Of a stretch of DNA of 52,461 bases, positions 1 through 52,461 are shown piece by piece. This stretch comes from a virus. Its lineage: Duplodnaviria > Caudoviricetes. The stretch is taken from positions 1 through 52,461 of the IMG/VR virus record IMGVR_UViG_3300008261_000093. The stretch is one strand, 5' to 3'. The notes under the pieces were generated by a model. The model did no database searches and was not told the origin of the DNA. It saw nothing but the letters and a program-made list of their open reading frames with translations. The first letter of the stretch is position 1, and each line of letters begins with the position of its first letter. The position numbers and the translations under genes were made by a program.

Positions 1-89
1 GAGTCCTCCCCGGTCTTTTCGCCATTAATATCGGCCACAATACGGTCTGCTTCTTCCAGCTGTTGCTGGACTGCCTTTGGCAATGCCAT
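1..89 (-). CDS. Putative capsid scaffolding protein, N-terminus only (runs off window)
   Basis: ATG at 89 with AGGAGA SD at ~95-100; reads MALPKAVQQQLEEADRIVADINGEKTGED; position downstream of portal fits a scaffold gene. Confidence 0.6.
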   Translation of the reverse strand, partial: MALPKAVQQQLEEADRIVADINGEKTGED

Positions 90-103
90 TTCTATCTCCT
101 TTA

Positions 104-172
104 GCTCCGACTCTCACGTACGCTCCGCTCTTAACGGTCTGCGCAGGCTCGAATAACGGTCTGCTACTACGG
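104..172 (-). promoter_or_regulatory. Repeat-containing 5' leader of the putative scaffold gene
   Basis: GCAGACCGTTA twice (132-142, 154-164) and CGGAGC twice (104-109, 122-127) on the - strand just before the SD. Confidence 0.45.
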
Positions 173-180
173 TTTAAATA

Positions 181-423
181 CTAACCTTTACGATTAGCGC
201 TTAGTTTAGTGACTAACTCATTTGAGTTTTTGATATGGGCGAGTAAGTCCGCCAATATCCCGGCTTCACCTTGTAGCCGATAAATATGTTCTTGTTGTAT
301 AGTTCCTACAAGTTGTTCGAGGGTTCCGTTTCGGCTGTCCCTCAGCCATTCAACTAGTGGACCAAATTCTTCTGCTTGTAACCGTTGAAAACAACGAGCT
401 ACTCGCTCATCGAGTCTTTGCAT
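181..423 (-). CDS. Small head-module protein between portal and scaffold (Bbp19-like)
   Basis: 80-aa ORF with 'IYRLQGEA' motif typical of post-portal small proteins; synteny. Confidence 0.6.
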   Translation of the reverse strand: MQRLDERVARCFQRLQAEEFGPLVEWLRDSRNGTLEQLVGTIQQEHIYRLQGEAGILADLLAHIKNSNELVTKLSANRKG

Positions 424-426
424 TAC

Positions 427-618
427 TTACTTGCAGAGACCTTCAGTTTTTGCGGATTCTTGAGCGTACTCTTTACCGCCGCGCATGCCTAAAGCATCAT
501 TGTCGCCATCAGAACCACCTGCGCCCTGAGTAGCAGCACCTTTGCTCATGCCATCAGTCTTTGCAGACTCTTGGGCATATTCAGCACCGCGCTTTTCCAT
601 TGGGGAAATAGCTTTCAT
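427..618 (-). CDS. Hypothetical 63-aa protein with internal repeat
   Basis: AAGGAG SD; EYAQESAKT(D/E)G occurs twice. Confidence 0.75.
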   Translation of the reverse strand: MKAISPMEKRGAEYAQESAKTDGMSKGAATQGAGGSDGDNDALGMRGGKEYAQESAKTEGLCK

Positions 619-695
619 AAAAACTCCTTTTTGTCATCAGACAACTGTCTGACTTAGTTACTATTTACAACGTATATACTAAATTGTCAAGTCTT

Positions 696-2813
696 TTACT
701 GCGAAAACCTATTTACTACTGGTGAACCATCCATCAAATTCTGACCGCCCGGTGCCGCTGGGGGTGTTCCGCCTGCCTGAGCCTGCCCGTTTTGCTGAGC
801 CATTTCTTGCGCCATCATAGCTTGTTGCTGCTGGGCAGCTTGTGCAGCTTTAGCTTTCATAATCTCAACTGAAGGGACAATCTTGTCCACGTTCATATCA
901 AGAGTCATGGCTGTCTGGCGTAGCAATTCTGCAATACCTTCCATACCAACAACCTGTTGAGCCGCTGGGCTATTTAGGGCAAGACCTAAGAATTCATTAC
1001 GACGCTGTTGAGCAGTCTCTTTTTCCATGATTGAAGATGCACCACGGGCAACAATATCTACATCGCCCTTTAGATCCGGATCGTCAGAGTAGCGCATATT
1101 GTAGTAATACAAACGGTCAATACATGGCTTAATAACGTGCTCATCAATATTTGAGATGACCTGTTTAATCGATTTACCAGCGTTGGTCATGAGCATACTC
1201 ATACCAGAAGCAGTTCTACCTGCCCCACCTGCGGGCGCACCGCCAGTCATATAGCGTGGAATACCTGTGTACTCATCAGCTAAAATTGCAAATCTTTCAT
1301 AAACTGCCATCAATTCATTTGCTTGTGAGTTTGGCTGATAGAAAGAAACTGGGGTCTGATTTGCACCTAATGGGTCAGCTGTAACTTGCCAAACCTTCCA
1401 GGGGTACAACTGAGTAATATTTTCGCCTTCAGGCAAACGATCTATGTTGTAGACAACTTGAGGCCCAGATGCCAAAGACATGTTATTAACAAGACTACGA
1501 GCAGCAGCGTTGCATACATCTTGAACGTCTCGACAGAGGTCGGCGACAGAGTTGCCCCAAAAAGCTCCTGGGACTTCTTCATACGAAGTTTTATAATATG
1601 GCTTACGACCGAGCGGATCGGGGTTAATAACGGCTTTAATAATCCATGTACCGATAAGCCATGCTTCAATAGGATACTCCGCCATAGGGTCGGGAACCTC
1701 TTCAGGAGACATTCCCCAATCAATAAGTAAACGGCCTTGCACTGAACCCCAAAATTGTAACGCATCAATTAACTCCGATGGGTTTTGGCCTGCAGCAGTT
1801 GTAGACTTGCCTTCTGCTGTTGCTCTAGTAAGGTCAACATAGATCCATTCGCGTAAGCCACCTTTTCCATAAGCTTCAAGAACTTGGCGTATGGCTCCAT
1901 CACTATAGCCGTCAACTCCAATAAGTTCGTGGAGGTCAGCCCTTGATAATTTGTGTCTTTCAATTAAATATCCGTCATTAATCGTTGAGGCATCAGGCGC
2001 AGGGTATAAGTTAAACGGACTTACTCGCTCCCACTCTAATGCTAAAGTTTTTTGAACTTGCAAATCATAGCCACCATTTGGTAACTTAACCCATTTTAAC
2101 TCAGGACGGTTACGAACAACAGGGCCCTTAAGAACTGCAGATGGGAATGTGACTAAGTCATCAATAAACTGAGCAAATGCTGTAGTCCACTGGCCTTCAA
2201 TCATCTGCTGATGCATTTTCTTTTCCATGCGCTTGGCAGTCTCTTCTGCAATCTCACCAAGCTGGCGGTATGCAGCGTCTTTAAGATCAAGCAGCATCTG
2301 ACGTACTTCGACATCAGTGGGATTCATCCCTGAACGCAACATCATCTCTAACTGCTGCTGAGCACGCATCATCAAGTCTTGGAGAATATCTGGTTCCATA
2401 TCTGGAATCGGACTTGGACGCAAGCTCCATGGTTTTTCTTCAGGAGTCGACATAACAACATCGCGCAGCCAGCTTGAAGCCGCACGGCACTTGTTTGAAG
2501 TCAACATCATGTAAATCGTTGAGCTGCCCTGCTCGCGTAGCTGAGCTAATTTGTCCGGATCATACTGACCACGGCGCTGGCGCACGGCTTTTAGCATTTG
2601 CTGTTCGACTGTGTACTCTTTTGCCATACGAGCGTACATCCACTTCTGCTTGATATACGCAGCAAGGTTTTGTACTACTGGGCTAGAGTTTGCAGTGACG
2701 GCTGCAGCACGCTCCTCTTCTTGGAGCTGCTTAATCGATTTGATTGGTACGATACCACCCACGGTCGTGTAACCGGGAGCAGTCGCGTTTGTGATATTCA
2801 ACGCAGCATCCAT
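696..2813 (-). CDS. Portal protein
   Basis: 705 aa, directly downstream of terminase large subunit; P22-like portal features and Gln/Ala-rich C-terminus. Confidence 0.85.
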   Translation of the reverse strand: MDAALNITNATAPGYTTVGGIVPIKSIKQLQEEERAAAVTANSSPVVQNLAAYIKQKWMYARMAKEYTVEQQMLKAVRQRRGQYDPDKLAQLREQGSSTIYMMLTSNKCRAASSWLRDVVMSTPEEKPWSLRPSPIPDMEPDILQDLMMRAQQQLEMMLRSGMNPTDVEVRQMLLDLKDAAYRQLGEIAEETAKRMEKKMHQQMIEGQWTTAFAQFIDDLVTFPSAVLKGPVVRNRPELKWVKLPNGGYDLQVQKTLALEWERVSPFNLYPAPDASTINDGYLIERHKLSRADLHELIGVDGYSDGAIRQVLEAYGKGGLREWIYVDLTRATAEGKSTTAAGQNPSELIDALQFWGSVQGRLLIDWGMSPEEVPDPMAEYPIEAWLIGTWIIKAVINPDPLGRKPYYKTSYEEVPGAFWGNSVADLCRDVQDVCNAAARSLVNNMSLASGPQVVYNIDRLPEGENITQLYPWKVWQVTADPLGANQTPVSFYQPNSQANELMAVYERFAILADEYTGIPRYMTGGAPAGGAGRTASGMSMLMTNAGKSIKQVISNIDEHVIKPCIDRLYYYNMRYSDDPDLKGDVDIVARGASSIMEKETAQQRRNEFLGLALNSPAAQQVVGMEGIAELLRQTAMTLDMNVDKIVPSVEIMKAKAAQAAQQQQAMMAQEMAQQNGQAQAGGTPPAAPGGQNLMDGSPVVNRFSQ

Positions 2814-2873
2814 AGACTATTTCGAAATGTCAATACTTGCTTTATAAGTTATAAACCATTGATCTGTCAAGCC

Positions 2874-4283
2874 CTAGTCCCAAATAAATGTAGTTTTTTC
2901 TACAACTTTGGCTTTTCTGGTTAACACACCACCTGTAATGTTGCCGTCTGCATGCAAACATGCGTACTGAAATGCGTCTGCAATGTGAGAGTAACTGTTT
3001 TTCTCCGGCTTGTCATCAGTATCGCCGTTATTTTTTATTTTATACCTATATCCGCCTCTTAGGGCATTTATTAGCTCTCGACAGCTCGGATCGATCAACA
3101 TTGCTGATTTTCCATCAACAATACGGGTAAGTAGGGCATCAACTGCAGAAAGACGAGCCACAACACTGTTTGATCTTGCTGGAATTACCCTAAATCCCTC
3201 TGCTTTTAGGATATCAAACACACTTCTTTCGTCTGTTTGAGCCCTCTGCTGACCTGCTGGATCACCAATAATTAGCACTGGCATCCCGGGAAACTTGTTT
3301 GATAACAAGGGTTTAAGCTTCTCCCGCACAAATCGTAAGGTCCCCATTCCGTCAGATACTAAATTTGCATAAGTCAAAAATCTTCCCTGCGGATCAACCT
3401 GCGATATTGTGCAGGCGGGGGTTAAACCGAAGTCCATTCCAATTACTAATGGGTTTGTAGACAATTTTATGTAGTTTAACTCTTTTTGAGCCACATGAAT
3501 ATCACGATCGAAAGCCCTAAACACAGGCTGTCCGGATAACGATTTACCAAACTGCGCGTTGATATATACATCAATCCAGTCTTCTGCTTTACCCTCTGCC
3601 AAATTCTCATAGTATCCGTCCGGTAGGAATTCCAGCCAATCTGCCTCTTGCGACAAACCGCTAGGTTGAAAAAAACATTCTGCATTGGCTGGTGGCTCAG
3701 AAAGATATGTTTCCCAAAAGGTATCCATATCCGGTGGGTTTGTCATCCCCCAGATGTGAGCATTAGAATCGCCGTTGTCATCGACACAGCCCACGCTGTT
3801 GTCCAACTTACTAGGGAAACGACCAAGACGGCCTTGAAGCGCGTTAAAGATGTCCGGGTTAATTTCTCGAAACTCATCCAGTATGCCAAAGCTAGCCTGT
3901 AAAGACAGTAAGCGCCTAACGTCATTAGAGTCATCGAGACCGCGAAAAAGAATTTCACACTCAACATCGTCAAACCTCAGAATAAATTTATATTCGGACT
4001 TAAGATAAGTCCCCGCCTGGCCGTCCGGATACCAGCGTAGTACATCAGGAATCGACGTGTCTCGCAGCTGCTCTCGTGTGTTACGTACCCAGATCGCTCG
4101 ACTTCTGCGGATTCCGTCCTTACATTTGGCCATTTTCTTGGCGTGATATGCAATTTTCATTATGCCCGCCGTGGTTTTTGTACTACCCACTGGCCCCACA
4201 ATCAATGAAATAAAGGCATCTGAGGTCAAAAACCCCTTAACCGACTCTGGCGGTGTGTACTGTAAATTACTCATTATCCTCAA
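2874..4283 (-). CDS. terL: Terminase large subunit
   Basis: Walker A-like GPVGSTKT, Walker B ILDE, nuclease GMDFG, C-terminal SHIADAFQY; true start may be the ATG of MSNLQY. Confidence 0.93.
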   Translation of the reverse strand: MRIMSNLQYTPPESVKGFLTSDAFISLIVGPVGSTKTTAGIMKIAYHAKKMAKCKDGIRRSRAIWVRNTREQLRDTSIPDVLRWYPDGQAGTYLKSEYKFILRFDDVECEILFRGLDDSNDVRRLLSLQASFGILDEFREINPDIFNALQGRLGRFPSKLDNSVGCVDDNGDSNAHIWGMTNPPDMDTFWETYLSEPPANAECFFQPSGLSQEADWLEFLPDGYYENLAEGKAEDWIDVYINAQFGKSLSGQPVFRAFDRDIHVAQKELNYIKLSTNPLVIGMDFGLTPACTISQVDPQGRFLTYANLVSDGMGTLRFVREKLKPLLSNKFPGMPVLIIGDPAGQQRAQTDERSVFDILKAEGFRVIPARSNSVVARLSAVDALLTRIVDGKSAMLIDPSCRELINALRGGYRYKIKNNGDTDDKPEKNSYSHIADAFQYACLHADGNITGGVLTRKAKVVEKTTFIWD

Positions 4284-4779
4284 ACGCCGGTTTGGCTTTT
4301 AGGTTTAATTTCGGGGGTTCAAATTCCACCTTTTCAACAGGTTCTACATCAATTACCTGCTTTTTCTGGCTGTCTTGCAAATTTATGGTTATAGAGAACC
4401 CTGGGCCACTAGCAACTTGTGCACTAGCCTTTGGCTCCATGTCTCCAAGTTTAGCACCAAGTTTTATAAACTCAAGCTTCTGCAGTAGCGTCGCATCATT
4501 TGACCGAGCAATTTTATACGCATCCTCGAATACATCTTCGGTCAGCGCCTTGGCCTTTATACGGAACGTAACCCCATTCTGCTCAAGCTCCGCCTTCTGT
4601 TTAGCAACAGCATCATTAAACGGCTTCCATGCCTGCATGGATTTCCAACGGATACCATCAAACCCATAACGTGACGCAACCTCCTCGGGATCTTCCATCC
4701 CGATCGCCATGGCCAGGATCATCTCCTGGGGTATATCAAGCGCTGGTGGCAGCTGTGTCGGTAGTAGTTCTTCGTCCAT
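4267..4779 (-). CDS. Putative terminase small subunit
   Basis: Overlaps start of terL; helical ~170 aa ending in a 'GFSITINL' beta segment; ATG at 4779. Confidence 0.6.
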   Translation of the reverse strand: MDEELLPTQLPPALDIPQEMILAMAIGMEDPEEVASRYGFDGIRWKSMQAWKPFNDAVAKQKAELEQNGVTFRIKAKALTEDVFEDAYKIARSNDATLLQKLEFIKLGAKLGDMEPKASAQVASGPGFSITINLQDSQKKQVIDVEPVEKVEFEPPKLNLKAKPAFEDNE

Positions 4780-4897
4780 CGAGGTAGTCAACTAAAGCTT
4801 GGCGGATTATTTCAGATACGGTAGTGTGGCGCTTTTCTGCTACAACTTTGAGTTCTTCCATAATCTTCTCAGGTAAGAAAAAGTTATGTCGCTTCAT
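4736..4897 (-). CDS. Ribbon-helix-helix (CopG/Arc-like) DNA-binding protein, 53 aa (not in ORF track)
   Basis: MKRHNFFLPEKIMEELKVVAEKRHTTVSEIIRQALVDYL matches the RHH pattern; ATGA-coupled to upstream ORF. Confidence 0.8.
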   Translation of the reverse strand: MKRHNFFLPEKIMEELKVVAEKRHTTVSEIIRQALVDYLDGRRTTTDTAATSA

Positions 4898-5064
4898 TTT
4901 TTAACCACTTTCTTTACTACCTTTTTTGCCGCTGGCAATGCGGCCGCCCTACGCTCTTCTTTTTTGGGTCGAGCAGGCTTAGCTTGTTCTACGGGTTTTG
5001 CTACTGGGGTTTGGGCTTTAGGACGGAAATAGTCCATTAGTTTTTTCATCGCTTCGGTTACCAT
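4894..5064 (-). CDS. Small basic hypothetical protein, 56 aa (not in ORF track)
   Basis: AGGAGA SD at 5069-5074; MVTEAMKKLMDYFRPKAQ...KKVVKKVVKK. Confidence 0.65.
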   Translation of the reverse strand: MVTEAMKKLMDYFRPKAQTPVAKPVEQAKPARPKKEERRAAALPAAKKVVKKVVKK

Positions 5065-5087
5065 GTTTTCTCCTTTGGTTTTTGTGA

Positions 5088-5115
5088 ATCATACATCATG
5101 TGTGGCTGTTGTCAA
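5088..5115 (-). promoter_or_regulatory. Sigma70-type promoter for the packaging operon
   Basis: TTGACA-16 nt-TATGAT. Confidence 0.55.
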
Positions 5116-5491
5116 TACTATTTTTAGACTTCTTTTTTGATTTGGGTTTTTTGGAGTGGTGTTCAGCGTAGTGATGCTTTCTATGGCAATTTGCACACAA
5201 TACGATACATTTCTCTCGGATCTCTTTTATTGCCTGCCCAATCATCCCGTCATGGACTAGTTTAAAAACCTTTTTGTTCGAGGGGTCTCTGATTACGTGG
5301 TGAAAGTCTAATGCCGCTGGATGGTTTTCTGAACAATTGGTGCACTGCAATGTTTTCTTAAAGGCAAGCCATTCTTTACGAAGACGTGTTCTTCTTGCTT
5401 TTACAGCATCTTTAACCTTTTGCTTATGGTTTTCATAATGCCGACGCTGGGCTTCTAACCTTCTTGGGTCATTCGGATCTTTGTATGGCAT
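5096..5491 (-). CDS. HNH endonuclease
   Basis: CTNC...ALDFHH...LCANCHRKHH. Confidence 0.88.
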   Translation of the reverse strand: MPYKDPNDPRRLEAQRRHYENHKQKVKDAVKARRTRLRKEWLAFKKTLQCTNCSENHPAALDFHHVIRDPSNKKVFKLVHDGMIGQAIKEIREKCIVLCANCHRKHHYAEHHSKKPKSKKKSKNSIDNSHT

Positions 5492-5497
5492 GGCGTG

Positions 5498-5526
5498 AAT
5501 GTAATGGGTTGTATGTAGATTGTCAA
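5498..5526 (-). promoter_or_regulatory. Sigma70-type promoter, probably giving a leaderless HNH mRNA
   Basis: TTGACA-17 nt-TACATT; HNH ATG lies 7 nt after the -10 box with no SD. Confidence 0.6.
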
Positions 5527-5528
5527 TA

Positions 5529-5543
5529 TAGGGAAAACCCTTA
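5529..5543. promoter_or_regulatory. Palindromic operator-like site TAGGGAAAACCCTTA
   Basis: Sits just upstream of the -35 box; same motif family at 9.95-10.0 kb and 22.63 kb. Confidence 0.5.
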
Positions 5544-5803
5544 GGGGTGGGTGTCGATTTGGTGGGCTGCTAGCTGTGAATAAGAAAGCCGAAAAAGTCT
5601 CCACTTGCCACATCCTCGATTGTCGGCTTAACCACCCGTGTGTAGTGTACTTGAGTGTTGTGCAGATGCAACAGTGAGGTGTGAGTAACATATTTGTTAC
5701 GTTAAATACCTTTAGGTAATGTTTATATTACACAACTGTGTCTGTATAACGTGTGTATAGTCATATTTTTACCGGGCGCATTACGGCCAATACGTAAGCA
5801 TAG

Positions 5804-5842
5804 CCCCCGCCCCCCACCCCCTCTGGTCAGGGGGGTGTCCCC
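5804..5842. other. C/G-tract element at the transcription divergence point (possible genome terminus / G-quadruplex)
   Basis: CCCCC-G-CCCCCC-A-CCCCC...GGGGGG...CCCC; inverted repeat CACCCCCT/AGGGGGGTG. Confidence 0.4.
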
Positions 5843-5843
5843 T

Positions 5844-6315
5844 TAGCCCTCTGCCTATGGTGTAGGTCGCATCACTTAGTGTTGTGCCTATATCGCAGAG
5901 TATCGCTACGGGTTGGTCTATACCTGAGTATCCTTTAGACTATGGCGGGTAGGTTGTCCGTGCTGAATGTTGAGTCATTCTGATACTTAGTAAGCACAAT
6001 GGATTTGCCGAAACCATGCGGGAGAGTATCCGTGCAAAAGTGAGCAGAATACCGCTTACACACTAGAGCGAACCGCACCTGACCTAGTTGTCAGGATTAG
6101 GGTGGATTACCTGAGATAGCCGAAGTGCCTCAAGTAATATGCGTATCCCCCCTAAGTGTCGCAAACAATGGCAGACACAGGCACAGGGTTATGATGAGAT
6201 TCCTAGCCCTGACTGCAAAGTATCTAGGTCAAACCTCGGATACCCATAACAGTCAGGGTTTTTCCCCCTCGCAAGAGGGGTTTTTATCAAGTGCTTTAGC
6301 AATAGAGTGCTTGAT
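5844..6315 (+). ncRNA. Candidate large structured non-coding RNA (~470 nt)
   Basis: No credible ORF; more than 10 nested or consecutive helices, many with G-U pairs favouring the + strand; two GCAA tetraloops. Confidence 0.55.
6265..6285 (+). terminator. Intrinsic terminator
   Basis: CCCCTC-GCAA-GAGGGG followed by TTTTT. Confidence 0.7.
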
Positions 6316-6342
6316 TCTGACTAACTAACTTAGGAGTAAATC

Positions 6343-6864
6343 ATGGCTCTACTTAACGCCAAAGACCTCGAATCAAAAATTGCAACAATCGGTAAAACTG
6401 CTGGTGAGTTGCAGTCTGAGATTCAAATCGCCGCTGTAAATGCAATCGGCTACTCTATCGAGCATGGTGATATTCGTTACGGGCAAAAGTTGTTTGATGT
6501 TTTGCCTACGGGTGTCCGTCGTGCTAGTTTGGTGGCTTTCCTTGAAAAGCATGGCAATTTCTGTTATCTCAAAGATGACAAGAAGTTTGCGTTTTACAAG
6601 GCTCAAGATTCCTACGATGAAGTTGCTTTATTGGCTACCTCGTGGGCTTCTGCTAAGGCTGAGAACATCACATCTGAGTATGATGTGCAGAAGATGTTTG
6701 ATAGCCTCATGAAACGCATCGAGTCCGCTATCAAGAAATCTGGTGATGGCTCGGTCAAGGTTCTCAACACACCCCTGTATGACTACCTACAAGAAGCACA
6801 AGACCGCTTCAATGTTGAAAAGAATTTCGTTCAACCTGATTCAGTCGAGCAAAAAGTAGCGTAA
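6343..6864 (+). CDS. Early phage protein of unknown function
   Basis: 173 aa, TAGGAG SD; first gene of the + arm. Confidence 0.85.
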   Translation: MALLNAKDLESKIATIGKTAGELQSEIQIAAVNAIGYSIEHGDIRYGQKLFDVLPTGVRRASLVAFLEKHGNFCYLKDDKKFAFYKAQDSYDEVALLATSWASAKAENITSEYDVQKMFDSLMKRIESAIKKSGDGSVKVLNTPLYDYLQEAQDRFNVEKNFVQPDSVEQKVA

Positions 6865-6875
6865 TCTCGCACCCT

Positions 6876-6895
6876 GCACCCCCCTAGGGGGGTGC
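6876..6895. repeat. Perfect 20-bp palindrome GCACCCCCCTAGGGGGGTGC
   Basis: Read directly from sequence. Confidence 0.85.
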
Positions 6896-6929
6896 TCATC
6901 AAATCCACAACATTCATGGGAGTTATCTT

Positions 6930-7103
6930 ATGGGTTATGCCCTTCAATGTCTTAAGTTCGCTAATGCAGTTGTCCCCAAAGGTGCGTATGCCAACAAGTC
7001 GTATGCCAATAAACGGGATAACAAAAAACCATCTAGTGTAGAGATATACAAACCCAACGCATCGGGTGCATTAGAACTTGTAGTCCGTGTCAGCATTAAA
7101 TGA
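6930..7103 (+). CDS. Hypothetical 57-aa protein (not in ORF track)
   Basis: GGGAG SD at 6918-6922; MGYALQCLKFANAVVPKGAY... Confidence 0.55.
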   Translation: MGYALQCLKFANAVVPKGAYANKSYANKRDNKKPSSVEIYKPNASGALELVVRVSIK

Positions 7104-7129
7104 GTAATGTGTGTCCAATGTAGTCATGT

Positions 7130-7410
7130 TCGGGGTAATTATCCAATTTGAGGGTATAAAAAAACGGATAATTACAACGGATAATTACAAACCCTTATAA
7201 ATCAATATCCTAGAAGGGTAATTATCCAATTATCCAATTATCCGAAAAAAAACAATATATAGAGAATAATAGAAATGCTCTTATGGTCATGTGTGCGTGT
7301 GCGAATATATATCTCGTAATGGAATATACGGGGGGTGTTTTCGGAAAAAAACGCATTTTGGATAATTGTAATTAAATCAATGACTTCGGGTAATCCGTTT
7401 TAATTATCCG
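7130..7410. repeat. Iteron-like repeat cluster, putative replication origin
   Basis: Eight perfect AATTATCC/GGATAATT copies in both orientations, AT-rich, two TAAATCAAT elements. Confidence 0.65.
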
Positions 7411-7511
7411 CTTTATATCCATCGAATAAACTACATAAAACCCATTCAATCCATCACATTTTTCAACAAAAAACGCTAGTGCCCACTAACCAATTTCGAG
7501 GTTCACCTATC

Positions 7512-7661
7512 ATGCCAGACCACGATGCATTCGAAATAAAACGCAAATTATTTATCAAATCCACTAAACCCAAATTTTCCATGCAGTATGGAATTCTACT
7601 TTTAGCAGTTGCCGTCATCTATTTCGGCGGTCATGTTTTGTATTATTTATACACACATTAA
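7512..7661 (+). CDS. Small membrane protein
   Basis: GAGG SD; C-terminal hydrophobic helix. Confidence 0.6.
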   Translation: MPDHDAFEIKRKLFIKSTKPKFSMQYGILLLAVAVIYFGGHVLYYLYTH

Positions 7662-7679
7662 ACCCACGGGAGGCATCAA

Positions 7680-7907
7680 ATGAATTATTTGTGCACAGTT
7701 TGTTACGGAGGTCATGTTGACCCAGAGCGGGCGAAAGTCCTAATTAAAAACAACCAACCCATTACCTGCCTTGAGCATGGTGATGAACTAGCCAAGCAAA
7801 AGGCTAAGATGTATACAGTTGCACCAATGCATAAGTCTAACTATATGCTGATAACCAACCGAGATGACCTTAAAGGTCTGAACAACAAGGGAGGGCTGAT
7901 TAAATGA
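7680..7907 (+). CDS. Small zinc-finger-like phage protein (DksA/TraR-finger-like)
   Basis: CTVC...ERAKVL...TCLEH then PMHKSNY; GGAGG SD. Confidence 0.65.
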   Translation: MNYLCTVCYGGHVDPERAKVLIKNNQPITCLEHGDELAKQKAKMYTVAPMHKSNYMLITNRDDLKGLNNKGGLIK

Positions 7908-8143
7908 GTAAAGCCATGACACCCGACGAATTGAAATTCATACAGAAACTTATCGTAGATTCCAAGACACAAGCAACATATTGGAAGGTATGGAATGACC
8001 CCAAGACAACGAAACGGGTGTTAAAACTCATGGCTAAGTATGGCAAGAACAAGGTATACAAAACCATAGAAATACTTAAAGAGCATGAGCAACTACATTC
8101 AACCATGAAACAAGAATATGCACACCTATGGGTAAAGCCCTAG
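7904..8143 (+). CDS. Hypothetical protein
   Basis: Overlaps upstream stop; GGAGG SD. Confidence 0.7.
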   Translation: MSKAMTPDELKFIQKLIVDSKTQATYWKVWNDPKTTKRVLKLMAKYGKNKVYKTIEILKEHEQLHSTMKQEYAHLWVKP

Positions 8144-8176
8144 AAATACATTAAATCATACAACCACGGAGAACTT

Positions 8177-8686
8177 ATGACTGAACTTGAACCGGACCTG
8201 CAGCAGCAGATTGAAACTACACACCCTGAACTAGCCGAGCAACATGAAGAGGCTGAGATTGGGGTATTCCCAACGCTTAAAGACCGAGTCAATGTTCTTA
8301 CCCGCTTAAAACTACTAGGCATCCGAGAAGTAAGAGTCGAGTTTAGTGGAGGGGGCGACGACGGGTCGATCAACAATGTAGAGTGTGTATCCGCAGACAA
8401 TAGCACCATAAGTATTGAGGATGAATGCATCGAAGGATGGGCGACAGAAGGACATCAGACTCACGACGGCAAATGGACATCTGAGATTGTGCGTAAGGAC
8501 ATGGAACTTAGAGACTTACTCGAAGGGATGTGCAACGACGCATTGGAGATATCGAACTTAGATTGGTATAACAACGAGGGAGGTCAGGGGCATTTAATCA
8601 TAGACTTTTCCGAATCGCCACCCAATATCAGGCTTGAAGTGGGTATCAACACAATGCAGACAGACGATCATATGTTTAATCTATAA
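8177..8686 (+). CDS. DUF6878-like acidic protein
   Basis: VRVEFSGGGDDGSI and DWYNNEGGQG motifs (family recalled, not searched). Confidence 0.7.
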   Translation: MTELEPDLQQQIETTHPELAEQHEEAEIGVFPTLKDRVNVLTRLKLLGIREVRVEFSGGGDDGSINNVECVSADNSTISIEDECIEGWATEGHQTHDGKWTSEIVRKDMELRDLLEGMCNDALEISNLDWYNNEGGQGHLIIDFSESPPNIRLEVGINTMQTDDHMFNL

Positions 8687-8695
8687 GGAGAAACC

Positions 8696-9040
8696 ATGCA
8701 TCCATGCCATCATGCATTAACAAGTGTAAAGATGTGGGGCGGTAAACCCGAAGACTATACACAGATACACGATTGGTTTGACGCAACCAAGGAACAATTC
8801 GCTGACGCTAGGCATCGGGCTTTGAGGCATCACAGTCAGGGTATATTCGAATGTGAGCGAGTATTTGGTACAACCATAACCAACTCAGATGGGAAGCTAG
8901 TACCCGTGCGGTACATCGGAGAGCAACATATCAAAGAGGATTGTGGGGGTAGAATCCCTACTGTAGCTGACTGGTTTAGGAACATAAAGATGGAGGTGTG
9001 GATGAATCGAGGATATAAGATTGAGCCTGAAACAGTATGA
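8696..9040 (+). CDS. DUF6915-like His-rich protein
   Basis: MHPCHHA..WGG..IHDWFD..HRALRHH..EQHIKED; AAGGAG SD. Confidence 0.75.
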   Translation: MHPCHHALTSVKMWGGKPEDYTQIHDWFDATKEQFADARHRALRHHSQGIFECERVFGTTITNSDGKLVPVRYIGEQHIKEDCGGRIPTVADWFRNIKMEVWMNRGYKIEPETV

Positions 9041-9225
9041 CCAAGTACACGGCATTCATCGTATTGGTAGTATCCCTAGGTTTTCTTTTTGGGTGTTTGC
9101 TACATATAATTAGGGAAGACTTGAAAGGATTAGATCGTGGCAACACATTACAAGGGAAAACCAATCGAAGGAATACTAAGCGAACTCGCACACGCAGAGG
9201 AAATATTCGATCAGGTCGATCCTGA
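9037..9225 (+). CDS. Small membrane protein
   Basis: ATGA overlap with upstream gene; N-terminal TM helix. Confidence 0.5.
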   Translation: MTKYTAFIVLVVSLGFLFGCLLHIIREDLKGLDRGNTLQGKTNRRNTKRTRTRRGNIRSGRS

Positions 9226-9331
9226 TTCATTAGACCATCAGATGTTTGCTAAGTTGTGTAGAGGTTATGCGTATATTGCCATATCAAAAGCTAAATTAAC
9301 TGCATTACAACGGGAGGATACTAAATCATGA
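9137..9331 (+). CDS. Hypothetical protein
   Basis: AAGGA SD before GTG; stop overlaps next ATG. Confidence 0.55.
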   Translation: MATHYKGKPIEGILSELAHAEEIFDQVDPDSLDHQMFAKLCRGYAYIAISKAKLTALQREDTKS

Positions 9332-9477
9332 ATACATGGGATGTGGTACTTTGGTCGCTTTTAGTAGCGACTTTTTTTACGGCTCTAGCCATCGTGCTGA
9401 CAGGGGCTAATTGGTTTTTTGTTATGAGTTTAGTAGTTACCACGGCATGCATAACATACTTTTTGGGGGAAGCATGA
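9328..9477 (+). CDS. Two-TM small membrane protein, 49 aa (not in ORF track)
   Basis: GGAGG SD; MNTWDVVLWSLLVATFFTALAIVLTGANWFFVMSLVVTTACITYFLGEA; ATGA overlaps at both ends. Confidence 0.65.
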   Translation: MNTWDVVLWSLLVATFFTALAIVLTGANWFFVMSLVVTTACITYFLGEA

Positions 9478-9743
9478 CAACATTTACAACCGAAGATCGG
9501 ATCATGGCACAGGTAATTAATCCAATACAAGATCCAGCTCACATGAAGATAGTAAACAAACTACAAATTGTTGTGAGACTTAAAACCAACTACGGCAGTC
9601 AAGTAATATATCCTACATGTGACAAGGCTAAATTGTTTGCTAAGCTTTTGAATCAAGAGACTCTCACCCCGCTAAACATTCGGGTAATAAAAGAGTTAGG
9701 CTACGAAGTAGTTGTTAAACCATCTGAACCGAGTAGGCTATGA
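9474..9743 (+). CDS. Hypothetical protein
   Basis: Start MTTFTTEDR; NYG...YPTCDKAKLFA motif common in phage early proteins. Confidence 0.7.
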   Translation: MTTFTTEDRIMAQVINPIQDPAHMKIVNKLQIVVRLKTNYGSQVIYPTCDKAKLFAKLLNQETLTPLNIRVIKELGYEVVVKPSEPSRL

Positions 9744-9746
9744 ACG

Positions 9747-9956
9747 ATGCCATCTAAATATATACCGCAGTTTAAGGAAGAAGACGCACGAGCCACAACC
9801 AAGCCGAGAAGGTCTATGACTTTAGAAGAAATCGCCGATGTATTTGGCACAAGTCGTGAACGAATAAGGCAGATAGAACAAAATGCTCTTAGGAAGATTC
9901 GTGGCAGATTAAGAGCAAAGGGTATCGACAACCTTGACGATTACTTACCCGATTAG
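9747..9956 (+). CDS. Sigma70 region-4 type HTH protein
   Basis: [29 protein letters not shown]. Confidence 0.88.
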
Positions 9957-10004
9957 GGTAAGTCCTTACCCAATTAGGGTAAGTCCTACTTAGGGTTTTC
10001 CCTA
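9944..10004. promoter_or_regulatory. Tandem palindromic operator array
   Basis: Two 21-bp repeats CTTACCC-RATTA-GGGTAAGTC (9944-9985) then TAGGGTTTTCCCTA (9991-10004). Confidence 0.65.
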
Positions 10005-10086
10005 GGTGTGAAGTGCAGTAGGGTATATACCATTGGTATATACCTTTTCTTTTTATCAATGTATTACTAACTTACTGAAAGGCATT

Positions 10087-11070
10087 ATGAAATTCTCTGA
10101 CATAAAACACTCCATCGTTACTCAGTTCAACACAACTAATTCAGTTGTTCCCTATATTGAGGGTGCACCTGGGGGCGGTAAGTCTGCACTTGCCAAACTT
10201 ATTGGTAAGGAGTTGGGCTTTGACCGAGTTGAAATGTTCTTTGCATCGTTGCGTGACCCCGTCGATTTGCTCGGCACACCGAACAATGATGGCGAGGTGA
10301 CTACATGGAAACCACCTGAGGAGTTCCATGCACTACAAACTGGTCGCAATCTTTTGATTCTCGAAGAACTTTCTGACGCTGTTACGCCGATGCAGAATGC
10401 ATTGTGTGGTCTGATTTTCGAGCGGAGAGTCGGTCGGGTTCACCTATCACCGCAGACGCACATCATTGCAACGGGCAACCGAACCAAAGACAAGTCGGGT
10501 GCAAACCGAATCGTGTCTAAATTGCGTGGTCGTGTCCGCACATTCGACTATGTCGAGAACATCGACGATTGGTCTGAGTGGGCTTTGATGAACGACATCG
10601 ATCCCGTATTGATTCAGTTCTTGCGTTTTAGACCTGACTTACTCTCAGCGTTTGACCCCGATAAGATTTGCCCAACTCCTCGTAACTGGGAGCGTGTGAA
10701 TCAGATTCCTACTGACTTGTCCACCGAAATCTATTTTGGTAATGTGGCTGGCGATGTGGGCGAGGGTGCGGCGGCTGAGTACACGGGCTTTCGTCGTATC
10801 TATGAAAACTTACCGAATGTCGATGGCATCTTGATGAACCCAAGCAAAGCGGAAGTTCCCAAAGATCCCGCAGTTCTGTATGCCTTGACTGGTGCGTTAG
10901 CACATAAAACATCTAAGGATAACTTTGACAGAGTCTCCGAGTATATCGACAGACTTACCCCTGAGTTCCAAGTGATGTGCGTGTCTGATGCGATGAAGTT
11001 AAAGCCTGAAATCAAAACAACCAAAGCGTTTGTGAATTGGGCGGTTAAAAACTCAAATGTAATGATCTAA
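10087..11070 (+). CDS. MoxR-like AAA+ ATPase
   Basis: Walker A GAPGGGKS, Walker B LILEE, IIATGN sensor, TPRNWE. Confidence 0.9.
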   Translation: MKFSDIKHSIVTQFNTTNSVVPYIEGAPGGGKSALAKLIGKELGFDRVEMFFASLRDPVDLLGTPNNDGEVTTWKPPEEFHALQTGRNLLILEELSDAVTPMQNALCGLIFERRVGRVHLSPQTHIIATGNRTKDKSGANRIVSKLRGRVRTFDYVENIDDWSEWALMNDIDPVLIQFLRFRPDLLSAFDPDKICPTPRNWERVNQIPTDLSTEIYFGNVAGDVGEGAAAEYTGFRRIYENLPNVDGILMNPSKAEVPKDPAVLYALTGALAHKTSKDNFDRVSEYIDRLTPEFQVMCVSDAMKLKPEIKTTKAFVNWAVKNSNVMI

Positions 11071-11079
11071 GGAGGATTT

Positions 11080-11328
11080 ATGTTTTGGAATTGTAGAGTC
11101 GTAGTCGTACACGAACCTGAAGACGAAACCGATGAAGCACTAATGGAAGTATGCGAAGTCTTCTATAACGAGAAGAATGAACCATGCGGATATAGTGAAA
11201 CATCAGCAATGAGCGAAACTCTTGAAGGCTTAACTGAGCACTTAGAGCGTATGAAAGATGCTTTGGCTCTACCCGTGTTAAGGCAGTCTGACTTTGTCGG
11301 GCGGTTTGAAGATGAGGAGTTGCACTAA
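11080..11328 (+). CDS. Hypothetical protein
   Basis: GGAGG SD; WNCRVV...EVFYNE motif. Confidence 0.75.
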   Translation: MFWNCRVVVVHEPEDETDEALMEVCEVFYNEKNEPCGYSETSAMSETLEGLTEHLERMKDALALPVLRQSDFVGRFEDEELH

Positions 11329-11837
11329 TGGGATGCGACATTCACATGATGGTCGAGAAGAAAGTCAAGACCGAAAAACACGGAGAAGTATGGGCGACAG
11401 TCAATACATTGGGTGCAGTATTTCCTGATGGTTTGTCTCGTGCTTCTGAATTAAAAAGAGATACACCATTTGGTTATTACTATCGTGCCGAGGACAGAAA
11501 CTACGAGTTCTTTGCTGACTTAGCGTGTGTTCGAGGTGAGGGCGAATATCAAGAGAGGGGTTTACCCGATAATGTATCGCCACTTTTCTTGAACTGCGTA
11601 GAGTCGTGGGGTATTGACGGACATTCTCATTCTTACCTATATGCTGACGAGTTTATTCCCCTGTATGTTAAGCACAAGTTTACACAAAACGAAAAGGCTG
11701 AACATGCGGTGAATAGAATTGAAGGCATAAGTAGTGTAGAAACTTTCCACTTAATTATGGAGAAGCATTTCAACATAACGACGCGGGAAGAAGATAATCC
11801 ACGAGATTATCGATTTGTATTTTTCTTTGACAACTAA
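11328..11837 (+). CDS. Conserved phage protein (MGCDIH...FFFDN family)
   Basis: MGCDIH, RNYEFFADLACVR, DGHSHSYL, RFVFFFDN. Confidence 0.8.
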   Translation: MGCDIHMMVEKKVKTEKHGEVWATVNTLGAVFPDGLSRASELKRDTPFGYYYRAEDRNYEFFADLACVRGEGEYQERGLPDNVSPLFLNCVESWGIDGHSHSYLYADEFIPLYVKHKFTQNEKAEHAVNRIEGISSVETFHLIMEKHFNITTREEDNPRDYRFVFFFDN

Positions 11838-11855
11838 CTAACTTACGGAGGACTT

Positions 11856-12419
11856 ATGGCTAAAGTAGAGCCAAAAATTATTACAGACAAGTACGAAATA
11901 ATGCGTAAGAACACACCAGCATTTGCTTCATGTGAGATTACGTGGGACACAAGCAAGCTGACTAAGATTACTAAAAATCGTGTGATCAATGCACTTAATT
12001 CAGGGTCAATTAACTTTCGTTGTGGTGATGCGGCGGCTATGTATCACGAAGTTCGTAAACGATTTGAGATACCTGAGTTTATTTTGACTAAGCCTAAACC
12101 GAAAAAAGGCTATGTTCAAAATGGCTATCTAAATTGGGAGTTCGCTACAGATAAACTTATGCTTGCTCTTGACCGAGTGTATAAGGCTGAACGGGCTATT
12201 CAGCGTATGGAAAGTCAACACGGATTGCCTTGGTACTTAGAGGGAGAAGATCTAAAACAACAGGATAGAGAATATTTTTACTTTGAAAATAATCACGACC
12301 TGACCGAGGTTGAAGAAGCAATTGCTGAAATCGTGGGCAGTCCTGAAGTTCGGGACAAGCGGGAACAAGCAATACATTTTATAGAATCAGGCGGTAAATT
12401 TACATTCACATGGAGGTAA
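11856..12419 (+). CDS. Hypothetical protein
   Basis: GGAGG SD, 187 aa. Confidence 0.75.
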   Translation: MAKVEPKIITDKYEIMRKNTPAFASCEITWDTSKLTKITKNRVINALNSGSINFRCGDAAAMYHEVRKRFEIPEFILTKPKPKKGYVQNGYLNWEFATDKLMLALDRVYKAERAIQRMESQHGLPWYLEGEDLKQQDREYFYFENNHDLTEVEEAIAEIVGSPEVRDKREQAIHFIESGGKFTFTWR

Positions 12420-13303
12420 TGATGCAGATAACTAAACTATCTGAGAAGGCAATGTTGGTCAAGTTGACCATGCGTAGGGCAAACCTAACCAAACGGGATA
12501 CCTATGCGGAGAATATGATTCAGCAACAATTAGATGACACAAGTTTGATCGTGAACTCGAAGTTGTTTAGGGACAAGGCAAACCCAATTAACAAAATTAT
12601 GTCAGCGGCGAATGAGGTTTACTCTGAGCACAAGCGACGCACCTTGAGTTGGGCAGACAAAGGCCCTAGGGTTTTACCTAATAGTCAGTACATGGAATAC
12701 ACGCAGATAATGAGGGATAAGATCTCTCAGGTGGATACTATGATGCAAACTTACTTACCCAATTACGATACCTTTGTACAACAAGACATTGCGTATCGTA
12801 GCAAAGCACCCAATGCTAGGGCTAAGACTGACGACTATCCAACAGTCAATGAGTTCCAAGCAAAGATGGGATTTGATTTGAAGTTTATGCCCATGCCAGA
12901 TAAACGGCACTTCCTGTTTGACTTATCTGAGGATGATGAGAAAGCGTTTGACGAACTGATGAATGATGTACAGGTAGCCACACGCAACGAGACTATCGAG
13001 AAGATGCTAGATCCACTTGCCAAGTTGGTGGATAAGTTGAACACACCGATTGGTGCAGATGGTGCGATATTCCGTGACTCAGCGGTTGAGAACATCATCG
13101 AGGGTATTGACATAGCACGCAAGCTAACACTTGATGAAAGCCCCGAAGTCAAGCAATTGACTGACGAGTTGAACCGAGAGATCAGTAAGTATGCCGAGCA
13201 TATGAACTGGTTGCGTGAGTCTCCAATCGTGCGTGAACAAGCGGCTAAGAAGTTAAGCGACATCGCATCTCAGATGAGTGCATTCATGGGAGTACCAGCA
13301 TGA
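12410..13303 (+). CDS. Helical protein commonly found with phage AAA/vWA genes (DUF3150-like)
   Basis: 297 aa; LSEKAMLVKL, DDYPT, IFRDS motifs; start probably at MMQ after GGAGG. Confidence 0.65.
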   Translation: MEVMMQITKLSEKAMLVKLTMRRANLTKRDTYAENMIQQQLDDTSLIVNSKLFRDKANPINKIMSAANEVYSEHKRRTLSWADKGPRVLPNSQYMEYTQIMRDKISQVDTMMQTYLPNYDTFVQQDIAYRSKAPNARAKTDDYPTVNEFQAKMGFDLKFMPMPDKRHFLFDLSEDDEKAFDELMNDVQVATRNETIEKMLDPLAKLVDKLNTPIGADGAIFRDSAVENIIEGIDIARKLTLDESPEVKQLTDELNREISKYAEHMNWLRESPIVREQAAKKLSDIASQMSAFMGVPA

Positions 13304-13533
13304 CAGAACTAGAGATATGTTTGGTTGTATATGGGATGGCGGTAACATCCTTTGCAATACATTACTTTCTAAAGTTTAAGCAGGCAGTTTTTGTGGGGGT
13401 CATGATGACTCGTTCACTTATAGGTGTAGCAACAGGTAATGTAGAAGTAAGTATTACAGCAGATGGAAATCTTAAAATCACTGACTTAGAGGATGAAAAT
13501 GGCAAACCAAGTAAGCAAGATAGACAAAGCTAA
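13300..13533 (+). CDS. Small membrane protein
   Basis: N-terminal TM segment; ATGA overlap. Confidence 0.65.
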   Translation: MTELEICLVVYGMAVTSFAIHYFLKFKQAVFVGVMMTRSLIGVATGNVEVSITADGNLKITDLEDENGKPSKQDRQS

Positions 13534-14659
13534 AGCACAGATTGTTTTAGACCACCCGTTCTTTGCGAGTATCTTACTCAAGAAGCAACTCAAAGCGGAC
13601 AACACTATTCCAACATTGCAAGTCGATGCACGGGGTAACATCTCATACAACGAGAAGTTCATTGAGGGCTTGACTGTTCCGCAAGTAGTATGGGGTTTGT
13701 GTCACGAGATCGGACACGTAATCGCTCAGCATGCGATGCGTCGTAAACATCGTGATGCATTCAAGTGGAACTACGCAGGCGATGCATGGATTAACGACAT
13801 GCTAGATGATGCTAAAGTGGGTCAGCGTATCGAAGGCACAGTTGATATGCAAGGCAGTAAAGATAAAACCACCGAGGCTATTTACGATAGCCTCCCACCT
13901 GAACCACCGAAAGGTAAGAAGGGTCAGGGGCAAGGCGGTAGCGGTGATGGTGATGAAAGCGATAAGTGGGACAACGGCTTAGGCAACGACATCAAAGACG
14001 AGGATCTTACTGAGTCTGAGATGAAAGAGATCGAGGCAAATGCCAAGGTTGATATTGCACAAGCGGCTCAAGCAGCGAAAGCACGAGGCAAGTTAAGCGG
14101 TAAGCTGGCTGATATCGTAGCAGATATTATCAATGTCAAGACCCCGTGGTATGAGATCCTCGAACGCTACATGACAAGCAAGACCAAGCAAGACTACACA
14201 TGGACTAGACCTAATCGTAGATTCATCGGCTTGGATTTGTATCTCCCAAGTATGGGGACTGAGCCTTGCATGGGCGAGGTAGTCTTTCAGGTTGACATCT
14301 CAGGTTCAATTAGCAAACAGGAGATTGACTACGCTAACGGACATATATCTCGAATCATGAAGACATGCAATCCATCTAAGGTTCACGTTATCTACACCGA
14401 TACCGAGGTTAAACATCATGAGATATTTGAACAAGGTCAGGAAGTTAAGATCTCGTTCTATTCGGGTGGTGGTACTCATATGCCAGCAGGCTTTGATTAT
14501 TGTGTAGAACATAACATCGATCCTGAGGTGTTCGTGTGTTTGACTGACGGCTATACGGACTTTGGTGAGCAACCTGACTTTCCAGTTGTATGGTGTATCA
14601 GTTCAGATGTAGAAGCACCATTTGGCGAGAACGTACACTTTGAAATGGAGAAACAATGA
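13493..14659 (+). CDS. Metallopeptidase-vWA protein (DUF2201-like)
   Basis: HEIGH zinc motif; MIDAS DISGS, GGGT, LTDG. Confidence 0.9.
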   Translation: MKMANQVSKIDKAKAQIVLDHPFFASILLKKQLKADNTIPTLQVDARGNISYNEKFIEGLTVPQVVWGLCHEIGHVIAQHAMRRKHRDAFKWNYAGDAWINDMLDDAKVGQRIEGTVDMQGSKDKTTEAIYDSLPPEPPKGKKGQGQGGSGDGDESDKWDNGLGNDIKDEDLTESEMKEIEANAKVDIAQAAQAAKARGKLSGKLADIVADIINVKTPWYEILERYMTSKTKQDYTWTRPNRRFIGLDLYLPSMGTEPCMGEVVFQVDISGSISKQEIDYANGHISRIMKTCNPSKVHVIYTDTEVKHHEIFEQGQEVKISFYSGGGTHMPAGFDYCVEHNIDPEVFVCLTDGYTDFGEQPDFPVVWCISSDVEAPFGENVHFEMEKQ

Positions 14660-14868
14660 ACGAAGATCCATTTGCTAACATACCATCACACCCAGATCCG
14701 CAGTTAATTATCAGCAAACTTATTACAAAAAACAACAATATAGTCAATGACTTATACCTTGAGAGAGCGAAGCATCATCAGCTAAAAGACTACATAGACT
14801 CTAAGGGATTGTACGAAGACTTTATTGCATGGAAAGTAGGTAGACGAATGGAGGGTAAAAATGATTAG
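14656..14868 (+). CDS. Hypothetical protein
   Basis: GGAG SD; ATGA overlap. Confidence 0.65.
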   Translation: MNEDPFANIPSHPDPQLIISKLITKNNNIVNDLYLERAKHHQLKDYIDSKGLYEDFIAWKVGRRMEGKND

Positions 14869-14977
14869 TTTATTAACGGCATATGTATTAGCGGCAGGCG
14901 AAGCAAGTTGGTATTGGTGGGCATTTTGGGTAGTACTTGCATTCGTTGAGTTTATAAAATTTATAGAAAGAAACTAA
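14861..14977 (+). CDS. Small Trp-rich membrane protein, 38 aa (not in ORF track)
   Basis: GGAGG SD; MISLLTAYVLAAGEASWYWWAFWVVLAFVEFIKFIERN. Confidence 0.6.
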   Translation: MISLLTAYVLAAGEASWYWWAFWVVLAFVEFIKFIERN

Positions 14978-15550
14978 ATGGAACTTACTGACGAACACAA
15001 AGAACTAATAGAAAAGCACAGAGATATAAATGTAGACCACGAATGGTGGGATTTTACCTACGAGATGTGGGCTGAGAAGCTAATCGAAAAAGGTATCGAA
15101 CCTGATAACTTTAGATTTACGGGCTTTTACTCACAAGGTGATGGCGCATCGTTTGAGGGCAAACTAAACCTTCTACAGTTTTTAAAATCACATAACCTTA
15201 CGATGGAGTACCCTGCGGCAACATTCTTTGCAGATGATTTGCTAACAGCAAGATTGTTTAGATGTGCAAGTCGTTACTCTCATGAAAACACAATAGATAT
15301 TAGTACATCTTTTAATGACTACAACGACTACGCCGAAGAGGATTTGCGACATGATGTTTATAACACCATGCGTGACGAACTCAACGACGAGACAAACGAA
15401 TTAGAGGAAACCCTAATTGACATCTGTCGTGGATATATGAGAGCCTTGTACTCCGATCTACGCAAAGAGTATGAGCATTTAACAAGTGATGAAGCAGTAT
15501 GGGAAACCATAGTAGCAAACGATTTACACAACGAAGAAGTAACTTACTAA
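14978..15550 (+). CDS. Conserved acidic phage protein
   Basis: FTGFYSQGDGASFEG and LRKEYEHLTSDEAV motifs. Confidence 0.75.
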   Translation: MELTDEHKELIEKHRDINVDHEWWDFTYEMWAEKLIEKGIEPDNFRFTGFYSQGDGASFEGKLNLLQFLKSHNLTMEYPAATFFADDLLTARLFRCASRYSHENTIDISTSFNDYNDYAEEDLRHDVYNTMRDELNDETNELEETLIDICRGYMRALYSDLRKEYEHLTSDEAVWETIVANDLHNEEVTY

Positions 15551-15567
15551 CTAAAAGGAGAAGTAAC

Positions 15568-16218
15568 ATGGCATTTGTAGGCATATCAAAAGACTTTATG
15601 GAGCGGGTCAAAACTAAGATTAACAGCATGCACTTTGCAGAAACCAAGAGCCTAGGGGAGATTCCGACTATATCAATTACTGATCGTGAACCTTGGGTAC
15701 TTAAATCATTATGGGGTGATCATACACATCTAGTAGATCAGATGCCTGAGAAATGGATGAACAAACTTGAAGAAGTTAGGCTAAGAGTTGAGATCAACAA
15801 TCCTGATCTTGTTGACAAAGCAGATAGGAATTTTAGTTTTAAAGTTAAACCCCCTTCAAAAATTGTCGCTCCTCCTAATTTCGATTGGTATCAAGAAAGT
15901 TCTGTTCCAGCAGACTGCCCTCAGATTGCGCCCATCGTAGAGTATGCGATTAAGTTCAAAGAAATCCAAGTGCGTTGGTCTAATGTTCTACGTGAAGTCA
16001 CTGAGTTCTTGCATGCATGTAAGTCAGCTAACGAAGCAGTCAAGCTATGGCCTGACATCAAGATGTACTTTGACCAGCATGACATTGATCGTCTTGAAAT
16101 AAAGGTCGCACGTAGTGGAACTGCCGAATCTGAAGCGGCTAAGAAGCTGGCCACATTAGATACAACTAGCTTAACAAGTGCGGCGGTAATCGCCCGGATG
16201 TCGGGAGCTACAGTCTAA
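15568..16218 (+). CDS. Hypothetical protein (C-terminus resembles Nmad5 domain)
   Basis: AAGGAG SD before ATG 15568; FLHACKSANEAVKLWP motif. Confidence 0.65.
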   Translation: MAFVGISKDFMERVKTKINSMHFAETKSLGEIPTISITDREPWVLKSLWGDHTHLVDQMPEKWMNKLEEVRLRVEINNPDLVDKADRNFSFKVKPPSKIVAPPNFDWYQESSVPADCPQIAPIVEYAIKFKEIQVRWSNVLREVTEFLHACKSANEAVKLWPDIKMYFDQHDIDRLEIKVARSGTAESEAAKKLATLDTTSLTSAAVIARMSGATV

Positions 16219-16383
16219 ATGCAATACAAGTATTTAATTCATGACGAAGAAGGAGAACATATGCGTTGGGTATGTACTAAAGCTGAGGCAGAAGAAATCG
16301 TATCTGTACGGGAGGGGTGGGGGTTTACCTATCATCAACCTCCGTCAGCCAAAAAACCTACGTTTGAGGAGGCACCATTTTGA
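16219..16383 (+). CDS. Hypothetical 54-aa protein (not in ORF track)
   Basis: GGGAG SD; MQYKYLIHDEEGEHMRWV...EEAPF. Confidence 0.65.
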   Translation: MQYKYLIHDEEGEHMRWVCTKAEAEEIVSVREGWGFTYHQPPSAKKPTFEEAPF

Positions 16384-16589
16384 AAGACGACACAAAAACC
16401 CGCTTAACTCGCATAGAGTCTAGGCTTGTTCAAATCATGCTACACCTTGGCATGGATCCTTATAGAAAGATGTACGAAGCAGATGCTAACCAACCACATA
16501 ATCCAGACCCAACAAGTTTTAGCTTTGATTCACAAAGCGGAGGCAGTCAACAAGCGGTTAAAAGACGACCACCTCCAATCCTTGATTAG
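16380..16589 (+). CDS. Hypothetical protein
   Basis: GAGGAGG SD before TTG; RLTRIESRLVQIMLHLG. Confidence 0.6.
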   Translation: MKDDTKTRLTRIESRLVQIMLHLGMDPYRKMYEADANQPHNPDPTSFSFDSQSGGSQQAVKRRPPPILD

Positions 16590-16728
16590 TTCATGTGTAT
16601 CTATTTTAGTCTTACACCTAAGAAATCCATCCCCAAGAGTTACGCTTCAACAGCTGCGGATTATAAATAGGTTGCGTGAACAAGTGGAAGCTGATAATAT
16701 ACACACCTCATTACAACAGGAGATATAA
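16483..16728 (+). CDS. Hypothetical protein
   Basis: Fills the gap to the next gene; overlaps the upstream ORF tail by ~107 nt. Confidence 0.5.
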   Translation: MLTNHIIQTQQVLALIHKAEAVNKRLKDDHLQSLISSCVSILVLHLRNPSPRVTLQQLRIINRLREQVEADNIHTSLQQEI

Positions 16729-16730
16729 CA

Positions 16731-16967
16731 ATGAGTACATGGGAAGCAACAAATAAACTAGAAACACTAGTTTATAAAGTATCAAATGCCGCAGATGTAT
16801 TAGAGATAATTGCGGTTGAAGCGGAAGACCCTATATCAGGGGCTCTTTGGTGTGTACGAGACACTTTAAAATCTTTGGCCACGGAGTATGAACGTGAAGT
16901 AGAAGAACTTTATCGACTATCTTCACAAGAAAAAAAAGCTGAGAAACCAAAGAAGGAAAAGAAATGA
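16731..16967 (+). CDS. Hypothetical protein
   Basis: AGGAG SD. Confidence 0.75.
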   Translation: MSTWEATNKLETLVYKVSNAADVLEIIAVEAEDPISGALWCVRDTLKSLATEYEREVEELYRLSSQEKKAEKPKKEKK

Positions 16968-17149
16968 TTACAGTAAAAAAGTGTGTAGAACATAAAGATG
17001 GTTCAGCCACGGCTACATTTCATTTTGACAAAGAAGACCATGCAGTAATCTTGCGCCATGGTTTAGTAGCCTTACTTACACTTGGGGTTAAGATGTACAA
17101 ACCCAAACTAAACAAAAAAGCAGTTAAAATAACCAAAAGAGCAAAGTGA
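16964..17149 (+). CDS. Hypothetical protein
   Basis: ATGA overlap; EHKDGSAT motif. Confidence 0.7.
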   Translation: MITVKKCVEHKDGSATATFHFDKEDHAVILRHGLVALLTLGVKMYKPKLNKKAVKITKRAK

Positions 17150-17361
17150 ATTTTGTTAAATGGTCAGGAACAATCTTATGTTTGGTAGGCATTGGCTTTA
17201 CGAGCTTCAATATATACCCGATAAACATTTTCCTCAGTTTGATTGGTAGCGGATTATGGACATACGCTGGCTATAAACAGTCTGACTTTGCTTTATTTTT
17301 GGTAGAACTGGTTGCAGTTCTTTTTTATTTAGTAGGCGCAATTACTTGGGCATTGAAATGA
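17146..17361 (+). CDS. Small three-TM membrane protein
   Basis: KWSGT...YPINIFL...W hydrophobic pattern. Confidence 0.7.
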   Translation: MNFVKWSGTILCLVGIGFTSFNIYPINIFLSLIGSGLWTYAGYKQSDFALFLVELVAVLFYLVGAITWALK

Positions 17362-17552
17362 TTGATTACGCAGAATATGCATTAAAAATTAAAAAATTAG
17401 AAAAAGAAATTCATAACTTAGTTTTAAAACGAAAATATAAAGAAGCAGAATTATTGGCAACTGAGTTAGTAGTTGAAGCAAGGCAAATGCGAATATGGCT
17501 AATTCATACACAGGAGATTATTAATGAGTCGAATAGTAACGTTAGACTTTGA
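17358..17552 (+). CDS. Hypothetical protein
   Basis: MIDYAEY start overlapping upstream stop. Confidence 0.7.
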   Translation: MIDYAEYALKIKKLEKEIHNLVLKRKYKEAELLATELVVEARQMRIWLIHTQEIINESNSNVRL

Positions 17553-19374
17553 GACTTATTACGACAAAGAATATAGCCTTAAGAAATTAACCACCGAAGC
17601 TTATATAAGAGACGATCGGTTTGAGGTTATCGGTGTCGCAGTTAAAGTTGATGACTACCCCACGGATTGGTTTAGTGGGTCTATGGAAGAAACAAAAAAG
17701 TGGCTCAGTGCTTTAAACTGGAAAGACTACTATTTGCTATGCCATCACACGGCATTTGACGGGGCGATTCTTAACTGGCATTTTGGTATTAAACCAAAGT
17801 TCTATTTAGATACCTTGTCCATGTCAAGGCCGATTACTGGATTGTCAGTTGGTGGCTCCCTGGCAGCGCTAGCTAAGTTCTACAACATCGGGCAAAAAGG
17901 TACAGAAGTTATTGATGCACTTGGCAAGAGGCGCGCGGACTTCTCCGAGTTAGATCTTTTACAGTACGGTGTTTACTGCAAAAACGATACGGAACTTACA
18001 TACAAGCTATTTAACCTTCTCAAGGCTGACATCCCCCGCAAAGAGCTTTATGTTATTGATTTGATGCTTAGGATGTTTACTGACCCCGTATTGGAGCTTA
18101 GTACGGAAAGCCTAGAACTACATCTTGCTGCAGTGCAAAAGAAAAAAGACGTGCTTATGCAGAGAATCGACCAGTCAATTGGGCGAGACGCACTTATGTC
18201 AAATCCAAAGTTTGCAGAGGTGTTAAAGAAACTGGGTGTAGAGCCGCCCACAAAGGTTAGTTTACGCACAGGAAAGGAAGCATATGCGTTCGGTAAGACA
18301 GACACGGCGTTCAAAGCGCTTCTCGATCACGACGACGAAAGAGTTCAAGCTGTTGTGTCGGCACGGCTTGGAATCAAGAGTACTTTGGAAGAAACTAGAA
18401 CGGCTTCGTTTATCGGAATCTCGCAAAGGGGTGCGCTCCCAATCATGCTTAATTACTATGGGGCACACACTGGTCGTGCTTCAGGCGGAGACAAGATCAA
18501 TCTACAAAATCTACCACGGGGAGGTGAATTACGTAAAAGTATTAGAGCACCCAAGGGGCACTTACTTGTTGCATCAGATTCAGCGCAGATTGAGGCCAGG
18601 GTGGTTGCATGGTTGGCGGGCGAGACAGACCTTGTCCAAGACTTTAAACAGAACGTAGATATTTATTCTAAATTTGCATCGGAGGTATATGGTTACGCTA
18701 TTAAAAAGGAAACGCATCCAACAGAAAGATTCGTCGGTAAAACCTGCATTTTGGGTCTCGGCTATGGCATGGGTGCGGACAAATTTAAGGGCACTCTTAA
18801 AATAGGTATGGCTGGTATGTCTGTAGACATCCCGTTATCTGAGGCTCAGCGTGTGGTTAAGTTGTATCGGGGTATGTATCCGTACATCGAAAAGCTATGG
18901 AAGCAGGGGCAAGAAGCACTAGAAGCCATGATTGCAGGGCACGAGTATGACCTTGGAGTGGCTGTAAAACTTAAGTGTAAAGACAATAAAATATACCTAC
19001 CCAATGATATGTTTGTCAGCTACCCTAATCTGCGTAAGGCGGGTAATGAGTTCTTATATGATTCACGATACGGTCCAAATAAGATATATGGCGGTAAAGT
19101 TATAGAGAACGTAGTACAAGCACTAGCCCGTATTGTAGTGTTTGATCAGATGGCTAAGATTGACCAAGAGTTTAGGAAGTTAGATACCAAAGCCCGCCGT
19201 CATAAAGTTTGCTTAACTGTACATGACGAGATCGTGGCAGTTGTTCCTGAGGATTATGTAGAAGAAGCTCTACATTTTATGGGCGCAATGATGCTACAAA
19301 CTCCATCGTGGTGTTCTGATTTACCAGTATCTTTTGAGGCTGATTCAGGCGGAAGTTATGGGGATTGCAAATAA
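17524..19374 (+). CDS. polA: Family A DNA polymerase with 3'-5' exonuclease domain
   Basis: ExoI DFETY; motif A DSAQIEAR; motif B RFVGKTCILGLGYG; motif C TVHDE. Confidence 0.95.
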   Translation: MSRIVTLDFETYYDKEYSLKKLTTEAYIRDDRFEVIGVAVKVDDYPTDWFSGSMEETKKWLSALNWKDYYLLCHHTAFDGAILNWHFGIKPKFYLDTLSMSRPITGLSVGGSLAALAKFYNIGQKGTEVIDALGKRRADFSELDLLQYGVYCKNDTELTYKLFNLLKADIPRKELYVIDLMLRMFTDPVLELSTESLELHLAAVQKKKDVLMQRIDQSIGRDALMSNPKFAEVLKKLGVEPPTKVSLRTGKEAYAFGKTDTAFKALLDHDDERVQAVVSARLGIKSTLEETRTASFIGISQRGALPIMLNYYGAHTGRASGGDKINLQNLPRGGELRKSIRAPKGHLLVASDSAQIEARVVAWLAGETDLVQDFKQNVDIYSKFASEVYGYAIKKETHPTERFVGKTCILGLGYGMGADKFKGTLKIGMAGMSVDIPLSEAQRVVKLYRGMYPYIEKLWKQGQEALEAMIAGHEYDLGVAVKLKCKDNKIYLPNDMFVSYPNLRKAGNEFLYDSRYGPNKIYGGKVIENVVQALARIVVFDQMAKIDQEFRKLDTKARRHKVCLTVHDEIVAVVPEDYVEEALHFMGAMMLQTPSWCSDLPVSFEADSGGSYGDCK

Positions 19375-19440
19375 TATAAATAGGAGTAATATAGACACAC
19401 CACAAAAAGGCAATTTGTGGCAATACTCATTGGAGAAAAT

Positions 19441-20094
19441 ATGGCACTTCCATCAGCTTGGACATTCTCAAGCTTAGAAAAGTTTGAGACTTGCCCCCGA
19501 CAGTTCTACCATGTCAGGGTTAAACGGGATATAAAAGAGCCCCCAACCGAAGCAACTAAATGGGGCGAGCGTGTACATCAGGCATTAGAACTTAGAGTCA
19601 CGCAAGGGTTTAAGTTACCCGAAGGCATGGAGCAGTGGGAAGGATTAGCTGCTAAGTTATCTGAAGTACCTGGAAAGAAGCTAGCTGAGCATAAGTTAGC
19701 CGTAAATGACAGTTTTGAAGCCTGCGAGTGGACTGAGGCATGGAGCCGTGGTATTGCAGACTTGATAATTGTTGCAGGTAAGAAAGCTATTAACTTGGAC
19801 TATAAAACAGGAAAGAGGAAACCAACGGAGCAGTTAGCGTTGTATGCGGGTTATACATTCGCCCATTTTCCTGAAGTAGAAGAAGTTGAGACTGGGTTTG
19901 TTTGGCTCAAAGATAAAAAGATTGACAAAGAAAAATTTACTAGAGAAGATATACCCAAGATATGGCAGGAGTTTTTACCAAGGGTGATAAAATTAGAGTC
20001 AGCTTACGAGCGGGATTCTTGGCCTTGCAAGCCGTCAGGTTTATGTAAAGGCTGGTGTCCAGTAAAAACTTGTGACTATTACAAGGACAAGTGA
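19441..20094 (+). CDS. PD-(D/E)XK exonuclease (Cas4/RecB-like)
   Basis: TCPRQFY, GIADL, LDYKTG, QLALY, C-terminal CKGWCPVKTC; GGAG SD before ATG 19441. Confidence 0.88.
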   Translation: MALPSAWTFSSLEKFETCPRQFYHVRVKRDIKEPPTEATKWGERVHQALELRVTQGFKLPEGMEQWEGLAAKLSEVPGKKLAEHKLAVNDSFEACEWTEAWSRGIADLIIVAGKKAINLDYKTGKRKPTEQLALYAGYTFAHFPEVEEVETGFVWLKDKKIDKEKFTREDIPKIWQEFLPRVIKLESAYERDSWPCKPSGLCKGWCPVKTCDYYKDK

Positions 20095-20434
20095 TACTAT
20101 GGCACAAACCCCCGAAGGTAAAGTTAAAGACGCAATTAAGAAAGTCTTAGATACACACGGGTTTTGGCGGGCGGGCACTGCTCAACCTGCCACCGTAAAA
20201 GGATGGTATTACATGCCAGTATCAAACGGTATGGGTGTACATGGTATACCTGATTTTGTTTGTTGCTGGGATGGAAAGTTCTTTTGCATTGAAGCAAAAG
20301 CCTCAGGAGGCACTACAACGGCAAATCAAGAAGCAAGGCACAATGAAATACGTGCGGCTAAAGGATGGGTGTTAGTTGTTGATAATAAAGAAGTATTAGA
20401 GGAGTTTTTAAAAAATGCCCGACATAGTAGATAA
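20072..20434 (+). CDS. VRR-NUC domain nuclease (possible Holliday junction resolvase)
   Basis: TPEGKVK, GIPDF, IEAKA, TANQ; true start probably MAQTPE. Confidence 0.85.
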   Translation: MTITRTSDTMAQTPEGKVKDAIKKVLDTHGFWRAGTAQPATVKGWYYMPVSNGMGVHGIPDFVCCWDGKFFCIEAKASGGTTTANQEARHNEIRAAKGWVLVVDNKEVLEEFLKNARHSR

Positions 20435-20612
20435 GGCGAATGATTTGGTGTCGCTCAGTGAAGAACTGGCTCTCAAAGAAATTCGTTCAATGAAACCCGA
20501 AGCCGTATTCACAGGTGAATGCCTGTTGTGCGGTGAAGATCTTGAGCCACCTAAAAGATGGTGCGATGCAGAACATCGTGACCGTTGGGAACTTGAAAGG
20601 AAGCGCAAATGA
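20415..20612 (+). CDS. Small zinc-finger protein (DksA/TraR-finger-like)
   Basis: MPDIVDKAND...CLLC...RWCDAEHRD; GAGGAG SD. Confidence 0.7.
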   Translation: MPDIVDKANDLVSLSEELALKEIRSMKPEAVFTGECLLCGEDLEPPKRWCDAEHRDRWELERKRK

Positions 20613-20872
20613 ATAAAGGCGGACCAGCAAAAGCAGCTTACGATAAAGCATACAATGCTAAGCCCGATCAATTAAAGAAAAGAGCCACTCGCAATGCTGC
20701 TCGTCGTGAATTAATGGCTGACGGCAAAGTTAGTAAAGGTGATGGTAAAGATGTAGACCACAAAAAGCCACTCAAAAACGGAGGCACAAACGCTAAAGGT
20801 AACTTAAAAGTTACTAGCCAAACTGCTAACCGTGGATGGAGAAAAGGCAAAAGTGGCTACTCGGTTGATTAG
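20609..20872 (+). CDS. HNH-motif small basic protein
   Basis: DVDHKKPLKNGGTN..NL....NR. Confidence 0.8.
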   Translation: MNKGGPAKAAYDKAYNAKPDQLKKRATRNAARRELMADGKVSKGDGKDVDHKKPLKNGGTNAKGNLKVTSQTANRGWRKGKSGYSVD

Positions 20873-21104
20873 AAGAATCAACACTACATATCTCGCCCGT
20901 ATATTGGGTGTTGATTGTGTAGAAGAAACGTATTACCTAGGAGAAGACGCAGTAAAGTATGTCTGCACCACAGAAGGTATTGAAGTATGTAGTATGAAGT
21001 TCAATGAAGATACACCATTAGAAGATCGCATAGCGGCAATGTTGGTGACTATAAGGATAGAACATGGCAACGATAGTGAAGGAAAAGGAGGCAGTACTCC
21101 TTAG
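20832..21104 (+). CDS. Hypothetical protein
   Basis: Fills the gap between the HNH and helicase genes. Confidence 0.55.
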   Translation: MDGEKAKVATRLIRRINTTYLARILGVDCVEETYYLGEDAVKYVCTTEGIEVCSMKFNEDTPLEDRIAAMLVTIRIEHGNDSEGKGGSTP

Positions 21105-22632
21105 GCTACGCAACCCCTCAAGGGTTACATCGGTCATTTCGACCGCTAAGAAAATACTGCATAAAGGTCAGGAACTTGTAGCAGTTCCACATAGACCTGA
21201 CGAGGCTCGCATACTTAAAATGCTGGGCTACGAAACACCCGACCCTATGAAGCTACATTACAAGTGGCCTCCTGCGGGTGGTAGACATAATCCTTTTGCA
21301 GCACAAATAGAGACAGCCAACTTCGTCACTATGCACAACAGATGTTTCATACTTAATAGTATGGGCACAGGTAAGACAGTTAGTTCTTTGTGGGCTTATG
21401 ACTATATGCGTAGTCGCAACCAAGTTAAAAAAGCATTAATTGTTTGTCCCTTAAGTACGATGGAGCGCACCTGGGCAGACGAAGTGTTTAAGACATTTCC
21501 CCATCTAGACGCTCAAGTATTGTATGGCAGTCGTGAACGCAGACGCAAACTTCTTAAAGAGGATGCCCATCTTTACATCATAAATACCGATGGCTTAAAG
21601 ACCATTGAGGAAGACCTTAAGAACCGCCCCGATATTGATTTATTAATTATTGACGAAGTTGCCATGTTTAGAAACGGTAGTACAAACCGTTGGAAGACCA
21701 TGAACACGATAGCCAATAAACAGTGCGCTCGACGTATATGGGCTTTAACAGGTATGCCAACCCCAAATGCCCCAACAGATTCATGGGCACAATGTAAGCT
21801 AGTTAACCCCAACAGCACAACCGTACCAAGTTACTTTACAAAGGCACGGGATGCCCTCATGCGTCAGATCAGCCCATTCAAGTGGGTGGCACGAGATAAC
21901 GCTAACGATATTGTCAAAGAATGGATGCAACCTGCCATTCGGTTTAGTCTTGATGACTGTACAGATTTACCTGAGCAAATTCATATGTCTAGGCAAGTCG
22001 AGATGTCTGACGAGCAGAAAAAAGCATACAAAGAAATGTTCGGTAAGTTAAAGACTGAGTTCGATGGCGGTGAAATCTTAGCCGTTAATGAAGCAGTTAA
22101 AGCTAACAAACTTGTACAGATTGCCTGTGGTGTGGCTTATACAAATGATGGATCGAGCATAGTGCTACCTTCTAATCAACGGCTTGAAGTTTTGCAAGAA
22201 GTCATTGAAGAATCAGAAGGCAAAGTCATTGTATTCGTTCCACTAACTGCCGTGCTTGAGCACGTGGCTGAATACTTAAGTCATCACTGGGAAGTAGCTA
22301 TTGTCCATGGAGAGACTTCTAAAAACGCTCGAGATGAGATATTTAGGGCATTTCAGCAGTCACCAAATCCACATGTGTTGGTAGCTAATCCTGGAACTAT
22401 GAGCCACGGGTTAACCCTAACGCAAGCTACAACAGTTGTATGGTACGCACCAGTCCATAGTAACGACACTTATGAGCAGGCATGTGCTCGAGTAAGAAGG
22501 CCGGGTCAAACCCGAACAACAGTAATTGTGCATGTTGCTGGGTCAGAGATTGAACGTAGGATTTACGAACGATTAAAGACCAAACAAAAAATGCAAGGTT
22601 TGCTCTTAGACATGATGAAAGAGGTAGGGTAA
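21064..22632 (+). CDS. SNF2-family helicase
   Basis: MGTGKT, IIDE, LTGMP, HGLTL, QACARVRRPGQ. Confidence 0.92.
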   Translation: MATIVKEKEAVLLRLRNPSRVTSVISTAKKILHKGQELVAVPHRPDEARILKMLGYETPDPMKLHYKWPPAGGRHNPFAAQIETANFVTMHNRCFILNSMGTGKTVSSLWAYDYMRSRNQVKKALIVCPLSTMERTWADEVFKTFPHLDAQVLYGSRERRRKLLKEDAHLYIINTDGLKTIEEDLKNRPDIDLLIIDEVAMFRNGSTNRWKTMNTIANKQCARRIWALTGMPTPNAPTDSWAQCKLVNPNSTTVPSYFTKARDALMRQISPFKWVARDNANDIVKEWMQPAIRFSLDDCTDLPEQIHMSRQVEMSDEQKKAYKEMFGKLKTEFDGGEILAVNEAVKANKLVQIACGVAYTNDGSSIVLPSNQRLEVLQEVIEESEGKVIVFVPLTAVLEHVAEYLSHHWEVAIVHGETSKNARDEIFRAFQQSPNPHVLVANPGTMSHGLTLTQATTVVWYAPVHSNDTYEQACARVRRPGQTRTTVIVHVAGSEIERRIYERLKTKQKMQGLLLDMMKEVG

Positions 22633-22687
22633 ATCCCTATATAACATACACACGTTTAGGAGTACAGTTGTAACTATAGGAGGTAGT

Positions 22688-23068
22688 ATGAAACTTAGTG
22701 ACTTAGTAGCAAAGTACATCGAACTTCGAGACAAGAAATATGAACTCAAGCACCAGTATGATTTTAAAGTATCGAAGATTGAAGAAGTACTAGATAAGAT
22801 AGAAGCAAAGCTCTTAGAGACATTTGACAGTGCTGGCATGGATTCTTGTAAAACAGAGTTCGGTACTGCATATGCTTCAACGAGAAGTACTGCTAGTGTG
22901 GCAGACCCCGAGACGTTTATGAATTACGTGGTCGAGAATCAAGAGTGGTCATTGCTTGAAAAGCGAGTTGCAAAACTTGCAGTAGAGCAATATAAAGCAG
23001 CAAATGGCGACATTCCTCCCGGTGTAAATTATCGTGAAGAACGTGTTGTCAATATTCGCAGATCGTAG
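22688..23068 (+). CDS. Conserved coiled-coil replication-module protein
   Basis: AGGAGG SD; KTEFGTAY, PPGVN motifs. Confidence 0.75.
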   Translation: MKLSDLVAKYIELRDKKYELKHQYDFKVSKIEEVLDKIEAKLLETFDSAGMDSCKTEFGTAYASTRSTASVADPETFMNYVVENQEWSLLEKRVAKLAVEQYKAANGDIPPGVNYREERVVNIRRS

Positions 23069-23092
23069 TAACCTAGTAACCCAACAGGAGAA

Positions 23093-24013
23093 ATGGCACT
23101 TATGACTAATATAGTCCCCTTTGAGTCGGGTAATTTACCCGCTTACATTAAAGCATCAAATGTTTCTGAATTAAATCAAGACCTTACATCCCACGCAAGT
23201 AATGGCTTCCCCATTATGAGCATTAAAGGTAAATTATTTACCGTAGTGCGGGGTGATGATCGTAAAGTTTTACCAAATCCCAAAGACCCCGATAGTCCTG
23301 CCACAGCAATTGACGTAATTATTGTCAAGGCAAACAAAGGAACATCAAAAGTGTTCTATGCTAGCGGGTACTCTGAGGGTGGTGAGGCTAAAAAGCCTGA
23401 CTGCTTCTCCAATCATGGAGACAAACCTGATCCAAGTTCTAAGTCACCTCAAGCCAAGTCTTGTGCAGTATGCCCACATAATCAGTGGGGTAGCAAGATC
23501 GGAGATAACGGTGGTAAGGGCAAGGCATGTCAGGATAGCGTGCGTATCGCTATATCATCCCCATCTTTGATTAACGACCCAATGCTACTACGTGTACCAC
23601 CCGCATCTATTCGCTCACTAGGCGAGTTAGGTCAGGCTTGCGCCAAGCGAGGTGTGTCGTACAATATGGTCGTTACGAAGATTGCTTTTGAACTTGAGTC
23701 ACCAACACCCAAGCTGACATTTAAGCCAATCGGTTTACTATCAGAAGAAGCGTTTACTCAAGTTGCACAAGTTGCAAGCAGTGATGTGGTTAAGAATATT
23801 CTTGGCCCTGGCTTTACAACTGAACCTGCCGAACCTGCTGAGAAAGCAATCGAGCAAGCAAAAGCAACAAGTAAGGCTGTATATCCAGCGATTACACCGA
23901 AAGAACCTGAAGCAGAACCTGTTGAGGCAAAACCTGCACCAAAGGCTAAAGCAAAGGTTGCTGAGGTTGATGTTAGTGGATTAAACCTAGACGACTTAAA
24001 CTTCGACGATTAA
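23093..24013 (+). CDS. Putative single-stranded DNA-binding / annealing protein
   Basis: PDCFS, CAVCP..WGS, GKAC motifs; acidic aromatic C-terminus LDDLNFDD. Confidence 0.7.
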   Translation: MALMTNIVPFESGNLPAYIKASNVSELNQDLTSHASNGFPIMSIKGKLFTVVRGDDRKVLPNPKDPDSPATAIDVIIVKANKGTSKVFYASGYSEGGEAKKPDCFSNHGDKPDPSSKSPQAKSCAVCPHNQWGSKIGDNGGKGKACQDSVRIAISSPSLINDPMLLRVPPASIRSLGELGQACAKRGVSYNMVVTKIAFELESPTPKLTFKPIGLLSEEAFTQVAQVASSDVVKNILGPGFTTEPAEPAEKAIEQAKATSKAVYPAITPKEPEAEPVEAKPAPKAKAKVAEVDVSGLNLDDLNFDD

Positions 24014-24031
24014 TTGTTGCATAGACCTATT

Positions 24032-24139
24032 GCAGATGGGTGGGGCGCAGCAGCCCCTAATGTCCTCCCTCCCTTCACGGGAACTAGCCTTAACGTCAAA
24101 GGTAATCTGCTGAAGACGTGACATTCGGGAGAGACCGAA
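24032..24139 (+). ncRNA. Candidate compact structured RNA with pseudoknot potential
   Basis: GCAGAT/ATCTGC closes three hairpins; loop ACGTC complementary to downstream GACGT; final TTCGG-GAGAGA-CCGAA hairpin. Confidence 0.5.
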
Positions 24140-24157
24140 ACTATATAGGAGCTATAA

Positions 24158-24412
24158 ATGAATGTACAAATAGAACAGAGAAAAGTAGCAGGCGTTGTTA
24201 TCGAAGCAAGTCGCATATTGGCAGATAAAGGATTTAATCGTGGAGAGATCCTCCTAGGTTTATCAGAATTAATTGGCAGATTAATTGTTGATTCAGTTGA
24301 GAACACAATTCAAGCAGAAGAATTAACAAAGGTTGTCGGCCAGCATATTAGCAGGACAATCGAAATCGGAGTTCAAGCAACCCAAACTCGCATCGCAACT
24401 CCAGGAGGTTAA
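24158..24412 (+). CDS. Hypothetical protein
   Basis: AGGAG SD. Confidence 0.75.
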   Translation: MNVQIEQRKVAGVVIEASRILADKGFNRGEILLGLSELIGRLIVDSVENTIQAEELTKVVGQHISRTIEIGVQATQTRIATPGG

Positions 24413-27352
24413 ATGAGCACCCTTGAGTTTTTCAAGGCGATATTACCCGCCGAAGGAACTTATTTCCTCGCAATATTTAAACCGGGTAGTAAAGCACCAG
24501 CACACAAGGCTTTTACAAGTCTTGAGGATATGGCTCATGCCGTGGCTGAGATCGAACAGAAAAACCCAACATGGACTACCTATCATGCATGCTCTTCATA
24601 TAAAGACAAGTCTGTTGATGTAGGTGGTAAAAAGAAATATAGGGTGTCTGAAAACTGGGACAAAGCCAAAGCATTTTGGTGTGACATTGACTGCGGGCAA
24701 GACAAAGCAGACGAAGGTAAAGGGTATGCCACAAAAAGGTTAGCCGCTGAAGCACTCGTAGGTTTTTGCAAACAGACAGGGTTTCCTGCACCGATGTTTG
24801 TGGACTCTGGTAACGGAGTTCATTGTTATTGGCCACTTACTAAAGCAATCCCATCAGCCACATGGCAGAGAATGGCTTTTGCAATCAAAGCGCTGTTTGA
24901 CCACCATGGTCTTTTAGTCGATCCATCTCGTACCGCAGACTTTGCATCTATTCTTAGACCAGTTGGTTCTTTCCATAAAAAGGGCGAGCCAAAAGAAGTC
25001 GTGTGCAAAAAGACAACTGACTTAATTGATCCTAGTGAATTTGCCGAAAAGATTAAAAGTCTTGTGCAAGACATTAAAGTAGAAAAGCCAGTCCAAAAAT
25101 TTGACGCAGACAACGACGATCTACTTGCACATGCTCCAGTAAGTATGCCCACATCAGCGATTGAGATTGCTAAGAAATGTAATCAGGTTGCCGAGATGCG
25201 GGATATGCGTGGCGATGTTAGCTACGAGCAGTGGAGAGGTGTAATTGGAATTATCAAGCACTGTACCGAAGGTTCAGAATTAGCCCATGAATGGAGCGCG
25301 GGTCATCCAAACTATACGTATGAGGACACACAATACAAGTTTGATTCTTGGAATACCCCGCCTTCTACATGTGAGTTTTTCTCTAAATGCAATCCAAAAG
25401 GTTGCGAAGGGTGCTCACACAAAGGCAAGATTACTACCCCGATGGTATTGGGTCGAGTTGTTGAGCAACAGAAAGAATTAGTTGTAGAAGCCCAAGTCGA
25501 TGGTAAAACCATGGAGTTTCAGATTCCTGAGTTCCCAAAAGACTATAAATATGAGAATGGTCAGATGGTTCGTTACATGCAAGATAAAGATGATATTTGG
25601 CATGCTTTCCCATTTGCTCCTAATTTATTCTATCCTGTCCATCGAGTGAAAAAAGAAGATGATACTTTCAGCCTTAGACTTAGGTTACATTTGCCTGATA
25701 ATAGAACTCGTGAATTTACTATTGATACTAATCTACTGGCTTCAACTCAGAAGTTACTAGATGGGTTAGGCGAATATGAACTTTTCCCATTGACAACAAA
25801 AGATGCACCTAATCATATGACTGCATATCTAAGACACTATTTAGAAAAGCTGAAAGGCGAAGCTGAAGAACTAAACACCATGACCAACTTTGGTTGGCGA
25901 GAGGATCTTCAGTCATTCTTAATTGGTGATCGTTTATATCATCGAGATGGAACAATCCGTAAAGTTCTTATCGGTGGCTATGCTAAAGATAAAGAGTCTT
26001 CGTTCCCACCACCACGGGGTACTACAAACGGCTACGCAAAAGCATTGAACTTTTTGTACAACAAACCAGGGCTTGAGTATCGGCAGTATGCGATTGCTTC
26101 GGGGTTTGGTTCTATCCTGACACCATTTGGGGATTCGTTGTACAAAGGTTTACTGTTTGCTTTGACTGGTGCAAATACATCAAAAGGTAAGACCACCTTA
26201 TGTAGAGCAGTTCTGTATGCGTTTGGTAACGCAGATAAGATGACCATTAAAACCGACAAAGGTGCTACATTAAACGCACGTAATGCTCGGATGGGTACAT
26301 ACAACAACATCCCATTCTTGTTTGACGAACTTACCCATATTGATGCTGAAGAGTTTTCCCAGCTTGCCTACACCGTATCATTAGGCGAAGAAAAAGACCG
26401 CTTGACTGTTAGCCGTGGTAATAACGGAACTCGTATGGCTACTTCAGGTAGTTGGGCTATGTGTCCTTTTGTAACAGCAAATACAGATTTACATTCAATC
26501 CTTGCCACGAGGGGTGACACCCAAGCAGAAGCAGTTCGTTTAATTCAGATTCGTATGGATCAGTATCAGATGAGCGACCTAAAAGGAAGCGAAGTCACTG
26601 CCGCCATGAAACAGATTGAACTAAATATGGGAGCTGCGGGCGAAGAGTTTGTAAAGTATGTCGTAACTCATATCGAAGATGTCCTTGAACTTATGGCGAA
26701 GTGGGGCAAGCGTATTGAGAAAGACATTCCTGATCTTAAGTATCGTCTGTATAGAGCTCATGCAGTTTGCTCAATGACTGCGATGGAGATTACAAATAAG
26801 TTAAATATTACTGAATTTAATTTAGAAAGACTATACGAATTTGCAATGGGTCTATTCCATGATTTAGCAGAGATTGTTAATGAGCGGAATACGATTACTC
26901 CTGAAGAAGGCTTGAACCGTATGGTTACAGACTTATCTCCTCGGGTTATTACGACAGTTGAATATCGTGATGCACGTGACGGTCGGGGCCCGGAAGACAT
27001 CAGGTACAGTAGTAGTCATGCTCCAGTTGGTCGGTATATTACAGGCAACTCCAATACCAAAGACAATCCATTAGCTGGCAAGTTGTTCTTATGTCGTAAA
27101 GAAGTTCTTGACTGGTGTGATCTCCAGCGGGTAGACTTTAAAAACATGATGTCATATGCACATCAAGCTGGCTTTGTAGTTGAATGGAAAGAGAAGTTTA
27201 CGATTGGTAGAGGTACTAAGGTAGCTACAGGAAACACACGTTGTATAGTTCTTGATTACGAAAAGATGCAATCAGGTAGCTCATCAGTACCAAAATTAAC
27301 CGTACACACGCTAAAACCTGTACAGTCTAATGACACAGCTGTAAATAATTAG
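24413..27352 (+). CDS. Primase-helicase (AEP/RepB-like primase, DUF927-like region, P-loop helicase)
   Basis: WCDIDC, SGNGVHCYW, ILRPVGS; zinc-like CPKGCEGC; NFGW; Walker A TGANTSKGKT; LFDE. Confidence 0.88.
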   Translation: MSTLEFFKAILPAEGTYFLAIFKPGSKAPAHKAFTSLEDMAHAVAEIEQKNPTWTTYHACSSYKDKSVDVGGKKKYRVSENWDKAKAFWCDIDCGQDKADEGKGYATKRLAAEALVGFCKQTGFPAPMFVDSGNGVHCYWPLTKAIPSATWQRMAFAIKALFDHHGLLVDPSRTADFASILRPVGSFHKKGEPKEVVCKKTTDLIDPSEFAEKIKSLVQDIKVEKPVQKFDADNDDLLAHAPVSMPTSAIEIAKKCNQVAEMRDMRGDVSYEQWRGVIGIIKHCTEGSELAHEWSAGHPNYTYEDTQYKFDSWNTPPSTCEFFSKCNPKGCEGCSHKGKITTPMVLGRVVEQQKELVVEAQVDGKTMEFQIPEFPKDYKYENGQMVRYMQDKDDIWHAFPFAPNLFYPVHRVKKEDDTFSLRLRLHLPDNRTREFTIDTNLLASTQKLLDGLGEYELFPLTTKDAPNHMTAYLRHYLEKLKGEAEELNTMTNFGWREDLQSFLIGDRLYHRDGTIRKVLIGGYAKDKESSFPPPRGTTNGYAKALNFLYNKPGLEYRQYAIASGFGSILTPFGDSLYKGLLFALTGANTSKGKTTLCRAVLYAFGNADKMTIKTDKGATLNARNARMGTYNNIPFLFDELTHIDAEEFSQLAYTVSLGEEKDRLTVSRGNNGTRMATSGSWAMCPFVTANTDLHSILATRGDTQAEAVRLIQIRMDQYQMSDLKGSEVTAAMKQIELNMGAAGEEFVKYVVTHIEDVLELMAKWGKRIEKDIPDLKYRLYRAHAVCSMTAMEITNKLNITEFNLERLYEFAMGLFHDLAEIVNERNTITPEEGLNRMVTDLSPRVITTVEYRDARDGRGPEDIRYSSSHAPVGRYITGNSNTKDNPLAGKLFLCRKEVLDWCDLQRVDFKNMMSYAHQAGFVVEWKEKFTIGRGTKVATGNTRCIVLDYEKMQSGSSSVPKLTVHTLKPVQSNDTAVNN

Positions 27353-27404
27353 GTTACTATGTAGGGGCTAACACTGCCATGTTAGTCTCCTGTGGTAAAA
27401 CTTA

Positions 27405-27429
27405 ACCCCCGCTTCGGCGGGGGTCTTTT
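27405..27429. terminator. Intrinsic terminator at convergence of the two arms
   Basis: ACCCCCGC-TTCG-GCGGGGGT followed by CTTTT; a second hairpin at ~27363-27391. Confidence 0.8.
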
Positions 27430-27431
27430 CA

Positions 27432-27554
27432 TTAATACTCGATATATATTCGAAGTATCCCTAGGTCAAATACGACAAACCTTTCCAGGTCTTCAGTCTC
27501 GACCATCTCAAATCCAAACATTACACCCTTAATCAAGTACAGATTAATAGACAT
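27432..27554 (-). CDS. Hypothetical 40-aa protein (not in ORF track)
   Basis: AAGGA SD; MSINLYLIKGVMFGFEMVETEDLERFVVFDLGILRIYIEY. Confidence 0.65.
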   Translation of the reverse strand: MSINLYLIKGVMFGFEMVETEDLERFVVFDLGILRIYIEY

Positions 27555-27564
27555 ATATTTTCCT

Positions 27565-27768
27565 TTAAAGGGTTTCTGCTGTTTCAAAAGCTAATAGCTT
27601 AGCTCGTAATCTTTCAATTTCAGCATCACGTTCTTCTAGCTTTTTAATTAAGCTAGCGTTCATGTTTGCCCACATCTGCAGTCCTTCTAATCGTTCCATA
27701 TGGTCATCAAACATCATCTTGAACATACGATCTGAGGCTTCCATTTGTTTTTCAATAAAGTCAATCAT
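27565..27768 (-). CDS. Small coiled-coil protein
   Basis: AGGAGG SD. Confidence 0.75.
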   Translation of the reverse strand: MIDFIEKQMEASDRMFKMMFDDHMERLEGLQMWANMNASLIKKLEERDAEIERLRAKLLAFETAETL

Positions 27769-27776
27769 ATTACCTC

Positions 27777-28010
27777 CTAGCGGTATTTAGCAGTCTTAGC
27801 TGCGATCTTTTTAGGTTGGGCTACAAACTGCTTGCCCTTAGCTTTACCTTCTCTTTTTGCTTTTGTAGTTGCAGCATATTCTGCTGGACTTAAAGCATTA
27901 ATTGCTTTCTCAGGCAAATATCTTTCGCCTGTCTTACTTGATGGCTTACCTGATTTGGTTCGCCACTTCTGCTCTGTCCAATCTTTTAGGGACTTCTGAG
28001 GAGCTTTCAA
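27777..28010 (-). CDS. Small basic protein (DUF5872-like C-terminal half)
   Basis: QKSLKDWTEQKWRTK, ERYLPEKA, GKQFV. Confidence 0.75.
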   Translation of the reverse strand: MKAPQKSLKDWTEQKWRTKSGKPSSKTGERYLPEKAINALSPAEYAATTKAKREGKAKGKQFVAQPKKIAAKTAKYR

Positions 28011-28195
28011 TCTCTATACCCCCCACCAGCAGCTTTATATTTCTTAGCCACTAACTGTGCCTTACGTGCCGACCATTTACCAGCGCCAGTACCTTGCACT
28101 GCAGCAGACTTTACTTGAGAAACAATTCGTTTACGAAGTTCAGGCTTGGTATAGTTACCTGCTGCATTAACCTTTGACTTTGGTTTGGTAGCCAT
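28007..28195 (-). CDS. Small basic protein (DUF5872-like N-terminal half)
   Basis: YTKPELRKRI, WSARKAQL, AGGGY. Confidence 0.75.
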   Translation of the reverse strand: MATKPKSKVNAAGNYTKPELRKRIVSQVKSAAVQGTGAGKWSARKAQLVAKKYKAAGGGYRD

Positions 28196-28465
28196 TTAGC
28201 AATCCCATTTCTTCAGCGATAGAGCTTTACGAGTTGGGCGACCCTTTTCATCTTTCATTGGACCCGGCATTCCAGACATACGGGCGCAAAATGACTTGCG
28301 TCTTGCCGCAGACTTAGGGGATTTAGCAGCTTCCTTAGCCGACACAGGTGGTTTAAGTCCTGGTTTGCCTGGATTTGCTGCGTTGTAAGAAGCCCTGCCT
28401 TTAGCATTTAAGCCGCCTTCAGGGTTCTTGCCTTCTTTACGAGTCCATGCTGGTGTCTTTGCCAT
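28196..28465 (-). CDS. Small basic protein (DUF6321-like)
   Basis: GGLNAKGRA, RRKSFCARM, LKKWDC. Confidence 0.75.
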   Translation of the reverse strand: MAKTPAWTRKEGKNPEGGLNAKGRASYNAANPGKPGLKPPVSAKEAAKSPKSAARRKSFCARMSGMPGPMKDEKGRPTRKALSLKKWDC

Positions 28466-28467
28466 GA

Positions 28468-28755
28468 TTATTTACCATAGAAAACAGTTACTTTTGCAGA
28501 CGTTGGGAGTGTTACATGCAGATTAGTTTCAAATAAAAGCCCCGCTGCAGGGATAAGTATAGGCACAGAATTGTTTGTATTTGCTGGAATATTAAACTGT
28601 ACAAGAACAGTACCACCTGCACCGCCGTCACGGAAAATAATATCCCCAGCAGTACCGCCAGATAAAAAGGTTACGCCCTTTAAATAGAATGCGCCGGTAA
28701 CTAAAGTTCCGGTTGTCTCAGTATGAATTGCTTTTAAGCCTTGTGGATCGCTCAT
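28468..28755 (-). CDS. Small beta-rich putative virion protein
   Basis: 95 aa ending VTVFYG. Confidence 0.7.
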   Translation of the reverse strand: MSDPQGLKAIHTETTGTLVTGAFYLKGVTFLSGGTAGDIIFRDGGAGGTVLVQFNIPANTNNSVPILIPAAGLLFETNLHVTLPTSAKVTVFYGK

Positions 28756-29117
28756 TTACTTTTCCTTTTGATAGTACGTTTTTTGGCCGCAACTGCGGTA
28801 CGAGTGCTTACTGTAATCTTTTTTGGCTTAGCCATCAAGTACTTGAGTAAGTCCGGATTATCTCCTAGAAGTGCATAAAGCGCAGTCCCCATACCGCAGA
28901 CTTGCTTCTCGGACATATTTAGTTGCATGCAATAGTCAATAGCATGAATGGCTTCGTGCAATAAGGTATCTCTTTCTAAGTCATGAGCCATACCTTGGGA
29001 GATCTTAATCTCTTGTTTGTTATCGTCACATTGCCCACAATCGTCGACCATGGGAGTTTCAGTTTGAATTACTGCATAGTTCTTTCCGACGATTCGTAAT
29101 ACTTTTGGCAAGTTCAT
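28752..29117 (-). CDS. HEXXH-motif small protein (possible metallopeptidase fold)
   Basis: DTLLHEAIHAI. Confidence 0.7.
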   Translation of the reverse strand: MNLPKVLRIVGKNYAVIQTETPMVDDCGQCDDNKQEIKISQGMAHDLERDTLLHEAIHAIDYCMQLNMSEKQVCGMGTALYALLGDNPDLLKYLMAKPKKITVSTRTAVAAKKRTIKRKSK

Positions 29118-32100
29118 TTATAGCTCCGATGTTTGGCGAACAAAGCCACGATTAGCCTTGTTAGTTTGTACCCCGCCAACTACACTTCTTTCACGTTTAG
29201 CTTGTTCTTGTGGAGCTTTCAGTAGTATTGACAACGATTGTCTTTTAAATCCATTACGAACTCTTGACTGTTGTAGTTCTTCCCAATCATTTCGTGCATC
29301 TGATAGACCCACTCCACTTCTATACGCACGTGCATACGCACGTTTGATTTCGCTGGCCTTATCATTATAAAACTTCTCGTACTCAAACTTGGCATTTTGT
29401 AAAAATTGTTTATCGGTCAACTGCTTAGTAGGTAGCCCAATTCCGGCCATAAATGCTTCGGCAAAGCTAATATCCTCTGCTGGGATAAGTACATCGTCTC
29501 TACGTGATGTAACCCCTTCAGTGGCAAATCTATAGCCCTTCATGGCATTGGCTACACCGGTAGGCATAAGCTGCTCTAAGCCCTTGTAGTAGTCCCCCTG
29601 ACCCATTAATGATATGCCGTCAGCGGCTTTAAGGGTTAAACCACCGAATGGGCCGGTCATTAGGGCAAAGCCTGCTTCGGCAACACCCCTACGGCTAAAG
29701 TCTATATCTGTATATGGCAGGATTGAGAGCATCTGACCCATACCGAGCTTGCCCGAAAGGTCTACACCCAAAGCTGCAGGCACACCCTTAACTATTAAGT
29801 CTGCAAGGGTATCATCGCCAATAGCCCGACGCATAGCCAACTCTGGGTTATCAGGCTCATCCTCATCTCCAAAGACCAGACCATACAGGAATGATAGAGC
29901 CGCAAACCCTGGTAATCCCATTACCCCGCCCATAGCTGCGGTATGTCCAATTGTAAACATCAGGGCGCGGCGACCAATTCTGCGGGTATCTGCATCTTGA
30001 CCTGCAAATGCGTCGTTAAATAAGCGAGCCATCAGGCTTAGCTGGATAAGCTGGAACTTACGGAACTGGGTAGCTAAACGACCTAAACCTTTACGACTAA
30101 TACGTGGAGCATTAAATCCACTGTAGTCACCATGGGTTCTGTAGATTATGCTGTCAGCGTAGTTAATAGCATTGGCTTTATTGTTAGTTCTAGCCTCAAG
30201 ACGGTACGCAGCCACTGCAGTTGCTACACGGTTAATGGATTCAATGTCTTGGGCAATCCCACGGAGATATTCAGTAGCACGACCAAACTTATCTAACTTA
30301 GAGTCTTCAGTAGATCTCCAGCGTCCTAAGTCCTGCTCCAGGCTAATGTCAATTCTTCCCCGGTTAACCAGTTCTTCGACAACATCCTTAACATCCTGTG
30401 GCAGCTTGTTATAACTGTCTTCGCCAAGACCATGCCTACGAATAACGCTGGCAATATCAGTATACGCACGAGTAAACTCTTTCCATGACTTATCGTAGCC
30501 ATGCTTAGCACCGACTACTGGCAAGGACATCATGAATGGCTGAGTCATGTTCTGTAAATAGTAGGATGGGTTAGTTAGTAACATCCATACAGAAGTCGTA
30601 TTTAAAGCCTTATCAATAAATGGCGATGGCTCGTAGTCTAGCCCCATTACATGACGCTTCATAAACTCGTTGTAGTACCGGCTACGTTCTGCTCGAGTAC
30701 CTTCTGTGCCTTTTCTGGCTTCCTCTTTCATATCCCGTAAAGAGTCATAGATCTCTTCAGAATTCTCTAAAGACGAGATAAAGTGGGCTGTAGCACGGCC
30801 TTGCGTAGCAAATGCACGCATCATATCTTTTTCAGCACCGGCAATCTTACGGCGACGCTTCTCAGACTGGCGAGCAGACTGCTCAGACAACAGGCTTAAA
30901 TGAAGATCGGATAGTAAGCGATTAATCGTTCGTTCAGACTTGTCAGTAGTGTTGCTGTCTTGGGTGTCGGCTATTTGGTCAGGGGCAGACTTGGGGTTAT
31001 CCCTAATGCTTTCCTGATCTAGGTATGCCTGTGAACGACCAACAACTACATAATTACCAAAACGCTTAAGTGGAGCGTAAGGACCTTTATTTCCCATACG
31101 CATCAAAGTTCTGTATTCAGCTAACGAATTGGCTTTTTTCTTAGTAAGTTCGGCTACTTCAGTAACATCACCGGCTTTTTGCGCTGCAGCAATTAATGCA
31201 TCGTATTCGGTATTGATGTTGTTAATAACCGCATCTTGCATTGCCTTTAGCGTCTGGCGCCCATGATCAAAGACTTCTTTAATAAGGTTTTGGGCTACTA
31301 CAGGGAATGCTTCAAAACGAGTTTTTAACTCTGGGTCAATCTTCGAACCCTTAATGTTAGCGTCATAACCCCACTCACCTTTCATGGTTGAGTCTTTAAT
31401 AAATGCGTTTACGCTATTCTCGCCAACACCCCTTACCTCATTTGGTAAGGCATCATACTGTTGCAAAATCTTATCGATACGACGCTCAAGAGAAGTCCTA
31501 ATTGCTTGCTGGGCTTTTACCAACTGAACATAGCGTTTTGCCGATGGCAGATATTTAGATGCTAAGTCAGCCAAATCTTCGGTAAATGCAGCAAATGGTA
31601 AGCCCTTCTTAGCAAAGTCAATGATGTTATCGGTAATTGCTTGTAATGGACCACGGATTGGCTTGGGTAGTTTTGCTACCTGCTGGGCTGCTGTTTGACG
31701 TGCGGCATTTAAACCTGCTTTGGAGAACTGTACTTTTTCTGTGTCAGCACCAACTAAAGACAAAGCACGGAAGATGTCTTCGTCGCTAAACATGACGATG
31801 TTTTTGGTAATTCTTTCTTCCGATGTATTTTTACGAGATGTGGCATCTTTAAATTGATTACCTTTAATACCTTGTTCATACAAAAACTGAGACACTACCC
31901 GTTGAGCTTGTTGTCCAGAAGCTAATACTTCTTTGTCTTTTACAGCTTTAACTAACCATCGTGGATCACCTAAAGCAAGAGCTTTTATACCAAAATAAAG
32001 GTCATGTCCTGTGGCTTCTTCTAAAAGTACTCCAGCATTACCTAAAGCTGCCTCAATAACCATAGCTTGGTCGTCAGGAAGATTTTTTAAAATGTTGTAG

Positions 32101-35100
32101 ATATATGGCTGATCTTTAACCTTCTTATCAAGATCAAGAAGCTCTTCTGGACGAGCATTAATATCCACCCGCATTAAATTACCAGGTACGCCTTCAGTAG
32201 CTGTAGAAAAATCAATTGGATTTAGCTTGTTTAGCGCATCAATAAAGCGCTGATTTGTACCACTTCTGGTACCAATATCATTATTGTCGATACGTTTTTG
32301 CCAGCTTTCAATTTCAGCTTTAATAGCTTGCAAAACAGTTGGATTTTTTACAGATAATCCCATCATGGCAGATACAGGACTTTTCATGCGTCGTATAACA
32401 TCAAGAGCTACGTTTGTCTCAATATCATCACCAGTTTTACTAAAAGTAGCCATAACTGATCTACGCAGGTCTCTAACAGACCGGCCTTTGTAGCGATAGC
32501 CTACATCTTTAGTTTTGTTTTTAACATCAGTTTTCCAGTACTGATATGCAATTCCTGCTTTTTGAGCAAGATATGTACCCCAACCAAAAGCTTGAGCACC
32601 TTCTCCAGTACCCATAAATCTTTGGTCAAATCTACGGAATGAGGCTGCAGTACCATGCCATGTGCCACCTATTTCTAGTCGTGCGGCACCATAAGCAATA
32701 TTAATAATGTCCTGAGCGTCAATTTTGTCAGGATCAAACGTATTCAAACGACGAATTGCAGTTTTAAATGCAGCCCACAAAGTACGGAACCAACGGCCTA
32801 ATTGGGTATCAGGTTTAGTAGCGGTTGGGTCTATGTCGTGTAATACAGCTTCTTCTATAAAGTAAGCAATTAATTCTGTATTAGCTTGTTCATTTTCAAC
32901 ACCTGTAGAACGCTCTAACGCTTTTTTAGCAATTACTGACTCAATAGAACCGTCATCTTTTTTAGCCCACTCAAGAACAGTATCTACTAAGTAGTCAAAC
33001 TGCTTCTCTGTAAGCATCTTTTGGATGCCTAAATGTGAGCCTACTTCGTGCATAAACACAGCACGTGCTGTGCCTGGCTTAATATTATCTGCAATCAAAT
33101 ATGCTTTATTTTTCCAAACAAACGCTTGGTCACCGGCTTTAGGATTGGCTGCAATTTTAGCGTCAAGAGGCAAGTCTTTTACCGACTGGAAGACTTCTAC
33201 ACGACGAAGATTTTCACCACCAATAAAGTCTTTTAACTCTTGGCGTATTTCTTCAGCGTTGGAACTTTCGCCACGTTCAACAGCTTTAGAAAACTCTGGT
33301 TTATTGCGCTCAAAGACAATATTCATGTCGGCAAGTTTTGTATTACCAGTTTCTACTGAGGCTTGCCAATCATCTTGTACTTCTGGAGATAGCTCGTCGT
33401 AAGTAGGTAGCCCATACTGCTCAGCTTTAGTGTCCCACTCTTCTCGTGCTGTTTCTTCTAGCGTCCTCGCGCTGACTTCTTCATCGGCTTGTTCATCTTC
33501 TGTGGCAGCTTCGACCCTTTCGGTGTCTTTGCTTGGAACTCTCTTGCCAGTTTCGGCTTGTTTGCGTACAGGAACCCCTTTTGTGCTTCGCTTTTGAACG
33601 GCATTTTTCTCTTCTCCTTTACCAATACGAATCTCTTCGCGGCGGTTAATTTCTTTAACAATGGCTTGAATTTCTGCGTCTGTAATACGCTCATCAATAG
33701 CTAAGTTGTTGAGTTCAAAGTCTTTTAAAGCCTGTAAACCCTGCTTCTTAAACTTCTGATAAGTTCTGTTTGCAGCCGATGCATCCTCAAGTTCAGTAGC
33801 TCCGCTTTCTTGTGGGTTAAATACTCTAAATCCAGAAGCACCACCACCTTCTTTTTCGGTAGTTTCTTCACGACCTAAAGTCTGCTCACCCTCAGCTTCC
33901 ATAGCAGCATCTTCAGCCATGGATGGACCAGCCTCATCTGATACAGCAGCCTCACGAGCAGCCGCAGCTTCAAAGTCTAAGTCTTGCTCAGTAAGTGTTT
34001 CGGCTTCAGTAGCAGCTTCAGTTTCAGCCGTAGCTACAACCATTAGGTTATAAATTTGATCTTTTGTATAACCTAGGCGTTTAGCCGCTTCAAAAATACG
34101 AGCACCCCAAGTCTCTTGAGCTTTTGGCCCAGCAATTTGAGCAATACGAGCATCAGATACACCATACTCATCCGCAATCTGTACAGAGGTCTTTTCCCCT
34201 GTAAGGTATTCCATAACAATACCGCCATCACGAGTACCGAACGCTGAATTAACAATCGTTCTAATTCTCTCAATTGCCTCTAGGCGGTCGTCAGGAATTA
34301 CTTGCGTTTCTTGCTCTTGCCCAACACTGGGAATGGCATTATCGCCCCCACTGGTACTGGGCTCAACCCGTGGTCGTACACTTCCTGGTCCGACATCTTG
34401 GACTGTACTCGGGAGTATAAGGTTGCTTCCTGTCCCGACGGGTCGAATTTGGTCGGGTCGTACAGGCCCAACGAGTCCACCGCTTGTTTCTGCTGCTCTT
34501 CCTTGCTCTGGTACTGCTCCCACCCCGGTAGGCACTCGCAATTGCTGCTTTTCATTTTTTGCTCCTTTAGTTGTGTTTGTTTCGGATGCTAATTGCTGAA
34601 GGGCTACAAAAGCTGGTGCATCCTTACCAGTTAAAGCCTTATAAAAATTGTTGAGCTCATCGGCTTCTTTCAAAGCTTTTGGGCCTTCCAAAGTACTAAT
34701 TAAAACCTCTGCACGCTCGGCAGCTTCTGCTTTATCTGCCGAAGTATCGATACCCCACTCAGATAAGAATTTAACTGCAGCAGCATTAACAGCCTTGGCA
34801 GTAGACTTAAGAGGTACTTTTACAGCACCAGAAGATAGAGTTGCGCCAATAAGCGACTTTTGCTCTGGGGTCTTATCTTTATTAAGTGCGTCGAGCTCTG
34901 CCAAAAACTTAGTTGCATCAGCCTGACTAAATAGTGTTTTCCCTGCAATGTTATAACGACCAGCTACTTGAGTTGGCTGTACACCATAGGTAGAGGAAAT
35001 CTCGTCAAATGCAGCTTGAGTTTCTTGTTGTTTTTGAGCAGCTTGTTGTTGTGCTACTTGGGCTGCTTGCGCTTGCTGCGCTGCAGCAACTTGTGCTGAA

Positions 35101-36212
35101 GATGGTACGGGTGGGCCGGCTTGCTCAGGTGGTTGTGGGCCAACTAATGCTTCTCTTGGGGGTGGGCCGACCAGAATTTCTGAGCTATTAGCGTCAATAG
35201 CTTTATTAATAGCATTTTCGTCAGGGGTTTTACCCTCACCAGTACTGATGTTAGTAGAGCCAGGCAATAGACTATTAGGTGCAGTAACTCTATTTAAAGT
35301 ACCGACAACGGCGCCAGTACCACCGCCCAATAAACCACCTAAAGTAGCTGAGCCAATAACACCACTTAAAGGCTGAATAGTAGGAGCAAACTCACCTGCG
35401 GCAAGGTTAGCAGATAACTTAGTAACACCTTCTTCAACAAATTCTGAGCCTGCTTCAGCTGCAGTTGTTTTTAATATGCTTTTTGTACCAGCGGCAAATG
35501 CTTTATCAGCACCAACTAAACCTGACGCTGCACCAATAATAAATGGTAGTGGGGCTGCACCTCTAGCTGCACGGGTGGCAATCTGCTCACGCTCTTCAAT
35601 CGGTAAGTCTTGTAGTTCAGGAGCATTCATTACCATTTGGTAAGCATCGCCAGACGCATCACCACCTGCAAGAACACCACCGGCAGTACTACCGCCAGCT
35701 AAACCAGCTCGGGCAACACCTCTCTCGGTTAGACCAAGGGCGCCACCTATCATTCTTCCACCTTTAATTGCGGCACCTGGGCCAACAAAACTACCAATTG
35801 CTTGGGATGCGGCTAATAAAGGATTTTCTTTTACATATTTAAATGCACCTGCGGCTTGTTCACCTAAGTCTTCGGACTGCATTGAACGACCAAGTTGATA
35901 CTTAGCTTCGGCTGCAGTAAGTGATTGTTTCTTTTCACCTTCTTCAATAAAGCGACCGATAGCAGCAGAAGTTTCTGTGCCTGGTTTTACTAGATCAATA
36001 GCTGCTTTGGGTAAAGATGCTACAGCATTTCCAAACTCAATAACATAATCGTTAGCTGCGCCTAATACACCTCGTTTTTCGGATATACCTAAATAGCCTG
36101 CTACTTCCATGGGGGAAAGACCAGTTAGCTCGACCCCTTTATCTAAGATCTGTCGATCAGTTAGGTCTTTAGCCCATGGTGCTGCTTGGCGAATATCGTC
36201 AAACAAAGACAT
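29118..36212 (-). CDS. Large polyvalent internal virion / ejection protein (HTH, HEVGSH metallopeptidase-like, ADP-ribosyltransferase-like, PLxRFG domains)
   Basis: 2364 aa, last of the ejection cluster; TSVQIADEYGVSDARIAQI, FMHEVGSHLG, WHGT..FD..GEGAQAFGWGTYL, YAPLKRFG. Confidence 0.85.
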   Translation of the reverse strand: MSLFDDIRQAAPWAKDLTDRQILDKGVELTGLSPMEVAGYLGISEKRGVLGAANDYVIEFGNAVASLPKAAIDLVKPGTETSAAIGRFIEEGEKKQSLTAAEAKYQLGRSMQSEDLGEQAAGAFKYVKENPLLAASQAIGSFVGPGAAIKGGRMIGGALGLTERGVARAGLAGGSTAGGVLAGGDASGDAYQMVMNAPELQDLPIEEREQIATRAARGAAPLPFIIGAASGLVGADKAFAAGTKSILKTTAAEAGSEFVEEGVTKLSANLAAGEFAPTIQPLSGVIGSATLGGLLGGGTGAVVGTLNRVTAPNSLLPGSTNISTGEGKTPDENAINKAIDANSSEILVGPPPREALVGPQPPEQAGPPVPSSAQVAAAQQAQAAQVAQQQAAQKQQETQAAFDEISSTYGVQPTQVAGRYNIAGKTLFSQADATKFLAELDALNKDKTPEQKSLIGATLSSGAVKVPLKSTAKAVNAAAVKFLSEWGIDTSADKAEAAERAEVLISTLEGPKALKEADELNNFYKALTGKDAPAFVALQQLASETNTTKGAKNEKQQLRVPTGVGAVPEQGRAAETSGGLVGPVRPDQIRPVGTGSNLILPSTVQDVGPGSVRPRVEPSTSGGDNAIPSVGQEQETQVIPDDRLEAIERIRTIVNSAFGTRDGGIVMEYLTGEKTSVQIADEYGVSDARIAQIAGPKAQETWGARIFEAAKRLGYTKDQIYNLMVVATAETEAATEAETLTEQDLDFEAAAAREAAVSDEAGPSMAEDAAMEAEGEQTLGREETTEKEGGGASGFRVFNPQESGATELEDASAANRTYQKFKKQGLQALKDFELNNLAIDERITDAEIQAIVKEINRREEIRIGKGEEKNAVQKRSTKGVPVRKQAETGKRVPSKDTERVEAATEDEQADEEVSARTLEETAREEWDTKAEQYGLPTYDELSPEVQDDWQASVETGNTKLADMNIVFERNKPEFSKAVERGESSNAEEIRQELKDFIGGENLRRVEVFQSVKDLPLDAKIAANPKAGDQAFVWKNKAYLIADNIKPGTARAVFMHEVGSHLGIQKMLTEKQFDYLVDTVLEWAKKDDGSIESVIAKKALERSTGVENEQANTELIAYFIEEAVLHDIDPTATKPDTQLGRWFRTLWAAFKTAIRRLNTFDPDKIDAQDIINIAYGAARLEIGGTWHGTAASFRRFDQRFMGTGEGAQAFGWGTYLAQKAGIAYQYWKTDVKNKTKDVGYRYKGRSVRDLRRSVMATFSKTGDDIETNVALDVIRRMKSPVSAMMGLSVKNPTVLQAIKAEIESWQKRIDNNDIGTRSGTNQRFIDALNKLNPIDFSTATEGVPGNLMRVDINARPEELLDLDKKVKDQPYIYNILKNLPDDQAMVIEAALGNAGVLLEEATGHDLYFGIKALALGDPRWLVKAVKDKEVLASGQQAQRVVSQFLYEQGIKGNQFKDATSRKNTSEERITKNIVMFSDEDIFRALSLVGADTEKVQFSKAGLNAARQTAAQQVAKLPKPIRGPLQAITDNIIDFAKKGLPFAAFTEDLADLASKYLPSAKRYVQLVKAQQAIRTSLERRIDKILQQYDALPNEVRGVGENSVNAFIKDSTMKGEWGYDANIKGSKIDPELKTRFEAFPVVAQNLIKEVFDHGRQTLKAMQDAVINNINTEYDALIAAAQKAGDVTEVAELTKKKANSLAEYRTLMRMGNKGPYAPLKRFGNYVVVGRSQAYLDQESIRDNPKSAPDQIADTQDSNTTDKSERTINRLLSDLHLSLLSEQSARQSEKRRRKIAGAEKDMMRAFATQGRATAHFISSLENSEEIYDSLRDMKEEARKGTEGTRAERSRYYNEFMKRHVMGLDYEPSPFIDKALNTTSVWMLLTNPSYYLQNMTQPFMMSLPVVGAKHGYDKSWKEFTRAYTDIASVIRRHGLGEDSYNKLPQDVKDVVEELVNRGRIDISLEQDLGRWRSTEDSKLDKFGRATEYLRGIAQDIESINRVATAVAAYRLEARTNNKANAINYADSIIYRTHGDYSGFNAPRISRKGLGRLATQFRKFQLIQLSLMARLFNDAFAGQDADTRRIGRRALMFTIGHTAAMGGVMGLPGFAALSFLYGLVFGDEDEPDNPELAMRRAIGDDTLADLIVKGVPAALGVDLSGKLGMGQMLSILPYTDIDFSRRGVAEAGFALMTGPFGGLTLKAADGISLMGQGDYYKGLEQLMPTGVANAMKGYRFATEGVTSRRDDVLIPAEDISFAEAFMAGIGLPTKQLTDKQFLQNAKFEYEKFYNDKASEIKRAYARAYRSGVGLSDARNDWEELQQSRVRNGFKRQSLSILLKAPQEQAKRERSVVGGVQTNKANRGFVRQTSEL
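33458..33604 (-). CDS. Nested 48-aa basic protein (MPFKSEAQ... type) in the +1 frame of the large gene
   Basis: AAGGAG at 33619-33614, 9 nt before ATG; MPFKSEAQKGFLYANKPKLAREFQAKTPKGSKLP... Confidence 0.7.
   Translation of the reverse strand: MPFKSEAQKGFLYANKPKLAREFQAKTPKGSKLPQKMNKPMKKSARGR
34298..34555 (-). CDS. Nested 85-aa protein in the +1 frame of the large gene
   Basis: AAGGAG at 34567-34562, 6 nt before ATG; composition unlike a shadow ORF. Confidence 0.55.
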   Translation of the reverse strand: MKSSNCECLPGWEQYQSKEEQQKQAVDSLGLYDPTKFDPSGQEATLYSRVQSKMSDQEVYDHGLSPVPVGAIMPFPVLGKSKKRK

Positions 36213-36226
36213 ATTGTATTAATCCT

Positions 36227-37603
36227 TTAAGGCATCATTGAAGATGCGATGTTTCTATCTGTATCGTCTGGTATTGCTTTAGGTGGTAATTTTGCACCAG
36301 GAGGAGGCTTACCATTAAAATTTTTAAATGCGTCAACAACTGGATTAGATGCCCCACCTGGTAGCCCCGTGGCGGGAATAAACTTACCCGCTTTATTAGG
36401 ATCTGGTACAAAAAGCTGTCCGTTAGCAGTTACAGAACCATCTGAGTTAACAACAATTCCTTTAGTTTCAGGAGCTTTTAATACCAAACCAATAGCATAC
36501 TTTTTAGCTTCTGCTGGAGTATATGGCTTATTTGTCTTAGGATTAATTTCTTGAGACTCAACAAGCATGTCAGCATATTCTTCAGCACGAGCTTTTGCAC
36601 TATCAGTTTTTGATTTTCCGCCACTACGTAAATACTCTGCGTAACCTTTATAGTAATCACCTTTATCAGCGGCTTCTTTCTCTTTAATGCCAACTTCACG
36701 CTCTTTGAGTCCTATCTGGCGCTCACCTTGCATATAAGCAATAACTTTATCTGGCGAGCCTAAAAGGTTTACAGACTGGGTCATAAAACGATTCATTGCT
36801 GCTTCAGACAATTTACTTACGGCACTATTTGAGTCACTTATAGTTTCTAAAACATCACCTTTAGGACCAAGAACTTGAATACGGCTACCAACACCATTTT
36901 TACCTTCTACAAACTTTAGGTTCTTCAGACCGTTTTTAGAGGCAACATCATAAACACCTTTTAAACCAAACGAATCAGCAGCACCTTGAATAGCAGCTAA
37001 ATCATCATTTAATTTTTCTTGGCTCTTAAAAAATTTGTCTTCGTTTTCAGATTGACGAACAACTTGTTTTAGCTGAATAGCTTCTAATGTACCTTTACGG
37101 CTAATCTGACCGGCAGCTTTTACATAGTCTTCCATGCCTCTAGCTTTTGTATACTCAGTAGGGCTCATCGCAGGAAGGGCAGCTTGAGGTCGTCTTTCCC
37201 CTTCAGCAGGTGCTTCAAAATCATATCTGCGAGTTTCTTTAGTTTCGCCTGATTTCATATATTGAGCGTTTTGACGCATTGCACCGACCGCAGATGCAGC
37301 AGCATCTCTTTCAAAAGCTTGATCTTCAGCGGTATTACCTGCTAGAGCACCTTGATTAGAAAGCATCTGAGCTTGTTGCGTACCAATTTCGCCACCGGTT
37401 TTTAGGGCTTGAGTGTAATCATCAGATTGCCCTACTCTAGCTTGAGATTGACGCCATGCAGCATCGAGTGCTTCTTTCTCAGCAATGTCTTTTTCAAGCT
37501 GCGAACGTTGTAACTGTTTAAGTCTTATATCTTCTGCACGCTCATAAGCTTTTACTCCAGATTCTGCTACTGCGCCAGCAAAGGCTCCCCAGTTCATTCC
37601 CAT
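36227..37603 (-). CDS. Putative internal virion / ejection protein
   Basis: 458 aa, starts MGMNWGAFAGAVA, helical, directly upstream of the giant gene. Confidence 0.7.
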   Translation of the reverse strand: MGMNWGAFAGAVAESGVKAYERAEDIRLKQLQRSQLEKDIAEKEALDAAWRQSQARVGQSDDYTQALKTGGEIGTQQAQMLSNQGALAGNTAEDQAFERDAAASAVGAMRQNAQYMKSGETKETRRYDFEAPAEGERRPQAALPAMSPTEYTKARGMEDYVKAAGQISRKGTLEAIQLKQVVRQSENEDKFFKSQEKLNDDLAAIQGAADSFGLKGVYDVASKNGLKNLKFVEGKNGVGSRIQVLGPKGDVLETISDSNSAVSKLSEAAMNRFMTQSVNLLGSPDKVIAYMQGERQIGLKEREVGIKEKEAADKGDYYKGYAEYLRSGGKSKTDSAKARAEEYADMLVESQEINPKTNKPYTPAEAKKYAIGLVLKAPETKGIVVNSDGSVTANGQLFVPDPNKAGKFIPATGLPGGASNPVVDAFKNFNGKPPPGAKLPPKAIPDDTDRNIASSMMP

Positions 37604-38335
37604 TTAAATCTCCAATATCTCGTGGATTCCAGCCATGTCAAGTGCTACAGCTTGGCTAATTTGTCTAATAATACTCGTTACTTCTTTATGTTTTTCAGGG
37701 TGAAACTTTTTAATATACTTCATGCGTTCTTTGCTATCCCCACAATAAGCAGTGCAATTCCAGCAATCTAAAGACGAATGAGCCATGCTCAAACGCTCAG
37801 TAATTTCTACATTATTTGCTTCTAAAAACTTAGTTACTTTACTATTATCCCAGTCTTTTATGGGGAAATAGTATTCAATACCATCAAAAGTATCACCTGA
37901 TTTAAAGGGAGAACGATGAGCTTCATCAGATCGCTGTCCACGAATAATAGCTGTTACTCCTAGTTTTCTAGCTATATCATCAGCTGGCTTCCAAAAGTTG
38001 TCGTGGCAACAATCCATGTAACTGCGAATTTTAATTGGTTTACTTTTAGTACAAGCTTGACCATATGAAGAATAAGAAATTGGAACTATATCAGCAGGAT
38101 AGCCGTGTTTTGCTATAGAAGCTGGCTGGTCAGTTTGGACTTCAAGAAAATTAGGTACAGAGCTACGAATTACTTTCATCATTTCAATAATTTCTGGAAA
38201 CGCTGCGCCTGTATTAACCCAAATAAGAATCGTTTTATCCAAATAGTCTTTTATTAGGTGCAAACAAGCAAGCGAATCACGCCCACCTGAAAACATCAAG
38301 GCTACTTTTTCATGACGGTTAAAAAAATCTTTCAT
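37604..38335 (-). CDS. PAPS-reductase-family (PP-loop) protein
   Basis: FSGGRDS, VNTG, GQRSDE, FPIKDW, SLDCWNCT; likely start MKDFF at 38335 in a TAATG overlap. Confidence 0.85.
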   Translation of the reverse strand: MKDFFNRHEKVALMFSGGRDSLACLHLIKDYLDKTILIWVNTGAAFPEIIEMMKVIRSSVPNFLEVQTDQPASIAKHGYPADIVPISYSSYGQACTKSKPIKIRSYMDCCHDNFWKPADDIARKLGVTAIIRGQRSDEAHRSPFKSGDTFDGIEYYFPIKDWDNSKVTKFLEANNVEITERLSMAHSSLDCWNCTAYCGDSKERMKYIKKFHPEKHKEVTSIIRQISQAVALDMAGIHEILEI

Positions 38336-38360
38336 TAGTAAGCTGTAATAGCCGCTCCAC

Positions 38361-39032
38361 CTAAACTTGATTACCAAATTGACCTTGAGATAGAGCAATT
38401 GCATCCATTTTCTTAGCCCATCCTAACTGCTCAGCCGCAGTACGGGCACGATTAGCAGCCGCAGAACCAACCGCAGCTTCCATAATAGAGTTAACATTAC
38501 CTGTAGATACAGAACGACCAGATGTTGGGTCAATACCAAAAGACTGTAAACGACGCTGCTCATCGGCTGCCTTAATACCAAACGCAGATTTAACATCGCC
38601 AAGGGCTTCGGAAGCTATACGCTCACGATTTGCGTCTGTATCATAGTCGGTGGCAGCTTTATAAATGCTTTCACGCATTGGCTTGCCTTTTGTTTCAAAC
38701 TCTTCCATGGTTTTTTTAGCAGAACTAATCTGCATTTCTTGGAGTTCTCTATCTAAAGCAAACTGCTCATCTGCTCGTACGTCTTGTTTTTCCGCCTGTT
38801 CTTTTATTTTAGGCCAAACATCATTTTTCCAATTATCTAAGTACTCTCTAGAAATCTTAGCCATTTCTTGCTGAGCAATACCAATATTGGGATCTGGAGC
38901 AGGAGCAGAAACACTGGCTCCGCCACCGCCTTTACCACCACCTTCAAGTGTCATGCCACGGGCAAAAGGCCCAGACCCACCACGGGGGGAAAACGCCCGC
39001 TCGGGTAGCATCGATTCTAAGTCGTATCTCAT
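38361..39032 (-). CDS. Putative ejection (DNA pilot-like) protein, apparently truncated or frameshifted near the C-terminus
   Basis: EGGGKGGG..APAPDPNIG pattern; an out-of-frame SLGGAAITAY* tail follows and is coupled to the next gene. Confidence 0.65.
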   Translation of the reverse strand: MRYDLESMLPERAFSPRGGSGPFARGMTLEGGGKGGGGASVSAPAPDPNIGIAQQEMAKISREYLDNWKNDVWPKIKEQAEKQDVRADEQFALDRELQEMQISSAKKTMEEFETKGKPMRESIYKAATDYDTDANRERIASEALGDVKSAFGIKAADEQRRLQSFGIDPTSGRSVSTGNVNSIMEAAVGSAAANRARTAAEQLGWAKKMDAIALSQGQFGNQV

Positions 39033-39451
39033 CGCTTAATCTCCAGCCATCGGCACTCTTCTTTTAGCATGCCATATAAAATAAAATTACTTCCATCGCT
39101 AGCACCTTTACGAATCAAACCTTCTCGTTTAAATCCAAGATGCTCATCAAACCTTTGTGCGTCTAAATTGTCTTCTCTAACAAGCCCTGTGATTCTGTAA
39201 CATTTTACCTGCAAAAAAGGATAAGCAAAACAACGATATAGGTAGTCTTTAGTCATCCATCGCCTACCTGGTACTGCTGCTACATGCATCATAATTGATG
39301 GTCCTGTGTACAAATTAAACACCACACCAGCAATTAACTCACCATCTTCTTCTAACCCAATTGCCACAGCCTTACCAAAATCGTCTTCGTCGATCCTAGA
39401 ACCGACCCAGGGGATTATCCTATCTTCTTGGCCATAAATAGCTGTTTTCAT
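39029..39451 (-). CDS. GNAT-family acetyltransferase-like protein
   Basis: N..AQRFDEHLGFKREG..R, YGMLKEECRWL; usual position before ejection genes. Confidence 0.8.
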   Translation of the reverse strand: MKTAIYGQEDRIIPWVGSRIDEDDFGKAVAIGLEEDGELIAGVVFNLYTGPSIMMHVAAVPGRRWMTKDYLYRCFAYPFLQVKCYRITGLVREDNLDAQRFDEHLGFKREGLIRKGASDGSNFILYGMLKEECRWLEIKR

Positions 39452-39494
39452 TGGGTTTACTCACCTATATACCACATATGCACCCTATTGTAAA

Positions 39495-39707
39495 TCACTG
39501 TCCGGATGCATTCAATCTAATAATTATCTCATTTACCTTACTAATTACATCACTCAAAGACGCTGTGCTGTTCAAAGTTGTAATTTCTCCGATACCAAGC
39601 CGAGCGCCGTTGATTGTTTCTATGTTTTCCTTAATGGCTGCAATTGCCTGATTTAAAGTTCTATCAGTAGTATTAACCGCAGGAATACCTGGTTTTCTAA
39701 AAGCCAT
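39495..39707 (-). CDS. Small tail-associated protein
   Basis: KPGIP..AIKENIE..TG/NGAR pattern; coupled to upstream stop. Confidence 0.7.
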   Translation of the reverse strand: MAFRKPGIPAVNTTDRTLNQAIAAIKENIETINGARLGIGEITTLNSTASLSDVISKVNEIIIRLNASGQ

Positions 39708-41512
39708 TACGGAGCAATCTCTCTAAGTTCGCCAATTGAGCTAGCTAATGCAACCATCCTAGTGGGGGTATTTCCCGAAATTCGGATTTCATATACATAC
39801 CCTTTTTGAAGAGCAGGAAGCCTAAAAGGTTCTTGATTTAAAATATCTTTTTGAAAAATTTGAACTCCATCTGCGTACAAAATTACAGTAATAAAGCGAG
39901 TTGCCCCTAGTGGGGGAATATTAACAAGTAAGCTACCGTTAAACTCATACTGATTAATATACCCACTATTAAACTGCCCTTGCACGTTACCAGCAAATAA
40001 TGCAGCGTTTGCGGCCTTTAAAGCATTTACGTACGCATTATAAGCAGCTAAATCGTCCATAAAAGTAAAATTTGCTTGAACTTTCATAGCCCCAAAGTTT
40101 AAAGGGTTAGGCATAACAAATTTCTTAGACAACCACTCAAAAGTCGTAAAGTTAAGAGTAGAAGCATCTAACTTATAAACTTTGTTATCTGTATTACTAA
40201 CAGCAAAAACATCAGAAATACTTCTATCTACAAATACAGAACGAGCTGGAAAATCTAAATTTACTAATGGAGGTATATCACCCCTAGATAGAACAAAACC
40301 GGTACGAGTACCCCCGTCAGGTAAATAAAAACCCATGTACATATTGTTATAAATCGTACCAACAATTGTTTCTGGATTTAGTAGTTGCCACTCGTCTCGG
40401 GTATAAAGAGGTACAGTTACAACGTCTTGACTACCAGATCCTAAGGAAACTAATCCGTTAGGAGAAGCATAAAGCACACCATATTGATCTGAAGCAATAG
40501 ACTTTTTAGATACACATGGTTGGGGGATTGGCAGCTTTTGCTGCGTCATAGATGCTGGGGATACACCTGAAATAAGGTATGGGAATCTTGTAGTTAGAAC
40601 AACTAATGTGGTTTCATAAACCCCAAGCCCAACAATCTGATAATCCACTGTAAGAGAGTAAATATCAGGCCATGCGTGTGGATAATAAGGCTCTGAAAAG
40701 TAAATCTGATTTCCAATAAATCCTGCCAAAATTCCGTTTGGCATGGCTACAAGCCCTTGTAGATTCGCAGGTGGAGGCGTCCAGTATAAAGATGGAAGCT
40801 CAGATCCTAACTGATCAACAGTTAAACTATCTACATAACTTGTTGTTGCAAGTGGGATTTCTGCTACAAAACTATAGATAACATTAGTAGCACCAGTAAT
40901 AGTCCTATAAATACGGCGGTGTGTAATGTTGTAGCCCGTTGTCGGAGCAGCTGAAAATCCAGAAACTGTAACTGTCGTACCAGCTACCGTGCTTACTGAA
41001 ACTGTTTGTGCTGGGCTTGGAGCAGATTCTTCTTTAACCGTGCCAAATGTGCTGACGTACGTATAAACGTACGCTCTTGTTTCTGTGGGTGCAGTACTAC
41101 TAGAAGCAGATAGGGTAGGGGCAGCAACTGGTGCTGGAACACCCATATATAACCATGCGTCGGGGTAGGGTTGAGTACCTGCTCCGCTTGTTGTAGCTAA
41201 TGCATAGTTTGTCTTTTTTGGAGCTCCGTCGCCTGTATAGTAATAGCGAAACTCATTAACGTCAGCAACTGGACCGGGAACCATATCCACATCAGCCGCC
41301 CACTCTAGCCAATATTTTAATCCGCTAGGGCTATCAATACGATAAATTGTTTGTACGTTTGGGGTTGTCGGAGTAAATTCTAAAACAGGTTCTGCCCACG
41401 AGCGAAGCTCACGGGATTGAAGTTTTACATTAAGCGCCTTTTGCGCTTGATTAGCCTCAATTTGGGTAGGGCCTGTCCTAGGAACAATTCCTGAGAAATC
41501 TTCGACCTTAAT
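39707..41512 (-). CDS. Tail nozzle / stabilization protein; reading frame extends 74 codons upstream of the first canonical start
   Basis: FSEPYYPHAWP, PCVSKKS, YASPNGLV; frame open to 41521 (IKVEDFSGIVPR...), AAGGAG 5 nt before ATT at 41512. Confidence 0.75.
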   Translation of the reverse strand: MKVEDFSGIVPRTGPTQIEANQAQKALNVKLQSRELRSWAEPVLEFTPTTPNVQTIYRIDSPSGLKYWLEWAADVDMVPGPVADVNEFRYYYTGDGAPKKTNYALATTSGAGTQPYPDAWLYMGVPAPVAAPTLSASSSTAPTETRAYVYTYVSTFGTVKEESAPSPAQTVSVSTVAGTTVTVSGFSAAPTTGYNITHRRIYRTITGATNVIYSFVAEIPLATTSYVDSLTVDQLGSELPSLYWTPPPANLQGLVAMPNGILAGFIGNQIYFSEPYYPHAWPDIYSLTVDYQIVGLGVYETTLVVLTTRFPYLISGVSPASMTQQKLPIPQPCVSKKSIASDQYGVLYASPNGLVSLGSGSQDVVTVPLYTRDEWQLLNPETIVGTIYNNMYMGFYLPDGGTRTGFVLSRGDIPPLVNLDFPARSVFVDRSISDVFAVSNTDNKVYKLDASTLNFTTFEWLSKKFVMPNPLNFGAMKVQANFTFMDDLAAYNAYVNALKAANAALFAGNVQGQFNSGYINQYEFNGSLLVNIPPLGATRFITVILYADGVQIFQKDILNQEPFRLPALQKGYVYEIRISGNTPTRMVALASSIGELREIAP

Positions 41513-41536
41513 AAATTCTCCTTATGTAAAAAACTA

Positions 41537-41989
41537 CTAACTAAATATTCTAGTGCCTTTAGAATCAATAATCAATGCACTTTTTCGAGGTGTCCCATCA
41601 GCGGAGTTAGGCACAGAAATATGTGTCCATCCGCCTGGCTTACCTTCTTCATAGAATTCTTGAATAATCTGATCAAACGGTACACCCCTAGCAATAATAA
41701 GTTTACATGCATCACGGGGGGTCATTCCTGGAACTCGAATGTCTGCCGCGCATCCTGTACGGTGCTGGCTTGAATCTTTTGATCCTACTCCGTCGTTTAC
41801 TTGCTTAGAACGAAATGCTGAATTAACAATAATAGGCACTCCTAGAGCGTCCCGTACCATTTCTAGTAAGTAAGCTAGGCGAGTAAGATTTTTTATTTCT
41901 TCTTCATTTGGGGTGTTATCCCAGCCTTTTCTAGCGGCTATGTCTGAAACAATCAATTCTTCAAGGGAAAAATGGGGGGTTAGTTTCAT
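41537..41989 (-). CDS. Endolysin, peptidase M15 family
   Basis: LTPHFSLEE, SAFRS, SQH..GCAADI, WTHIS. Confidence 0.9.
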   Translation of the reverse strand: MKLTPHFSLEELIVSDIAARKGWDNTPNEEEIKNLTRLAYLLEMVRDALGVPIIVNSAFRSKQVNDGVGSKDSSQHRTGCAADIRVPGMTPRDACKLIIARGVPFDQIIQEFYEEGKPGGWTHISVPNSADGTPRKSALIIDSKGTRIFS

Positions 41990-42393
41990 TCCTTTTTGTC
42001 CTTTGCTTTCATGTCCATAATCTTTTCAAGGGTGCGGCCACCAAAGTAGAAAGACATAATCAGCATACCCCACTGGCCTAGGAGCTCAACATAGTTATTA
42101 TTAACCTCAATATCCCATGCCGACATCATCGCAAACATGGAATAAACCATCAAAATAAATACTAAAGTCATGGGGCGGATGTTTTTAGATAGCCATGAAT
42201 CACTAGCCATATCCGCTTCTTGGCGTTTGGTTAGCTCTTGGGCTTCAATATTATCGGCGTTTAATTCTGCCAATTTACCTTCTTGTTGCATCTTAAGAAG
42301 TTCAGCTTGAGCTTTGGCTTTGGCTTCTGGATCAGGAATAAACTTATCTAGTACCTTCATCCCAACATCAACTAATGCGGCTAACGGAAACAT
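41986..42393 (-). CDS. Holin (3TM / GTA-type)
   Basis: SDSWLSKNIRP, two TM helices, FYFGGRT. Confidence 0.85.
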   Translation of the reverse strand: MFPLAALVDVGMKVLDKFIPDPEAKAKAQAELLKMQQEGKLAELNADNIEAQELTKRQEADMASDSWLSKNIRPMTLVFILMVYSMFAMMSAWDIEVNNNYVELLGQWGMLIMSFYFGGRTLEKIMDMKAKDKKE

Positions 42394-42842
42394 TATTTAC
42401 TCCCCCATACTATGTACCACGCAATCCAGCCTGCTGCCATAAAGCACCAGAACTGCACCCATTTAACTTTTGCCAGCTCATCGTCAAAGTATTTCTTATC
42501 TTCTTTTTCTAGCCGTTCAATTTCTTGTTTAATATCCAAGAGTTTTTGCCATTCTTTAGCACCATACTTCTTTATAAAATCTATCCTTAATTTATACTCT
42601 TCATCCGAAATCTGCTTCCGATGTTTGTATTCCTCAAGGGCTTTGAATATTGCCCGTTCTTTCTTAAACTCTGCTTCTCTGCGCTCACGAATCTTGGCAT
42701 TCGCCCGTTCCTTCGCTACATCTACTGCTTCTTTCTGAACATCCTCGATGTTCTTACCAATTTCCCTACCAGCTTCTCGTCCAGTCTTTATACCTTCGCT
42801 GATGCCTTTAGCACCGGCTGATAACCCCAAATCGTCTGGCAT
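42393..42842 (-). CDS. Coiled-coil protein with C-terminal TM anchor (lysis cluster)
   Basis: 149 aa; WVQFWCFMAAGWIAWYIVW. Confidence 0.7.
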   Translation of the reverse strand: MPDDLGLSAGAKGISEGIKTGREAGREIGKNIEDVQKEAVDVAKERANAKIRERREAEFKKERAIFKALEEYKHRKQISDEEYKLRIDFIKKYGAKEWQKLLDIKQEIERLEKEDKKYFDDELAKVKWVQFWCFMAAGWIAWYIVWGSK

Positions 42843-42850
42843 AACTCATT

Positions 42851-43000
42851 CTAGCTTCCTATTTTAATGTGGCCCGCACCGGCTAAGTAAGTTACAAGTG
42901 ATAAAGCTCCTAAGCCAACGACCCAAAAGAACTTTTTGACTACTGACTCACCAATTGATGTATATACATTTTGAATAACTTTTTCAGTTACTCGTTCTAC
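42851..43000 (-). pseudogene. Start-less membrane-protein gene fragment
   Basis: VERVTEKVIQNVYTSIGESVVKKFFWVVGLGALSLVTYLAGAGHIKIGS*; in-frame TGA at 43016-43018 and no ATG/GTG/TTG in frame. Confidence 0.6.
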
Positions 43001-43209
43001 GCACCTGTATCTGTTTCAGTTAACATAGGGATCTTACCAATTAATCCGTGACGACCTTGATATGCTTCTGCAATAGAATCTGCATTATCAATAATTGTGT
43101 CGTAGAAAGATCCTAAAGCCATATGTTGTGCGTATGACTTAGTATTTAAGTGCTCACGATGAGCGACTTCTCGGCTTAAAAACAAAATGGCTATTAGGCG
43201 TGCGATCAT
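42997..43209 (-). CDS. Ferritin/Dps-like (DUF5856-like) protein, apparently C-terminally truncated
   Basis: AHREHLNTKSYAQHMALGSFYD...AEAYQG; only about two helices of a four-helix bundle. Confidence 0.65.
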   Translation of the reverse strand: MIARLIAILFLSREVAHREHLNTKSYAQHMALGSFYDTIIDNADSIAEAYQGRHGLIGKIPMLTETDTGA

Positions 43210-43227
43210 ATTAATTTTTCCTAGTAA

Positions 43228-44364
43228 TTAGTTGTATTCGTAGACAACAATAATCCCACTGCCGCCAGTGCCAGCCGTACCACCATATCCAGCAGAACCG
43301 CCACCGCCGCCATATAAACCGTTTTGACCTACAGTTCCATAGCCACCTCCAGCTCCGGGCATTCCAAAAAATGCAGGTCTACCACCAGATAGTCCCCATG
43401 TACTACCACCAAAAAATGATCCTGGGGTTTCACCTGGAATATTTAAGTCCCCACCTGTTGCAGACCCACCTGTACCACCTTGGGGATAACCACCAGGTGC
43501 AGAAGGAATACCACCACCATTTCCAGTTATTGTTCCACTTGGAGCGTTAAAAGTTGAAGATGTTCCGGCAGTAGGTGTAGTGCCGCTGGGAACACCACCA
43601 GTACCAACATTTCCACTAATTGAGGCTATAGATGTGACGTCTAATAATTTAATTGCACAACCACCAGCACCACCACCAGTACCGCCGCCGCTGCTGTATA
43701 TAAGCCCCGGACCGCCGCCGCCAATGACGTACACATATATCTTTTTTATTCCTGCTGGTCTAGTCCAAGTAATTGCTCCAGGAGTTGTAAAGTACTGAAC
43801 AGAAATAAACCCACCAGCACCACCAACAGGGGTAACGTTAGCCAAAACAAAAGCCGTAGTTGCTATCTGAGTTGTATTAGTTCCAACCGCAGCAGTTGGC
43901 GCTGTAGGAGTACCTGTTATTACGGGCGAAGCTAAAGTAGCTACACCAGAAAAGTTATTAGTGCCGCTAAATGTGTTATTACCGCTAAGTGTATTGTTGC
44001 CGCTATGAGTATTGTTACCACTTAAGGTGAGTGTGCCACTAAGTGTGCCACTACTATCTAATTGAACTAAATTATCAAAAACAGCAGATACTGGCCGCAT
44101 AGCACAACCAGAGCCCGAAAGAAAAGCTTGCGCTGTTGTATTATCTTGGGCGCGAACAACCGTTAATGTGTCTGTAACTCTAGCAGTGCACTTAACAATT
44201 TCATAGTTACCAACGCTATCAAATAAAGTTGCATAGAAAAAGCTACTTCCACTTGGTGAGGGAAATAAACTACCTAGGCCTGCAGCTAAAACAATTGTAG
44301 TATCACTAGTAGTAATAGACGCTGCTAAAGTTGCAGTAACATTATTTTTAAATAGAGCTGGCAT
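43228..44364 (-). CDS. Tail fibre protein with Gly-rich C-terminal domain
   Basis: FKNNVTATLAASI..EIVKCTAR N-terminus; SGNNT repeats; PTAPTA..NTTQIATTAFV; GSGIIVVYEY. Confidence 0.85.
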   Translation of the reverse strand: MPALFKNNVTATLAASITTSDTTIVLAAGLGSLFPSPSGSSFFYATLFDSVGNYEIVKCTARVTDTLTVVRAQDNTTAQAFLSGSGCAMRPVSAVFDNLVQLDSSGTLSGTLTLSGNNTHSGNNTLSGNNTFSGTNNFSGVATLASPVITGTPTAPTAAVGTNTTQIATTAFVLANVTPVGGAGGFISVQYFTTPGAITWTRPAGIKKIYVYVIGGGGPGLIYSSGGGTGGGAGGCAIKLLDVTSIASISGNVGTGGVPSGTTPTAGTSSTFNAPSGTITGNGGGIPSAPGGYPQGGTGGSATGGDLNIPGETPGSFFGGSTWGLSGGRPAFFGMPGAGGGYGTVGQNGLYGGGGGSAGYGGTAGTGGSGIIVVYEYN

Positions 44365-44388
44365 TTTTTTCTACCTTTATTTGCTAAT

Positions 44389-44502
44389 TTAAGACCAAAT
44401 GCCTAATTTTTTATAGCGCATTTGTTGTGTCAATGTAAAAATACCTCGGCTTGTGCTTGGCACAATTGTATAAATAATTCCACCAGTCCATCTTTGACTC
44501 AT
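44389..44502 (-). CDS. 37-aa stand-alone tail-fibre N-terminal motif peptide (not in ORF track)
   Basis: MSQRWTGGIIYTIVPSTSRGIFTLTQQMRYKKLGIWS; ATGA-coupled to upstream gene. Confidence 0.65.
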   Translation of the reverse strand: MSQRWTGGIIYTIVPSTSRGIFTLTQQMRYKKLGIWS

Positions 44503-44918
44503 AATGTTATCTCTATCCAGTTAGTTGTTGGCTCATCCCACCGATATTTTTTTCCGTCATTTGGGTATGGTACGGGTGGGTCAAAACGGCAAGTAAATTC
44601 GTTAAACGTCCAAGACGAAAATCCTACAATAGCTGCAAAATTAGCTTTGACTTGGTCTTGAAGTGCAGTAATTTCTTCTCTTGTCATTAAGTCACATGTA
44701 TGCACGTCTGTCCAAACACCGTCGGGGCGCTTTTGATAATTTACTCTATGGTTTTTTTCATATGGGCTTGGCACTGGGGGAGGTACACGTTCAAAGCGAG
44801 CAAAGTTACTTGGTAAGTTGTTAGTGTCAATATGTGGAAAAGCCTCACGAAAATTGTTACCCATTATTGGGTGATTCACCACATTTCCGTTTTTATCTAC
44901 TTGAATAAAAAGTTCCAT
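44499..44918 (-). CDS. Tail fibre assembly-like protein
   Basis: SWTFNEFTCRFDPPVPYPNDGKKYRWDE. Confidence 0.75.
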   Translation of the reverse strand: MELFIQVDKNGNVVNHPIMGNNFREAFPHIDTNNLPSNFARFERVPPPVPSPYEKNHRVNYQKRPDGVWTDVHTCDLMTREEITALQDQVKANFAAIVGFSSWTFNEFTCRFDPPVPYPNDGKKYRWDEPTTNWIEITL

Positions 44919-44932
44919 CTTATTTCCTTAAA

Positions 44933-45883
44933 TTAAACATCTGGGCAAGCCCCTGGGAATGTTCTTGGTGTACCAGGAGTTGGGCCTTGCCAAATAATTC
45001 TTACTGCACCACCACCACCCATACCATATCCATAAAATGAGCAAACACCGCCGCCGCCATAATTACCAGCTGTAGGAGCATAAGTAGGGCCACTACTTGG
45101 AGTACCGCCAGTACCTCCACCCGATCCACCTCCGCCGCCAGTGGGGGAATTACCCCCAGTACCGCCAGCACCGCTTGCGCCTTCACCATAAACACTTACT
45201 CCACCGCCAGCGCCACCGCCGCCATTGTATCCTGGAGAAGCATAGTAATTACCACCGCCACCGCCGCCACCGCCACCGCCAGAACCAGATGATCCGGGGG
45301 AACCAGCGCCAGAACCATAACCTCCAAACCCGCCAGCACCGCCATTTCCTGTGTAGCCGCCAGCTCCACCGCCGCCGCCACTTGTTGAATAATTACTGGG
45401 GTATTGAAAAACGCCATTAGCACCCATACCACCAGAACCACCACCATCACCTGCGTATGAACCACCAGCACTGCCACCACTAGTGTTTTTACCGCCAAGG
45501 CCAGCTACTGTACCAGTGGAAATAAAATAAGAATCTCCACCATTACCACCAGTAGTGTTGTAAAAAGCATTTCCTGATGCAACTGTGTATGAAGTTCCTG
45601 GGGTTACAGCAATATTATTTTTCCACCCTAAACCACCACCACCACAACCAGCATCAACGTTACTATTTACTGACGCACTTCCCGTGCCACCCGCACCAAT
45701 ACAAACCACATTAACAGAGGTTATGCCCGGAGGACAAACCCAAGTGTAACTAGTAGACCCACCACTACCATATTGTTGACCTGGATATAGTTGTTGCCCA
45801 GGTGGAGTTACTCCAGGCCAAATTCCCGACCCAGCTTGTTGCATTTGTTGTGTAGGGGTCCAGATTCCGCTATAGGTTGGCAT
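44933..45883 (-). CDS. Glycine-rich tail fibre / receptor-binding protein
   Basis: WVCPPGITSVNVVCIGAGG, KNNIAVTPG, GAVRIIW. Confidence 0.8.
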   Translation of the reverse strand: MPTYSGIWTPTQQMQQAGSGIWPGVTPPGQQLYPGQQYGSGGSTSYTWVCPPGITSVNVVCIGAGGTGSASVNSNVDAGCGGGGLGWKNNIAVTPGTSYTVASGNAFYNTTGGNGGDSYFISTGTVAGLGGKNTSGGSAGGSYAGDGGGSGGMGANGVFQYPSNYSTSGGGGGAGGYTGNGGAGGFGGYGSGAGSPGSSGSGGGGGGGGGGNYYASPGYNGGGGAGGGVSVYGEGASGAGGTGGNSPTGGGGGSGGGTGGTPSSGPTYAPTAGNYGGGGVCSFYGYGMGGGGAVRIIWQGPTPGTPRTFPGACPDV

Positions 45884-47034
45884 TACAAGTCACCTGTGTT
45901 TGTGGAAGGAAAAGATCTTGTTAATGGTTGTCCTGTTGCGGGCCAAATAATTCTAACTGCTCCTTCACCGCCTGCGTTACCATTATTGTTAAATACATAA
46001 CTTCCGCCGCCACCGCCACCGTATTGGCCGCCAGGAGAAGTAACGCTGGGTGAAGTAACTCCGCCAGAGCCGCCGCCGCCGTTTTTTGTTGCTTCGGTAG
46101 TAGTTGGGCCTGAGCCATAGCCACCGCCGCCACTTGCACCAACGCCTAAAAGCCCAACGCCGCCGCCATTGCCAAGATAATGAAGAAAATATCCAGCACT
46201 ATTATTATACCCATAGCCGCCACCGCCGCCGCCGCCAGAACCAGCTTGACCGTTACCGTTTACGCCTCCGTCACCACCATTCCCTGAATAACCGCCAGCG
46301 CCGCCGCCACCCCAAGAATTGCCATAGCTAGTAGAATTTCCGCCGTTACCACCACCATCTGCACCAGCGCCAATTGTTGTGCCAGTGCCTCCTTCCCCGT
46401 AGGGATATTGTCTACCACTTTTACCGGCGCCTGCATAAAAATAGAAAGCATCAGTGCCGTTAGTACCAAATGTTGTGTCTGTAGTACTAGAACCACCACC
46501 AATTTGACCACAAACATTTATATTAATTGTTTGCCCAGGAGTTACAGAAATATTATTTTTGTACCTAAGCCCCCCACCACCACCAGCATAATAGTCAACG
46601 TATCCGCCAGCTCCTCCAGCCCCAACAGCAAGTACACTAATAGAAGTAACTCCTGTGGGAACAATCCACGACCAAGCAGCGCTGTACGGGTATGAAAAAA
46701 CTTCTTGCCCATACGGGCTAGGAATTACCGCATTACTTTCGATGCTTCCGGGGCTTTCACCAAAATTATTAATTGCGGTTACTTGAAAGGTGTAGGATGT
46801 GCCGTTAGTTAATCCATTTACTGTAATTGGTGATGATGCACCTGTAGCCGTAAAACCACCCGGAATTGACATAACTCTATACCCAGTTATGGGGCCATAA
46901 GCTGAACTTTCTCCGTAAAAACTTACTCTTCCGCTAGTATTTCCTTTAACAGCGGTTACTACAGTCGGTGCCGTGGGTGCTTTAGGTCCAACATATGCTG
47001 CATTAACAAAGCCTGCGTTAAATCTATCAGTCAT
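45883..47034 (-). CDS. FN3 plus glycine-rich tail fibre protein
   Basis: GLTNGTSYTFQVTAIN (FN3); WIVPTGVTSISVLAVGAGG; GAVRIIW. Confidence 0.82.
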   Translation of the reverse strand: MTDRFNAGFVNAAYVGPKAPTAPTVVTAVKGNTSGRVSFYGESSAYGPITGYRVMSIPGGFTATGASSPITVNGLTNGTSYTFQVTAINNFGESPGSIESNAVIPSPYGQEVFSYPYSAAWSWIVPTGVTSISVLAVGAGGAGGYVDYYAGGGGGLRYKNNISVTPGQTININVCGQIGGGSSTTDTTFGTNGTDAFYFYAGAGKSGRQYPYGEGGTGTTIGAGADGGGNGGNSTSYGNSWGGGGAGGYSGNGGDGGVNGNGQAGSGGGGGGGYGYNNSAGYFLHYLGNGGGVGLLGVGASGGGGYGSGPTTTEATKNGGGGSGGVTSPSVTSPGGQYGGGGGGSYVFNNNGNAGGEGAVRIIWPATGQPLTRSFPSTNTGDL

Positions 47035-47045
47035 AACTGATCTCT

Positions 47046-47417
47046 TTAGGTTATTGCTTCATAAGACGCTGTCATTTCAATAGCGTTGCTTGTTCCTGAA
47101 GTTACTACGATTGACTGTGTTTCACCAATATAAATTGCGGTAGATTTGTCTGAAACAATCAAAGTAGTATTAGCAGGAACTTGAATTTGATAAGCAATTC
47201 TATATGCTGTTCCGCCACCGCCCGTCGCACTGTTAATAGAAACCGTTATGGTTGCAGCTGTTCCTGTAACGTTTGCCGCCATGATGTAGTCAATTTTATT
47301 TACGGTTCCAACGGCGGGTGTAAGGTTGGTCCAAGTAGTTGCACTTGTTCCGCTTGGAACTAAATACGATGAGTTACCGTAGATTGATGTTACGTTTACT
47401 ATGTTTGGGTTTGCCAT
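47046..47417 (-). CDS. Tail fibre-associated protein
   Basis: MANPNIVNVTSIYG...SYEAIT family pattern. Confidence 0.75.
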   Translation of the reverse strand: MANPNIVNVTSIYGNSSYLVPSGTSATTWTNLTPAVGTVNKIDYIMAANVTGTAATITVSINSATGGGGTAYRIAYQIQVPANTTLIVSDKSTAIYIGETQSIVVTSGTSNAIEMTASYEAIT

Positions 47418-47429
47418 AATTGTTCCTTT

Positions 47430-48668
47430 TTATCCAAAAATCATTGCCATAGCGATGGCTTTTCCAGTTGTAACACCACTTGCTGCAGGGGCTGTTGACA
47501 CCCATGCTGTTCCGTTCGAAGATAAAACATTTCCGGCTGTCCCTGGAGATGTTAAACCTGTACCGCCGTTTGCAGGAGCAACAACTCCGGTTACATTGTC
47601 AGCAGTACCAGTTGTGTTTTGATTTAGTGTTGGAATGTCTGCCGCTACTACTGCCCTAAATACAGGTACGCCAGAAGCTCCAGTTGGGGCAGCCAAAACA
47701 AAATTTGCAGTTTTAGAAGCATATGGGTTTAGTGTGTCTCCATATCCTGAAGCAAGACTAATTGCGGGAGTTGTACCGCCGCTTGATACTACAGGGGATG
47801 TTCCACTAACGCTAGTTACTTTACCATTAAAAGTAGTCCAATCTGCCGATGTTAAAGCACCCCGAACAGAAGCCGAGGCTGATGGAAGGTTAAAGGTATG
47901 GACATCTGTAACACTTGAGATATTAAAGTCTGAGCCAGATGTGCCTGTTGTAAAACCTTGAACTTGAGCGGTTAAGCCGTTTAGCGCAGTTAAACCTGTA
48001 GAAAAAGTTGTTTGAATTTCACACAGATTGTTGGCTTGAGTATGTAAAGTAATTGTTTGACCACTGTGAGTTACATAAACTCTAATGGCTAAGCGATCAG
48101 TTACAGTTAATGTGGTTTGGGGTACAGCTAAAGCAGTGTAATAAAGGTCAGTAGATGTGCCCCCATCAATAGCCTCAGGATTTCCGGAACCAGTTGAAAT
48201 TAAAGTAAATGTAGTGCCATCATATTTATAAAGTTCTACATAGAAACTCGGTGAGCCACCACCTGAAGATGCTTGAAACCATAACTCAAAGTTCCAGTTA
48301 CCAGCAGGGATATTTAATAATGAAGGGTCGTTGGCATCAGTAATAAATTGGGCAATATAGCCATCAGCAGAAATATTAAAATTAGCATCTAAAGCTAAAA
48401 CTGCTGTTCTACTCATTTCGTAGTAAGTGTTACCACCAAATGTACCTTGGTTTGTACCACCATTTAAGTAATAAGAAACAGCAGACCCGCCACCACCATT
48501 AGCAAGAACGCTTAAGTTACGGGCCGATCCTGTACCTGTAATAAGAACAGAACCATTAGTAGACGTAATAGTTTCTATCTTAGCGTCATTAAGATTTGTA
48601 AAGTTGGTATCGACCTCGTTATTAGTTAACGGCGATCCTTTACCAGCACGGGTTACTATAGTTGTCAT
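47430..48668 (-). CDS. Tail fibre protein
   Basis: TRAGKGSPLTNNEVDTNFTNLN N-terminus; NGGTG repeat; GKAIAMAMIFG C-terminus. Confidence 0.8.
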   Translation of the reverse strand: MTTIVTRAGKGSPLTNNEVDTNFTNLNDAKIETITSTNGSVLITGTGSARNLSVLANGGGGSAVSYYLNGGTNQGTFGGNTYYEMSRTAVLALDANFNISADGYIAQFITDANDPSLLNIPAGNWNFELWFQASSGGGSPSFYVELYKYDGTTFTLISTGSGNPEAIDGGTSTDLYYTALAVPQTTLTVTDRLAIRVYVTHSGQTITLHTQANNLCEIQTTFSTGLTALNGLTAQVQGFTTGTSGSDFNISSVTDVHTFNLPSASASVRGALTSADWTTFNGKVTSVSGTSPVVSSGGTTPAISLASGYGDTLNPYASKTANFVLAAPTGASGVPVFRAVVAADIPTLNQNTTGTADNVTGVVAPANGGTGLTSPGTAGNVLSSNGTAWVSTAPAASGVTTGKAIAMAMIFG

Positions 48669-48690
48669 CCCCGTTTACTCCTTCCGAAAA

Positions 48691-49134
48691 TTAGGAAATC
48701 GTTACAGTCCAAGTAACGCTCATTGCGTCATCCACACCTTTGTTAACAACTGCAAATACTGTGCGGCATAGCATTGTTCCTACAGACGCAGCATTAAAGA
48801 TACCTGCTTCAGTAACAGCACCTGTTGCGGTACCCGCTGGAAAACTTGCAGTGTAAGTTACTACGTTAGTAGTTGCCGTCGAGGTGGCTAAAGCTACACG
48901 ACCTAGTTCAGTTTGTAAGGTTGTATCGCCTGCTGCAGCAGCTGTTGTTCCTGATCCAGCAGCCATATGACTCATGACGTTAGCGGAAACACCAACCATG
49001 CGTGAAGCGACAAAGTTCTTACCAACGGTAACAACTAGGTTTTTAAAATCATGTTCCTCTTTTACCTTGCCATCGGCACCGGTAATAACGACTCGCAAGG
49101 AGCCGGAGGCTTTTAAGTTTTCAGTTGCGTTCAT
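48691..49134 (-). CDS. Tail / collar structural protein
   Basis: NLVVTVGK, EAGIFNA, VTWTVT. Confidence 0.75.
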   Translation of the reverse strand: MNATENLKASGSLRVVITGADGKVKEEHDFKNLVVTVGKNFVASRMVGVSANVMSHMAAGSGTTAAAAGDTTLQTELGRVALATSTATTNVVTYTASFPAGTATGAVTEAGIFNAASVGTMLCRTVFAVVNKGVDDAMSVTWTVTIS

Positions 49135-49143
49135 TACAGCTCC

Positions 49144-50082
49144 TTATGTAAATGTGCGGAATGACCCCACATAGTCTTCTAAAAAGTAAGTTATATCAGA
49201 ATAGCCTTGCATAAGCAAGCTTCCACTACTAGATAATGTCATATTATCATTAGTTTGTCTAGCATAATCAACAAATTTTGATATTACATCACTGGTATAA
49301 AGCCGGTCTCCAGGAACAGCATCTAGCGTATAGTCTTGTAAAAAATAAGAGAGCTCGCAGTAATCCTGAGCCAAACCCAAAATAAGCTTTTCAAAGGTTT
49401 TATAAGAAGTATCTAGTACACTAGAAGAATCTAAAAATGATTTAGTAACGTCAAAAACAAAAATATCTGACTCAAGTAGGCTATCAGCCGGAGTTTTACT
49501 AAATGTTTTTGCAATTAAGTCAGTGGGGGTATCTAAACTATCAGAAACATCTCTTATGTAAACTAAAACAGCATAAATTACATCTGCAAAAGATATATTA
49601 TCTGCCGGAGCTTTATCAAATACTAAGTTATTTTGATCTGCAATAAACTGTAACTCATTGATTACTTTGACAATTTGGAATTCAATATTACCATCCATAT
49701 TGTCAACCATATACACACTATCAGGAGCTAACGGCTTGCTAATATCATAACTAAGCGCTTCTGTTACAACTGGATAATCATACAGTACTTTGCCAATACT
49801 ATAAGTAATGTCAGCGCTGTCAACCATAGAAAAAGTATCTGAAAGCCCTTTTATAGCAGTCCGAGTTGAGCTATCTAAAAAGCCGGTGTATGTATCTGCT
49901 AGGACCTTTGCGGCAGTTAAGCTAACTAAATCTGTTGGGGTTATTATTTCTACCCCTAAAACATCAGGGAAAGTTACAGCCGCACAGATATTTACGTCTA
50001 GATAACTGACACTAAAAGTAGGCTCTAAATAAGAAACCTCTACTTTTACCGCTTGGTCAGGATTAAGACATGTAAATGCCAT
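49144..50082 (-). CDS. Repetitive acidic structural protein
   Basis: K..D periodic repeats; DY..YFLEDY motif twice. Confidence 0.7.
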   Translation of the reverse strand: MAFTCLNPDQAVKVEVSYLEPTFSVSYLDVNICAAVTFPDVLGVEIITPTDLVSLTAAKVLADTYTGFLDSSTRTAIKGLSDTFSMVDSADITYSIGKVLYDYPVVTEALSYDISKPLAPDSVYMVDNMDGNIEFQIVKVINELQFIADQNNLVFDKAPADNISFADVIYAVLVYIRDVSDSLDTPTDLIAKTFSKTPADSLLESDIFVFDVTKSFLDSSSVLDTSYKTFEKLILGLAQDYCELSYFLQDYTLDAVPGDRLYTSDVISKFVDYARQTNDNMTLSSSGSLLMQGYSDITYFLEDYVGSFRTFT

Positions 50083-50408
50083 TAGAAATCAGCGCGTAAG
50101 GTAAAGTTAAGTAAGTCAAAAGCCGTCAAAATCTGGCCATTAAAGCTCATCTCAATTTCACCTTGGTACTGTCCTGCTGGTACATCTAATGTAGTTCCTG
50201 GAAAACCGAAACGAACAACACCATTAACTGCATCCACTTTTGAGCAAGTTAACGTAGATAAAATTGTAGTACTGCCAAGGGCACGAAACTTAACAACTAC
50301 TGTAGTTGTAGCCGCTGAAAGGTCAATTGGGTCCCCAGTATTGCGGTCGGTAAGGGTTAAAGTTACCTCTGGTAGATTATCATTTTGTACAATTTTTATA
50401 GTGCTCAT
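50082..50408 (-). CDS. BppU-like N-terminal domain protein
   Basis: IKIVQND..P, PIDLS, GQYQGEIE; probable start MSTIK. Confidence 0.7.
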   Translation of the reverse strand: MSTIKIVQNDNLPEVTLTLTDRNTGDPIDLSAATTTVVVKFRALGSTTILSTLTCSKVDAVNGVVRFGFPGTTLDVPAGQYQGEIEMSFNGQILTAFDLLNFTLRADF

Positions 50409-51067
50409 GCCCACCTCTGGAATTCTGTTCTTGTAGAAGCTCGTGTAAGCCCCTTGTTCATCTGGATTCTAGCTCTATTGATATGGTAGTTAAACATTTT
50501 AGCGGCTTCAATAGCGCCCGCCTTATCGGTATAATCCTGTCGTGGCTGAGCCAATAAACGAGCTCTAGCACCCCAAGCAATAGCTTCTGCCCACTGTTCG
50601 TAGATCTCAGAATCAATCTCTGTAGAATCCTGGGTTGGGGCTAAAGCCGTTCTTAAATATAAAGCCCCTGGTTGGGTAATATATGGAATAGGCACTAAAA
50701 GCACTTCAGGTTTAATGGTCCTAGTAATATACTGAGGTGACCCCTCTAACTGATCCCATGCCCCCATGCGGTAAATATCAGCTAGTTCGTCAGGGCTCTT
50801 AGGAATAAGTAACAAAGTATTAAAGTAAGCCTGAATAGGCCCTACCAGCTTAGTATCTGCTGGGGTATTAATTGCATAATTTGCTTGCCCGTTGACTATG
50901 TTAATAGCTGGAATGGTGTATTGCCAAAAATAAGTTCTTTCACAGAACTCAATACAAGCCTGTTTAATTGCATCAACAGCAATAAATTCAGATGCATCAG
51001 GTACATATTGCAGTACTCGAGGCAAAAACTCGTCGTAAGAAACGGAAAAACCGTATGCTTGGGTCAT
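50405..51067 (-). CDS. Head-tail adaptor / tail tubular protein
   Basis: ACIEFCERT..W; AIAWGARARL. Confidence 0.7.
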   Translation of the reverse strand: MTQAYGFSVSYDEFLPRVLQYVPDASEFIAVDAIKQACIEFCERTYFWQYTIPAINIVNGQANYAINTPADTKLVGPIQAYFNTLLLIPKSPDELADIYRMGAWDQLEGSPQYITRTIKPEVLLVPIPYITQPGALYLRTALAPTQDSTEIDSEIYEQWAEAIAWGARARLLAQPRQDYTDKAGAIEAAKMFNYHINRARIQMNKGLTRASTRTEFQRWA

Positions 51068-51750
51068 GACTCAGATCCTGGTTTATTTGGGTCTTTTGCA
51101 GTAAAGTTTTGATTTGGGCTATTAGCCAACTCAGAAGTCTGCTTAATTTGCATAGCAGCCATAAAGGTTTGTAAATATCCCGCAGCAAGCTGCAAACCAG
51201 GGGCGTATTCTGCGTCTTTACTACAAGCCCTATAAAGAATATAGTCCAATAAAACTGGCTCAAAAGTATCACTAATTGATATTACAGTACTTTCCGAAGT
51301 AATCATCGGGGGTACTGGAGCGTAATTAATTTGTACATAACCCTGACCATTGTTAGGGGGGTATACGTAAAACACTGTTTGATCTTGTTGATCGAATATG
51401 TAATGCTTAGGCACTGCAGATTTTGCGGCTGCATGCCAGTTGGGATTAAAAGAATCAATTAGCTCTCTAGAAGTTACTCGAACTGCACGCCCTGGTGTAG
51501 AACCATTTGTGCCCATGTATCGAATAAGTTCTAGTAAAGTCCATCCATCGGAAGGGATAGTTTGTCTAGTGCCTGTTACTAATTGAACTACGCTGACTTT
51601 ATTAGTCGCGCTAGGGGACATGACAACAATTTGTTTCTGCCCTTGATTAAGCCAGTCTAGTAATTCAGCGCGTGACCAACGGGTATTACCAACGTCAGTT
51701 AACTGAATCGCTGCTTTATTAATTATGGCTTGAGCGGTAATTGTTCCCAT
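51064..51750 (-). CDS. Head-tail adaptor (DUF6682-like)
   Basis: RWSRAELLDWLNQGQ, FYVYPP, DYILYRACSKD. Confidence 0.75.
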   Translation of the reverse strand: MGTITAQAIINKAAIQLTDVGNTRWSRAELLDWLNQGQKQIVVMSPSATNKVSVVQLVTGTRQTIPSDGWTLLELIRYMGTNGSTPGRAVRVTSRELIDSFNPNWHAAAKSAVPKHYIFDQQDQTVFYVYPPNNGQGYVQINYAPVPPMITSESTVISISDTFEPVLLDYILYRACSKDAEYAPGLQLAAGYLQTFMAAMQIKQTSELANSPNQNFTAKDPNKPGSES

Positions 51751-51767
51751 AGTCCTATTATAGTGTA

Positions 51768-51785
51768 GAGGAGCCGGAGCTCCTC
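51768..51785 (-). terminator. Hairpin after the decoration gene
   Basis: GAGGAGC-TCCG-GCTCCTC; weak U-tract; followed by TATAAT. Confidence 0.45.
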
Positions 51786-51791
51786 ATTTTA

Positions 51792-52310
51792 TTACGAAGC
51801 AGTAACAGTTACTGTAGATGGTGCGCTACTCACAACTCCATCGTTCACTACCAAGCTAGCTACATACGCGCCCGCTAAATCAGCAGTAAATGTTGGGCTT
51901 ACAGTAGTACTACCTGCTAAAACTGCTGTACTTCCTGCTGGTATAGAAGTTAGAGTCCAAGCATAAGTGAGAGTATCACCATTAGGATCGTAGCTTCCTG
52001 CGCCAGTTAGAGTTACTAAAATTGGAGAAACTACAGTTTGAGCTGGGCCAGCGTTTGCTACTGGAGCAGTATTAACTCCTAAAGCAGCTACAATCGCCGG
52101 AACTTGCGTCCCAAACCACAAACCATCAACTACTAATTGATTTGAAGTAATGCTACCTGCATTTAAAGCTGCAATATCTGTAGCTTGCGTCGAGGAAAAA
52201 CCAGCCACTACTAAATCTGTAGTAGTAGCAGTACCTATATTAAAATTAACTACTGTCTGCGCTTGTGGAGTAGAAAACCCACTAGCAACTAAATCATCGA
52301 TAACAGCCAT
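51792..52310 (-). CDS. PKD/Ig-like domain capsid decoration protein
   Basis: AAGGAG SD before ATG 52310; NTAPVANAGP..SYDPNGDTLTYAW..LVVNDG. Confidence 0.8.
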   Translation of the reverse strand: MAVIDDLVASGFSTPQAQTVVNFNIGTATTTDLVVAGFSSTQATDIAALNAGSITSNQLVVDGLWFGTQVPAIVAALGVNTAPVANAGPAQTVVSPILVTLTGAGSYDPNGDTLTYAWTLTSIPAGSTAVLAGSTTVSPTFTADLAGAYVASLVVNDGVVSSAPSTVTVTAS

Positions 52311-52335
52311 TTGATACTCCTTAAAAATCAAATTG

Positions 52336-52359
52336 GGGGTGGGGACATCCCCACCCACC
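52336..52359 (-). terminator. Hairpin after the major capsid gene
   Basis: GGGTGGGGA-TG-TCCCCACCC then AATTTGATTTTT. Confidence 0.6.
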
Positions 52360-52371
52360 TATCATCAGCTA

Positions 52372-52461
52372 TTAACCTGCTGCTTGCAAGAGTGCCAAAC
52401 CATCGGCTTGAACAACTTTGTAACCGTAGACGTTTAAGCCACGGATCAAAGTGCCGAAGTC
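52372..52461 (-). CDS. Major capsid protein, C-terminal 29 aa
   Basis: DFGTLIRGLNVYGYKVVQADGLALLQAAG*, a typical P22-like coat C-terminus; followed by hairpin and decoration gene. Confidence 0.8.
   Translation of the reverse strand, partial: DFGTLIRGLNVYGYKVVQADGLALLQAAG

Follow-up and report, generated by a model that had tools for sequence, protein, structure and literature searches.

In an uncultured lake phage, a structured RNA of roughly 520 nt, with about 12 helices, precedes the replication genes; it is conserved across dozens of related phages. It fits no known RNA family, its newness being stated with respect to Rfam and the searchable text of the literature. The RNA probably decides whether transcription continues into the replication genes; more specifically, and with a confidence that falls somewhat short of an even chance, it is interpreted here as a new cis-acting attenuation or antitermination leader of ~520 nt, running from about 5766 to 6263 or 6285 on the + strand of the window (the whole 52,461-nt stretch of DNA that was analysed).

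From 5' to 3', the element comprises a -10-like block (5748-5761), a C-rich tract, the ~12 helices and a terminator (6205-6263), followed in this phage by a second terminator (6265-6285); 3' of the terminators lie a G-U-rich hairpin (6286-6315), an invariant three-frame stop and the first gene of the replication arm. The region stands at the junction of the two genome arms, adjoining the replication genes and between divergent promoters. An earlier, sequence-only reading had proposed for 5844-6315 an uncharacterised large phage ncRNA, or a regulatory or antitermination leader, of no known family. This interpretation is supported, since a conserved and covarying RNA (36 relatives, no match in Rfam 15) was found directly before the first gene, with a conserved -10-like block on its 5' side and an intrinsic terminator, likewise conserved, on its 3' side. 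The element is larger than had been thought, starting ~80-100 nt upstream of 5844.

Conservation and covariation

The homologues, 36 of them distinct, were drawn from IMG/VR and metagenome contigs. In every one with enough sequence the RNA is directly upstream of the same first gene, and separated from it either by a stem with U-run or by the same followed by a second G+C terminator. The check on covariation in homologues that had been proposed with the first reading gave strong compensatory change. Thus, in the 3' part (35 sequences, 41 pairs) 94.3% of the cells are paired, against 75.5% in shuffles, 27 pairs have changed on both sides, and the covariation score is 0.437, compared with 0.145 in shuffles (0/500 reaching the observed value) and a maximum of 0.095 with the partners slid. 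The central part (24 sequences, 41 pairs) is paired in 83.4% of the cells, against 72.1% in shuffles, with 28/41 pairs changed on both sides and a score of 0.338 versus 0.168 (again 0/500). When the 3' core was taken from a model-fitted alignment, 94% of the cells were paired (67-75% in shuffles) and 21 of its 25 pairs had changed on both sides.

G-U pairs account for 118 of the 1149 cells (hand sum over the table of the 3' part), one U-G pair being present in 32/32 distinct sequences; an RNA on the + strand is thereby favoured, and the strand first assigned from the G-U pairs is borne out. The helices that had been listed from the sequence were all found at their coordinates by hand count, including the terminator stem, then given as 6207-6215/6250-6258 around 6220-6243.

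Folding z-scores were less instructive. The interval 5844-6315 gave -6.37 on the + strand and -3.93 on the - strand, but its body (5844-6204, terminal hairpins removed) gave only -2.49, weaker than the -4.26 of a 472-nt coding control (6343-6814). The stability check suggested by the sequence-only reading is modest for the body, and the z-score does not discriminate here as proof of structure.

The 5' region

The elements of the 5' end are as follows:

5748-5761, + strand: promoter-like block, invariant or nearly so in all clades, with a -10-like hexamer (TATAGT) at 5756-5761
5774-5779/5798-5806, + strand: 5' stem, enclosing the hairpin 5781-5785/5793-5797 with conserved loop and 3' side
5804-5843, + strand: C-rich tract with runs of 4-6 C, and in this phage a local CCCCC/GGGGG hairpin (5811-5815/5830-5834)
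5840-5914, + strand: 5' domain, with a possible closing helix 5840-5847/5905-5912 around 5849-5854/5895-5900
5859-5867/5886-5894, + strand: long hairpin of the 5' domain, with variable tip

The hexamer appears across the clades as TATAGT, TATATT, TATATA, TATAAT or TATGTA, and the RNA would start at about 5766-5770. A sigma-70 scan called no promoter at 5748-5761, where no -35 was found, and called here only a leftward one (5526-5498). The block is not repeated genome-wide beyond chance (2 matches, with as many in 4/100 shuffles).

In an RNAalifold consensus of 12 window-type sequences the pairs of the 5' stem are all invariant, and only 3 of the 49 predicted pairs show compensatory change, these being at the tip of the long hairpin and in one pair of 5849/5900. 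By eye, the hairpin 5781-5785/5793-5797 is kept in other clades via U-G and other changes, and the tip of 5859-5867/5886-5894 is swapped with compensation among relatives. C-runs occur in every clade despite differing sequence, the G-run partner being missing in several of them. Moreover, the motif CUGCCUAU is present twice in the 5' domain and its copies change together between clades, also as judged by eye.

The central domain

The following helices were recognised in the central domain:

5915-5920/5936-5941, + strand: hairpin PA, with a nearly invariant 15-nt loop (5921-5935); 95.7% paired, 5/6 pairs changed on both sides
5960-5964/5993-5997, + strand: helix PB, with a 9-nt invariant loop; 88.7% paired, 4/5 pairs changed on both sides
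5971-5975/5985-5989, + strand: inner helix of PB; 84.2% paired, changes mostly G-U to G-C
6018-6021/6073-6076, + strand: closing helix of a subdomain; 95.6% paired, 3/4 pairs changed on both sides
6032-6034/6061-6063, + strand: helix within that subdomain; 91.0% paired, 3/3 pairs changed on both sides
6040-6045/6054-6059, + strand: hairpin within the same subdomain; 72.8% paired, 2/5 pairs changed on both sides
6078-6083/6090-6095, + strand: hairpin PD; 89.1% paired, 5/6 pairs changed on both sides
6097-6107/6145-6155, with 6106-6115/6129-6138 inside, + strand: long hairpin PE, differing in length among relatives

Within PB, the GAATG/CATTC pairing that had been drawn from the sequence is without compensation and is not kept in relatives. 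UGAGU/ACUYA (5971-5975/5985-5989) fits better, with 3/5 pairs unpaired in 6/23 sequences. The CGCTA/TGGCG pairing of the same sequence-only reading stands as a possible helix only. PE was assessed by eye and not by column counts, because MAFFT misaligns its short variants; its outer stem compensates, for example as UUAGGG/CCCUAA, UUUGGG/CCCAAA and GUAGGG/CCCUAG. Other candidate helices were discarded, namely 6000-6002/6014-6016 (paired in only 45% of cells), 5948-5950/5957-5959 (only about 65%) and a long-range GGGU/ACCU helix from RNAalifold, which clashes with the well-supported hairpin 6078-6095.

The 3' core and the terminators

The universally conserved core, of about 110 nt, consists of Ha, Hb, Hc and Hd in the following arrangement, with the second terminator after it:

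6156-6160/6174-6178, + strand: hairpin Ha, first element of the core, with a 13-nt loop beginning GAAA or GCAA; 93.4% paired, 4/5 pairs changed on both sides
6185-6191 (X)/6204-6210 (Y), + strand: helix Hb, candidate antiterminator, with a conserved GAUUCC in its loop
6205-6215/6250-6260, + strand: stem Hc of terminator 1, with a U-run at 6259-6263; 97.7% paired, 9/10 pairs changed on both sides
6220-6243, + strand: inner hairpin Hd; 91-92% paired, 8/10 pairs changed on both sides
6265-6280 with T5 at 6281-6285, + strand: terminator 2, a 6-bp G+C stem with GCAA loop, from a terminator scan

The internal loop of Hc (6216-6219 and 6244-6249, 4 x 6 nt) is invariant. An intrinsic terminator between leader and gene is present in 35/35 sequences, either as the stem of 10-11 pairs with U5 or as a second terminator: the stem and U-run of terminator 1 are the sole terminator in 24/35 sequences, and terminator 2 is found in the other 11/35, including the whole distant clade.

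In every clade the segment X appears to compete for its partner. The overlap of X:Y with the foot of the terminator stem amounts to 4-5 nt for most clades and to 2 nt for L014, and by eye X, Y and the terminator segment X' (6256-6260) change together, as in AAGGGUU/GACCCUU/AAGGG, AGCGUG/CGCGCU/AGCGU and GUGCUA/UAGCAC/GUGCU (X, Y and X' being given in that order). Fold prediction of the nascent core formed X:Y in 31/31 sequences; when the core was folded through the U-run, the lower Hc stem formed in 28/31. For the window, the predicted difference between the two states is 3.5 kcal/mol. When X was shuffled, the observed complementarity to Y was reached in 1, 3, 7, 14, 29, 40 and 47 of 2000 shuffles for seven representatives, and often in four others (152 for L031, 133 for L033, 318 for L003 and 785 for L019, each of 2000). 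By columns, Hb is 81.3% paired, with only 1/5 pairs changed on both sides; the helices found by the anchor search for L019, L020 and L044 were not Hb, and L031 and L033 were read by eye.

For AGGGTTA (6185-6191) a long-range closure or a switch had been suggested, with a partner at either 5844 or 6204. Pairing with 6204-6210, a segment shared with the foot of the terminator stem, was retained; long-range pairing with 5844-5850 was rejected, as there is no compensation, the 5844 side varying and 6185-6191 being invariant.

Between the terminators and the first gene

Downstream of the core the following features were identified:

6286-6315, + strand: hairpin He, 13 bp with three G-U pairs and a variable loop; 99.2% paired
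within 6314-6345, + strand: invariant motif AUUCUGACUAACU, with stops in all three frames at 6318-6328
6333-6336 and 6343-6345, + strand: ribosome-binding site (GGAG) and start codon of the first gene

He holds the U-G pair that is present in 32/32 sequences and shows many changes from G-U to G-C or A-U; this candidate for a processing site or mRNA 5' hairpin is probably the former. The motif AUUCUGACUAACU is kept even where the first-gene protein is only 46-47% identical. He and the invariant motif take up the 58 nt from terminator 2 to the start codon, and the He loop, where a -10 would have to sit, is not conserved as judged by eye, so that there is no room for a separate promoter of the first gene. 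In cultured T7-like phages of the phiKMV type, too, the first gene is a homologue of this one. Its 173-aa protein gave no Pfam family and, at E up to 0.001, no match to a fold in the PDB; the AlphaFold model of the protein has a mean pLDDT of 65.8.

Searches for known families and homologues

The whole window was compared with Rfam 15 (4227 models, including riboswitches, T-box, GOLLD, ROOL, HEARO and ribozymes) and gave 0 matches at the gathering score; at E up to 10 over 5450-6400 only noise was obtained (best E 0.6, at 18.9 bits where the gathering score is 47), in line with the first reading, which could assign no known family. The same search on the loci of 13 relatives found nothing inside the RNA.

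Two covariance models were built, R1 for the 3' core and R2 for the central domain. R1 matches 36/55 sources, including a clade with only 40-47% protein identity, which R2 does not reach; the 3' core is thus the constant part. Between them the models recover the RNA in all relatives whose sequence extends far enough upstream. Neither model matched in Ralstonia phage RSB3, Yersinia phage phiR8-01, Acinetobacter phage phiAB6 or Aeromonas phage LAh5, the best scores in these loci being 10.6 and 8.5 bits (E above 5). These four cultured Autographiviridae carry a homologous first gene. By eye, parts of the RSB3 and phiAB6 sequences resembled the PA loop, which R2 did not bear out.

Furthermore, nothing matched when 50,697 phage records were searched with blastn, a 25-base pattern (terminator plus leader motif) found 0 stretches in bacterial genome contigs, and in a scan with the 16-base leader motif 13 of the 30 stretches were chance matches lacking the RNA. 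No copy of the RNA away from the first gene was seen in the loci examined. No description of it was found in the searchable text of the literature. An IMG/VR-based catalogue of about 8,500 candidate structured RNAs (PMC10690425) may already list parts of this RNA.

Expression

The metatranscriptome coverage that had been suggested as a check was found in part: contigs from RNA libraries of two studies (three runs) extend over 5874-6230 as well as the gene downstream, though neither strand nor ends nor level can be read from such contigs and the libraries may contain DNA. In one run the depth was 60 on the RNA, from a contig that spans 5874-6188 and bears adapters at its two ends, versus 24 on the gene. 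Two runs from two studies contain a contig that begins at 5874, which is only a weak hint of an RNA end there; another starts within the 3' arm of He (one run only). None of the contigs of four RNA-library runs covers 5684-5873 or 6231-6309, which proves nothing.

Proposed mechanism and alternative explanations

Since X:Y appears to compete with the base of the terminator stem, the RNA is read as an attenuation or antitermination leader. The sequences show the structure, its conservation and strand, the two alternative pairings and the features of the terminator; for what lies beyond these, namely promoter, start site, actual termination or read-through and any input signal, we infer the following scheme. 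The host RNA polymerase would transcribe the leader from the -10-like block toward the replication arm, and the 3' core (Ha, Hb, Hc with its internal loop, and Hd) would act as the attenuator. During synthesis X (6185-6191) would pair with Y (6204-6210); the emerging 3' arm of Hc (6250-6260) would then displace X, giving the long stem and U-run that lead to termination. If X:Y were stabilised by some factor, the polymerase would read through into the first gene, and the large upstream domain may be what binds that factor, be it a protein, the polymerase itself or a small molecule. Transcripts that read through would carry He, as the probable processing site, and the invariant motif before the ribosome-binding site, while terminated transcripts would build up as a discrete structured RNA.

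The second terminator, in this phage and 10 other sequences, is beyond the reach of X:Y, so the Hc switch alone would not free the polymerase there. Also counted against the attenuator were the single both-side change among the five Hb columns, the frequent shuffle matches in L031, L033, L003 and L019, the missing sigma-70 call at 5748-5761, a first-gene protein with neither family nor fold match, and an aptamer-like part that, at about 400 nt, would be unusually large. A further form of the idea, to which we give rather little credence, makes the RNA a master switch on its own: the folded leader would engage the polymerase, or Rho via the C-rich tract, or would sense the state of the host, licensing read-through of one or two terminators without a phage protein, and its terminated form would be a second, trans-acting product.

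Some of the same observations could be explained by a free-standing, abundant ncRNA acting in trans during take-over of the host (for example as a scaffold for a host factor, or as its decoy or sponge), with the terminator or terminators setting its 3' end and the genes receiving leak-through. Its own -10-like block and one or two terminators, in tandem in this phage, would suit such an RNA, as would the many invariant loops and internal loops, typical of partner-binding RNAs, the contig over 5874-6188 at depth 60 versus 24 for the gene, and a C-rich tract that could load or trap Rho. In all cases, however, the RNA is joined to one and the same gene, with no space left for a further promoter and no copy elsewhere in the loci examined, and the competition among X, Y and X' would be left without a role; this explanation is considered somewhat doubtful. 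That same competition would not be needed by processive antitermination of the type of HK022 put, in which the nascent fold would stay on the polymerase and make it resist the leader terminators and those further along the arm. Such a mode of action would account for the position between promoter-like block and terminators, and for tandem terminators beyond the explanation of a local switch; it would also suit an arm with terminator-like sites on the + strand (9353-9372 with T7, 17304-17321 with T6, and 10020-10046), few sigma-70-like promoters (21 versus 43 expected) and no phage RNA polymerase recognised among the ORFs scanned. Nothing like a known antitermination RNA was found in Rfam, and the RNA is about seven times larger than put; this possibility is considered unlikely.

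A role at the DNA level or in replication appears very unlikely. The transcript might prime or activate an origin, for instance through a hybrid at the C/G-rich tract, or the region might hold sites for a phage DNA-binding protein; its location at the junction of the two arms, adjoining the replication genes, the G-runs of the template strand, conserved in composition, and the two direct copies of an 8-10-nt motif that change together between clades are in line with this. Against it, many of the compensating pairs are G-U pairs that can form on the + strand alone, which argues for RNA structure, and it is the terminator core and not the C-tract that is best conserved. Finally, the region might be a mere series of terminators, processing hairpins and stems arisen by chance, and not one functional RNA. 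This would agree with the modest z-score of the body beside that of the coding control; it is highly improbable, being largely refuted by the covariation counts, with compensatory change in helices throughout and invariant loops kept at 40-60% protein identity.

Comparison with known systems

The attenuation leader favoured here shares with known attenuators and riboswitch platforms a structured leader directly before a gene and a terminator whose 5' stem base may also be part of an upstream alternative helix. It differs from them in a putative sensor part of ~400 nt, in having no Rfam riboswitch or T-box match, and in the second, unconditional-looking terminator of 11/35 sequences. The put RNA of HK022 is about 70 nt long, with two stem-loops. 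As there, a nascent phage RNA between an early promoter (here a promoter-like block) and terminators could act on the polymerase; the present RNA is far larger and multi-domain, with competing helices that put does not need. PMC9378689 presents put as a short cis-element and processive antitermination RNA.

Several hundred nucleotides, many helices, conserved junctions and an occurrence in lake metagenomes and phage DNA are common to this RNA and to GOLLD, ROOL, HEARO, OLE and raiA, which are large ornate bacterial or phage ncRNAs (10.1101/2024.12.08.627333). In contrast to these, the present RNA has no Rfam match, is fixed before one gene, ends in a terminator and has no link to tRNA clusters. 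In T7, an early leader with an RNase III site precedes gene 0.3; a long untranslated leader likewise heads the early genes here, with a hairpin ~30 nt before the first start codon. It differs in its covarying helices, its invariant loops and the conservation of its terminator, and the leaders of the four cultured Autographiviridae showed no R1 or R2 match. In the late leader of lambda (pR'-tR'), which gives 6S RNA and is subject to antitermination by Q, control resides in a DNA site together with a protein, and the 6S RNA is not known to adopt an ornate conserved fold. A promoter, a short terminated RNA and then genes needing read-through would be common to both systems, the arm here being one of replication genes and not of late genes.

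Few large structured ncRNAs have many covarying helices, and every one of them has led to new biology. The present one occupies the most strategic place of the genome and is kept down to 40% protein identity among uncultured lake phages. Should it control read-through, the RNA would be a new attenuator or antitermination RNA of unusual size, and would show how phages without a polymerase of their own time their early genes. The ~110-nt core, with its invariant 4 x 6 nt internal loop and proposed two-state design, is compact enough to lend itself to structural studies and to transcription in vitro.

Genome setting and extent of the RNA

The + strand element preceding the first gene of the replication arm, from about 5766 to 6263 or 6285, is a conserved RNA of about 520 nt that stands outside any curated family; its most probable role is that of a cis-acting leader gating transcription into that arm. 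It lies within the intergenic region 5492-6342 of the window (an IMG/VR virus record of 52,461 bp, about 91% complete), which is the divergence point of two gene arms:

5096-5491, leftward arm: HNH endonuclease, followed by large terminase and portal; the arm resumes at the opposite end of the record
5748-5761, +: conserved block with the -10-like hexamer TATAGT (a perfect TATAAT in one relative)
6156-6160/6174-6178, +: helix Ha
6185-6191 (X) with 6204-6210 (Y), +: helix Hb
6205-6215/6250-6260, +: long stem Hc, with X' at 6256-6260; with the U-run 6259-6263, terminator 1
6220-6243, +: hairpin Hd
6265-6280 and five T, +: terminator 2
6286-6315, +: 13-bp hairpin, followed in order by an invariant three-frame-stop motif, the ribosome-binding site and the start codon
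6343-6864, rightward arm: 173-aa protein, followed by ATPase, DNA polymerase, exonuclease, helicase and primase-like genes

The sequence-only reading had placed a structured element at 5844-6315; the interval is structured, but conservation starts upstream of it, at 5748-5761. The block recurs in every clade, even the most distant, and so do the A/U-rich spacer, the small hairpin with its conserved loop and the C-run tract that come after it. Since no -35 was found for the block and a simple sigma-70 scan called only the leftward promoter of the HNH arm (5526-5498), we infer that the RNA starts near 5766-5770. The C-runs of 5804-5843 (G-runs on the template), whose composition is kept in all clades while the sequence differs, might serve to load or trap Rho, or might make the template prone to form G-quadruplexes. 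Two direct copies of an 8-10-nt motif, spaced by about 35 nt (5851-5858 and 5886-5893), occupy the same places in relatives and co-change between clades, which suggests alternative pairing with the intervening stretch or two protein-binding sites.

Farther upstream, a good leftward sigma-70-like promoter (5498-5526; TTGACA, 17 nt, TACATT) directly precedes the HNH/terminase arm. Between the divergent promoters, the block 5579-5628, with an inverted repeat (5587-5592/5623-5628) and then a T-rich run on the - strand, is kept upstream in several relatives and is spanned by an RNA-library contig (5544-5683); its role may be that of a - strand terminator or insulator, or else of a small RNA.

Relatives, family searches and the conserved core

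Protein-guided scans yielded five loci in IMG/VR and, out of 223 pattern matches in metagenome contigs, another 26; a scan with the 16-base motif preceding the ribosome-binding site gave 30 stretches, 17 with the RNA and 13 chance matches; removal of 12 duplicates left 36 distinct sequences. Identity of the first-gene protein across these relatives falls from 98% to 40%. According to their labels, the runs in which the stretch occurs are metagenomes from lake water, freshwater or aquatic sources; 14 runs contain half or more of its words, and 13 studies are represented among the runs with the stretch. Positions 5751-6342 align end to end with closer relatives at 76-92% identity, and distant relatives share conserved blocks. 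Invariant single-stranded blocks lie between stems whose two sides co-change, and entire peripheral hairpins are exchanged or differ in length, a pattern which is that of a functional RNA.

Rfam 15 gave no match at the gathering score in the whole window, in line with the sequence-only reading, which could assign the element to no known family, and only noise at E up to 10 over 5450-6400; nothing was found inside the RNA in the loci of 13 relatives. Searched with blastn, 50,697 phage records held no match for the window RNA or for two distant-clade versions, the combined terminator and leader motif pattern had no match in 185,579 prokaryote species (one genome each), and a full-text literature search found no description of the RNA. 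A catalogue of candidate structured RNAs from IMG/VR may include parts of it (PMC10690425).

The covariance model of the 3' core, R1 (128 positions, 25 pairs), recovers 36 of 55 sources; the 19 without a match are 13 chance loci, two loci with less than 100 nt upstream and four leaders of cultured Autographiviridae. The model of the central domain, R2, detects the RNA in the window and in two partial loci of the main clade (from a single run), with no match in the clade of 40-47% protein identity and none in cultured phages. The universally kept part is therefore the 3' core, made up of Ha, Hb, Hd and Hc, the last with an invariant internal loop of 4 x 6 nt; equally universal are the terminator, the hairpin after it and the motif before the ribosome-binding site.

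Covariation, strand and folding energy

The sequence-only reading had proposed looking for covariation in homologues, and the scores indeed exceed those of shuffles in both the 3' part and the central domain.

Table. Covariation among relatives. Columns: region; sequences; pairs; cells paired, observed vs shuffles; pairs double-changed; covariation score, observed vs shuffles; score with slid partners
3' part, structure named by us; 35 (32 distinct); 41; 94.3% vs 75.5%; 27; 0.437 vs 0.145 (0/500 shuffles); at most 0.095
3' core alone; 31; 25; 92.4% vs 67.5%; 21; 0.612 vs 0.167; at most 0.154
3' core, alignment fitted to R1 (biased towards R1's own structure); 36; 25; 94.5% vs 67.3%; 21; 0.672 vs 0.170; at most 0.129
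Central domain 5903-6166; 24 of 26 anchored (one fragment and one N-containing sequence left out); 41; 83.4% vs 72.1%; 28; 0.338 vs 0.168 (0/500 shuffles); at most 0.094

Of the 30 pairs that RNAalifold predicted unaided for the 3' part, 18 show compensatory change. Two short candidate helices of the central domain are weak. The 5' domain (5748-5916) is near-invariant among 12 window-type sequences, and its fold is the least certain part because compensation occurs in only 3 of 49 predicted pairs. G-U pairs, which would be A-C mismatches on the opposite strand, account for 118 of 1149 cells in the 3' part by our own sum, one U-G of the hairpin 6286-6315 being present in 32/32 sequences; the RNA is thus read from the + strand, as had been proposed from the window alone.

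Each helix listed in the initial reading was found in its place. The folding z-score of 5844-6315 is -6.37 on the + strand and -3.93 on the - strand, but is not decisive by its controls: 5844-6204, with the three terminal hairpins removed, gives -2.49, with 1/100 shuffles as good, and an equal-length coding stretch of the first gene (6343-6814) scores -4.26 against dinucleotide shuffles, so that folding z-scores alone mislead in this genome. The decisive evidence for the RNA is comparison with relatives and not the z-score.

Terminators, competing helices and proposed mechanism

Hc with its U-run is the sole terminator in 24/35 sequences, while 11, including the window phage and the whole distant clade, carry a second one (a small G+C hairpin and a U-run). 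The 58 nt from terminator 2 to the start codon are wholly taken up by the covarying hairpin and the invariant motif, with no conserved -10 among them; therefore, the first gene would have to be transcribed through the terminator(s).

Y, at the base of the terminator stem, is complementary both to the downstream X' and to the upstream X. In every clade X resembles X', and both co-change with Y (the L031 type, one relative's version, was judged by eye). The pairing of 6185-6191 with the 6204 side, already pointed out in the sequence-only reading, therefore recurs as complementarity in every clade, but column-wise only one pair of the helix is changed on both sides. For seven representatives, 1 to 47 of 2000 shuffles of X do as well as the observed complementarity, and for four others 133, 152, 318 and 785 of 2000 do; with such mixed results and a column count of one pair, support for X:Y is real but moderate. 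When the nascent core is cut just 5' of the Hc 3' arm, the minimum-energy fold holds at least four X:Y pairs in 31/31 sequences; when it extends through the U-run, the lower Hc stem forms in 28/31. For the window the two states are predicted at -25.0 and -28.5, a gap of 3.5 kcal/mol.

On these models, the X/Y/X' arrangement is an attenuator design: X:Y would pair first during transcription, and the terminator stem would displace it unless X:Y were held. What is new here would be a variant of a known transcription control. Attenuation is nevertheless held tentatively, since terminator 2 of the window phage is out of reach of X:Y, which favours over a simple switch either a free-standing terminated RNA or a leader acting processively on the polymerase like put, the antitermination RNA of HK022. 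The former we regard as possible though doubtful; the latter, with which further terminator-like sites and few sigma-70-like promoters within the arm also agree, appears rather improbable. The compensatory changes obey RNA rules, which makes a function in replication priming or on the level of DNA less likely.

Regarding transcription, which the initial reading had suggested checking in metatranscriptomes, RNA-library contigs from three runs in two studies cover 5874-6230 and the first gene. Run X15 has a 361-base contig, bearing adapter sequence at each end, that spans 5874-6188 at a depth of 60, vs 24 for the gene contig, and X17, from a different study, also has a contig starting at 5874; another X15 contig starts about 5 bases before 6310, within the 3' arm of the hairpin 6286-6315. 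Such contigs carry neither strand nor true ends and the libraries may contain DNA, so they are expression hints only.

The first gene and minor observations

Distant relatives of the 173-aa protein occur in 203 records of cultured phages, most of them Autographiviridae (tblastn; 29-33% identity, E about 1e-10 to 8e-6 among the matches listed). The protein belongs to no Pfam family, and its predicted model (mean pLDDT 65.8) gave no fold match. In Ralstonia phage RSB3 and Acinetobacter phage phiAB6 the homologue is the first annotated gene, with more than 1 kb upstream devoid of annotated genes. The invariant TGACTAACTAA (6318-6328), just 5' of the ribosome-binding site, has stops in all three frames, and RSB3 has a similar TGACTAAC ahead of the ribosome-binding site of its own homologous first gene. 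The scanned ORFs included no recognisable phage RNA polymerase; on the - strand, a 2364-aa ORF of the structural arm (29118-36212) has a weak sub-threshold match to the ADP-ribosyltransferase domain of polyvalent proteins.

Two distant relatives show sub-threshold type II hammerhead matches (L035:3043-3107 and L034:1369-1428; 32.8 and 30.2 bits, gathering score 37) adjoining the 3' side of the first replication-arm gene, that of L035 with the core motifs GAAAC, GUC and CUGAUGAG. No hammerhead match was found in the window at 6300-9500; a strong G+C hairpin without a U-run (6865-6900) lies there right after the first gene, at the position of the hammerhead-like element in the distant relatives.

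What the first reader, a model, noticed from the sequence alone, without database searches (positions are those of the whole stretch)
33458..33619. A small basic gene nested inside the giant ejection-protein gene
Seen: inside the 2364-aa ORF, in the +1 frame on the same strand, AAGGAG (33619-33614) lies 9 nt before an ATG that opens a 48-aa Lys-rich protein, MPFKSEAQKGFLYANKPKLAREFQAKTPKGSKLPQKMNKPMKKSARGR. The host frame here is a low-complexity linker (GKGEEKNAVQKRSTKGVPVRKQAETG). Recalled, not searched: 'MPFKSxAQ..(F/M)YA..P..A..(W/F)...TP' proteins occur as free-standing small genes in other phages. Inference: a real gene has been absorbed into the ejection-protein linker, giving a dual-coding segment that gene callers miss. 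It may encode a DNA-binding core protein or a partner made in a fixed ratio to the giant protein.
Basis: partly seen in the sequence, partly recalled or inferred. Interest (0 to 1): 0.8.

Follow-up and report, generated by a model that had tools for sequence, protein, structure and literature searches.

The report
Real small gene inside giant gene
A 48-codon gene with its own ribosome-binding site really is written in a second reading frame inside a giant phage virion-protein gene. It is kept by selection in many related uncultured phages, so gene finders are missing a conserved small protein there.

Summary
The ORF at 33458-33604 (-) is a real, conserved, out-of-frame gene. It belongs to a very large family of small phage proteins that has no Pfam model (phrog_1375; 3,995 cluster representatives at E<=1e-3).

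Members of this family stand alone in many phages. They lie nested, always in the +1 frame, in giant genes that have diverged to about 25% identity.

In 80 relatives found by the giant gene's HExxGH domain alone:
- 30 carry this nested gene;
- 15 carry an unrelated small basic gene (DUF6496-like) at the same place and in the same frame;
- 25 carry neither;
- 10 are cut too short to tell.

Selection switches frame over exactly this segment. Pooled pN/pS is 0.24 for the peptide frame and 1.87 for the host frame in the core, against 0.41-0.49 for the host frame in the flanks.

A Shine-Dalgarno match sits before 39 of 41 nested starts, against 2% of background starts. Eight copies start with GTG instead of ATG. 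The host frame is stop-free across every nested copy, but across none of 43 free-standing copies.

Function is unknown. The AlphaFold2 model shows a helical hairpin with a disordered basic tail. The "fixed-ratio partner of the giant protein" idea is weakened.

The same giant gene holds a second nested gene of 85 aa at 34298-34555.

The parts
33458..33604 (-). Nested gene, 48 aa plus TAG, in the +1 frame of the giant gene. It is a member of the MPFKSEAQ small-protein family (phrog_1375).
   Evidence: Conserved in L003, L004 and L007 at 92-98% aa identity. Peptide-frame pN/pS is 0.24 in the core. AF2 model: helices at residues 6-15 and 17-26, tail disordered.
33614..33619 (-). Shine-Dalgarno AAGGAG, 9 nt upstream of the nested ATG.
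   Evidence: The purine-rich SD is kept in all relatives, although the host frame reads it as different residues. Enrichment over background.
33458..33621 (-). Dual-coding stretch of the giant gene. The host frame here is a low-complexity linker whose sequence is not conserved but which is kept free of stops.
   Evidence: Host-frame pN/pS is 1.87 in the core and 1.12 in the tail, against 0.41 and 0.49 in the flanks. The corresponding frame is stop-free in 0 of 43 free-standing copies.
29118..36212 (-). Host gene: 2364-aa giant virion or polyvalent-type protein.
   Evidence: Residues 1776-2300 match phrog_10089 'DarB-like antirestriction' at E 3e-54, and residues 47-307 match phrog_18222. tblastn matches PLxRFG/DarB-like genes of about 60-kb isolate phages over the C-terminal part only. 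Pfam gives only a weak ART-PolyVal match below its cut-off.
33366..33437 (-). Conserved host-frame motif W-D...LP..YDELS...DDW just after the slot. It marks the slot as positionally homologous among giant-gene groups.
   Evidence: translation. (alignment with groups A and B and with the fam2 carriers L100 and L109).
33033..33050 (-). HEVGSH, a zincin-like HExxGH motif of the giant protein. It starts 185 aa after the nested start.
   Evidence: This domain was used as the unbiased probe (A3).
34298..34555 (-). Second nested gene, 85 aa, also in the +1 frame. AAGGAG lies at 34567-34562 with a 6-nt spacer.
   Evidence: 86-98% aa identity in L003, L004 and L007. Pooled pN/pS is 0.14 in its own frame against 3.16 in the host frame.

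Best explanation
The ORF at 33458-33604 (-) is a real protein-coding gene embedded out of frame (+1) in the linker of a giant virion or polyvalent-type protein gene.

How it is made. It is most likely translated on its own from the late mRNA of the giant gene. Ribosomes would start at its own Shine-Dalgarno site and ATG, giving a protein of about 5.5 kDa. The AlphaFold2 model (mean pLDDT 79.6) shows a short N-terminal helical hairpin, and the Lys/Arg-rich tail is modelled with low confidence, without secondary structure.

What the segment encodes. Selection preserves the small protein's sequence. The giant protein's frame is only kept open, and it reads a tolerant low-complexity linker there.

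Shown by sequence comparison: family membership, nesting, conservation of frame, start and SD, and the frame switch of selection.

Inferred: independent translation, and late co-expression with the giant gene.

My best guess at function, at about 30% odds, is a small late protein. The conserved hairpin would dock onto a virion or packaging component, and the basic tail would bind DNA. The same N-terminal module heads very diverse longer proteins, which fits a docking role.

The confidence given here (0.88) is for 'a real, selected, separately initiated gene', not for the functional guess.
For: 1. Homology.
- phrog_1375 at E 6.4e-5.
- A profile of 33 members finds 3,995 cluster representatives at E<=1e-3 and 728 at E<=1e-10. 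The match nearly always starts at residue 1.
- Free-standing copies lie in P-RSP2 and C75C1 and in 55 of the 80 IMG/VR loci kept.

2. Nesting is conserved.
- 25 of those 80 loci hold the gene inside a stop-free frame of more than 400 aa. It is always +1 relative to that frame.
- The giant proteins are collinear down to about 25-30% identity.

3. Sample chosen without reference to the peptide. 80 loci were found through the HExxGH domain.
- 30 have the nested gene, all in the +1 frame, 468-639 aa upstream of HExxGH.
- 15 have a different nested family, 25 have neither, and 10 are too short.

4. Selection (9 independent pairs, pooled Nei-Gojobori pN/pS).
- Upstream flank: host frame 0.41, +1 frame 1.21.
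- Nested core: host frame 1.87, peptide frame 0.24.
- Nested tail: host frame 1.12, peptide frame 0.56.
- Downstream flank: host frame 0.49, +1 frame 1.06.
- The direction holds in 9 of 9 pairs in the core and is reversed in 9 of 9 pairs upstream.
- In a sliding-window scan the nested segment holds the top windows for W-L004, L013-L021 and L017-L042.

5. Start signals.
- 39 of 41 nested starts have a match of at least 5 nt to AAGGAGGT at -17 to -4. The 41 starts are 38 different sequences. The background is 2.0% of 4,918 +1-frame ATG/GTG codons.
- 33 starts are ATG and 8 are GTG.

6. The host frame is actively kept open. It is stop-free across all nested copies. In 43 distinct free-standing copies the same frame holds 1-8 stops, and 0 of 43 are open.

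7. Natural variants in lake metagenome contigs.
- Of 4 listed differences inside the ORF, 3 are at the peptide's third codon positions. The fourth, together with one of those three, gives R21K.
- A 3-nt deletion lies in the SD-ATG spacer.

8. Function hints.
- The AF2 hairpin has pLDDT 87-94 over the first 20 residues.
- Free-standing copies abut the large terminase (L016, L051, L078) or tail-fibre-like genes (L040, L041, L052, L067).
- 54 long family members carry 44 unrelated C-terminal extensions. One extension is an S-AdoMet lyase/DUF3293 region.
Against: - There is no direct evidence of expression. RNA-library contigs cover 33664-33903 and 34269-34700 but not the 48-aa ORF, and DNA can be present in such libraries. 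No proteomic or ribosome-profiling data were available.
- Starting translation inside a heavily translated ORF may be inefficient.
- The gene is dispensable for this phage type. 25 of 70 informative relatives lack any nested gene. 7 near-complete relatives have neither family at the slot, and the family profile finds no copy of this family anywhere in their records.
- pN/pS in overlapping frames is biased, because a silent site in one frame is a replacement site in the other. No formal likelihood test was run. The contrast with the flanks serves as the control.
- The invariant MPFKSEAQ in alignment A2 is partly an artefact of the search pattern. Copies found through HExxGH show MPFRSKAQ, VPFKSQAQ and VQVKSQSQ.
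- The functional guess has little support. There is no Pfam family and no PDB match by sequence or fold. The context is not uniform: the P-RSP2 copy lies among small genes near the left end of that genome.
Confidence: 0.88

Rival explanations
1. Hybrid product by programmed frameshifting. Either ribosomes reading the giant gene shift into the +1 frame and stop at 33458, or ribosomes starting at 33604 slip -1 into the giant frame and make a tagged C-terminal fragment.
For: In other phages the family's module sits at the N-terminus of many longer proteins. A fusion to the downstream part of the giant protein would mimic that architecture.
Against: - Only 3 of 38 nested ORFs hold an X_XXY_YYZ heptamer in the register needed.
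- The tail is still under peptide-frame constraint up to the stop (pN/pS 0.56 against 1.12 in the host frame).
- Conservation begins exactly at the start codon. The in-frame stretch upstream of it varies in length and sequence.
- ATG/GTG exchange with a retained SD fits initiation.
- C-terminal extensions of long family members show no similarity to the giant proteins.
Confidence: 0.04
2. Chance ORF, or conservation of a nucleic-acid element (RNA structure or DNA site) rather than of a protein.
For: Alternative-frame ORFs of about 48 codons occur by chance in this gene. The nested stretch is unusually conserved at the DNA level.
Against: - Substitutions concentrate at the peptide's third codon positions, and pN/pS switches frame.
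- The peptide is homologous to thousands of free-standing ORFs.
- SD enrichment.
- An unrelated protein family with the same frame signature occupies the slot in other relatives.
Confidence: 0.02
3. Functional rival A. The small protein is a dedicated partner, chaperone or stoichiometric cofactor of the giant protein that encodes it.
For: The nested position guarantees co-transcription. The slot is positionally conserved just upstream of a conserved host motif.
Against: - Records with free-standing copies lack the giant gene's HExxGH domain in 15 of 15 cases. 7 of these records are at least 90% complete, and the two nested-gene controls scored 1e-84.
- 25 of 70 informative relatives have no nested gene.
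- Two unrelated families share the slot.
Confidence: 0.12
4. Functional rival B. It is an accessory host-takeover or counter-defence factor, a moron-like cargo housed in a permissive linker, with no structural role.
For: - Patchy presence and replacement by another family.
- The host gene is of the DarB-like polyvalent type.
- One long family member carries an S-AdoMet lyase/DUF3293 region.
- The P-RSP2 copy lies among small genes near the left end of that genome.
Against: Several free-standing copies sit next to terminase or tail-fibre genes. There is no similarity to any described defence or counter-defence protein, although PADLOC was not searched.
Confidence: 0.25

Closest known systems
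Lambda Rz1 inside Rz (embedded spanin gene); recalled from textbook knowledge, not searched here
   Same: A small gene with its own start lies wholly inside a larger phage gene on the same strand, in the +1 frame. Both products are made.
   Different: - Rz1 and Rz are partners in one function. Here partnership is not supported.
- The embedded gene is not a lipoprotein.
- The host gene is a giant virion-type protein, and the overlap lies in a linker whose host-frame sequence is unconstrained.
Overprinted genes of small viruses, such as phiX174 B in A, K in A/C and E in D. Recalled; only the abstract of review PMC8227390 was seen, in the listing.
   Same: Dual coding of one DNA stretch. The two frames show asymmetric constraint.
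   Different: Overprinting creates a new protein de novo inside an older gene. Here the embedded protein belongs to an old, widespread family that exists free-standing, so the host frame is the younger reading of this stretch. The 85-aa second nested ORF may be closer to classical overprinting, since only 4 close relatives were found.
PHROG family phrog_1375 (unknown function)
   Same: The 48-aa product matches it at E 6.4e-5 over residues 3-45.
   Different: The PHROG library gives no function for this family. I did not examine in what genomic context its members lie.
Pfam DUF3008 (PF11450) and DUF6496 (PF20106), small basic proteins of unknown function
   Same: - The N-terminal MPxKS.AQ resembles DUF3008, from my recall. 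The ESM Atlas gives a DUF3008-containing cluster at 0.85, which is a lead only.
- The second slot family matches DUF6496 weakly, in 1 of 3 members scanned (E 0.0016, 19.2 bits, cut-off 24).
   Different: - Pfam shows no match for the 48-aa product, nor a DUF3008 match for any of the 33 family members.
- The two slot families are not detectably related (hhalign probability 12%).
Polyvalent proteins and DarB-like or PLxRFG giant virion proteins (Iyer et al. 2017, PMC5512222; abstract and 12 passages seen)
   Same: The host gene has a zincin-like HExxGH motif and a DarB-like C-terminal domain, and it sits in a late structural block.
   Different: The words 'overlapping', 'frameshift' and 'small protein' occur 0 times in that paper's main text. 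Its supplements could not be opened.
Small basic DNA-associated virion proteins (Microviridae J) and helical-hairpin capsid-docking modules (P22 scaffolding C-terminus); recalled, analogy only
   Same: A tiny protein that combines a short structured anchor with a strongly basic part. Some copies lie in late-gene contexts.
   Different: There is no sequence or fold match. Virion presence and DNA binding are untested.

Membership tests
MPFKSEAQ small-protein family (phrog_1375 and the profile built here from A2) | Significant profile match over the conserved N-terminal core of about 40 residues | tested here: met
   phrog_1375 at E 6.4e-5. The A2 profile matches the window's copy at E 2e-24. Identity to family members is 42-92%.
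MPFKSEAQ small-protein family (phrog_1375 and the profile built here from A2) | The module sits at the very N-terminus, starting at the initiator codon | tested here: met
   In most of the 150 best representatives the match begins at residue 1. In the window it begins at the ATG.
Embedded out-of-frame phage gene (Rz1-type arrangement) | The whole ORF lies inside a longer ORF on the same strand, in another frame | tested here: met
   +1 frame.
Embedded out-of-frame phage gene (Rz1-type arrangement) | Own ribosome-binding site and start codon, conserved in relatives | tested here: met
   39 of 41 starts against 2% background; ATG/GTG exchange.
Embedded out-of-frame phage gene (Rz1-type arrangement) | Purifying selection on the embedded frame | tested here: met
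Embedded out-of-frame phage gene (Rz1-type arrangement) | Both products shown to be made | not testable with these tools
   RNA contigs do not cover the ORF. No proteomics were available.
Pfam DUF3008 | Match to PF11450 at or above its gathering score | tested here: not met
   The 48-aa product has 0 families at E<=10. DUF3008 is not among the families hit by any of the 33 members. The only link is an ESM Atlas lead at 0.85.
Polyvalent or DarB-like giant virion protein (host gene) | DarB-like/PLxRFG C-terminal domain | tested here: met
   phrog_10089 at E 3.3e-54 over residues 1776-2300. tblastn to genes annotated DarB-like or PLxRFG.
Polyvalent or DarB-like giant virion protein (host gene) | Zincin-like metallopeptidase domain recognised by a curated model | tested here: inconclusive
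   The HEVGSH motif and conserved surroundings are present. No Pfam metallopeptidase model matched at E<=0.01.
Polyvalent or DarB-like giant virion protein (host gene) | Packaged in the virion and injected | not testable with these tools
   Inferred only from family names and from the neighbouring internal-virion-protein gene 39707-41290 (phrog_511).

The most novel reading that the evidence does not exclude
The linker of the giant DarB-like gene in a widespread clade of uncultured 52-60-kb phages is a conserved 'slot'. It houses out-of-frame small-protein genes, with at least two unrelated families at the same place and a third nested gene elsewhere in the same gene. The MPFKSEAQ hairpin would be a general docking or packaging tag. 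Thousands of phage proteins would use it, either alone with a basic tail or at the head of very diverse cargo domains, to enter the capsid or packaging machine.
Probability: 0.2. Interest if true: 0.85.

Novelty: new variant of a known kind. Interest (0 to 1): 0.74.

Why it matters
- Gene finders discard ORFs embedded in longer ORFs. A conserved protein is therefore missing from the annotation of a whole group of abundant freshwater and other uncultured phages. Even the free-standing copies in two GenBank isolate phages are unannotated.
- The case is unusually clean. It has free-standing homologues, an unbiased sample of relatives, a frame switch of selection with flanking controls, and a second unrelated family in the same slot.
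- It suggests that overlapping genes can arise when a long gene comes to read through an older small gene, and not only by de novo overprinting. It also shows that disordered linkers of giant phage proteins tolerate this.
- It brings forward a very large small-protein family (3,995 cluster representatives) that has no Pfam model and no known function, and it gives a concrete handle for testing that function.

Tried and rejected
- Pfam on the 48-aa product and on all 33 family members: no meaningful family.
- Pfam on six longer in-frame versions from loci: only DNA_binding_2 at E 0.01, below its cut-off.
- PDB by sequence profile: 0 hits.
- Foldseek against PDB: 0 hits.
- Foldseek against BFVD: only uncharacterised small phage proteins, all with E above 0.001.
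- blastn of 2.1 kb around the site against isolate phages: no match.
- tblastn of the window's peptide and of a group-B peptide against isolate phages: 5 and 4 records, with no nested copy seen.
- Neighbours of free-standing copies against the giant proteins: no hits. So I found no 'gene A, small gene, gene B' ancestor.
- L010 was counted as nested by the 400-aa rule. It is a high-GC contig where a 335-aa ORF ends just before the peptide, so it is ambiguous. I left it out of the tree.
- Search for further SD-led alternative-frame ORFs in the loci that lack both families: nothing convincing.
- Consensus promoter and terminator scan of 33300-34900: no more sites than in shuffles.
- Peptide tree: 42 columns and many unresolved forks. 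The nested label needs 4 changes (3-5 in bootstraps) against 26.5 when shuffled. One origin is neither shown nor excluded.
- Complex prediction with two copies of the peptide: the tool returned no answer, so this counts neither for nor against self-association.
- RNA runs: two RNA-library contigs touch the giant gene but not the 48-aa ORF, so transcription of the ORF is not shown.
- A contig of run X4 skips 33387-33453. I did not interpret this.
- Literature searches:
  - 'MPFKSEAQ': 0 papers.
  - 'DUF6496': 0 papers.
  - 'PLxRFG': 5 papers, none on overlaps.
  - Overlap and overprinting searches found no paper on this case.
  - Only listings and abstracts were seen, except PMC5512222, where I saw passages.
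  - Supplements are closed, so domain tables there could not be checked.
  - Published catalogues of small phage genes that I recall were neither searched nor read. They may already list this family.
- The pair W-L008 was dropped because it is not independent of W-L004.
- One search was an empty script.
Full report
THE OBSERVATION

On the minus strand, AAGGAG lies at 33619-33614. Nine bases follow it, then ATG at 33604, 48 codons and TAG ending at 33458. The ORF lies inside the 2364-aa ORF 29118-36212 (-), one base out of register (+1).

The window is an IMG/VR virus record of 52,461 bases, estimated 91% complete. PHROG matches include:
- a head-tail adaptor or portal gene at 696-2813;
- a DNA polymerase, a helicase and a primase;
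- a tail-fibre gene;
- an internal virion protein at 39707-41290.

The giant gene's C-terminal 525 residues match 'DarB-like antirestriction' (phrog_10089, E 3e-54). They also match the PLxRFG/DarB-like genes of about 60-kb isolate phages at 22-28% identity. Pfam gives only a sub-threshold ART-PolyVal match.

IS THE PEPTIDE PART OF A FAMILY?

Pfam says nothing, but phrog_1375 matches at E 6.4e-5.

tblastn against isolate phages finds short matches in Prochlorococcus phage P-RSP2 and Phage C75C1, and weak ones in Synechococcus phage S-CBS2 and phage 023Pt_psg01. In P-RSP2 and C75C1 the match is a small, unannotated, free-standing ORF that begins MPFVSEKQKKYLYANKP... and MPFKSEKQRKFLYANKPKLAKQW....

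A scan of IMG/VR with the peptide matched 372 stretches. Of these, 251 were confirmed by tblastn and the best 80 were kept.

A profile of 33 members (A2) was searched against 1.84 billion cluster representatives. It finds 3,995 proteins at E<=1e-3 and 728 at E<=1e-10. The match begins at residue 1 in most of the 150 listed. Their median length is 86 aa; 68 are at least 100 aa and 29 are at least 200 aa.

The family has no Pfam model, no solved structure and no name in any source.

NESTED AND FREE COPIES

Of the 80 loci, 55 hold the gene free-standing or as the head of a longer in-frame ORF. The other 25 hold it inside a stop-free frame of more than 400 aa on the same strand.

In every nested case the peptide is +1 relative to the long frame, and a purine-rich SD lies a few bases upstream. 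One of the 25, L010, is ambiguous.

The giant proteins fall into three groups:
- the window's own group (L003, L004 and L007 at 77-87% identity, L008 at 37%);
- a larger group that is collinear along its length at 25-50% identity;
- two outliers.

Outside the nested stretch the window's group and the larger group show almost no BLASTP similarity. They do share two features:
- an HExxGH domain downstream;
- a W...P...(Y/F)xxL(S/P)...W motif right after the slot.

So the slot is positionally homologous.

AN UNBIASED SAMPLE

Those loci were found through the peptide itself. I therefore probed IMG/VR again with the HExxGH domain alone (A3). This matched 297 stretches, of which 161 were confirmed and 80 were kept. 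The result:
- 30 carry the family, all in the +1 frame inside the giant frame, 468-639 aa upstream of HExxGH;
- 15 carry a different nested ORF (described below);
- 25 have enough upstream sequence and carry neither;
- 10 are cut too short to tell.

Eight of the 30 start with GTG instead of ATG and keep their SD. Exchange between canonical start codons is what a real initiation site is expected to show.

SELECTION

I used nine phylogenetically independent pairs of nested loci and pooled Nei-Gojobori estimates. The pooled pN/pS values are:
- Upstream 300 codons: host frame 0.41, +1 (peptide) frame 1.21.
- Nested core, 37 codons: host frame 1.87, +1 (peptide) frame 0.24.
- Nested tail: host frame 1.12, +1 (peptide) frame 0.56.
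- Downstream 300 codons: host frame 0.49, +1 (peptide) frame 1.06.

The peptide frame beats the host frame in the core in 9 of 9 pairs. The reverse holds upstream in 9 of 9 pairs.

A sliding-window scan places the nested segment at the top for W-L004, L013-L021 and L017-L042. For L055-L063 other windows score higher, and that pair also gives the weakest contrast.

These estimates are biased in overlaps, and I ran no likelihood model. The flanks are the control.

In lake-metagenome contigs, 3 of the 4 listed differences inside the ORF fall on the peptide's third codon positions. The fourth, together with one of those three, gives R21K. A 3-nt deletion sits in the SD-ATG spacer.

START SIGNALS AND THE OPEN HOST FRAME

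39 of 41 nested starts have a match of at least 5 nt to AAGGAGGT at -17 to -4. These 41 starts are 38 different sequences. The background is 2.0% of 4,918 other +1-frame ATG/GTG codons in the same genes.

The host frame reads the SD as different residues in different lineages, among them GE, RR, EE and GG. What is conserved there is therefore the nucleotide signal.

In 43 distinct free-standing copies the frame that corresponds to the host frame holds 1-8 stops and is never open. In nested copies it is always open. Both frames are thus under selection: the peptide frame for its sequence, and the host frame for staying open.

RIVALS

- A frameshift hybrid is unlikely. Only 3 of 38 copies hold a slippery heptamer in the needed register. 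The tail is still constrained in the peptide frame. Conservation starts at the initiator codon.
- A chance ORF or a nucleic-acid element is excluded by the frame-specific pattern and by the homology.

A SECOND FAMILY IN THE SAME SLOT

Loci that lack the family often hold another +1-frame ORF at the same place. It reads (M/V)PLK(K/S)G(S/K)S.KVVS.NV.KIM.EY..GGKLGTS.RPKSK...QAVA..LS.AGR, has an SD and starts with ATG or GTG.
- One of three members scanned matches Pfam DUF6496 weakly (E 0.0016, below the cut-off).
- One member matches phrog_2423 (E 2e-8).
- It is not detectably related to the first family (hhalign probability 12%).
- It shows the same frame switch of selection: pooled pN/pS is 0.45 in its own frame against 1.57 in the host frame over six pairs.
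- AF2 models it as two helices with a basic end (pLDDT 70.7).

WHAT DOES THE 48-aa PROTEIN DO?

AF2 with the family alignment gives a helical hairpin (residues 6-15 and 17-26, pLDDT 87-94 over the first 20 residues) and a disordered Lys/Arg-rich tail. No fold match is significant.

Free-standing copies lie directly beside the large terminase (L016, L051, L078) or after tail-fibre-like genes (L040, L041, L052, L067). For three other neighbours PHROGs gave nothing. The P-RSP2 copy lies among small genes near the left end of that genome.

54 long family members carry 44 unrelated C-terminal extensions. Of the ten longest, one has an S-AdoMet-lyase/DUF3293 region and two have DUF5661. A conserved N-terminal module on varied cargo suggests a docking or targeting role, and the short forms add only a basic tail. 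I rate 'late small protein, hairpin docks, tail binds DNA' at about 30%.

The 'dedicated partner of the giant protein' idea is weakened:
- None of 15 records with free-standing copies has the HExxGH domain. 7 of these records are at least 90% complete, and two nested-gene controls scored 1e-84.
- 13 near-complete relatives without the nested family have no copy of it anywhere.
- Six of those 13 carry the second family and seven carry neither.

ORIGIN

The peptide tree is poorly resolved. The nested state is clustered (4 changes against 26.5 when shuffled), and a single origin is neither shown nor excluded.

The family is far wider than the giant genes, and free copies always have stops in the host-like frame. 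So the host frame is the younger reading of this stretch. Whether it arose by fusion of two genes across a small gene, or by insertion into a linker, is open. I found no split ancestor.

A SECOND NESTED GENE IN THE WINDOW

The scan also flagged host residues of about 560-630. There an 85-aa ORF lies at 34298-34555 (-), again in the +1 frame, with AAGGAG 6 nt upstream.
- It is 86-98% identical in L003, L004 and L007.
- Pooled pN/pS is 0.14 in its own frame against 3.16 in the host frame.
- It has no PHROG match.
- It has only four close relatives in the 5.8-billion-protein collection and three loci in IMG/VR.

COMPARISON WITH THE KNOWN

Embedded out-of-frame genes are known in phages; Rz1 in Rz and the phiX174 overlaps are examples that I recall. 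The defining sequence features of such an arrangement are met here, but translation is not shown.

What differs:
- the embedded gene is an old, widespread family rather than a de novo product;
- the host is a giant DarB-like or polyvalent-type gene;
- an unrelated family occupies the same slot in relatives.

My searches found no paper on this. The polyvalent-protein paper does not use the words 'overlapping', 'frameshift' or 'small protein' in its main text.

VERDICT

It is a real embedded gene (confidence 0.88) whose function is unknown. I rate it a new variant of a known kind, with interest 0.74.

Noticed in passing
window 34298-34555 (-): A second nested gene lies in the same giant gene. 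It is 85 aa, in the +1 frame, with AAGGAG 6 nt upstream. It is 86-98% conserved in three relatives. Pooled pN/pS is 0.14 in its own frame against 3.16 in the host frame. It has no family match and only a handful of close relatives, so it may be a young overprinted gene.
   Followed up: partly
L100:2137-2316, L158:2638-2817, L152:2452-2628 and 12 further loci of L086-L165: An unrelated small basic gene occupies the same +1-frame slot of the giant gene in 15 of 80 relatives. It starts (M/V)PLKKGSS and shows weak DUF6496 and phrog_2423 matches. It has an SD, starts with ATG or GTG, and shows its own frame-specific selection.
   Followed up: partly
L001:3001-3123 (HQ332139, P-RSP2) and L002:3001-3105 (OQ984151, Phage C75C1): Free-standing members of the family lie in gaps between annotated genes of two GenBank phage records. 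They are not annotated there.
   Followed up: yes
L004 and L007, downstream of the nested gene (host residues of about 980-1300): Close relatives of the window carry different inserted blocks of several hundred residues between the slot and the HExxGH domain. The distance from nested start to HExxGH is 503 aa in L004 against 185 aa in the window, so the giant gene is mosaic.
   Followed up: no
window 33387-33453: One lake-metagenome contig (run X4) joins 33387 to 33453, skipping 65 bases just after the nested stop. What lies between is not known. It could be a variant linker or another organism's sequence.
   Followed up: no
L123 (IMGVR contig of 57,173 bases): Here the open frame that holds HExxGH begins only 569 aa upstream of the motif, near where the slot lies in other relatives, and a different 542-aa ORF precedes it. 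This is a possible hint that the slot was once a gene boundary, from a single case.
   Followed up: no
L010:1551-1697: This is a high-GC contig in which the family member both follows a 335-aa ORF and overlaps a 431-aa ORF in another frame. Whether it is nested or free cannot be told.
   Followed up: partly

Follow-up and report, generated by a model that had tools for sequence, protein, structure and literature searches.

A probable protein-coding gene nested in the +1 frame of a giant phage virion-protein gene

Small genes lying wholly inside larger ones are exemplified by the Rz/Rz1 pair: the small gene is read in the +1 frame, with a ribosome-binding site and a start codon of its own, and each of the two genes yields its product. 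In such spanins, the o-spanin is a lipoprotein, recognisable by its signal sequence and lipobox cysteine. A Shine-Dalgarno-like (SD-like) element inside a coding region can also stimulate frameshifting, as in prfB and dnaX. In addition, alternative frames of GC-moderate genes are often open for tens of codons. The embedded spanin pair of phage lambda and its relatives is among the closest known systems to the locus described here, as far as the available parts of the sources go (PMC6139136, PMC5295617). A second class for comparison is formed by the overprinted, de novo overlapping genes of viruses, again as presented in the accessible portions of PMC8227390, PMC3494269 and PMC6195259. Finally, the polyvalent proteins of phages and conjugative elements were described by Iyer et al. 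2017 (PMC5512222). The available text of that paper contains neither "overlapping" nor "frameshift", its single "embedded" refers to peptidase domains, and out-of-frame genes within linkers are not described in it. Our literature search found no paper on out-of-frame genes in PLxRFG or polyvalent genes; supplementary files lay beyond this search and might hold such annotations.

Here we analyse a small reading frame within a giant phage gene. Judging from the DNA and its relatives, the segment 34298-34555 (minus strand) is most probably a true gene that encodes a protein in the +1 frame of that giant gene. A second nested gene is found in the same host.

The nested reading frame and its giant host

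The window, that is the whole stretch of 52,461 nucleotides that was analysed, carries on one strand the features collected in Table 1.

Table 1. Positions of the two nested genes, their signals and their host in the window
Feature	Positions	Strand	Details and basis
Nested +1-frame gene (candidate)	34298-34555	minus	85 codons + TAA; ORF listing and translation
Shine-Dalgarno AAGGAG of the 85-aa gene (candidate)	34567-34562	minus	read in the sequence; 6 nt 5′ of ATG
ATG of the 85-aa gene	34555-34553	minus	sequence
TAA of the 85-aa gene	34300-34298	minus	sequence
Nested-frame TAG	34589-34591	minus	11 codons upstream of ATG 34555
Second nested +1-frame gene (candidate)	33458-33604	minus	48 codons + TAG; ORF and translation; periodicity, dS
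Shine-Dalgarno AAGGAG of the second nested gene (candidate)	33614-33619	minus	9 nt upstream of ATG 33604
Giant host ORF, phage polyvalent/virion protein	29118-36212	minus	2364 aa; C-terminal PLxRFG (tail-700) domain
Host-frame residues 553-638, Gly/Pro/Val/Gln-rich, without aromatics	34299-34556	minus	composition; overlaps the 85-aa gene

The original prediction had named an AAGGAG, a 6-nt spacer, an ATG at 34555 and an 85-aa product. All of these were borne out in the sequence, the spacer reading CAAAAA, and the protein that had been quoted matches the translation. The ATG lies 1657 nt from the start of the giant ORF at 36212, which places it in the +1 frame. The TAG located upstream limits entry into the nested frame from the host frame. 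Within the window, the arrangement AAGGAG-N4-9-ATG was seen 12 times against 2.6 expected, a count that none of 100 shuffles reached. Ten of these sites start ordinary ORFs and the two others are those of the nested ORFs. Along the 7.1-kb giant ORF, the sense strand has AAGGAG at exactly two sites, both at the nested ORFs. The ORF of the 85-aa gene was also predicted by a gene caller on two other contigs (P0003).

In three metatranscriptomic libraries there are contigs that cover the 85-aa ORF; this gives weak support, as such libraries can contain DNA. Parts of 33400-34700 are uncovered by the RNA-library contigs.

Residues 1743-2343 of the giant protein match NF032893 (PLxRFG) at 1.7e-89 with 301.1 bits, above the curated cut-off of 100, and its C-terminal region matches phrog_10089 ("DarB-like") at 3.3e-54. 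An ART-PolyVal (PF18760) match of 18.6 bits (0.0034) stays below the Pfam gathering cut-off of 31.2. A HExxH motif can be read from the translation, and the middle modules vary. An HTH domain had been placed between the two nested ORFs; none of the libraries names one, and the sub-threshold ART-PolyVal match returned by Pfam lies elsewhere in the protein. The host-frame stretch under the 85-aa gene contains 15.1% Gly, 11.6% Pro, 14.0% Val and 7.0% Arg, with zero aromatic residues. Its earlier description as a Pro/Gly/Val/Arg-rich linker therefore holds for Pro, Gly and Val, while Arg is barely enriched over its 6.0% in the rest of the protein.

Conservation and selection in the two frames

Eighty related loci were found with the 85-aa protein (18 metagenomic, 61 viral and one MAG fragment), and the embedded geometry, a small ORF wholly inside a larger same-strand ORF in another frame, is present in 80/80. 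The nested frame is open in 18/18 metagenome loci, in the same frame relative to the long ORF. In the viral and genome loci, the host frame is open over at least 300 aa with the same geometry in 62/62, and the nested frame is open over 75-141 aa in 59/62, the three others (L159-L161) being cut by a contig end. Identity of the nested protein to the window's copy goes down to about 35%. Among 59 distinct sequences, the nested ORF measures 74-92 aa and ends with TAA in 57 cases and TAG in two. A strong SD stands at 56 of the 59 nested starts, as compared to 3.1% of 2566 other +1-frame ATGs, a count that is mildly inflated because Met codons preceded by a GGA-type motif were preferred in choosing the start. 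The expectation that SD, ATG and stop would be kept in related genomes was thus confirmed, and the frame is unbroken wherever the ORF is complete. Searches of the INPHARED phage records with blastn and tblastn gave no match to the region or to the 85-aa protein. Of the 15 loci with the host N-terminal domain in common, 10 have the nested family and five do not, according to a scan that used a 5-row alignment (A7), the 16-row A6 being too divergent.

The position of these signals also bears on a possible trans-frame product. A +1 shift near the SD-like sequence would yield a giant protein truncated to about 552 aa and carrying the 85-aa sequence as an alternative C-terminus. Such an event would be helped by the run of six A just 5′ of the ATG in the window, and by a nested frame whose open stretch ahead of the ATG has a median length of 18 codons. 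However, the A-run is not conserved, relatives having GCAACAAATG, GCAAAAGATG or GCTAAAGATG instead. In 57 of the 59 distinct sequences, the SD core lies 6-7 nt 5′ of the ATG, and such uniform spacing is the geometry of initiation. The nested-frame stop is located 0-61 codons upstream of the ATG in relatives; it is at most 5 codons away in 4/59 and 0 codons away in at least one, so that a shift site could hardly be accommodated. Finally, no 0-frame stop or obvious pause codon follows the SD. The programmed frameshift class was rejected, as no conserved shift site with an open new frame was found, and we consider a trans-frame product very unlikely.

We then compared the variation of the two frames. 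In the overlap (84 codon columns), variable sites fall at host codon positions 1, 2 and 3 in the numbers 30/11/4, as compared to 118/76/333 and 87/49/165 in the two flanks (sum 205/125/498; chi-square 49.7, p = 1.6e-11). The switch of periodicity to the nested frame has sharp bounds, at host residues 541-645. In the host frame, dS drops from 0.56-1.18 in the flanks to 0-0.086 in the overlap, and dN/dS rises from 0.08-0.13 to 2.4-3.8. Over 119 pairs, the median dN/dS is 0.224 for the nested frame and 1.97 for the host frame, with the nested value lower in 112/119; mean identity is 56.5% for the nested protein and 41.4% for the host-frame peptide, with the nested value higher in 171/171 pairs, these pair counts not being independent events since the 59 sequences are related. 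The nested protein is better conserved than the giant protein at this place, and one DNA stretch therefore very probably encodes two proteins. At deep divergence, the entropy is 1.08 bits at nested position 3 against 0.94 bits at position 1. This excess is modest, as dual coding would yield, and the signal is less clean than that of a single-frame gene.

An element acting at the nucleotide level (RNA structure, regulatory, recombination or packaging signal), with the open +1 frame as a by-product, would account for some of these observations. Indeed, nucleotide conservation forms an island over the 258-nt stretch, host-frame dS is near zero there, and the match to an RNA-library contig from a relative is confined to 34281-34573, the flanks of this contig being unlike on both sides. 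Yet the variation is periodic in the nested frame (position 3 > position 1 > position 2). In relatives with 35-50% protein identity, the motifs, the length and the SD, ATG and stop are still in place although the DNA has diverged. Folding gave z values of -0.15 and -0.82, with 78 and 42 of 200 shuffles folding at least equally well; no Rfam match was obtained, and a promoter and terminator scan gave nothing above shuffles. Such an element appears exceedingly unlikely as the explanation.

A chance shadow ORF without function has in its favour that other shadow ORFs of 60-125 aa occur in the giant gene. The comparative evidence (periodicity, dS, dN/dS, SD, resampling and conservation) stands against it. 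In particular, the probability that the nested frame is open given the host peptide is 0.003-0.27 per lineage, yet this frame is open in every lineage. As far as the comparative data reach, the chance shadow ORF is refuted, and we give it next to no credence.

Is the host frame itself translated through this region? The "giant ORF" might rather consist of two genes flanking an ordinary small gene, the frame-0 read-through being untranslated or unimportant. The poor conservation of the host-frame peptide (41% vs 57%) and its dN/dS above 1 would agree with this, as would the downstream architecture, which varies among relatives. However, frame 0 is stop-free all through the region between the flanking modules, so that ribosomes leaving the upstream module must read through, and it is open in 80/80 loci. 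All indels seen in the alignment are multiples of three. When codons were resampled, the probability that the host frame is open given the nested protein was 0-0.0102 in 15/15 lineages, which means that selection keeps frame 0 open. Two separate genes are thus highly improbable. Overall, both frames are maintained by selection, which acts mainly on the nested protein; the host frame is only kept stop-free, its sequence being barely conserved.

Our preferred reading is an embedded gene translated on its own. The late mRNA of the giant ORF would also carry an internal ribosome-binding site (AAGGAG, 6 nt, ATG), at which 30S subunits would initiate independently of the giant ORF and make an 85-aa protein ending at its own TAA. 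For ribosomes engaged on the giant ORF, these 258 nt would be frame-0 codons of a Gly/Pro/Val-rich linker, probably disordered, between two conserved modules.

The products and the origin of the nested genes

Alignments of the 85-aa family (P0002) show the conserved motifs LPGWEQYQSK and FNPSxQE. The N-terminus, MKSSNCEC in the window, is hydrophilic and its cysteines are not invariant, some members having no cysteine at all; a hydrophobic patch is followed by a basic C-terminal tail. The single 85-aa protein has no family match in Pfam, PHROGs or NCBIfam. Twenty members of the family gave no match in PHROGs and Pfam either, the best PHROG values being 0.083-0.13 in 2/20. A profile search of the PDB gave no match (best E 1.1, ribosomal protein uS15), and the ESM Atlas offered no usable match or cluster. 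AlphaFold gave models of low to moderate confidence (pLDDT 60.5 and 66.4, pTM 0.20 and 0.38), and Foldseek with such a low-confidence model gave 0 matches at E <= 0.001 in BFVD and the PDB. When 1.84 billion representative proteins were searched with a profile, only 12 matches, of 55-142 aa, were returned. By these searches, the 85-aa product is an orphan family. We infer a small, partly helical late protein that probably acts with or alongside the giant protein. A role as assembly or packaging cofactor, or as a co-packaged nucleic-acid-associated protein, for example, is a tentative guess.

Three chimeric-looking proteins, P0004-P0006, at first suggested a recombination site or mobile module. 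P0004 is explained by chimeric assembly: NDPTKFDP is native to a phage tail protein that is abundant and unrelated, and that has an identical 22-nt word in common with the nested gene of a relative (L007). The window's own nested gene differs from this word at one base. P0005 and P0006 are probably chimeras too: they come from contigs of 582-614 bp, joined at comparably short words in common; a search of IMG/VR did not find P0006.

The second nested gene has a very basic 48-aa product that begins with MPFKS. Here the periodicity switch covers host residues 871-915 and host-frame dS is 0.06; the gene is conserved in relatives, together with its SD and ATG. Its protein matches phrog_1375 (small phage proteins, function unassigned) at 6.4e-5, as do those of relatives at 4e-5 to 1.8e-4, whereas the 85-aa protein matches no PHROG. 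Among the best 80 loci of the 48-aa family, 49 carry the gene as a stand-alone copy and 27 as a nested one, and in 4 it forms an in-frame N-terminus. The giant protein, used in tblastn against these 80 loci, matched only three, and the flanks of the stand-alone copies are heterogeneous. INPHARED gave no match to a member of the 48-aa family.

The original prediction had viewed the giant gene as a compound locus whose linkers carry separately initiated genes. For both ORFs, the periodicity switch, the collapse of dS and the conserved SD and ATG argue for this view. It had further supposed that ancestral genes were fused by read-through of the small genes between them. Fusion has some support in the case of the 48-aa gene, with its stand-alone, nested and in-frame fused copies. 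As for the 85-aa gene, no stand-alone copy exists among the 80 loci found through it, all of which are nested. The comparison of codon usage between the two frames did not come out in favour of the prediction: similarity to the flanks is -0.235 for the nested frame and -0.172 for the host frame, and the nested frame is better in only 15/58 loci. This weak test points mildly against the nested frame being the older one, and leans to overprinting inside an existing linker. A more general scheme, in which the "linkers" in giant genes of these lake phages would be frame-0 shadows of older functional small genes located at module fusions, with the small proteins as dedicated partners, is possible but rather doubtful; the 48-aa gene, with its three kinds of copies, would be its smoking gun. 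Under this scheme, partners made from the same late mRNA could be chaperones, neutralisers of enzymatic domains or co-packaged basic proteins.

Because gene callers forbid embedded genes, the 85-aa family is almost invisible in protein databases, as illustrated by the 12 matches obtained in 1.84 billion representative proteins against at least 80 phage loci that carry it. The locus represents strongly supported dual coding in a dsDNA phage, with selection carried by the embedded frame and not by the annotated one. If the host stretch were analysed as though it had one frame only, its dN/dS would suggest positive selection, which is an artefact. The results suggest the linkers of giant polyvalent proteins as places to seek hidden small genes, and the two nested genes offer a testable route for the assembly of giant multidomain phage genes.

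Comparison with known systems

As in Rz/Rz1, the 85-aa gene lies inside a larger ORF of the same strand, in the +1 frame, with its own candidate SD and ATG. Unlike Rz1, its predicted product has neither a signal peptide nor a lipobox cysteine context, and unlike Rz, the host is a 2364-aa PLxRFG virion protein and not a small inner-membrane i-spanin. In contrast with Rz/Rz1, selection acts here mostly through the embedded frame, and the host frame encodes a linker. The endolysin (41537-41989) and holin (41986-42393) genes are 5-6 kb away from the giant gene. A two-component spanin was rejected, as there is no lipoprotein signal, the host is not an i-spanin, and holin and endolysin are elsewhere.

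The host resembles the polyvalent proteins, as these are presented in the available text of PMC5512222: its ORF is giant and multidomain, with a weak ART-PolyVal-like match, a HExxH motif, a DarB-like C-terminus and variable middle modules. The nested gene itself resembles overprinted genes, as the accessible parts of the papers cited above describe them, in that two proteins would come from one DNA stretch, and the product is an orphan whose structure is predicted with low confidence. It is also like them in being restricted to 10/15 host-family loci, in that the searches found no stand-alone homologue and in its slightly less genome-like codon usage. It differs from overprinted genes, taken within the same limits, in that the "new"-looking frame is the more constrained of the two (dN/dS 0.22 vs 1.97).

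Anatomy of the nested ORF and its genomic setting

The nested ORF studied here (protein P0002) is carried by an uncultivated linear viral genome of 52,461 bp (completeness estimate 91%), and near-identical DNA was found in 14 lake or freshwater metagenome runs. As originally predicted, sequence and translation agree on an AAGGAG motif located 6 nt before the ATG at 34555, which opens an 85-aa ORF in the +1 frame of a giant ORF. In the nested frame, a TAG codon is present 11 codons 5′ of this ATG. The host frame (frame 0, that of the giant ORF) was also rightly described as Pro/Gly/Val-rich. The peptide that it encodes over the nested ORF, host residues 553-638, contains 15.1% Gly, 11.6% Pro and 14.0% Val and is devoid of Trp, Tyr, Phe and Met. 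G, P, V, R, S, T and Q together account for 72% of these residues as compared to 40% elsewhere in the giant protein.

In the window, 12 AAGGAG-N4-9-ATG sites were observed for 2.6 expected, a number reached in 0 of 100 shuffles. Ten of them start ordinary ORFs and the other two start the two nested ORFs of the giant gene, whose SDs are the only sense-strand AAGGAG motifs in its 7.1 kb. The SD-ATG pairing at the nested ORF is therefore more than a chance match.

Around the giant ORF, the minus-strand genes make up a virion and lysis module of podovirus-like type. The C-terminus of the giant protein carries a PLxRFG domain (NF032893, 1.7e-89, 301 bits for a cut-off of 100), a region labelled 'DarB-like' by PHROGs. 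In Pfam, the sole match of the giant protein was a sub-threshold ART-PolyVal, and the HTH domain that had been placed between the nested ORFs was not named. A PAPS-reductase-like gene and an acyl-CoA N-acyltransferase-like gene lie within the virion gene block, beside the giant gene. Among close relatives, the giant protein is 76-84% identical up to residue 916 and nearly unalignable past it. Alignability is lost (window 29118-33460) just beyond the second nested gene, with the three codon positions equally variable there; at the sequence level, the pattern resembles a mid-protein module swap.

Features of the giant gene, its nested ORFs and the surrounding module
Feature	Position	Strand	Details
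Giant host ORF	29118-36212	-	2364 aa; nested ORF in its +1 frame
Nested ORF	34298-34555	-	85 codons; ATG 34555, TAA 34300-34298
SD of nested ORF	34567-34562	-	AAGGAG; spacer CAAAAA before ATG
Second nested gene	33458-33604	-	48 aa, very basic, MPFKS start; ATG 33604 to TAG 33458; +1 frame of giant ORF
SD of second nested gene	33619-33614	-	AAGGAG; 9 nt 5′ of ATG 33604
PAPS-reductase-like gene	37604-38404	-	phrog_424, 2e-26
Acyl-CoA N-acyltransferase-like gene	39029-39451	-	phrog_4470, 2.5e-48
Internal virion protein		-	phrog_511; module around giant ORF
Endolysin, holin		-	module around giant ORF
Tail fibre		-	module around giant ORF
Structural proteins		-	phrog_399, phrog_437; module around giant ORF

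Selection on the two frames

The window was compared with three close relatives. Variable sites at host codon positions 1/2/3 numbered 30/11/4 in the overlap as against 118/76/333 and 87/49/165 in the flanks (chi-square 49.7, p = 1.6e-11). Since nested position 3 coincides with host position 1, the periodicity in the overlap belongs to the nested frame. A sliding scan (30 codons) bounded this switch at host residues 541-645 and revealed a second one at 871-915, at the second nested gene. Consistently, host-frame dS was 0-0.086 in the overlap and 0.56-1.18 in the flanks, the corresponding dN/dS values being 2.4-3.8 and 0.08-0.13.

Pairwise dN/dS was then computed on 59 distinct nucleotide sequences from 79 loci (119 pairs at 80-98.5% identity), leaving out truncated (L150, L160) and startless (L159, L161) loci. 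Median dN/dS was 0.224 for the nested frame as against 1.97 for the host frame, the nested value being lower in 112 of 119 pairs. Mean identity was 56.5% for the nested protein and 41.4% for the frame-0 peptide, and was higher for the nested protein in 171/171 pairs of 19 distinct sequences; pairs are phylogenetically non-independent, which tempers these counts. At deep divergence, entropy at nested positions 1/2/3 was 0.94/0.69/1.08 bits, the right order in a compressed form, as dual coding predicts.

An open host frame could mean that the giant ORF is in fact two separate genes with a small gene between them. We resampled the synonymous codons of the nested protein with the codon usage of the flanks (5000 trials per lineage) in 15 of the 19 distinct sequences, four near-duplicates being left out. 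The host frame remained open in 0 to 1.02% of trials in all 15 lineages; conversely, the nested frame was open given the host peptide in 0.28-27%. From these frequencies, the giant protein must read through, selection on codon choice preserving that ability, which rules out a small gene between two separate genes. Judged by sequence, the region is dual-coding.

An 845-nt metatranscriptomic contig of a relative resembles the window solely over 34281-34573, where the nested ORF and its SD lie (10 differences); its sequence on either side is unlike that of the window. In this contig, the nested gene is an island of nucleotide conservation amid diverged flanks.

Conservation, initiation and product

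No INPHARED phage record matched the nested region or protein. From other collections, 80 loci were gathered through the nested protein: 61 from an IMG/VR scan, including the 3 close relatives of a first scan, 18 from a metagenome scan with the nested-protein alignment, and one (L163) from a 1261-bp Actinomycetota MAG contig. Every metagenome locus (18/18) and every other locus (62/62) has a long ORF running uninterrupted over the homologue in the same relative frame, the nested gene being in its +1 frame. The nested frame itself is open in 18/18 and 59/62, the remaining three (L159-L161) having partial ORFs interrupted by contig ends. Identity to the window protein goes down to about 35-45%, while the motifs LPGWEQYQSK, FNPSxQE and R..SK and a hydrophobic patch that precedes a basic tail are kept. 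Family members are 74-92 aa long and begin 535-823 aa into the giant ORF, right after a conserved module ending 'LTG'; the region 3′ of the nested gene is variable. SD, ATG and stop were found conserved in an unbroken frame, with the SD core and a TAA stop each present in 57/59 sequences.

L163, the sole genome-collection match, has its nested gene in an open host frame like the others; it may point to an actinobacterial host or be a binning artefact. The database protein P0003 is the nested ORF as called by one gene caller on two contigs. The three other of the four database matches (P0004, P0005, P0006; contigs of 582-940 bp) are fusions with a phrog_394 tail protein, a cytochrome-c-like tail or an ExoIII C-terminus, none of them related to the nested protein. 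The P0004 join falls on a 22-nt word common to the tail gene of an abundant phage (L025:2001-2480), so all three are probably assembly chimeras.

In 57/59 distinct sequences, the SD core ends 6-7 nt 5′ of the ATG. A strong 5-mer SD precedes 56/59 nested starts as compared to 3.1% of 2566 other +1-frame ATGs of the same giant ORFs, with a mild bias because start picking preferred Met codons with a GGA-type motif. The A-run before the nested ATG of the window, on which a frameshift might have occurred, is not conserved in relatives, and in 4/59 sequences no more than 5 codons separate the ATG from the nested-frame stop before it. Together with the conserved SD spacing, these features speak for independent initiation and against frameshifting. 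No support was obtained for RNA-level explanations of the conservation: folding z-scores were -0.15 and -0.82, Rfam gave no match to the region, and promoter-like and terminator-like sites did not exceed shuffles. Contigs of three metatranscriptomic libraries, one of them the 845-nt contig above, cover the nested ORF, weakly suggesting its transcription, since such libraries can contain DNA.

Pfam, PHROGs and NCBIfam yielded no homologue of the nested protein, and no match was obtained in the PDB, by sequence or fold, or in the ESM Atlas. Among 1.84 billion representative proteins, a profile search returned only 12 members (55-142 aa), which fits a family existing almost solely in nested form and overlooked by gene callers. 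AlphaFold2 predicted short helices (pLDDT 60.5, pTM 0.20 with 16 rows; pLDDT 66.4, pTM 0.38 with 59 rows). In 10/10 members checked, the net charge of the last 12 residues lies between +2 and +6. The product would be a small late protein working jointly with the giant virion protein or alongside it, its basic tail possibly tying it to nucleic acid or to the virion. Overall, comparative support is good at this level, and 34298-34555 is very probably a real overlapping gene.

Origin and known systems

Among 17 loci returned with the N-terminal domain of the giant protein, 15 were examined, leaving out one duplicate and one truncated locus. Ten of these carry the nested family and 5 lack it (L175, L177-L180), the match of the latter being confined to residues 1 to about 320. 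In these five giant ORFs, a nested-family ORF went undetected in at least 1283 aa downstream of the domain, so the gene is confined to certain lineages or modules. None of the loci found has a stand-alone copy, and by codon usage the host frame is slightly the more genome-like, the nested frame scoring better in 15/58 loci. Patchy presence, lack of a stand-alone copy and codon usage tend to favour overprinting of a linker that already existed. A young overprinted gene would not typically be the more constrained of the two frames, as the nested one is here, so either frame may have come first.

The second nested gene has a like periodicity switch and loss of host-frame dS, which is 0.06 over it versus 0.56-1.18 in the flanks, and it is conserved in relatives reaching far enough. 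Its product matches phrog_1375 (6.4e-5) and belongs to a large family (at least 345 IMG/VR matches). In the 80 best loci of these at least 345 matches, the gene is stand-alone in 49, nested with the same +1 geometry in an ORF of at least 300 aa in 27, and joined in frame as the N-terminus of a long ORF in 4. L206 has the small gene flanked by a 644-aa ORF on one side and by one of at least 821 aa on the other. A stand-alone ancestor later spanned by a giant ORF is plausible for this gene, and partly supports the original prediction of ancestral genes fused by read-through of the small genes between them. Homology to this giant protein was detectable in only 3/80 loci, too few for split ancestors to be shown.

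In the searched text of Iyer et al. (PMC5512222), who surveyed polyvalent proteins, overlapping or out-of-frame genes are not mentioned, and no listed paper on PLxRFG looked relevant by its title and abstract. In the literature searched on overlapping or embedded phage genes, supplementary files aside, this case was not found described. A spanin function was rejected, the nested product having neither signal sequence nor lipobox and the host gene not being an i-spanin. The architecture itself is already known from embedded phage genes, Rz/Rz1 for example (PMC6139136, PMC5295617).
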